Shown: positions 1 through 16,843 of the stretch, piece by piece | Numbering within the stretch: the first letter of the stretch is position 1 | How the letters are laid out: each line of letters begins with the position of its first letter | Origin: Puniceicoccales bacterium | GTDB lineage: Bacteria > Verrucomicrobiota > Verrucomicrobiia > Opitutales > JAIRLG01 | Assembly: GCA_031288595.1 (NCBI GenBank) | Contig: JAITRB010000012.1 | Span: forward strand, 1 to 16,843 | Length of the DNA stretch: 16,843 bases | Reading direction: 5' to 3' | Program-made: the position numbers and the translations under genes | Notes under the pieces: generated by a model | What the model was told of the DNA's origin: nothing | Databases searched by the model: none | What the model saw: only the letters and a program-made list of their open reading frames with translations

Positions 1-10
1 ATCCAATCTC

Positions 11-86
<76 letters not shown>

Positions 87-152
87 AAACAGAACTTCTC
101 ACCCTGAACATCGCTGGGAGAAAGTCAAGGAAACTCAGTTCTAGACCTAGAT

Positions 153-2507
153 CTAGAGCCAGAGCTGGGGCATTTCCCCAATGTCCAGATTCTCCAAGAA
201 TTTGGGAAGAGAGGCTGCCTTTTCCCGAAAGAGCATTTGGGCCATATTGCCTGGGCCTTTGGGGAAGAGGGATTCATCGTCCACGAGAAAGCAGCATCTC
301 TTGGCCCGCGTCAGGGCCACGTAGAGCAGACGCTCCTCGTTCTGGGTCTGCCGAAGTCCGATCTCTTCGGCGAATTCTGGGAGCTGCTGCCTGTCGAAAA
401 TCACGTGTGGGCCATCGGAGGAGGAAATCCATCTGGGGTAGCGATGAGTAGGCTCGTGTTTGCCGCGGTAGAGGAAGGGGATGATCACGACGGGCCATTC
501 GAGGCCCTTGGCCTTGTGGAAGCTGAAGAACTGAATCGCATCGGGCGCAACAGCCATCGCCGTCTCGCCCTCATCCAGAAGAGCCGCGAGTTCCCGCCAC
601 CACTCATCGAGTGTGAGGGAACGGCAGCTGGCCTCACGGGCTCGCTCGCGAAAGGCCTCGTAGTCGGGCCCAAAGCTCCTTTCGAAAATCACCTCCAGCC
701 GCTCGGTTACTCGATAGCGCTCCTGCAGATATTCCAGCATTTGTACGGGACTGTAGGCCAAAATTTCTGCATAATTCCTCTGAAAATCTTCGCAGATTTG
801 CCGAATTTCACCCTCCTCCTCCCCTAGGGCGAAGTGGCGGGCGATACGTGCATCGGAAATACCGAAGATCTCCCGAAGAACACCGCTCAGCTCGAAATCA
901 TTTCTCGGCTCCAGGGAAACTTTTATGAGCGCGCTCATCCAGGCATAGAACGGTCGGTCGCGGTACGTCGTTTCCTGAGAGTGCAGCTGGTAGGCCGGTG
1001 TGCCCGAAAGGTCTTGAAAGGCCTGAGCCAGCTCGTGTAACCATTTCTTTCTCGGGCATAGGAGCGCGATCTCCGACCACTGTTCGACTCCAAAATCCGA
1101 TGCCGAGCGCTTTTGAAAGGCCTTGGCGATGAGGCGAGCCTCTTCGCGAGGCGGTTCTTCTGGGACGCAATCGGATGAAATGAGCCACCGATAGACATGA
1201 CCTCGAACGGCATCTGGTCTTGCCTGTAGAGGGACGAAGGCAGCCTGACCCTCGACCCCCGTTAGAATTTTTGGGAACTGCGCATTGACGAAATCCACCA
1301 GCGTTCGTGGGCAGCGCAGGGTTACCGAAAAGCTGAGCGCTTCGGCCCCCTGCTCTTCGATCAGTCGCCGGTGCAGTTCCAGATAGGTCGGCAGTGCTGC
1401 GCGCTCGGCATAGATGGACTGCTGCGGATCGCCCACCATGCAGAAATAACCCGCTGCCGGAAAGCTCCAGGGCTGTCGCTGGGCACTGGCCAGGGATAGC
1501 AGCCATTCGAACTGATGGAAATCTGTATCCTGTGCCTCATCCAGAATCACGCGATGGCGGGGAATGTTTTTGGCCATCCTCTCGTCGCCCAGGCAGCGGT
1601 GGGCCAGGAGGATGAGGTCCTCGTAGAAAAGCAGTCCTTCCCGAATCCTGTACTGCAGGTATTGCTCCTGCACTTCGGCCAAAAGGGCCCGCAGGATGTG
1701 ATCTGACCAGCGCCAGTACTTTTTCATTTCCGGCAGGAGAAGGGCGAGAAAGGGTGCATGATTTGTCTCTATCTTCGGGAGAGAAGCCCCTTTTTTTCCA
1801 TCCTCCCAGTCCTTCAATTGCCCTTGCAGGCGCACGACCTGGGCGGCTCCCCGTCCCTCGGCCCTGAACTGCTGAACGGCCGCGAGCTTCAGAACCGGTG
1901 GAGGCGGGAGAGGTATTTCATCCCCAAACATGGCTGAAGCTCTTTGCAAGAATAGGGGATTTTCCCGAAGAACCGGTGCTTCCGGCACGAGGGATAGGTA
2001 GTCCCAGAGATGGAAATCGGACTGGATTTTTACCAAAAAATCCGCTGGGATGGACCGGAAGAGCGTTGTAGTTTCTCCGAGAAAGCGCCGCCAGAACGAC
2101 TGTTTTTCCGTTTCCCTCAGGATATTGAAAGCGGGAGATAGGCCCAGCACCGGGCCATGGGAGCGGAGGAATTGATGGGCCAGGCCATGGATGGTCCCGA
2201 AGAAGACCGAGGACAATGGGCCTGAGAGATCACTTTCCAGCTCCAGTGGAGATTCTCGAAGCGATTTTCCTACACGTTGTTCCAGCTCCCCAGCCGCCTT
2301 TTCGGTATAGCTCACGACGAAGAGGGAATCGTCCTCATCCCAGAGAGGTGAAACAATTTCCGCTGCGCGGTGCCGGAGCCAAGTGACGACGCGAGAGGCA
2401 ATAGCACTCGTCTTGCCCACGCCCGCCGGGGCGATGACCGAGAAGTTGCGGTCGAGTTCGTGGATGAAGCGCGAGCGCTCCGCTTCATCGGCCAAGATCG
2501 TCTTCAT
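153..2507 (-). CDS. UvrD/Rep/PcrA-family superfamily-1 DNA helicase (784 aa), no recognisable C-terminal nuclease domain
   Basis: The SF1 motifs are readable in the translation. They are APAGVGKTS (Walker A/motif I), VSYTEKAAGELEQRV (Ia), ILDEAQDTD (II), VGDPQQSIY (III), FHKAKGLEWPVV (V) and LLYVALTRAK (VI). The long ORF has third-position GC bias. Its start ATG at 2507 overlaps the rsmE stop by 23 nt. Confidence 0.85.
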   Translation of the reverse strand: MKTILADEAERSRFIHELDRNFSVIAPAGVGKTSAIASRVVTWLRHRAAEIVSPLWDEDDSLFVVSYTEKAAGELEQRVGKSLRESPLELESDLSGPLSSVFFGTIHGLAHQFLRSHGPVLGLSPAFNILRETEKQSFWRRFLGETTTLFRSIPADFLVKIQSDFHLWDYLSLVPEAPVLRENPLFLQRASAMFGDEIPLPPPPVLKLAAVQQFRAEGRGAAQVVRLQGQLKDWEDGKKGASLPKIETNHAPFLALLLPEMKKYWRWSDHILRALLAEVQEQYLQYRIREGLLFYEDLILLAHRCLGDERMAKNIPRHRVILDEAQDTDFHQFEWLLSLASAQRQPWSFPAAGYFCMVGDPQQSIYAERAALPTYLELHRRLIEEQGAEALSFSVTLRCPRTLVDFVNAQFPKILTGVEGQAAFVPLQARPDAVRGHVYRWLISSDCVPEEPPREEARLIAKAFQKRSASDFGVEQWSEIALLCPRKKWLHELAQAFQDLSGTPAYQLHSQETTYRDRPFYAWMSALIKVSLEPRNDFELSGVLREIFGISDARIARHFALGEEEGEIRQICEDFQRNYAEILAYSPVQMLEYLQERYRVTERLEVIFERSFGPDYEAFRERAREASCRSLTLDEWWRELAALLDEGETAMAVAPDAIQFFSFHKAKGLEWPVVIIPFLYRGKHEPTHRYPRWISSSDGPHVIFDRQQLPEFAEEIGLRQTQNEERLLYVALTRAKRCCFLVDDESLFPKGPGNMAQMLFREKAASLPKFLENLDIGEMPQLWL

Positions 2508-3261
2508 GGAACTGTAGCCACTGGTCGATGACGCTCAGCGCGTAAGCACTGGCGGTTTCCGCCCTCAAAACTCGGCGGGATAGGCGGACTGCACGGATGT
2601 CCTTGGTCGCCAGGAGGCGATATTCTTCCGGACTGAAATCGCCGGCCGGCCCCACGAAAATGACGAACGAAGCGAAGGCCTTGCCCGAAGCCGCGTCCTC
2701 CAGCACATTCCAGAACCTTTCCGCCTCCGGTTCCAGGCTGGCGACGAGCAGAAGATTCGACTCTGTCGGCAATGGCGAGAGATAGTCTGCCAGGGATCGA
2801 GGGGGTAAAATTTCTGGCAGAAAAGGCTGGCCTGACTGCTTGCAAGCCGCAATAGCAATCGAGCGCCAGCGCTCCGATTTCCGCCTCTCCTGCCCCGGTG
2901 GGATTTTGCCCTCGCCGTGCTCGGTGAGGAGCGGAACAATTTGGCTCACGCCCAGAGCACTTGCCTCGCGGATCAGGGTATCCATGGTCCTGTGCTTGCC
3001 TAGGCCCTGAGCCAGGATAAGGGGATGCTTTGGGGCTGAGAAGGAAGATACTTTCTGCACCTGTGCCCAGGCCTGGTTTCGATGGATCTCCAGACAGGCG
3101 AGGGCTTGGGCACCCCTTCCGTCGAGTAGATAGATCTCGGCGCCATGCTTCGCCCTCAGGACATGGAGCAGGTGATGGGCCTCTGTTCGGGGCAAAAGGT
3201 ACTTTTGACCCACTGCCCATGGCGAGGGCTGCGGGAGGAAGCAGCGAAGGTGGCTTGACAT
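2485..3261 (-). CDS. rsmE: 16S rRNA (uracil1498-N3)-methyltransferase RsmE (258 aa)
   Basis: The translation has the typical RsmE layout. The N-terminal PUA-like part reads EAHHLLHVLRAKHGAEIYLLDGRG. The C-terminal SPOUT part reads FVGPAGDFSPEEY...RLSRRVLRAETASAYALS. Size is as expected for the family. Confidence 0.85.
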   Translation of the reverse strand: MSSHLRCFLPQPSPWAVGQKYLLPRTEAHHLLHVLRAKHGAEIYLLDGRGAQALACLEIHRNQAWAQVQKVSSFSAPKHPLILAQGLGKHRTMDTLIREASALGVSQIVPLLTEHGEGKIPPGQERRKSERWRSIAIAACKQSGQPFLPEILPPRSLADYLSPLPTESNLLLVASLEPEAERFWNVLEDAASGKAFASFVIFVGPAGDFSPEEYRLLATKDIRAVRLSRRVLRAETASAYALSVIDQWLQFHEDDLGR

Positions 3262-3310
3262 GGTGTTTTTAGGAATGAGGTGCTTTCTCTAGGGCTGGCG
3301 ATGAGGTTTA

Positions 3311-3412
3311 AGGGGGCTGTCTTTGGATCCCTCTGGGATCGCTCGCGGAGCGAGCCTCAAGGGAGGAGATGAAGCCTTGGCTTCATCTCCTCCCTTGCAA
3401 AGACAGCCCCCT
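3311..3412. repeat. Structured intergenic repeat, copy 1 (closing stem plus three hairpins, 102 nt)
   Basis: 3311-3325 pairs perfectly with 3398-3412 (15 bp). The enclosed hairpins are 3326-3331/3335-3340, 3341-3346/3350-3355 and 3359-3375/3380-3396. The copy shares identical blocks GCTGTCTTTGGATCCC, GGGATCGC and CCTTGCAAAGACAGC with 10859-10953. Confidence 0.75.
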
Positions 3413-3417
3413 AAGAA

Positions 3418-4158
3418 CTAAAAAGATCTCGGGATAATCCACTCCATGTCCTGAGCAGCCACCCAGCCGGAGCGGCTCCCATCCCGCGTCGTGACATAGA
3501 AAAATGCCTCATGCTGCTTCTGCGGATACACGTAGTTTCCGCTCAGCAGGGGGGAAAGGGTGGGACTTTTTTCCGTAGGTGCGACGCGCAGCGGGCTTTC
3601 CCTTACGAGGATGGCCTGCCGGTTCTTTTCCTCCAGCTGATGGAGGATAGGCACAAGGGCGAGCCACAGGAAGAGGTCCGTCATCCAAAGGGCCCGACGT
3701 AATCTCTTGGTGGAGGGCATTGCTGAGCGGGGACAAGCGAGGAGGATGGCCAAGAGCCAGAGAGCCAGAGAAGCTACATAGGCCCAGCAGCGCCCCGACG
3801 CGGGCAGCCCGAACTTCTCGGTCCATAGGGCCTTTGAAGGACAGGAAGGACCCCGTAGCCACCACTGACGCCGCGTTTCCCGTAACGCCGCATTCCCAGG
3901 ATCCAGGTGCAGCGCCCGTTCGAGATGAAGCAGGGCCTTGCCCCACTCTCCCTTCGCCTCGTAACAGCGCGCCAGCTGGGCCGATGTCGCGGCTGAAAAG
4001 CCTCCCTTTTGGGCATTTTGATAATGGGCGATGGCCTGGTCGACATGAGCTTCCTGCAGAGCGGTATTGCCCTGATAGAAGGCATTTTCGTTCCCCTGTG
4101 CCCAGGAGCAGAGGAAGAGCATAGATCCCAAAACCGATGAGATGGGGGAAATTTTCAT
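3418..4158 (-). CDS. batE: BatE-like protein: signal peptide, TPR repeats, two TM segments, C-terminal SH3-like domain (246 aa)
   Basis: I trimmed the track ORF 3418..4206 to the ATG at 4158 (MKISPISSVLGSMLFLCSWAQG, signal-like). That ATG forms an ATGA stop/start overlap with the upstream gene. A TPR-like segment reads AIAHYQNAQ...ARCYEAKGEWGKALLHLERALHLDP. The hydrophobic segments are WAYVASLALWLLAILLA and LFLWLALVPIL. The C-terminus GWVAAQDMEWIIP looks SH3b-like. It is the last gene of the Bat-type operon. Confidence 0.65.
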   Translation of the reverse strand: MKISPISSVLGSMLFLCSWAQGNENAFYQGNTALQEAHVDQAIAHYQNAQKGGFSAATSAQLARCYEAKGEWGKALLHLERALHLDPGNAALRETRRQWWLRGPSCPSKALWTEKFGLPASGRCWAYVASLALWLLAILLACPRSAMPSTKRLRRALWMTDLFLWLALVPILHQLEEKNRQAILVRESPLRVAPTEKSPTLSPLLSGNYVYPQKQHEAFFYVTTRDGSRSGWVAAQDMEWIIPRSF

Positions 4159-5963
4159 GATGGGGTTTGGGGTCGATGCCGAAAAATTTTCTGGATAAGT
4201 TCCCAATCCTCCTGGAGGGATTTCGGAGCAAGTGGCGAAGAAGCGAAGTGCTGCAGTTCCAGGTGCTGGCAGAGGACGCGGATGCTCTGCCTGTCCTCGT
4301 CGTTTGCCAATTTCTTTTCGCAGACCGACTGAATCTCCCCATAAGTCATCGACCGGCTGTCGAAAATACCCCAGGAGGCGAGACCGGCATGGAGCGCTTC
4401 CTGTAGGGCCTTGGCAGCAAGGTCCGCCTGTCCCTTTTCGATGGCCTTCTGAGCCTGTCCGAGAAACTGACGCAGGGAGCGCCGATGGCGCCTAGGATCC
4501 CTTTGCTCGAGCACTTTGGCCCTCTGCTTCGCATAGCTCCTCTCCAGCCAGACCAAGTACAGCACCAGCGGCAACAGCTGCCACAGCCAGAAGTTTCTCC
4601 GGCGATAGAAGGGTATAAGGCTCGAGAAATGGGCCGTGTCGTTTAGGTAGAAGAACGAGCTTTCCAAAGCTTCCGGCGTGTTTTCTTGGGCCTTAGGCTC
4701 ATCCGACTTTTCTGGCCGGGCATTCAAGGGAGCATTGCCCTTCGGGGCGCTTATCTGTGAACTGATCTGCCGATTGCGCGAGACCAAAATCTTTTCCTGA
4801 AATTCATGGCGCAGGGTCTGATACTCCCTCTTCTGTGGATCGAAATAACTCATCTCCACCGTCGGCAAGGCGAGCTCTCCCGTCTTGAGGGGCATGAGGA
4901 CGTAATCAAAGATCTTCTTCCCCTTATATCGCAATGCATCGGCAGGACGGAAATCTCCCTTCGGGGAATAGGTCTTCCAGTCCTCCGCTTTACACAAGAG
5001 CCCCGGTGGGGACAGCCGCTCCCAATTACCCTCGCCTTCCACCTCGACCCGCAGGGTCAGAGGTTCTTCCAAAAGCGTCTGGATATCGGAAATCTGGGAT
5101 CGGCCGAGAGAGAAATTCCCTATCGCTCCGCCGAAAGAACTGGGGGCCGATGCCGGCAAATTCTGCACCTTGAGGAAAAGTTTTTTGGAAAAAAGTTCCT
5201 CTTCTCTATTGTCGGAGAAAAGGCCGAACCATCCCATACCCATGGGCTCCTGAATGCTGAGGCCCAGGAGGTATTGCAGGGGCATCTCTCCGGCTTTAAT
5301 GGCTGAAATCGTCGTATCCCAGGCATAGACGACCTCGCCCCCGCGATTTTGGGGAACCGAGATTTTACGCAGTTCGGAAAAGGGCCCATTGATCCATGTT
5401 TTTTCCAATAGAAGGGGATTGGGTTGAAGGAGACTACAGGAGACTGAAGAATTCAGCTCGATTCGAATGGGAATGAGCTGACCGACATAAAAGGGCTCTG
5501 CACTCAAGAGAACGGTCGACAACTGCGCGGCGGAACGCCTGGGGTGGCTTTCTGTCCAATCCTCCTCCTCAGCCTCCTCTTCTCCCTCAAACACCTGCAG
5601 GGTGGCTGAGGGCAACTCGTATTCCTTGCCCTGAAGGGAGAAAGTCTGGGCTGGAATCGTAAAACTGCCCGTTCGGCGTGCCTGAACTTGAAAGGTTTGG
5701 GTCCGCTGTATCGACTGATGGCCGTTGATGGCATGCACCGACTGCAGGTTTTGTGACGATCCGAAGCGAAGGCCATCGACCGGCGGCGGCTGGTAAATGA
5801 ACTGTGGGATATTGCCGGATGCTTCCACCACATACTGCGCGCTCTGGCCGATTCGGATTCTGGATGGCCGAAAGAAAGCCTGAAGCTGGGCATCGGCCGC
5901 AGAGGCAATCCCCAAAATCCATGGGTAAAAACCGAGGAGTCGAAACCAAAATTGCCTGTTCAT
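4155..5963 (-). CDS. batD: BatD-like (oxygen-tolerance family) membrane-anchored protein (602 aa)
   Basis: It has an N-terminal signal peptide (WILGIASAADAQ), a long beta-rich exported region, one TM near residue 450 (FWLWQLLPLVLYLVWL) and a helical cytoplasmic tail. It occupies the BatD position after the VWA/TPR genes. The call rests on architecture and synteny only. Confidence 0.65.
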   Translation of the reverse strand: MNRQFWFRLLGFYPWILGIASAADAQLQAFFRPSRIRIGQSAQYVVEASGNIPQFIYQPPPVDGLRFGSSQNLQSVHAINGHQSIQRTQTFQVQARRTGSFTIPAQTFSLQGKEYELPSATLQVFEGEEEAEEEDWTESHPRRSAAQLSTVLLSAEPFYVGQLIPIRIELNSSVSCSLLQPNPLLLEKTWINGPFSELRKISVPQNRGGEVVYAWDTTISAIKAGEMPLQYLLGLSIQEPMGMGWFGLFSDNREEELFSKKLFLKVQNLPASAPSSFGGAIGNFSLGRSQISDIQTLLEEPLTLRVEVEGEGNWERLSPPGLLCKAEDWKTYSPKGDFRPADALRYKGKKIFDYVLMPLKTGELALPTVEMSYFDPQKREYQTLRHEFQEKILVSRNRQISSQISAPKGNAPLNARPEKSDEPKAQENTPEALESSFFYLNDTAHFSSLIPFYRRRNFWLWQLLPLVLYLVWLERSYAKQRAKVLEQRDPRRHRRSLRQFLGQAQKAIEKGQADLAAKALQEALHAGLASWGIFDSRSMTYGEIQSVCEKKLANDEDRQSIRVLCQHLELQHFASSPLAPKSLQEDWELIQKIFRHRPQTPS

Positions 5964-5975
5964 GGGATAGAAGGA

Positions 5976-8261
5976 CTACCAGGGTTGGGCATTTTCCGTC
6001 GACGGAGGTGGGCCGTAGAACAGAGGTAATATCTTCTCGTCACCCGCTTCGGAATCCAGAAGTGCCTTGGCCTCCATGAGGCTCATCTTCCCATCCATGA
6101 GCTCCGGAGCTTCCCCTGTATTTCCCATGGCGACGGAGCTGGCGCTACCCTTTCCCTGTTTTTCCAGATCTTCCTCTTCGCCTCCCTCACCGGCTCCTTC
6201 TTTGGCCTCTGCCGCCCCGGAGTCCTTCCTCTTCAAGGGAGAAGGTGGTGAAGCTGCTTGCTGCTTCCCTTGGGGGACTGAGGCGTCAGATGCTTGATCT
6301 CTCGAGCCGGCAGGGAATTGTCCGGAAGATTCCCTCTTGGCTGGCGATTCCTCGGCTTCTTCTCCTGAGCTTTTCTCCTGTTCCCGCTCTCCTTTCCCCT
6401 TTCCCTCACCTTCCTGGGGCTTCTCCCCCTGAGCCGATGGTTTTTCTGAGCTCGCAGCTCGATCCTTGTTTTCCGGCGATGCTTTCTTTTCCTCTCCCCC
6501 TTTTCCCTCTTGGGGATCTGAGGGATCTCTACCCGAATCCGATGACGATGGGCCAGAGGAAGAAGGGTCTCCTTTACCCTCTCCTTTGCCCTTTCTTTGG
6601 CCTTGCTCCGGCTCCTGATGGGACTGTCCTTTACTCTCTTGGGATGGTTCCGGATCGCCGGAATCCGGTGGGGATGCTCCCGAGTCCCCTGAGGGGTTTT
6701 CCTGTCCTCTCGGTGACGACGGAGGCTTTGGGCGTGCTTCGCGTTGGCGACGGAGTTCTTCTAAGTGATGTTGAACATAGCGGCGATTCTTCTCCGCGGC
6801 TTTGTAATCCTTCGACAACGCCAAGGCACTGTCGTACCATGAAATGCTATTTTCCCAGAGCTGTTGCACTAGCCCTAAGGTTTCATCTTCTTCCTCGCTA
6901 CCATCGGCCTTAGCCCCTTCTCTCTGCTTTTTTCCCTGTTCAAAACAGATGTTTCCCAAATCAAAAAATACTCTGTTTTTAAGTTCTGGATCAGGAGTTG
7001 CGATCAGTTTGTCGAGATATTTAGAGGCCTCGATCAAGTTTTTTTGGGCCAAATAGGTTGTCCCGAGATTGTAGAGCAGCCTCGGGTCATTGGGATGTTT
7101 GGCGATTTCCTTCTCATAATAGGCTTGGGCCTCGCCATATTGTCCTTCGGCGAAAAATTTTTCCCCTGGGCTCTGAACTGCTGAGGATTCGGAAATCCCG
7201 CCCTCAAACAGGCTCGCCGCAAGACAGAGAAGGAGCCAAGAAGCTCCACGGCGCCGCTCCCATTTCCTGGGCCGCTGATAGGTGGATAGAAGGGCTTCTA
7301 GGAACCAGAGGGCTATGGCCACCAGGAGGAAGTAGGGAAATCGCTCGGTGAAGACCTTTTCCTGATATACCTCCTGTTCCTTGATGGGAAAGCGATTCTT
7401 CAGTTCATCCATCAGCTGCTGCAGCTCCTGCACCGAGAGATGGACGTAGCGCCCCTCCGTGATTTCTGCCAATTTCTTCAATGTCGTCTCGTCGAGCTTG
7501 GTAACGACCTCCTTGCCCTCGGCATCCTTGAGGTACTGCGTCATTCGGTTTTCTCCTTGAATGGGGATCATGCCTCCCTCGAGGGTGCCGACGCCGATGC
7601 TGAAGATATGGAGCCCGTTCTTGGCCGCCGATTCCGCCGCCGCGATGGCATCCTTCTTCAACTCCTCACCGTCGGAGAAGAGCAGGATAAGGCGTTCGTT
7701 GCGCGTCTTTTCCAGCACCTTCTCTGCCGCCCGTACAGCTGAGGCAATGGAGGTACCCTGCTGCGGAATCGTGTCGACATCCAGGGCTTCCACACTCTGC
7801 AAAAAGGCCCGATAGTCTAGGGTCATAGGGCACTGGATGAAGGAATCATAGGCGAAGGCGATGAGGCCGATGCGGTGGCCGTGCAGCTCTCGCACGAAGT
7901 CTTGGATGGTGATTTTCGTGCGTTCGAGGCGGTTCGGCTTTAAATCCTCGGCCAGCATGCTCCGCGACACGTCGACGGCGAAGAGCACGTCCACTCCCTG
8001 AGTGTGGTATTCTTTCCAGGTATACCCCCAACGGGGTCTGGCTAGCGCTAAGGCGCAGAGGAGCGTGGCCAGAAGACAGAGGAGATATTTCACCATCTGT
8101 CGGATCGAACTGTGGTTGAGGACGAGGTGCTGCCAGGCCTTATCCGCGAGCAGTCGACGTCTTCGGACCTGCCGCTGTTTTTCGCTGTGTAGGAAGAGCA
8201 CAACGAGACAGCCGCACAGGGCGAAACCGATCCAGATATAGAAGGGATGAAGAAAATTCAT
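5976..8261 (-). CDS. batB: BatB/BatC-like fusion: TM, von Willebrand factor A domain, TM, TPR repeats, ~210-aa acidic/Ser/Gly/Pro/Lys-rich tail (761 aa)
   Basis: I trimmed the track ORF 5976..8318 to the ATG at 8261 (MNFLHPFYIWIGF...), which forms an ATGA overlap with the batA-like stop. The VWA MIDAS motif DVSRS sits in DVLFAVDVSRSMLAEDLKPNRL. The TPR-like stretch is GQYGEAQAYYEKEIAKHPNDPRLLYNLGTTYLAQKNLIEASKYL. Confidence 0.78.
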   Translation of the reverse strand: MNFLHPFYIWIGFALCGCLVVLFLHSEKQRQVRRRRLLADKAWQHLVLNHSSIRQMVKYLLCLLATLLCALALARPRWGYTWKEYHTQGVDVLFAVDVSRSMLAEDLKPNRLERTKITIQDFVRELHGHRIGLIAFAYDSFIQCPMTLDYRAFLQSVEALDVDTIPQQGTSIASAVRAAEKVLEKTRNERLILLFSDGEELKKDAIAAAESAAKNGLHIFSIGVGTLEGGMIPIQGENRMTQYLKDAEGKEVVTKLDETTLKKLAEITEGRYVHLSVQELQQLMDELKNRFPIKEQEVYQEKVFTERFPYFLLVAIALWFLEALLSTYQRPRKWERRRGASWLLLCLAASLFEGGISESSAVQSPGEKFFAEGQYGEAQAYYEKEIAKHPNDPRLLYNLGTTYLAQKNLIEASKYLDKLIATPDPELKNRVFFDLGNICFEQGKKQREGAKADGSEEEDETLGLVQQLWENSISWYDSALALSKDYKAAEKNRRYVQHHLEELRRQREARPKPPSSPRGQENPSGDSGASPPDSGDPEPSQESKGQSHQEPEQGQRKGKGEGKGDPSSSGPSSSDSGRDPSDPQEGKGGEEKKASPENKDRAASSEKPSAQGEKPQEGEGKGKGEREQEKSSGEEAEESPAKRESSGQFPAGSRDQASDASVPQGKQQAASPPSPLKRKDSGAAEAKEGAGEGGEEEDLEKQGKGSASSVAMGNTGEAPELMDGKMSLMEAKALLDSEAGDEKILPLFYGPPPSTENAQPW

Positions 8262-9286
8262 GGCAACACCCTCCATAGACTGTAGCGAAGGACGAGTTCT
8301 AGGAGCAGGAACATCCATGCGATGAGGACGAAAATGGCGAAATACTCCTTCGTCTCCACATAGGCCTGTAGCTCGATTTCCGTCTTTTCCTGCTCATCGA
8401 TGGTCCGGTAGATCTCGCTGAATTCCTTGTGATTGTGGGCATGGAAGAAGCGCCCCTGCGTGGTCTCGGCTATTTTCTGCAGTACCGCTGTATCCAGTGA
8501 GAGTTCGGCCTGCACTATCTGGGGCTCTCCAAAGCGATTGACGATGGGGTTGCCGTCCTGGCCAACCATGAGAATGGGAACCACTCCTTCTTTCCCGATG
8601 CCGATGCTGTAGATTTTGATCCCGTAGCGCGCAGCCGCTTCCGCAGCGATTTCAGGGGATACATTCCCTCTGTTGTTGATCCCATCCGTCAGCAAGATGA
8701 GGATTTTGGACTTCGCCTCCATATCTCGCAGGCGATTACAACCGGCTAGGATGGCGGAACCGATGGCAGTGCCATCCGGAATACTGCCGATGTGAAGGCG
8801 CTCGAGGTTCTGAATCAACCATTCGTGGTTAAAGGTGACGGGGCTCACCACGTAGGATTCGGAGGCGAAGCCGATGAGCCCGATGCGATCGTGGGGGCGC
8901 TTTTCGATGAACTCCGCCGTGAGTTTTTTGGCCACGTCCAGTCGGGTGACGAGCGGCTTCGAGGGCTCCCAAAAGTCGAGGGCCGTCATCGACGATGAGA
9001 GGTCGAGGGCGATGACGATGTCAACGGCGTCCTGATGGGTCTCCTGGGATTTTTCCACGTGCTGGGGCCTCGCCAGCGCGAAGATGAGAAAGATCAGGCC
9101 CCAGGCCCTGAGGGCAAATAGTATCCGTTGAGGAGTGCTCTGGGGAGATGAGTGGCCCTTTTGCATAGGCCAGAGGCTGGGAAAGCGAACGCTGGGCCGG
9201 CGAAAGCGGCGCAGGCTCTCGTAGAGCAGCGGCAACAGCAACAGGAGCAGGAGCCAGAAGGGTGAAAAGAGTCGATAACTAGCCAT
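8258..9286 (-). CDS. batA: BatA-like von Willebrand factor A domain membrane protein (342 aa)
   Basis: It has an N-terminal TM (FWLLLLLLLPLLY). The VWA domain carries the MIDAS motif DLSSS in DIVIALDLSSSMTALDF, plus ILLTDGINN. There is a C-terminal TM (FAIFVLIAWMFLLLELVL). Its start overlaps the upstream gene's stop by 8 nt. Confidence 0.85.
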   Translation of the reverse strand: MASYRLFSPFWLLLLLLLPLLYESLRRFRRPSVRFPSLWPMQKGHSSPQSTPQRILFALRAWGLIFLIFALARPQHVEKSQETHQDAVDIVIALDLSSSMTALDFWEPSKPLVTRLDVAKKLTAEFIEKRPHDRIGLIGFASESYVVSPVTFNHEWLIQNLERLHIGSIPDGTAIGSAILAGCNRLRDMEAKSKILILLTDGINNRGNVSPEIAAEAAARYGIKIYSIGIGKEGVVPILMVGQDGNPIVNRFGEPQIVQAELSLDTAVLQKIAETTQGRFFHAHNHKEFSEIYRTIDEQEKTEIELQAYVETKEYFAIFVLIAWMFLLLELVLRYSLWRVLP

Positions 9287-9944
9287 GGGCGGCAGAAATA
9301 GCTGAATTTCCGGCCCCAGGAGAGGCTGGAGCCGCTCTGAGTTTCTCCCTTTGCTCTTGGCGGTAGAGGCGACGCAGGGTCAGGCCCAAAGTGCAGGTCT
9401 TGAGGTAGAGCGCACGTCGCTCCAGCACCGACAGCTCCTGACCGGCGAATTTGACCTGGTCGCTGAAGCGCAGCACATCGCAGAGCGCGCTCTGGGTCTC
9501 CCAATTAACGCGTTCGATCTGTTGGAAACTGTGCAGGAACTCCTCCGTCGTTTGCGTGCGGCTCTGGCGCGGGAATTCCCGCTCGATATAGCGGCGCACC
9601 CCTGTCGAGAGCAGTGTGGCGAAGGCCTTCGACTGCGCCAGCGACAGAGTTTGGCGGGCCTTCTTCAAATCCACCATCAGCTGCTCCGCCGAACTGAGGA
9701 CCTCTTCCGGAATATCGTGCCGGCGGCGCTTGAGCATCCAGGCCGTGACTCCGAGTGCCGTCAGCAGCAGCGCGAAGAGGAGGATTAAGAAATAGCGAAG
9801 CCCGAGACTTCCCGTCTCCACCGGCAGCTCGGACGGAACCCATTCCAGAGCTTCCACTTCCTCCGAGACCGTCTCTGCGCACAGGGGAAGCCCCATGCCC
9901 CAGTAGAACAGAGCACAAAAGCACTTCGAGACCCTTGATGCCAT
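9279..9944 (-). CDS. DUF4381-like single-pass membrane protein, first gene of the Bat-like operon (221 aa)
   Basis: It has a signal-like N-terminus, one TM (YFLILLFALLLTALGVTAWML), then a helical region ending ...VLRFSDQVKFAG. This resembles the small membrane protein that precedes batA in Bat operons. It is translationally coupled to the batA-like gene. The family assignment is from memory of the architecture, not a search. Confidence 0.55.
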   Translation of the reverse strand: MASRVSKCFCALFYWGMGLPLCAETVSEEVEALEWVPSELPVETGSLGLRYFLILLFALLLTALGVTAWMLKRRRHDIPEEVLSSAEQLMVDLKKARQTLSLAQSKAFATLLSTGVRRYIEREFPRQSRTQTTEEFLHSFQQIERVNWETQSALCDVLRFSDQVKFAGQELSVLERRALYLKTCTLGLTLRRLYRQEQREKLRAAPASPGAGNSAISAAHG

Positions 9945-9962
9945 AAAATGCGATGGTTTTTT

Positions 9963-9990
9963 CGGATAAAAATTGCGATTTACATGTCAA
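9963..9990 (-). promoter_or_regulatory. Candidate sigma70-type promoter for the Bat-like operon
   Basis: The minus strand reads TTGACA (9990-9985), 16 nt, then TATCCG (9968-9963), about 20 nt upstream of the ATG at 9944. The -35 is perfect and the -10 is weak (3/6). Confidence 0.25.
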
Positions 9991-10087
9991 TAAATGAGTC
10001 CATGGGCTAGCTTTTTTCATGGAGAGCTTGGGAAGCAGGGGCAGAAATTTTCGCTCGCGACCAAGTTTTGTATCGAACTCGTCGGAA

Positions 10088-10108
10088 TACATATTTAAAA
10101 AATATGTA
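10088..10108. promoter_or_regulatory. Perfect 21-bp palindrome TACATATTT-AAA-AAATATGTA in the divergent intergenic region (candidate operator)
   Basis: The 9-bp arms at 10088-10096 and 10100-10108 are exact reverse complements with a 3-nt spacer. It sits about 70 bp upstream of the ATG at 10179 and about 145 bp upstream of the minus-strand ATG at 9944, in the most AT-rich stretch of the window. Confidence 0.3.
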
Positions 10109-10178
10109 AAAAATAACCTTGAGTTTCCATCGACTCTCTGGCAGAAGTTCGGCCGAAAGGACAACCCATACTTAGGAC

Positions 10179-10721
10179 ATGAAAAATATTCTCTTCTGGA
10201 GTCTGATTCAAGCCGCGCCAGGGGAAACGCAAGTCCCTGAGGCTTTTGAAAGCGGCGAACTCGAGAAGGCGATTCAAGATCACGCCATCCAGCAATTGGT
10301 GCTCTTCGCTGTCCCCGAGTGGCGTCTGGTGCTCGAGGAATTCTGGATGCGCTGGCAGCAGAAAAATCCTGACTGCGAGCTCTGCGTCGAGTATATCCCC
10401 ACCATCCATCCTTCCTGTGGCGTTCTGAAGGCGGCCATGCAGCTGCATCTGCCCGATAGGAAAATCCACCGCGGATGGTGCTCTCTGAGCAACTCCCAAT
10501 CGTCCCACGAGGCATTCAAACAGGCTCTGGATGCTCTGTCGGAAGATCTGAAGTACCAGATCGTCTGGATAGATCTTAATCTTCCCGGCTCCCAAGAGGA
10601 GAAATTTTCTCTGCCGAAGCAGGAGGAGGAAGACCCCTACCATTGGTCCATCTTCGAAAAGGTGAGAGCTTTCGATGCCGAAAAAGCTCCGGCAACTGCC
10701 GAGTCTCCCAAGGCCAGCTGA
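10179..10721 (+). CDS. Hypothetical protein (180 aa), no family recognised
   Basis: Codons show the same G/C-rich third-position pattern as neighbouring genes, and the antisense competitor 10095..10643 does not. There is no signal peptide or TM. The protein contains CELC (CxxC) plus HPSC and HRGWC, and an acidic, probably disordered C-terminus. Confidence 0.6.
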   Translation: MKNILFWSLIQAAPGETQVPEAFESGELEKAIQDHAIQQLVLFAVPEWRLVLEEFWMRWQQKNPDCELCVEYIPTIHPSCGVLKAAMQLHLPDRKIHRGWCSLSNSQSSHEAFKQALDALSEDLKYQIVWIDLNLPGSQEEKFSLPKQEEEDPYHWSIFEKVRAFDAEKAPATAESPKAS

Positions 10722-10858
10722 GGCTTATGGAGATGCCTATAGTCGCTTCAGCTCTTTGGAATAGAACGCTGTTCCTTCAAGGGGACCGGGGGATGCCGAG
10801 GGCTTAGGTTTAAAATCCATGAGGTCCCGAGATAGAGGATTTCATTGCTTTTTTGTCT

Positions 10859-10953
10859 CTCGCTGTCTTTGGATCCCAAAGGGATCGCCCGCTACGCGGG
10901 CCACAAGGAGCGAAAAAGCATCCTGCTTTTTCGCTCCTTGCAAAGACAGCGAG
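10859..10953. repeat. Structured intergenic repeat, copy 2 (closing stem plus three hairpins, 95 nt)
   Basis: 10859-10871 pairs perfectly with 10941-10953 (13 bp). The enclosed hairpins are 10872-10877/10881-10886, 10887-10892/10896-10901 and 10905-10920/10924-10939. It has the same order, spacing and + strand orientation as copy 1. Confidence 0.75.
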
Positions 10954-11095
10954 CGCAGTTCCCATCAGCATCTTTCCCGCCGCAGGAAAATTTGGGATAT
11001 AGGTCTTAAACGGACAATCATTAGCTCCTTAAAGCTACTGACCTTCCCATATTTTCGACAGATAGGGGCAATGGAGCGAGTCTTGCGAACAGCAC

Positions 11096-11125
11096 TTGAC
11101 AGATCTCTCCTTCATCCGCAATCTT
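11096..11125 (+). promoter_or_regulatory. Candidate promoter for rnpB
   Basis: A perfect TTGACA lies at 11096-11101. After 17-18 nt comes only a weak -10 (CAATCT/AATCTT at 11119-11125), just upstream of the predicted RNase P RNA 5' end. Confidence 0.3.
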
Positions 11126-11126
11126 A

Positions 11127-11510
11127 GAGCTGTCTGGGGGTGAGAGGTTCACTTCGGTCATTGGGCTGAAGAGGAAAGTCCGGACACCACAGAGCAGAAT
11201 GCCCCACGAAAGTGGGGGTACGCGGAGATCAAGGCCGCGTAACGGCCAGTGCAACAGAGAATATACCGCCTTCGGGTAAGGGTGAAAAGGTGCGGCAAGA
11301 GCGCACCGCGCCTGGAGTGATTCAGGTGGCAGGGCAAACCCCATTCGGTGCAAGACAGAATAGGAGATAGAGTGGCTCGCTCGTCAGAAATCTCGGGTTC
11401 GTCGCACTTCCTTCCGGGAAGAGGTCCCGAAAGAGACCTTTCGAGATCTAGAGAAATGAGCCTCGGGGCCTTGAGCCCCAACAGAATCCGGCTTACCCCC
11501 CAGACCTTTC
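11127..11510 (+). ncRNA. rnpB: RNase P RNA, bacterial type A
   Basis: The universally conserved P4 strands GAGGAAAGTCCGGAC and ACAGAATCCGGCTTA are both present. P1 is formed by GTCTGGGGG (11132-11140) pairing with CCCCCAGAC (11496-11504). GNRA/UUCG-type capped helices occur throughout. The length of about 380 nt fits, and the ends are uncertain by a few nt. Confidence 0.93.
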
Positions 11511-11763
11511 TCTTCTTGGCTCTTGGGGAGATGGGGGACTAAGGCTTCGGCCTTGAGCTGCTACTCCTGCAGTAGGTCCGGACCTCACTTCGTCCGATGA
11601 GACATCAGATCTTATGCAGGTCTTATGTTGAAATTTCAATATCCCTTTGGACAAAGGGAAGTGGACAGATGTGTGTACGGCCGATGCGGAGAAAGAGCTT
11701 TTAAAGAGAACGGAGATTGACAGCCGGCAGCGGAATGACTCTGATGGGAGTCCCGATAAAACA

Positions 11764-12426
11764 ATGTATGCGGCTTCGGTTCTAAGTTCTTTAATCCAAA
11801 ACTTGAGTGAATTCATGGGGCAGTTGAGCCTCCTGGCCATCTTACTGTTCTATCTCAGCCTGAGCTCTATCTATCCGGAACGGATGCGCCTCGACATGGC
11901 CCGAAAGGCCTGCTGGGCGGCAGGGGGACTGCTCGGCTTTTTCGCCCTGACGGGTGAATTTTTCTTCCAAACACTCCGCATCGGCCCCTGCACCCTTTTC
12001 TTCGCGAGTGGGATCATCCTCTTCGCCGTGGGTTTCCGTCTCCTCAATGAGCAGAAGTCGGATCTTTCCCTCTCGGAAGAGAAGGCCGGCGATGACGGGA
12101 GCCTCTCTGGCCTGCCGGATATTTCCCTCATCCCTCTGGCCATCCCCCTGATCGCCCGTCCCTCCGCCATCCTCTTCCTCATTCGGGAACACAGCGCCGC
12201 CAGGGGCTTGGAAAATGCTCTCTCCTGTCACCTCATCCGCACTCTGAGCGTCGTGATAGCCATTTTCTTCCTATATTTCCTGCTTTTCCTGGTCGGCAAA
12301 GGACTCCACTGGCTTCACCCCGTCCTATTAAAGCTCTGCTACCGCCTCTCCGGGCTCTTTCTCCTCGCCATGTCCCTGCAGTTCATCATGGCAGGGCTGC
12401 GGGATGCTATATTATCTAGATTTTGA
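11764..12426 (+). CDS. MarC-family (UPF0056) integral membrane protein (220 aa)
   Basis: Three stretches align by eye with E. coli MarC. LRIGPCTLFFASGIILFAVGFRLL matches the RIAGGLIVAFIGFRML region. DISLIPLAIPLIARPSAI matches NIAFVPLAMPSTAGPGTI. RLSGLFLLAMSLQFIMAGL matches RLMGFLLVCMGVQFIINGI. The track ORF starts at a TTG at 11647 with a hydrophilic non-family extension, so I prefer the ATG at 11764 (the ATG at 11815 is also possible). Confidence 0.75.
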   Translation: MYAASVLSSLIQNLSEFMGQLSLLAILLFYLSLSSIYPERMRLDMARKACWAAGGLLGFFALTGEFFFQTLRIGPCTLFFASGIILFAVGFRLLNEQKSDLSLSEEKAGDDGSLSGLPDISLIPLAIPLIARPSAILFLIREHSAARGLENALSCHLIRTLSVVIAIFFLYFLLFLVGKGLHWLHPVLLKLCYRLSGLFLLAMSLQFIMAGLRDAILSRF

Positions 12427-12583
12427 GACCTGAGCTTGGGCGTGAGCTGTAGTTGAAAAAGAGTTTCTAGGATCGTCCTCTGACGAGGGGTATACGGGCT
12501 GGTGCTTTGGAATAAAGATCCCTCACGGTTTAGAGATTGACGCGGATGCTCGGGCTCGCTACACCTTGTGAGCTGGGGGTCAT

Positions 12584-13918
12584 GTGAATATCGAGATTCA
12601 GGATGTCGATGAGCTGCGAAAAGTCGCGACGCTCAGTTGCGATCCCCAACAGATAGAAAAAGAGGAAGATCTGATTCTGGAGGTCTTTTGCAAGGATGTT
12701 CAGCTCTCCGGTTTTCGGAAAGGTAAGGTGCCGAAAGAAATGGTCAGACGACGATTCGCCGGAGAGATCCAGCAGCGCCTGCATCAGAAACTCATCCAGA
12801 GCACCTATGAGGATTTGTTGAAGGAGAAGAAGTGGGAGGTCTTTGCGCTTGTGGTCGTCGATGGGCCGGAAGGGAATCCGGAAAAAGGACTCCAAATAAG
12901 CTTTACGCTGGACCTTCGACCGGAAGTAAAACTGGAAGATTACCGGCATTTTCCCCTCACGCCCTTCTCCATTGAGGTGGGGGCATCGGAACTTGAAAAG
13001 AGCCTCCAAGACTTGCGCCGGCAGCACGCGGATTACCGGAAAGTCGATCGGGCGGCCCAGAAGGGCGATTTCGTCCGCCTGAATTACAGAGGCATTTTAT
13101 CCGACGGTTCCGAGATCTCCAAGTGGGCCGAGGCCTGGCCAGTTCTGGGCGAGCAGCGCAACGTCTGGGAAGAAGCAGGAGCGGACGAACCCTCCGGTCT
13201 TCGCTGCATCGCCGATGCCCTTGTGGGACTCCAGGAGGGCGATGCCCGGGAAATCTCCACAGATTTCCCCGCCAATTTCGAGGTTCCGACCTTGGCAGGC
13301 CAAGCGGCGAGCTACCAGCTTCAGGTACTGGAGGTTCGCGAACCGGTTCTGCCCGAATGGGATGCGGATTTCTTTCACAAGATGAGGGTGGATACTCTCG
13401 AAGCACTGAAAGAAAAGGTTTTTCAGGAGCTTCAGGCCTACAAGAGGCAGCAGGGACGCCAGGCGCAGCGAGAGGAACTTATCCGCCTCCTCCTGAGCCG
13501 CGTTTCCTTCCCGATTCCGGAAAGCGCCATCATCGCCGAACAGGAACGTCTGCTGAAAAATTTCACGGAGCAGCAGGCACCCCATATCCTCAACTCCCCT
13601 GGATTCAAGAATCGCCAGAAGGAATTTTTTGAGCAGGCTTTGGCTCCGGCTCGCCAGCGGGCGGCGCTGAATTTTATTCTAGAGCATGTGGCGGAAAAGG
13701 AAAAAATAGGACTGACATCGGAAGATATGCAGCGGGTTTTGCTTCAGGATGCGGCGGCTTTACGCATCCCAGCGGAAAAGCTCCTCCAGGAGATGCAGCA
13801 GGATCGCCAGCGTCTGCGGGAGATGCAGCAGCGTGTGATTCTTAGCAAAGCACTTGATTTTCTTCTGGCCATTAATACCGAAACTTCGGATCCTTTGCCA
13901 GAAGCCAGGAAAGCGTAA
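12584..13918 (+). CDS. tig: Trigger factor (444 aa), GTG start
   Basis: The N-terminal ribosome-binding signature is GFRKGKVP in [16 protein letters not shown]. There is a central FKBP-like region ([10 protein letters not shown]...) and a helical C-terminal domain. It lies immediately upstream of clpP (4-nt gap), the classical tig-clpP arrangement. A GGGGG Shine-Dalgarno-like run sits just upstream of the GTG. Confidence 0.92.
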
Positions 13919-13922
13919 AATT

Positions 13923-14537
13923 ATGAGTTACTTACCTTTGCCCTATGTCTACGAGCGCGACGGTCGCCAGGAACGCTCCTGGGACATCTACAGCCGCCTC
14001 CTCAAGGATCGCATCATCTTCATCGGAACGGATATCGATGACTTTGTGGCCAATGCCGTGGTGGCCCAACTGCTCTTCTTGCAGATGGAGGATGCTCACA
14101 AGGACATCCACATCTACATCAACTCCCCGGGCGGCAGCATCACGGACGGCATGGCCATCTACGACACGATGCGCTTCATGAGCTGCGATGTGCTGACCTA
14201 CTGCATCGGCCAAGCGGCCAGCATGGCAACCATCCTTTTGGCTGCCGGAACGAAGGGGAAGCGCTACGCCCTACCCCACAGCCGCATGATGATCCACCAG
14301 CCCTCCGGCGGAGCCGGCGGACAGGCGGCCGACATCTCCATCGCGGCGAAGGAAATTGTCCGGTGGCGCAAAACTCTCAACGAAGTGCTGTCTCTCGCCA
14401 CGGGGCAGGACATCGGAAAGATCGAGAAGGACTCCGATCGGGACTTCTTCATGACCCCCGAGGAGGCGAAGATCTATGGTATCATCGACGAAGTGGTCGT
14501 CCAGCAGATCCATCCCGCGTCAGAGGAAAAGCCCTGA
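13923..14537 (+). CDS. clpP: ATP-dependent Clp protease proteolytic subunit ClpP (204 aa)
   Basis: The catalytic triad context is clear: GQAASMA (Ser), MIHQPSGG (His) and DRDFFM (Asp). I trimmed the track ORF from 13854 to the ATG at 13923 (MSYLPLPYV...) because the extension overlaps the tig 3' end and is not ClpP-like. An AGGAAAG lies about 10 nt upstream. Confidence 0.95.
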
Positions 14538-14621
14538 GAGGACTCAGGGACGCTTTGGAGGAATTGCAATTGGCTGAGAAGTCGGTGGATCTGCCGGGAT
14601 AGTGGCTTTCCTTTGTAGCGC

Positions 14622-16843
14622 GTGGAACGAGTGCCGGATGCTGTCGCCGATTTTGGTGAGCTGAGTAGCTCTTTCATCGATATCTGGTGGCCGAGCCTCG
14701 ATCCGCTCTCGCCGAAACCGCAAGCCGTGCTATTGCCTTCGGAGACGGCCGTTGAAAACCTGAAGATGGCCTGTGCGCAGCGCGGAATCATTTTGGGAAA
14801 TACGCCCTTCTTTTCCCCTTCTGAGCTGAGAGAATTTCTAAAATCCTCCTCGAACTCTTGCGCTCAGGTACAACAGGGCTTTCGAATCATTCCTGAAAAA
14901 ACCTTAAAATTCTGGCTGCGGAATATCCTGAAGGCCTCTACGCGGCTGCAGGCTCTAAAGCTTCAGGCCTTGAGGGAAGAAGCAGGTCTATTTTTACAGA
15001 CCTTCGCCCTGTGGAGACGGGTGAGCCCAACAAGAAGAAGACAGTCTCTCTTTGATAGCGATTTTTCTTTTTTTGCCGAGCAGTTTGAGGCGTTTCTCGC
15101 TCACCAACAGGCTGTTCTCTCCATCGAAGAAGCCTACCAATACAGTGAGTTCAAGGGAAAGCTCTTTCAAAATGCTTTTATAGGCGGGTTCTCTCCGCAG
15201 AATGGGAATGATCTGCCTTTGCTCAGGCTATGCGCGCAACTCTCGGAGCGAGTCACTTTTGCGAATCTTCTCAGTGAGAATTTTCATCGGGATAGATTTT
15301 GGCAATCCGTCACTGCCCACCTGAAGAGCGAGGATGCTGGATTCGTGGCTGACGTCCCTTCACCTTGCCGGGAGAAAAGTGCAGGGAAGAGAAAAGAAGC
15401 GTTCGTATCCGATGAGGGCGATACACCTGCATTTCCATCGACCCACTTCAGCGCCGAGACGCTGGATGAAGAAGTGGCTCAGGTGTGCGGGCAATTGCGG
15501 GTCATTCTCGGATCACGGCCCAAAGGACGCGTAGCGATCATCTTGCCCAGCGAGAGTTCTCTCGAGAATATGCTGCTGCAGGAGCGGCTCCATCGGGAAG
15601 GCATTCCCTTCAGCTCTGCCCTGCTGTTTCCGCCGCGCGTCAGAACCTATCCCATTGCCCATGCCTGGTGCCGCTGGCAGAAATCCGACCGCATCGACGA
15701 TTATTCCCAATGGGTTCAGCGCCTGTTCTTCGGAGGCTTTCTGAACGATTCGCTCAGAAAGTCCCTTGAAGGGGAAATGTCATCGGGGCTCATCCGACTC
15801 GCTTGGCACTCCTCCGGCCTGCTCCTCGATTGGGTAAGGGAAAAGACAGGCAATGGGAATCTGAAGGACTTTTTGAACCTCGCTCGCCTCTGGCCCGAAA
15901 GGGCAGATGTACCGACTTTCCTCGACTCTTTGGCACGAATTGTGGATAATGGTCTTTGGGGCTCCTTTCCCCAGGAACAGCGCTCGACCTTATTTCAGGA
16001 ACTTCGACCGTGGTCGCTCATGGGACAAAAGTGCTCCCGATTTTCTTTCATTGAATGGCTCGAAGCTTCCCTTCGCGAGTGTTTTTCCGAAACGCCGAGT
16101 TATGCCTCTCCTTCGGCAGAGGTCTGTCTGATAACGCCGGCCGAGTTCGATCACGGAATGTGGCCATGTGTCTTTCTCTTGCATTCGGCGGAACGGCTGG
16201 GAAAGCGCCATCCCTGGAGCCTCAATCCTTTTCTCCAAACCACCGGAAGGGCTTCGCGACAGAAGTCCTCATCTGAGGCTTCGCACCACTCCCCTCTCGC
16301 CGGAAACACCGAGCTTGGGGAAGAGGGTCATGAGCAGGAGCCTTTTCTGGCCCTTAACCTGAAAAAAATTCGGCGGAAATATTCTGGAGAGCATGGTTAT
16401 TTTTTCAGCATTTCCCGAGCGAATGGGGATACTGACTCTCCATCAGTGCCTATTGCATCACCAAGTCCGACTGAATCAAATGACAGCGCTTCTGGGCCTC
16501 TGAGGAGAAAATCCCCCTCCCCTTCCTCATCGGGTCATCCATCCACCATGCCGGAGCCTTTTGGGGAATTGAAAAAAATTCACCGGGAGCGACGAGATCC
16601 GCAGCTGCCATTCGGGGCCTGGGATTACAGCTTGGGAGCGCCGCTTGGGAAATACTTCACCTTCCCCTGCAAAACCTGGGAAGCCCTCCTGTGCAATCCA
16701 GAAGAGGCCTGGTATCGGTATCTCCTGGGGCGGGGAGATTTTTGGGATTTTCCCGAAGCGGATTGGCGGAAAATAGTGCTGGGGACCTGGGTGCACGATT
16801 TTCTGCACTTCCCAGAAGCCTCTGAGAACGCGCTGAATCTACC
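14622..16843 (+). CDS. AddB/RecB-like PD-(D/E)XK nuclease-family protein, 5' part only (740 codons, runs off the window); start uncertain
   Basis: I translated this by hand. The frame with codon starts at 14622, 14625... is open from the TAG at 14616-14618 to the last base of the window, and is absent from the supplied track. It shows neighbour-like third-position bias. Readable motifs are QAVLLPSETAV, GRVAIILPSESSLENMLLQERLHREGIPF and VCLITPAEFDHGMWPCVFLLHSAE. Near the end, FTFPCKTWEALLCNPEEAWYRYLLG...GTWVHDFLH resembles the entry to an AddB/RecB nuclease domain. There is no GxxxxGK[ST]. Candidate starts are GTG 14622, GTG 14631 and ATG 14766; the last would remove the conserved-looking N-terminal segment. 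Confidence 0.65.
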   Translation, partial: MERVPDAVADFGELSSSFIDIWWPSLDPLSPKPQAVLLPSETAVENLKMACAQRGIILGNTPFFSPSELREFLKSSSNSCAQVQQGFRIIPEKTLKFWLRNILKASTRLQALKLQALREEAGLFLQTFALWRRVSPTRRRQSLFDSDFSFFAEQFEAFLAHQQAVLSIEEAYQYSEFKGKLFQNAFIGGFSPQNGNDLPLLRLCAQLSERVTFANLLSENFHRDRFWQSVTAHLKSEDAGFVADVPSPCREKSAGKRKEAFVSDEGDTPAFPSTHFSAETLDEEVAQVCGQLRVILGSRPKGRVAIILPSESSLENMLLQERLHREGIPFSSALLFPPRVRTYPIAHAWCRWQKSDRIDDYSQWVQRLFFGGFLNDSLRKSLEGEMSSGLIRLAWHSSGLLLDWVREKTGNGNLKDFLNLARLWPERADVPTFLDSLARIVDNGLWGSFPQEQRSTLFQELRPWSLMGQKCSRFSFIEWLEASLRECFSETPSYASPSAEVCLITPAEFDHGMWPCVFLLHSAERLGKRHPWSLNPFLQTTGRASRQKSSSEASHHSPLAGNTELGEEGHEQEPFLALNLKKIRRKYSGEHGYFFSISRANGDTDSPSVPIASPSPTESNDSASGPLRRKSPSPSSSGHPSTMPEPFGELKKIHRERRDPQLPFGAWDYSLGAPLGKYFTFPCKTWEALLCNPEEAWYRYLLGRGDFWDFPEADWRKIVLGTWVHDFLHFPEASENALNL

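Follow-up and report, generated by a model that had tools for sequence, protein, structure and literature searches.

A previously undescribed, once-mobile cloverleaf repeat of uncultured Puniceicoccales, probably kept in shape at the DNA level

The perfectly paired element that separates a batE-like gene from rsmE in the window (the whole stretch of 16,843 nucleotides of Puniceicoccales DNA analysed here) is one member, copy 1, of a previously undescribed, once-mobile palindromic repeat of uncultured Puniceicoccales. Its shape is probably maintained at the level of DNA, and a dedicated RNA gene is the less likely reading; with confidence slightly above even, we regard a dispersed non-coding nested-palindrome DNA repeat of the REP/REPIN kind as its best reading. 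The initial annotation had preferred a dedicated RNA element, a view that fits poorly with copies in both orientations, Watson-Crick-only and strand-symmetric pairing, inversions of loops and apices, and demonstrable insertions, one of them in a coding 3' end. Taken together, the mixed orientation, the symmetric pairing, the inversions and the insertions favour the DNA-level hairpin element that had been listed there as the third alternative.

Two perfect four-way junctions in the window

Copy 1 (3311..3412, plus strand; type A; 94.3 bits and E 5e-21 with covariance model CM R1) is a perfect four-way junction of 45 Watson-Crick pairs, with no mismatch, bulge or G-U pair. Its closing helix P1 (15 bp) joins a 5' arm at 3311..3325, made up of a lineage-specific outer AGGGG and the conserved core GCTGTCTTTG, to a 3' arm at 3398..3412 that reads CAAAGACAGC followed by CCCCT. 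It encloses, on the same strand, the 6-bp hairpin P2 (3326..3340, 3326-3331/3335-3340; GATCCC-TCT-GGGATC, with a triloop), the 6-bp hairpin P3 (3341..3355, 3341-3346/3350-3355; GCTCGC-GGA-GCGAGC, with a GNA triloop) and the long variable hairpin P4 (3358..3397, 3358-3375/3380-3397), which folding shows to have 18 bp and a CTTG loop. The perfect cloverleaf described previously is confirmed by reading the sequence and by folding both strands; the architecture stands, while the pair count needs correction, P4 having 18 bp rather than 17 and the total being therefore 45 rather than 44. RNA folding of the two strands gives -81.1 and -82.5 kcal/mol (z -10.0 and -13.1), which none of 200 shuffles equalled, and folding with DNA parameters gives -49.9 and -49.6 kcal/mol (z -12 and -13). 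For copy 1 and copy 2 (described below) alike, z lies at about -10 to -14 on both strands with RNA and DNA folding.

The model's plus orientation of the repeat is P1-P2-P3-P4-P1', so that copy 1 is antisense to bat/rsmE transcription. The stop codon of the batE-like TPR gene (TAG, 3418..3420, minus strand) lies 5 nt from outer P1, and the rsmE start codon (3259..3261, minus strand) lies 49 nt beyond the copy. The 156-nt gap reported between the two genes (stop at 3418-3420, rsmE ATG ending at 3261) is real, and the neighbouring minus-strand junctions are as tight as had been stated, being overlapping or ~12 nt apart. The proposed embedding of copy 1 in an operon is likewise supported, this being ancestrally a tightly coupled operon junction; the C-terminus of the batE-like protein, WIIPRS[FS] followed by the stop, is conserved in two related loci, L010 and L013. 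A flank motif between copy 1 and rsmE, AAACCnnATCGCCA (3296..3309, minus strand; alignment A6), is kept in 4/4 filled orthologous loci, and a promoter reading of it was unsupported by eye or by consensus scan. A terminator scan found few convincing canonical terminators at gene ends in the window. No T-run follows copy 1 on either strand, as had been noted, and the elements are absent among the terminator-like sites, in agreement with the earlier judgement that this is not a canonical intrinsic terminator.

The second copy with the same architecture, copy 2 (10859..10953, plus strand; type A, with a 13-bp P1; 96.3 bits with CM R1), was also verified by reading and folding and is a perfect four-way junction of 42 Watson-Crick pairs. 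The P1/P2/P3 core is common to both copies, and their differences are compensatory changes, among them a C-G to T-A change in P3. Copy 2 lies 137 nt downstream of a 180-aa ORF (plus strand) and 179 nt upstream of the RNase P RNA gene rnpB (11133..11508, plus strand; Rfam scan), in the orientation of both. L010 and L012 likewise carry an element ~100 nt upstream of their own rnpB, in the same orientation as the gene, and 5/5 independent copies upstream of stable-RNA genes (rnpB twice, tRNA-Ala, tRNA-Met, tRNA-Leu) share the gene's orientation. This shared orientation counts against the reading as a DNA repeat.

A dispersed repeat family: extent, pairing and insertion

An exact-pattern scan found 9 copies in three Puniceicoccales MAGs. 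The covariance model recovered 34 at E<=2e-8 in the window and loci L001-L012 and one more in L013, so that the ~131 kb of sequence from related Puniceicoccales MAGs contains at least 35 copies. The initial annotation had two copies and proposed such a search; it returned many homologues in related genomes, with strong covariation, and the picture is clearly not one of two copies lacking conserved homologues. Copy density is ~1 per 5.5 kb in loci that were picked via RsmE, not via the element. The copies are nearly all intergenic, occur in both orientations and are often clustered at a spacing of 20-260 nt, as in L002 (7 copies in 8 kb) and L007 (5 in 1.2 kb), where orientations are mixed and the copies lie between housekeeping genes. 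They typically sit 5-230 nt after stop codons; some precede the -35-like boxes of rnpB and tRNA-Ala by 50-70 nt, others lie in a divergent promoter region (L007 938-1229), and contigs L009 and L011 end inside elements. As far as could be searched, the repeat is confined to one clade of uncultured Puniceicoccales (Verrucomicrobiota). Degenerate and plain pattern scans of public metagenome contigs and a pattern scan of viral contigs returned no matches, and blastn against plasmids and phages found no match to the repeat. The family looks very restricted, or its source samples are absent from the public collections scanned. No relevant publication on a cloverleaf intergenic repeat, or on the host MAGs, came up in searches of the literature.

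The unit measures about 90-120 nt, with a P1 of 13-18 bp and P2 and P3 of 6-9 bp with triloops. The junction-proximal core of P1, GCYGYCTTTG/CAAAGRCRGC, is conserved in sequence, being invariant or covarying, and P4 is a long hairpin, usually with an A/T-rich centre, whose sequence and length differ in almost every copy and which is always paired. Sequence is thus conserved beside the junction and free to vary in the distal stems; the loops, 3 nt long, vary, and hardly any unpaired nucleotide is conserved. Across the family, T-rich flanks lie 5' and A-rich flanks 3' of the element, opposite to the order expected of a terminator. The 10-mer GCYGYCTTTG was considered as a free-standing, uptake-signal-like sequence and was found only as the two arms of the element. 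Many copies also have, in the 5' arm of P4, a purine-rich stretch with an ATG after it, and a conserved small peptide was rejected there because copies disagree in the reading frame that runs through the conserved 3' P1 arm. Nor does the purine-rich arm amount to a strand asymmetry, since a perfect hairpin reads identically on both strands.

Across the family, 96.4% of 1186 pair cells are paired, 31/36 pairs change on both sides and all four helices covary; in P2 all 6 pairs do so and 100% of cells are paired. None of 500 shuffles reached the observed level, and slid controls were 40-50% paired. Among ~1394 pairs there are 19 G·T in one orientation and 9 A·C, which are G·T on the other strand; G·U pairs make up about 1-2%. 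The mean ddG between strands is ~0, and pairing is strand-symmetric and almost purely Watson-Crick. An attempt to assign a functional strand from the G·U pairs (19 versus 9, mean ddG ~0) gave no call. In P2 and in P3, 72% of the triloops have a C-G closing pair and read GNA or the complementary TNC, against 12.5% expected, and both isomers are present at the same hairpin. The apex of P4, loop and bulge together, is reverse-complemented between copies, even between orthologous ones (L010:1160, GGGA; L012:1763, TCCC). Judged from sequence, Watson-Crick-only, strand-symmetric pairing combined with flip/flop inversions of loops and P4 tips is a signature of DNA palindrome dynamics. Template switching between the arms of inverted repeats is described as leading to arm homogenisation and spacer inversion (PMC8604942, PMC8794818).

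Two comparisons of filled and empty sites show, at the level of aligned loci, that copies arrived by insertion. At the batE/rsmE site L013 has no gap, batE TGA-GG-ATG rsmE (TGAGGATG), the rsmE ATG following 2 nt after the batE stop; this locus carries a copy elsewhere. In L010 and L012 a copy directly follows the FWQNL motif of a helicase and encodes its last ~19 codons and the stop, and the window, L009 and L013 are empty there. Extra, non-element sequence lies beside the element at both filled sites, which leaves exact boundaries and target undefined and makes the insertions not clean. Such unclean insertions count against the DNA-repeat reading. Where L008 was compared with the window, and where L010 was compared with L012 downstream of rnpB, the flanks are too diverged to define clean insertion boundaries. 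Of the copies measured, 22 had no exact adjacent target-site repeat at all, 9 had one of 1 nt and a single copy had one of 2 nt, and the best 9-mer flank match, as a measure of imperfect target-site duplication, was 4.5 against 4.25 +/- 1.1 in mismatched controls. A tempting duplicated pair at the helicase insertion, CAAAATCTG / CAAAAACCA, gave no signal across copies, A-rich 3' flanks being family-wide. In the ~131 kb of loci, tblastn with approximate IS200, IS608 and RayT queries yielded only noise, with no Y1/RAYT-like ORF and no transposase near copies, and no parental IS with the same termini was found in these loci, in plasmids or in phages. The XerD gene adjoining a copy in L002 is an ordinary housekeeping gene (346.5 bits with the XerD model, above cut-off).

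The batE/rsmE site is filled, in the same relative orientation, in four lineages (the window, L009, L010 and L012), although the two lineage pairs that share this copy have only 52-57% identity in RsmE, the helicase and BatD. In L010 this copy has kept the type-A core, whereas the paralogues of the copy are type B. On the evidence of these alignments, copies are shown to persist vertically for a very long time. Between L010 and L012 the batE/rsmE copy is 92.6% identical, against 61-71% in the flanks and 65.7% at four-fold sites, and it may therefore have been co-opted locally; with conservation so far above that of its surroundings, it may still plausibly have a local RNA role. Two of three orthologous copy pairs evolve at the same rate as their own flanks. 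The conservation of the core across old paralogues and the 92.6% identity are hard to explain without host-side selection, and both count against the DNA repeat as best explanation.

Proposed mechanism and rival explanations

As a REP/REPIN-like repeat, the unit would be non-autonomous. A structure-specific enzyme, encoded at some other place in the genome, would copy it in trans from a folded single-stranded or a cruciform form of its DNA. The perfect helices of the unit would be kept mainly by template switching within the element during replication, with arm homogenisation and spacer inversion as the outcome, possibly reinforced by selection. In the window, copy 1 would have split the ancestrally coupled batE-rsmE junction and, once transcribed in either orientation, would form an RNA junction of about -80 kcal/mol. 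By analogy with the REP/BIME elements of E. coli, which act as a barrier to 3'-exonucleases or as a partial transcription block, this junction would most likely do the same, and it would most likely also decouple the translation of batE and rsmE. The unusually high conservation of copy 1 suggests co-option for such a decoupling or barrier role, and we infer any RNA effect of the element, be it on stability or on decoupling. A bolder proposal, which we think rather unlikely as a whole, would see in the repeat a 'cloverleaf' DNA symbiont of Verrucomicrobia that belongs to a new class and is inherited vertically over long periods. It would correspond to a REPIN built as a four-way junction, would have flip/flop isomers as AAV does, and would be propagated in the form of folded single-stranded DNA through a putative structure-specific enzyme (HUH or junction-resolving). 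The copy splitting batE/rsmE and those just upstream of rnpB/tRNA promoters would, on this view, have been recruited as operon punctuation or insulators that work in either orientation.

The leading rival of the DNA repeat, though rather unlikely, is a host cis-acting RNA element. Here the transcribed four-way junction would itself be the selected product. It would stabilise transcripts from an intercistronic or 3'-UTR position, terminate or insulate independently of a U-tract, or signal processing by an RNase ('operon punctuation'), and it would act in either orientation because every helix is Watson-Crick. Such a role would suit the very stable RNA fold on both strands, the strong covariation, the retention of the batE/rsmE copy in four lineages at 92.6% against 61-71% in the flanks, the placement of copies 5-230 nt past stops and 50-70 nt before the -35-like boxes of rnpB and tRNA-Ala, and the few convincing canonical terminators at gene ends in the window. 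It sits badly, however, with G·U pairs at only about 1-2% and strand-symmetric pairing, with mixed orientation relative to flanking genes, tolerated inversions of loops and apex, one copy lying in the 3' end of a coding sequence, a flank-like rate of evolution in two of three orthologous pairs, the absent U-tract, and copies in the divergent promoter region of L007 (938-1229). Strand-symmetric, Watson-Crick-only pairing would be accommodated if the element were recognised by a host protein as duplex or cruciform DNA (for instance by a nucleoid-associated protein, by gyrase, or by an enzyme that binds or resolves Holliday junctions) and had a chromosome-level function, with the core CTTTG-G ... 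TG-CAAAG as the recognition sequence; we judge this improbable. Conservation next to the junction with variable distal stems points the same way, as does P4, whose long perfect palindrome has a short spacer and, as a rule, an A/T-rich centre, properties that classically promote the extrusion of cruciforms. The triloops are enriched in C-GNA-G, reported by Hirao and Yoshizawa to be a very stable DNA mini-hairpin, and the inner end of P1, TTT↓G, resembles the RuvC cleavage consensus (A/T)TT↓(G/C), a resemblance only. Yet no candidate protein was found, the XerD beside one copy being an ordinary housekeeping product, and P2 and P3 are too short for extrusion on their own.

The remaining two alternatives carry very little weight. 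An independent small RNA gene family, trans-acting or tRNA-like and with its own promoter, is highly improbable: the cloverleaf outline, the multiple copies with a conserved core and the five independent cases near tRNA and rnpB genes in the same orientation recall one, but no conserved promoter or terminator surrounds the copies, ARAGORN and the Rfam tRNA model detect genuine tRNAs only and pass over elements whose 'acceptor' stems have 13-18 bp, the loops are variable and 3 nt long with almost no conserved unpaired nucleotides, and orientation is arbitrary elsewhere, one copy being translated as part of a helicase. Least probable, and already largely refuted, is a classical TIR-type MITE or an integron attC-like recombination site. 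The P1 arms do look like terminal inverted repeats of 13-18 bp, and attC likewise has conserved ends and a variable, sometimes branched centre. Against this, target-site duplication is absent, neither a parent IS nor a match in plasmids or phages was found in the sequences searched, GTTRRRY/RYYYAAC boxes, extrahelical bases and an unpaired central spacer are lacking, the 20-260 nt between clustered copies of mixed orientation are too short for gene cassettes, and IntI was not found in the loci examined, where the sole tyrosine recombinase scores as XerD.

Significance and comparison with known systems

The repeat provides a cautionary case for RNA discovery, as covariation is near-perfect in four helices and yet upkeep by template switching at the DNA level is indicated; screens that take covariation as proof of functional RNA would misfile it. 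It extends the range of bacterial interspersed palindromic repeats to Verrucomicrobiota (Puniceicoccales), brings in a new architecture, in which a four-way junction is closed and one of its arms is hypervariable, and implies an unknown mobilising activity. Repeats of this kind break MAG assemblies, and they can re-write gene ends, as at the helicase C-terminus, and split translationally coupled genes, as at batE/rsmE, thereby affecting annotation and operon prediction in their host genomes. The high conservation of the batE/rsmE copy makes it a tractable case for studying the co-option of a selfish repeat.

That the initial annotation could not match the element to a named Rfam family, attC site or Correia-type MITE is borne out by the Rfam scans and by the absence of boxes and target-site duplications. 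With Rfam 15, a scan of the window at gathering threshold reported only RNaseP_bact_a and tRNA, and a permissive scan of 3250-3470 gave generic miRNA-hairpin noise far below threshold. Integron attC sites act as folded single-stranded DNA with conserved ends and a variable, sometimes branched centre; the repeat differs in having no R/L boxes, extrahelical bases, unpaired central spacer, integrase or cassette organisation. MITEs with terminal inverted repeats and target-site duplications (Correia/NEMIS, ERIC, RUP, BOX) are similar in their ~100-150 nt, terminal inverted repeats, strongly folding transcripts and intergenic or co-transcribed position, whereas the repeat lacks target-site duplications and a parental IS that could be found, its interior consists of independent perfect palindromes, and every helix shows subfamily-specific compensatory changes. 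The translated helicase tail of L010 and L012 recalls the Rickettsia palindromic elements, which lie inside ORFs; these, however, are unrelated in sequence and occur in-frame mid-gene in many genes, whereas here there is only a 3'-terminal replacement and copies are nearly all intergenic.

The closest likeness is to the REP/BIME/REPIN elements mobilised by RAYT, a Y1 HUH enzyme, in E. coli, Pseudomonas and Stenotrophomonas, which are also short, non-coding, palindromic, intergenic and high-copy, occur in both orientations and are often clustered alternately between same-strand genes. Transcribed REPs are said, in a report ascribed to Newbury and colleagues from 1987, to stabilise upstream mRNA or attenuate read-through. 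REP and REPIN elements also share the lack of target-site duplication, the non-autonomous state and the long vertical life of the present repeat; REPINs are RAYT-mobilised, non-autonomous and vertically persistent (PMC3337134, PMC3116915, 10.1101/2022.05.22.493013). On the other hand, their unit is a single imperfect hairpin, or an inverted REP doublet forming one long hairpin, whereas here a stem of 13-18 bp encloses three hairpins, pairing in the stems is essentially perfect and the P4 arm is hypervariable. The GTAG-type 5' tetranucleotide of REPs was not seen, no RAYT was found in the ~131 kb of loci, and the host phylum is Verrucomicrobiota. To the best of our knowledge, no REP/REPIN element described so far has a comparable four-way architecture. 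That lack of a counterpart, and the failure to find a mobilising enzyme in ~131 kb, count against the preferred explanation.

A further parallel is found among the inverted terminal repeats of parvoviruses such as AAV, nested T- or Y-shaped palindromes with 3-nt loops and flip/flop isomers that are used as DNA by a HUH endonuclease. The present repeat differs in being chromosomal, interspersed and bacterial, in having four helices rather than three, and in sharing no sequence similarity, and no linked Rep gene or linear replicon was found for it. The resemblance is structural only: in both, a long outer stem encloses small palindromes, and mirror isomers arise by internal inversion.

Architecture of the element and its family

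The cloverleaf that the initial annotation had placed at 3311-3412, between the batE-like gene and rsmE, was confirmed on both strands by reading the sequence and by ViennaRNA folding. In this copy 1, as read from the window sequence, a 15-bp closing stem, P1 (3311-3325/3398-3412), encloses the short hairpins P2 (3326-3340, GATCCC-TCT-GGGATC) and P3 (3341-3355, GCTCGC-GGA-GCGAGC) and, past a 2-nt linker, the long hairpin P4 (3358-3375/3380-3397), capped by CTTG. The pairing is perfect, as had been stated, and free of mismatches, bulges and G·U pairs; P4, however, has 18 bp, not 17, and the Watson-Crick pairs number 45, not 44. The four-way junction is both the MFE and the centroid structure of either strand, with RNA folding energies of -81.1 and -82.5 kcal/mol for the two strands (z -10 and -13; equalled by 0 of 200 shuffles) and, with DNA parameters, -49.9 and -49.6 kcal/mol (z -12 and -13). 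The 156-nt gap holding it also stands, the batE-like stop (3418-3420) lying 5 nt from P1 and the rsmE ATG at 3261; the adjacent junctions are indeed tight, overlapping or ~12 nt apart, and no T-tract follows the structure on either strand. Copy 2 (10859-10953), upstream of rnpB, had likewise been recognised correctly and has the same plan, with a P1 of 13 bp. P1, P2 and P3 are near-identical in the two copies, P3 differing by one compensatory pair, and P4 is wholly different yet equally perfect. Type-A P2 (3326-3340 and 10872-10886 in the window) contains the BamHI site GGATCC, and GATC occurs in it twice; the GATC sites are not family-wide, because other subfamilies have GAGCCC/GGGCTC or GATTCC/GGAATC instead.

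No family in Rfam 15 matches the element: at gathering thresholds the sole hits in the whole window were RNase P RNA (11133-11508) and a tRNA, and a permissive scan gave nothing beyond generic hairpin noise. When one genome per species was scanned for the exact pattern, nine further copies came up, every one in three Puniceicoccales MAGs; the window is related to one of these MAGs, with ~80-83% nucleotide identity across a syntenic stretch. A covariance model seeded with 14 copies extended the original pair to 34 at E<=2e-8, in the window and twelve loci from related MAGs, and one more in a further locus, L013 (~131 kb in all). The same search returned zero copies in the more distant Opitutales-like loci L014 and L015, and no match turned up in metagenome and viral collections (pattern scans) or among plasmids and phages (blastn). 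Counting only loci reached via RsmE homology, the density is 10 copies in ~55 kb, or about one per 5.5 kb, which by extrapolation means hundreds of copies per genome. Contigs L009 (L009:1-40) and L011 (L011:1-31, 3189-3255) begin or end within copies, and the examined L002 stretch is cut inside one (L002:7951-8000); assemblies of these genomes from metagenomes apparently break at the repeat.

Across the family, P1 measures 13-18 bp. Its ten junction-proximal pairs are conserved in sequence, as GCTGTCTTTG (type A) or GCCGCCTTTG (type B) with the opposite arm changed to match, and this 10-mer has zero occurrences outside elements; the outer 3-8 pairs are copy- or subfamily-specific. P2 and P3 are hairpins of 6-9 bp with triloops, and P4 is a hairpin of 12-20 bp, usually with an A/T-rich centre, that varies in sequence and length in nearly every copy; junction linkers are 0-2 nt. 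Some paralogues have P4 and outer P1 in common (L002:132 with L003:3352; four type-B copies of one MAG), and therefore the whole unit is what gets copied. Partial P1-arm duplicates adjoin complete elements at L003:195-218, L006:5755-5781 and L008:1225-1246 and 1331-1345; AAAGACAGCCCCA is present twice in L003, GCTGTCGCTTTG precedes L006:5782, and the flanks of the L008 element resemble an older P1, a pattern that suggests nested insertion or slippage.

Filled and empty sites

The elements are insertions, as comparison of orthologous sites makes clear. L013 keeps synteny with the window across the BatD, batE-like, RsmE and helicase genes (its helicase and BatD show 56-61% identity to those of the other lineages), and there the batE-like stop and rsmE start read TGA-GG-ATG, gapless; an element copy (73.7 bits) lies elsewhere on that contig. 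In the window and loci L009, L010 and L012, the element separates the conserved WIIPRS[SF]* C-terminus from rsmE, in identical orientation relative to the operon, and a conserved AAACCnnATCGCCA motif comes after it. The orthologous position, equal orientation and shared motif argue for one ancient insertion. Upstream of rsmE, a TATTCCTAAA(G/A)AAAC-like motif occurs three times in L009:60-150 and once in the window (CATTCCTAAAAACACC, 3262-3277, minus strand), directly before the rsmE ATG. Elsewhere in the window, three CT-rich repeats of ~38 nt at 95-97-nt spacing (6387-6616) lie inside the BatB-like VWA/TPR ORF (5976-8318, minus strand) and probably represent a low-complexity linker of repetitive sequence.

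A second site lies inside the 3' end of a UvrD-like helicase ORF, where a type-B copy (L010:13095-13198; L012:13074-13184) starts directly past a conserved FW(Q/K/E)NL motif (FWQNL in both) and encodes the final ~19 codons together with the TGA stop. This site is empty in the window (counterpart 87-200, minus strand), L009 and L013, which have an ordinary C-terminus; in the window and L013 the promoter region of tRNA-Ala comes immediately after it. No target-site duplication was detectable across copies, no transposase-like ORF was found within the ~131 kb searched, and the sole neighbouring recombinase is the housekeeping XerD.

A number of copies precede stable-RNA genes; where -35-like boxes are recognisable (rnpB, tRNA-Ala), the distance to them is 50-70 nt. 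In all five independent cases the element matches the orientation of the downstream gene (p ~0.06, in an ascertainment-biased sample). The class A RNase P RNA gene (window 11133-11508, plus strand; L010:1371-1748; L012:1964-2340) has an element 97-179 nt upstream, in its own orientation, in all three loci. L010 has an additional inverted copy 260 nt downstream of rnpB, and, compared with L010, the window has its rnpB segment turned round with respect to the bat operon; recombination between flanking inverted copies could have produced the inversion. The tRNA-Ala(CGC) gene downstream of the helicase (window 11-86, minus strand, box region about 100-135; L010:13240-13361; L013:5740-5860) is preceded in all lineages, at ~32-38 nt, by a conserved CTTGACTT box, probably the -35 of its promoter. 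In L002 and L007, copies are grouped in twos and threes, in mixed orientation, among housekeeping genes and tRNAs, as in BIME clusters. Five copies, one decayed, are interleaved with tRNA-Ser and tRNA-Met upstream of secG within 1.3 kb (L007:1-1300), with an element-to-tRNA spacing of 88 nt that recurs at the tRNA-Ala of L010 and L012.

Covariation and strand symmetry

Over the 34 copies, standard pairs occupy 96.4% of 1186 pair cells and both-sided changes occur at 31 of 36 pairs, a level reached by 0 of 500 shuffles; with partners slid, pairing falls to 40-50%. The main rival reading is a host RNA cis-element, which we consider unlikely. Relative to the flanking genes, the elements lie in both orientations. 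Among ~1394 predicted pairs there are only 19 G·T, together with nine single A·C mismatches, which are G·T on the opposite strand; the mean energy difference between strands is ~0, one being favoured in 13 copies and the other in 19. One-sided changes in P1-P3 are lacking from the 14 seed copies and occupy three cells in the 34. GNA loops and their TNC reverse complements, closed by C-G, together make up 72% of P2 and 72% of P3 loops (12.5% expected), and both isomers are found at one and the same hairpin; C-GNA-G is a classic, very stable DNA mini-hairpin. The type-B P4 tip likewise exists as ...ATG-AAAGC-TCCC-GCTTT-G-CAT... and as its mirror ...ATG-C-AAAGC-GGGA-GCTTT-CAT..., the bulge switching side along with the loop, and even orthologues differ in form, as do the L010 and L012 copies that precede rnpB. 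Because pairing is Watson-Crick-only and strand-symmetric, orientation is mixed, loops flip and P4 tips are mirrored, we do not read the element as an RNA family. PMC8604942 describes DNA-polymerase template switching between inverted-repeat arms, with arm homogenisation and spacer inversion as its outcome, and PMC8794818 shows it to create and maintain perfect hairpins; such switching yields "compensatory" changes with no need for selection at the RNA level. What the covariation proves is that some process preserves the palindrome; it does not prove RNA function.

Persistence, possible co-option and relation to known repeats

Lineages having the batE|rsmE copy in common are only 52-57% identical in RsmE, helicase and BatD, and in L010 this copy keeps a type-A core while the other three are type B; it has therefore been vertically inherited and not overwritten by paralogues. 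Between L010 and L012 it is 92.6% identical, against 61-71% in its flanks and 65.7% at four-fold-type codon positions of rsmE, taken as a neutral benchmark. The copy upstream of rnpB (70%; flanks 63-72%) and the helicase/tRNA-Ala copy (80%; flanks 81-84%) evolve at the flank rate and are still almost fully paired, so palindromy is preserved generally. Judged by these identities, the batE|rsmE copy is under extra constraint and looks co-opted, a hint that it may have gained a local function within the bat-rsmE transcript. In E. coli, REP/BIME elements protect or end the upstream message and decouple cistrons; the batE|rsmE copy would likely do the same, separating the expression of two cistrons that were once coupled.

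The observation made in the initial annotation thus stands, and its interpretation, which spanned structured or protein-binding RNA and a DNA-level hairpin site, is partly supported. On balance we favour a bacterial interspersed palindromic DNA repeat, distinguished by a closed four-way architecture that is unusual, by documented mobility in the past and by helices maintained at the DNA level. The element is of value to bacterial-repeat research and counsels RNA-motif hunters to caution over covariation; only a novel mobilising enzyme or host function would make it a system of a new kind. Tested as a TIR/TSD MITE, it failed on the lack of duplications, as an attC site on the lack of R/L boxes, extrahelical bases, integrase and cassettes, and as an intrinsic terminator on the lack of a U-tract; the element did not qualify as tRNA-like or as a member of any Rfam family. 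The nearest structural analogue known to us we take to be the parvoviral ITR, with its nested palindromes, triloops and flip/flop isomers, an apparent resemblance of structure that implies no homology. Closest in behaviour are REP/BIME/REPIN sequences (PMC3116915, PMC3337134, 10.1101/2022.05.22.493013), likewise non-autonomous, free of target-site duplications, intergenic, found in either orientation, clustered and vertically persistent, but defined by their association with RAYT and, structurally, as a single hairpin or doublet; this structural definition the cloverleaf does not fit.

Follow-up and report, generated by a model that had tools for sequence, protein, structure and literature searches.

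A lineage-specific family of interspersed repeats with a covarying four-way-junction fold in termite-gut Puniceicoccales

The window analysed here is the whole stretch of 16,843 nucleotides from a Puniceicoccales bacterium (GCA_031288595.1, contig JAITRB010000012.1), and it holds two copies of a structured element, both in the same orientation, with P2 first on the + strand. Copy 1 (3311-3412, 102 nt) sits in the spacer that separates the stop of a TPR gene of the bat cluster (3418-4206, - strand) from the start of rsmE (2485-3261, - strand), and it adjoins the upstream gene, 5 nt from the stop codon. Copy 2 (10859-10953, 95 nt) lies 137 nt after an open reading frame at 10179-10721 (+), as the initial annotation of this DNA had placed it, and 179 nt before rnpB, rather than the 174 nt given there, when the Rfam start at 11133 is used. 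The rnpB gene (11133-11508, +) specifies a complete bacterial RNase P RNA of class A, matched in Rfam with 216 bits over model positions 1-367; the contigs of relatives that cover this region (L166-L169) end within or just upstream of it. A simple scan found no promoter-like site between copy 2 and rnpB. A role as terminator or promoter was considered and rejected, as neither type of site is present at the window copies.

Other features of the window can be noted briefly. Upstream of copy 2, the reading frames 9505-10515 (-) and 10179-10721 (+) overlap on opposite strands; a codon model and Logan gene calls favour the + strand frame of 180 amino acids. Pfam has no match for this frame or for the 221-amino-acid frame at 9279-9944. 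Inside the reading frame 5976-8318 (-), positions 6387-6616 hold three copies of a pyrimidine-rich, low-complexity repeat with a period of ~95-97 nt, and the interval 6001-7000 has an AT skew of -0.36 and a GC skew of -0.13. The gene here is of VWA/TPR (BatB/C-like) type, and the product of the repeat is probably a Glu-, Gly- and Lys-rich linker in repeated units.

Both copies of the element fold as a four-way junction on each strand, in the minimum-free-energy as well as the centroid structure. The closing stem P1 is followed directly by P2 and P3, then by a 2-nt linker and by P4, which abuts the 3' arm of P1; the linker holds the only unpaired bases of the junction. In copy 1, the 5' arm of P1 (3311-3325) consists of a variable outer AGGGG and the conserved core GCTGTCTTTG, and it pairs with CAAAGACAGC followed by CCCCT (3398-3412). 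In copy 2, CTC precedes GCTGTCTTTG (10859-10871) and GAG follows CAAAGACAGC (10941-10953). P2 and P3 are 6-bp hairpins with 3-nt loops. P2 (3326-3340 and 10872-10886) is GATCCC/GGGATC in both copies, with the loop TCT in copy 1 and AAA in copy 2. P3 has the form GCYCGC/GCGRGC: in copy 1 (3341-3355), GCTCGC and GCGAGC enclose GGA, a C-GNA-G triloop, and in copy 2 (10887-10901), GCCCGC and GCGGGC enclose TAC, whose opposite strand, GTA, is a GNA triloop. P4 occupies 3358-3397 and 10904-10940 and is 17-19 bp long in the window copies. Its perfect pairing had been described correctly, but its length had been put at 17 and 16 bp; copy 1 in fact has 18-19 bp, and copy 2 has 17 bp closed by the loop TCC.

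Each of the differences that the initial annotation had listed between the two copies holds. The sequences, read directly, share the identical blocks GCTGTCTTTGGATCCC, GGGATCGC and CCTTGCAAAGACAGC. The outer part of the closing stem is AGGGG/CCCCT in copy 1 (3311-3315 with 3408-3412) and CTC/GAG in copy 2 (10859-10861 with 10951-10953), and the third pair of P3 is T:A in the former and C:G in the latter. P4 has a CAAGG/CCTTG base in both, above which the distal sequences are unrelated (that of copy 1 occurs in copy 1 alone), with perfect pairing in each. Loops and linker differ freely (TCT/AAA, GGA/TAC, CTTG/TCC and CT/CA), whereas the stem differences are compensated throughout, and all pairs of the window copies are Watson-Crick. 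A repeat search of the window recovered the relationship as a direct repeat of 47 nt with 81% identity (3316-3362 and 10862-10908), and P4 of copy 1 as an inverted repeat with 19-nt arms that are 100% complementary. P2 of the window copies also contains GGATCC and GATC, BamHI and Dam-type sites; because other copies of the family have GAGCCC, GCTCCC or GATTCC in P2, these sites are not a conserved feature.

The predicted folds are very stable as RNA and as DNA. RNA folding gives -84.6 and -70.9 kcal/mol for copies 1 and 2 on the + strand (z = -11.1 and -10.6) and -83.4 and -70.1 kcal/mol on the - strand, and none of 200 shuffles is as stable as the window copies. DNA folding of the + and - strands gives -50.5 and -49.9 kcal/mol for copy 1, and -47.2 and -46.9 kcal/mol for copy 2 (z ~ -11.5 to -12.2).

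The two window copies belong to a large family. A P1-only pattern (GCTGTCTTTG, 55-85 nt, CAAAGACAGC), scanned against one genome per species, matched 68 loci, of which ~50 lie in three metagenome-assembled genomes (MAGs) of termite-gut Puniceicoccales: Pcl387_bin38 (JAITKE), Pcl387_bin136 (JAITIW) and Ct408_bin121 (JAIRRP), called bin38, bin136 and bin121 below. The other 18 loci are single matches in unrelated taxa, against a chance expectation of ~17 estimated beforehand. The P1-P2-P3-P4 fold is seen in every one of the 63 copies with the exact core, the two of the window among them. A covariance model, R1, which scores copies 1 and 2 of the window at 98.5 and 100.3 bits, finds ~126 distinct copies in 348 kb (the three MAGs and the window); the window itself holds only the two. 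About half of these ~126 copies differ from the exact P1 core, and element length ranges from ~95 to 115 bp across the family. A further Puniceicoccales contig (L167) carries a copy as well. On 628 kb of unrelated metagenome loci, R1 yielded nothing convincing, which indicates that the model is specific. A JGI metagenome scan with a broader family pattern gave 95 loci, none of them confirmed by the model save for one 25-bit match (in L103), and a viral scan gave one contig, which is unrelated.

Searches of catalogued RNAs and of the literature did not recover the element. At the Rfam 15 gathering threshold, only rnpB and a tRNA are reached in the window, and the element is unmatched; at E values up to 10, the matches are spurious miRNA-type hairpins on P4. 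ARAGORN reports only tRNA-Ala at 11-86 of the window. Literature searches found no description of a Verrucomicrobia or Puniceicoccales repeat of such kind. The repeat family is previously undescribed, and it is specific to the lineage of termite-gut Puniceicoccales (Verrucomicrobiota).

The genome closest to that of the window is bin38, with ~80% nucleotide identity in genes, and the window genome is otherwise recorded only in a Logan contig of SRR14710895. On the contigs of relatives, extra copies occur once every 3.5-7 kb, a density that is biased upward because these are fragmented MAG contigs chosen for carrying a copy. Contigs of bin38 often begin or end ~100-250 nt from a copy (L006, L010, L021, L045, L061, L069 and others), and some copies are cut by contig ends (L045:1-86 and L028:5312-5406). 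The repeat family probably fragments these MAG assemblies, hence the short contigs ending at or near copies.

Covariation across the family extends to almost the entire fold. In a structure-aware alignment of 120 copies, which was fitted to R1 and hence leans toward the structure, 97.5% of cells are paired, and two-sided changes occur at 34 of the 37 pairs and amount to 1,061 cells, a count that is inflated by subfamily descent. None of 500 shuffles reaches the observed values, and slid partners give 39-52%. The picture is similar in a MAFFT alignment of the 63 exact-core copies: 96.1% of cells are paired, 24 of 37 pairs have changed on both sides, no shuffle out of 500 reaches the observed values, and slid partners give ~39-47%. 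The claims drawn earlier from two copies, that the fold is under selection and that simple duplication is not enough to explain the pattern, are borne out at this scale, with pairing and compensated changes kept in all four helices across 120 copies.

Conservation of sequence is concentrated at the junction. Its consensus is GCYGNCTTTG/CAAAGNCRGC in P1, GNNYCC in P2 and GCCCGC in P3, and the first pair of P4 is almost always C-G. P1 itself covaries: one pair is U:A in 88 copies and C:G in 32, and another is U:A in 68, C:G in 33 and G:C in 19. Covarying variants of its core include GCTGCCTTTG/CAAAGGCAGC, GCCGCCTTTG/CAAAGGCGGC and ACCGCC../..GGCGGT, and only the G-N-C-T-T-T adjoining the junction is nearly invariant. 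The arms of P1 comprise a 10-bp conserved core and a median of 4 further paired bp. In the distal parts of the arms, sequence varies freely and complementarity is kept. GC content of the sampled DNA is 46% in bin136, 56% in the window and 61% in bin38, and the junction core is the same in all four genomes.

The course of these changes can be followed among close copies. Between nearest-neighbour copies that are at least 90% identical, unpaired sites differ at 19% and paired sites at ~4%, about a fivefold difference, and stem breaks are accordingly far from being as frequent as loop changes. Double, compensated changes become more frequent as divergence rises, and in close neighbours single changes are as frequent as doubles or more so. 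Instant templated correction from arm to arm was rejected on these grounds; ordinary compensatory evolution suffices. One mirrored 1-bp indel between orthologues (L016 and L065) is still suggestive of templated correction. It was also considered whether P4 arms are copied from nearby or other genomic sequence. The 85 matches found, as against 33 in a crude shuffle, can be accounted for by purine-rich composition and undetected copies, and the idea was set aside.

The copies are dispersed between genes. By the approximate calls of a simple, crude codon-model gene caller, 109 of 126 copies fall clearly between genes, and for most remaining ones the overlap is limited to the upstream (5') extension of a reading frame. 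Co-directional, convergent and divergent spacers hold 57, 16 and 15 copies, respectively, the same proportions as those of the 116, 25 and 26 such spacers available. Neighbouring genes are of the housekeeping kind, encoding adenylate kinase, PheS, Tsp, ClpB, ComM and an ABC permease, and some spacers are tightly filled (L004, L009, L016, L019 and L060). There is no conservation of the flanks beyond ~8 nt outside the 10-bp P1 core, which lends no support to the longer, looser element suggested in the initial annotation. Where T and A runs are present, the T run is found ahead of the element and the A run behind it.

Side-by-side copies are common, often with a GCTGTC-type copy next to a GCCGCC-type copy. 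Examples are L053:3559-3654 with 3790-3903, L015:2472-2581 with 2658-2771, L005:5716-5820 with 5888-6001, and L040:4664-4761 with 4794-4910. The two types lie ~30-135 nt from each other, in many cases inverted, an arrangement that resembles the alternation of REP types in BIMEs. The P4 of the GCCGCC type (GGAAAAATGAAAGC-TCCC-GCTTTGCATTTTTCC) is conserved across MAGs. Some bin38 copies have expansions of CCCACCC or GGGTGGG-type tracts in the loops of P3 or P4 (L026:3556-3673, L056:2607-2739 and 6846-6976, and L010:352-502); such tracts could form a G-quadruplex or i-motif.

The evidence on the dynamics of the family, spread as against persistence, is mixed. On the side of spread, near-identical copies occur at unrelated bin38 loci, where identity ends at TTTTTTGGGG...CCCCAAA and the flanks are unrelated, and subfamilies are genome-specific. 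An extra copy in bin136 (L035:469-578, -) lies between tRNA-Ala and the 3' end of uvrD, where the window has only a 66-nt spacer (87-152); presence and absence also differ for extra copies in L023 and for a copy after clpP in L167 that is missing in the window. Target-site duplications are not apparent: at k = 2, direct repeats flush with the paired ends flank 2 of 122 copies, fewer than in the offset control. None of the pairs of empty and filled sites is close enough to define the insertion ends.

On the side of persistence, the initial annotation had asked whether relatives carry the element at syntenic positions, and one does: copy 1 has a counterpart in the same rsmE-TPR spacer of L035, where flanking genes are ~66% identical. 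The two copies differ in the P1 extension, P2, P3 and P4, and every difference is compensated. Ten orthologous sites are common to the MAGs, and many copies occupy orthologous sites in species with genes 66-79% identical. In one trio of such sites, nothing in the spacer can be aligned except the element core. Orthologues of bin136 and bin121 show compensated substitutions and one mirrored 1-bp indel. At shared sites, bin38 often has a copy of its own subfamily, which suggests re-insertion at preferred sites or gene conversion; at the orthologous sites of L053 and L063, copy content has been swapped for a genome-specific subfamily.

The reading that we favour, with moderate confidence, is that the element is a non-autonomous interspersed DNA repeat of REP/REPIN-like character, selected for the four-way-junction fold of a single strand through a junction-recognising protein. 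The unit of selection would be the fold of one DNA strand, exposed at replication or by cruciform extrusion. We infer both this single-strand DNA substrate and a candidate trans-acting protein, which would be structure-specific, recognise the junction core, and copy or maintain the element without target-site duplication. If only copies with still-pairing arms are propagated or retained, the compensated pattern across subfamilies would follow. Many copies lie inside operons and are therefore also transcribed; effects on mRNA would likely be side-effects and not the selected function. Against this reading stand the ordinary housekeeping nature of the flanking genes and the failure to find a mobilising gene. 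The 218 proteins called in the sampled loci include neither a transposase nor the product of a multi-copy gene, and tblastn and phmmer searches with E. coli RayT gave nothing below E = 1 in the ~370 kb of sampled DNA, so that the anticipated association with a RAYT or IS200-type gene was not seen in this sample. The copies at orthologous sites amid unalignable spacer also fit a host function or gene conversion equally well or better.

A more specific proposal, possible though on balance doubtful, is that the family represents a new class of single-strand-DNA element defined by its four-way junction. In that case, a putative junction-specific enzyme other than RAYT would read the conserved crossover sequence, and it would copy the element without target-site duplication or hold it at the same sites in the long term.

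Among the alternatives, one that we consider unlikely places the selected fold in RNA. The element would be a cis-acting RNA in polycistronic mRNAs, whose nearly perfect P4 and P1 duplexes would be cut by RNase III or would stop 3' exonucleases whichever way round a copy lies, so that operon transcripts are punctuated or stabilised. The location of the copies lends this some weight: many nearly fill short co-directional spacers, as copy 1 does, and must therefore be transcribed, and their positions are kept across species. Strong covariation, too, would be expected of a structured RNA, and the RNA fold is equally stable in both orientations. However, of the copies in co-directional spacers, 27 have the P2-first strand in the mRNA and 30 have it antisense, and the family does not shun divergent promoter spacers. 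Copy orientation is not linked to local GC skew either. Moreover, RNase III cutting or an exonuclease block needs no conserved sequence at the junction core.

The base pairs and loops bear on the same issue. In a functional RNA, wobble pairs are as a rule tolerated solely on the strand that is transcribed. In the family, G-U pairs are rare, ~1.5-2% of pairs, and split about evenly between the strands, 102 to 82, as against ~5,340 Watson-Crick pairs. Folding energy is symmetric too, the difference between strands averaging -0.4 +/- 3.6 kcal/mol. The loops of P2 and P3 are closed by 5'-C...G-3' in 96% of cases. The first and last loop bases are nearly always G..A, T..C, A..A or T..T, with A..G and C..T all but absent; about a quarter of the loops are AAA/TTT or another non-GNA sequence. 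The loops match the C-GNA-G motif when read on either one strand or the other. The C-GNA-G trinucleotide loop is an exceptionally stable DNA mini-hairpin, and its stability needs the C-G closing pair (PMC3201870, PMC13037366). The strand that carries the GNA loop is independent of transcription direction and of GC skew. Strand symmetry and loops together favour selection on a fold available to either DNA strand and argue against a strand-specific RNA, while leaving room for an orientation-independent RNA effect such as RNase III cutting of long perfect duplexes. The orientation-independent role proposed in the initial annotation agrees with these counts; its other half, a role at the level of DNA, is an interpretation that they suggest.

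A rather improbable alternative, on a par with the cis-acting RNA, is that the element has been domesticated by the host as a structural site in DNA. The junction, formed from supercoiled DNA or single strands, would be bound or cut by a chromosomal protein such as gyrase, an HU/IHF-like protein or a junction-binding protein, and would organise supercoiling domains, as has been proposed for BIMEs. The persistence of the core fits well, both at orthologous sites whose flanking spacer has diverged past alignment and over genomes that range so widely in GC content. The same can be said of the symmetry of strand and orientation, of the BIME-like clustering of different subfamilies side by side, and of a junction that is unpaired only at its linker. 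Yet the replacement of orthologous-site copies by genome-specific subfamilies speaks against a fixed host site, and recent duplicates and differences in presence or absence resemble the dynamics of selfish elements. No candidate binding protein was identified, and extrusion of such a branched structure from duplex DNA would presumably be kinetically demanding.

It is very improbable that the copies are independent small RNA genes of ~100 nt in many copies, each a cloverleaf with P4 as a variable specificity arm. Random orientation relative to neighbouring genes, tRNA-like size together with a four-way junction, and the hypervariable P4 are what such genes might show, but a conserved promoter or terminator is lacking, as is conservation past 8 nt of flank; wobble pairs have no strand asymmetry, the variable P4 is entirely self-paired, and neither ARAGORN nor Rfam matches the element. 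That the window's two copies, the only ones in it, reflect chance or the trivial recent duplication of a palindromic segment is refuted by the P1-only scan, by more than 120 R1 copies in four genomes, and by the 120-copy covariation, with z ~ -11 and chance-pairing controls below the observed values.

The family bears on a wider question. REPs, BIMEs and MITEs are common in bacteria, and it is debated whether the thing selected is a DNA fold, an RNA fold or mobilisability. The present family offers an unusually clean case, with a branched fold of four helices and not a simple hairpin, more than 100 diverged copies in which almost every base pair covaries, symmetry of strand and orientation, and loops that match a DNA hairpin stability motif. 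Some copies are conserved in position across species and others are recent duplicates. The family can therefore serve as a test bed for telling DNA-level from RNA-level selection on structure and as a lead to a candidate junction-recognising protein. It also illustrates that strong covariation alone is no proof of an RNA gene. Should a junction-specific enzyme indeed be at work, the element would be either a substrate of a new kind for transposition or a structural signal, genome-wide and Holliday-junction-like, that the host has taken over.

Several known systems resemble the element in part. Some of the resemblances are to single features. The C-G-closed P2 and P3 hairpins recall the d(GCGNAGC) mini-hairpin, and many P3 hairpins contain literal GCGNAGC (GCGAAGC, GCGGAGC), although in this family the motif makes up just a part of a larger repeat. 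Unlike a tRNA, the element has no ARAGORN match, and its P2 and P3 loops of 3 nt are not D and T loops. It also differs from an intrinsic terminator, as neither window copy has a terminator-like site, with a T run after a GC-rich hairpin on the transcribed strand.

The recombination sites attC and the end hairpins of IS200/IS605 share with the element a structure that is kept while sequence and length vary, and the lack of duplication on insertion; recognition would likewise be of a folded single strand. The element lacks the R''/R' core sites of attC (RYYYAAC/GTTRRRY), its extrahelical bases and the single orientation of cassette arrays, and it occurs in both orientations between housekeeping genes. 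The two distinct sub-terminal hairpins of IS200/IS605 contrast with the closed junction found here.

MITEs such as Correia, ERIC/IRU, RUP and bcr1 are similar in size (~100-150 bp), in having terminal inverted repeats (P1 in the present case), in their intergenic location and many copies, and in a stable fold predicted on transcription. In contrast to MITEs, the element is not flanked by a target-site duplication, the bases beyond its conserved inverted repeat are also complementary and vary between subfamilies, and its internal hairpins covary strongly. The sampled loci showed no autonomous IS sharing these ends that could be its parent.

The closest likeness is to the REP/REPIN-RAYT and BIME systems. 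GTAG repeats have been reported in Opitutus terrae, itself a verrucomicrobium. Like REPs and REPINs, the element is extragenic, occurs in either orientation and in many copies, has a hairpin fold that would be selected in single-stranded DNA or mRNA, makes no target-site duplication and forms genome-specific subfamilies; like BIMEs, it has clustered copies with different subtypes side by side. REPINs show compensatory changes across the hairpin (PMC3116915), a property that the element shares. REPs carry a GTAG or CGTC head (PMC3733652), whereas the element has the conserved core GCYGNCTTTG...CAAAGNCRGC and no such head, GTAG being incidental where the P3 loop is GTA. Instead of an imperfect palindrome of 20-40 bp, or a symmetric doublet of inverted REPs, it forms an asymmetric four-way junction, with two 6-bp hairpins and one long hairpin within a closing stem. 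Dyad symmetry is absent, with P2 and P3 placed opposite the long P4, and R1 scores are ~50-60 bits lower on the reverse strand. Conserved sequence lies at the junction here and at the tips of the arms in REPs, and no RAYT accompanies the element in the ~370 kb sampled. Because it has no GTAG/CGTC head, dyad doublet, target-site duplication or attC core, and no RAYT was found in the sampled DNA, the element is placed in no named family; it is rated as a member of the structured interspersed extragenic repeats at large, and as one that behaves like REPs, REPINs and BIMEs.
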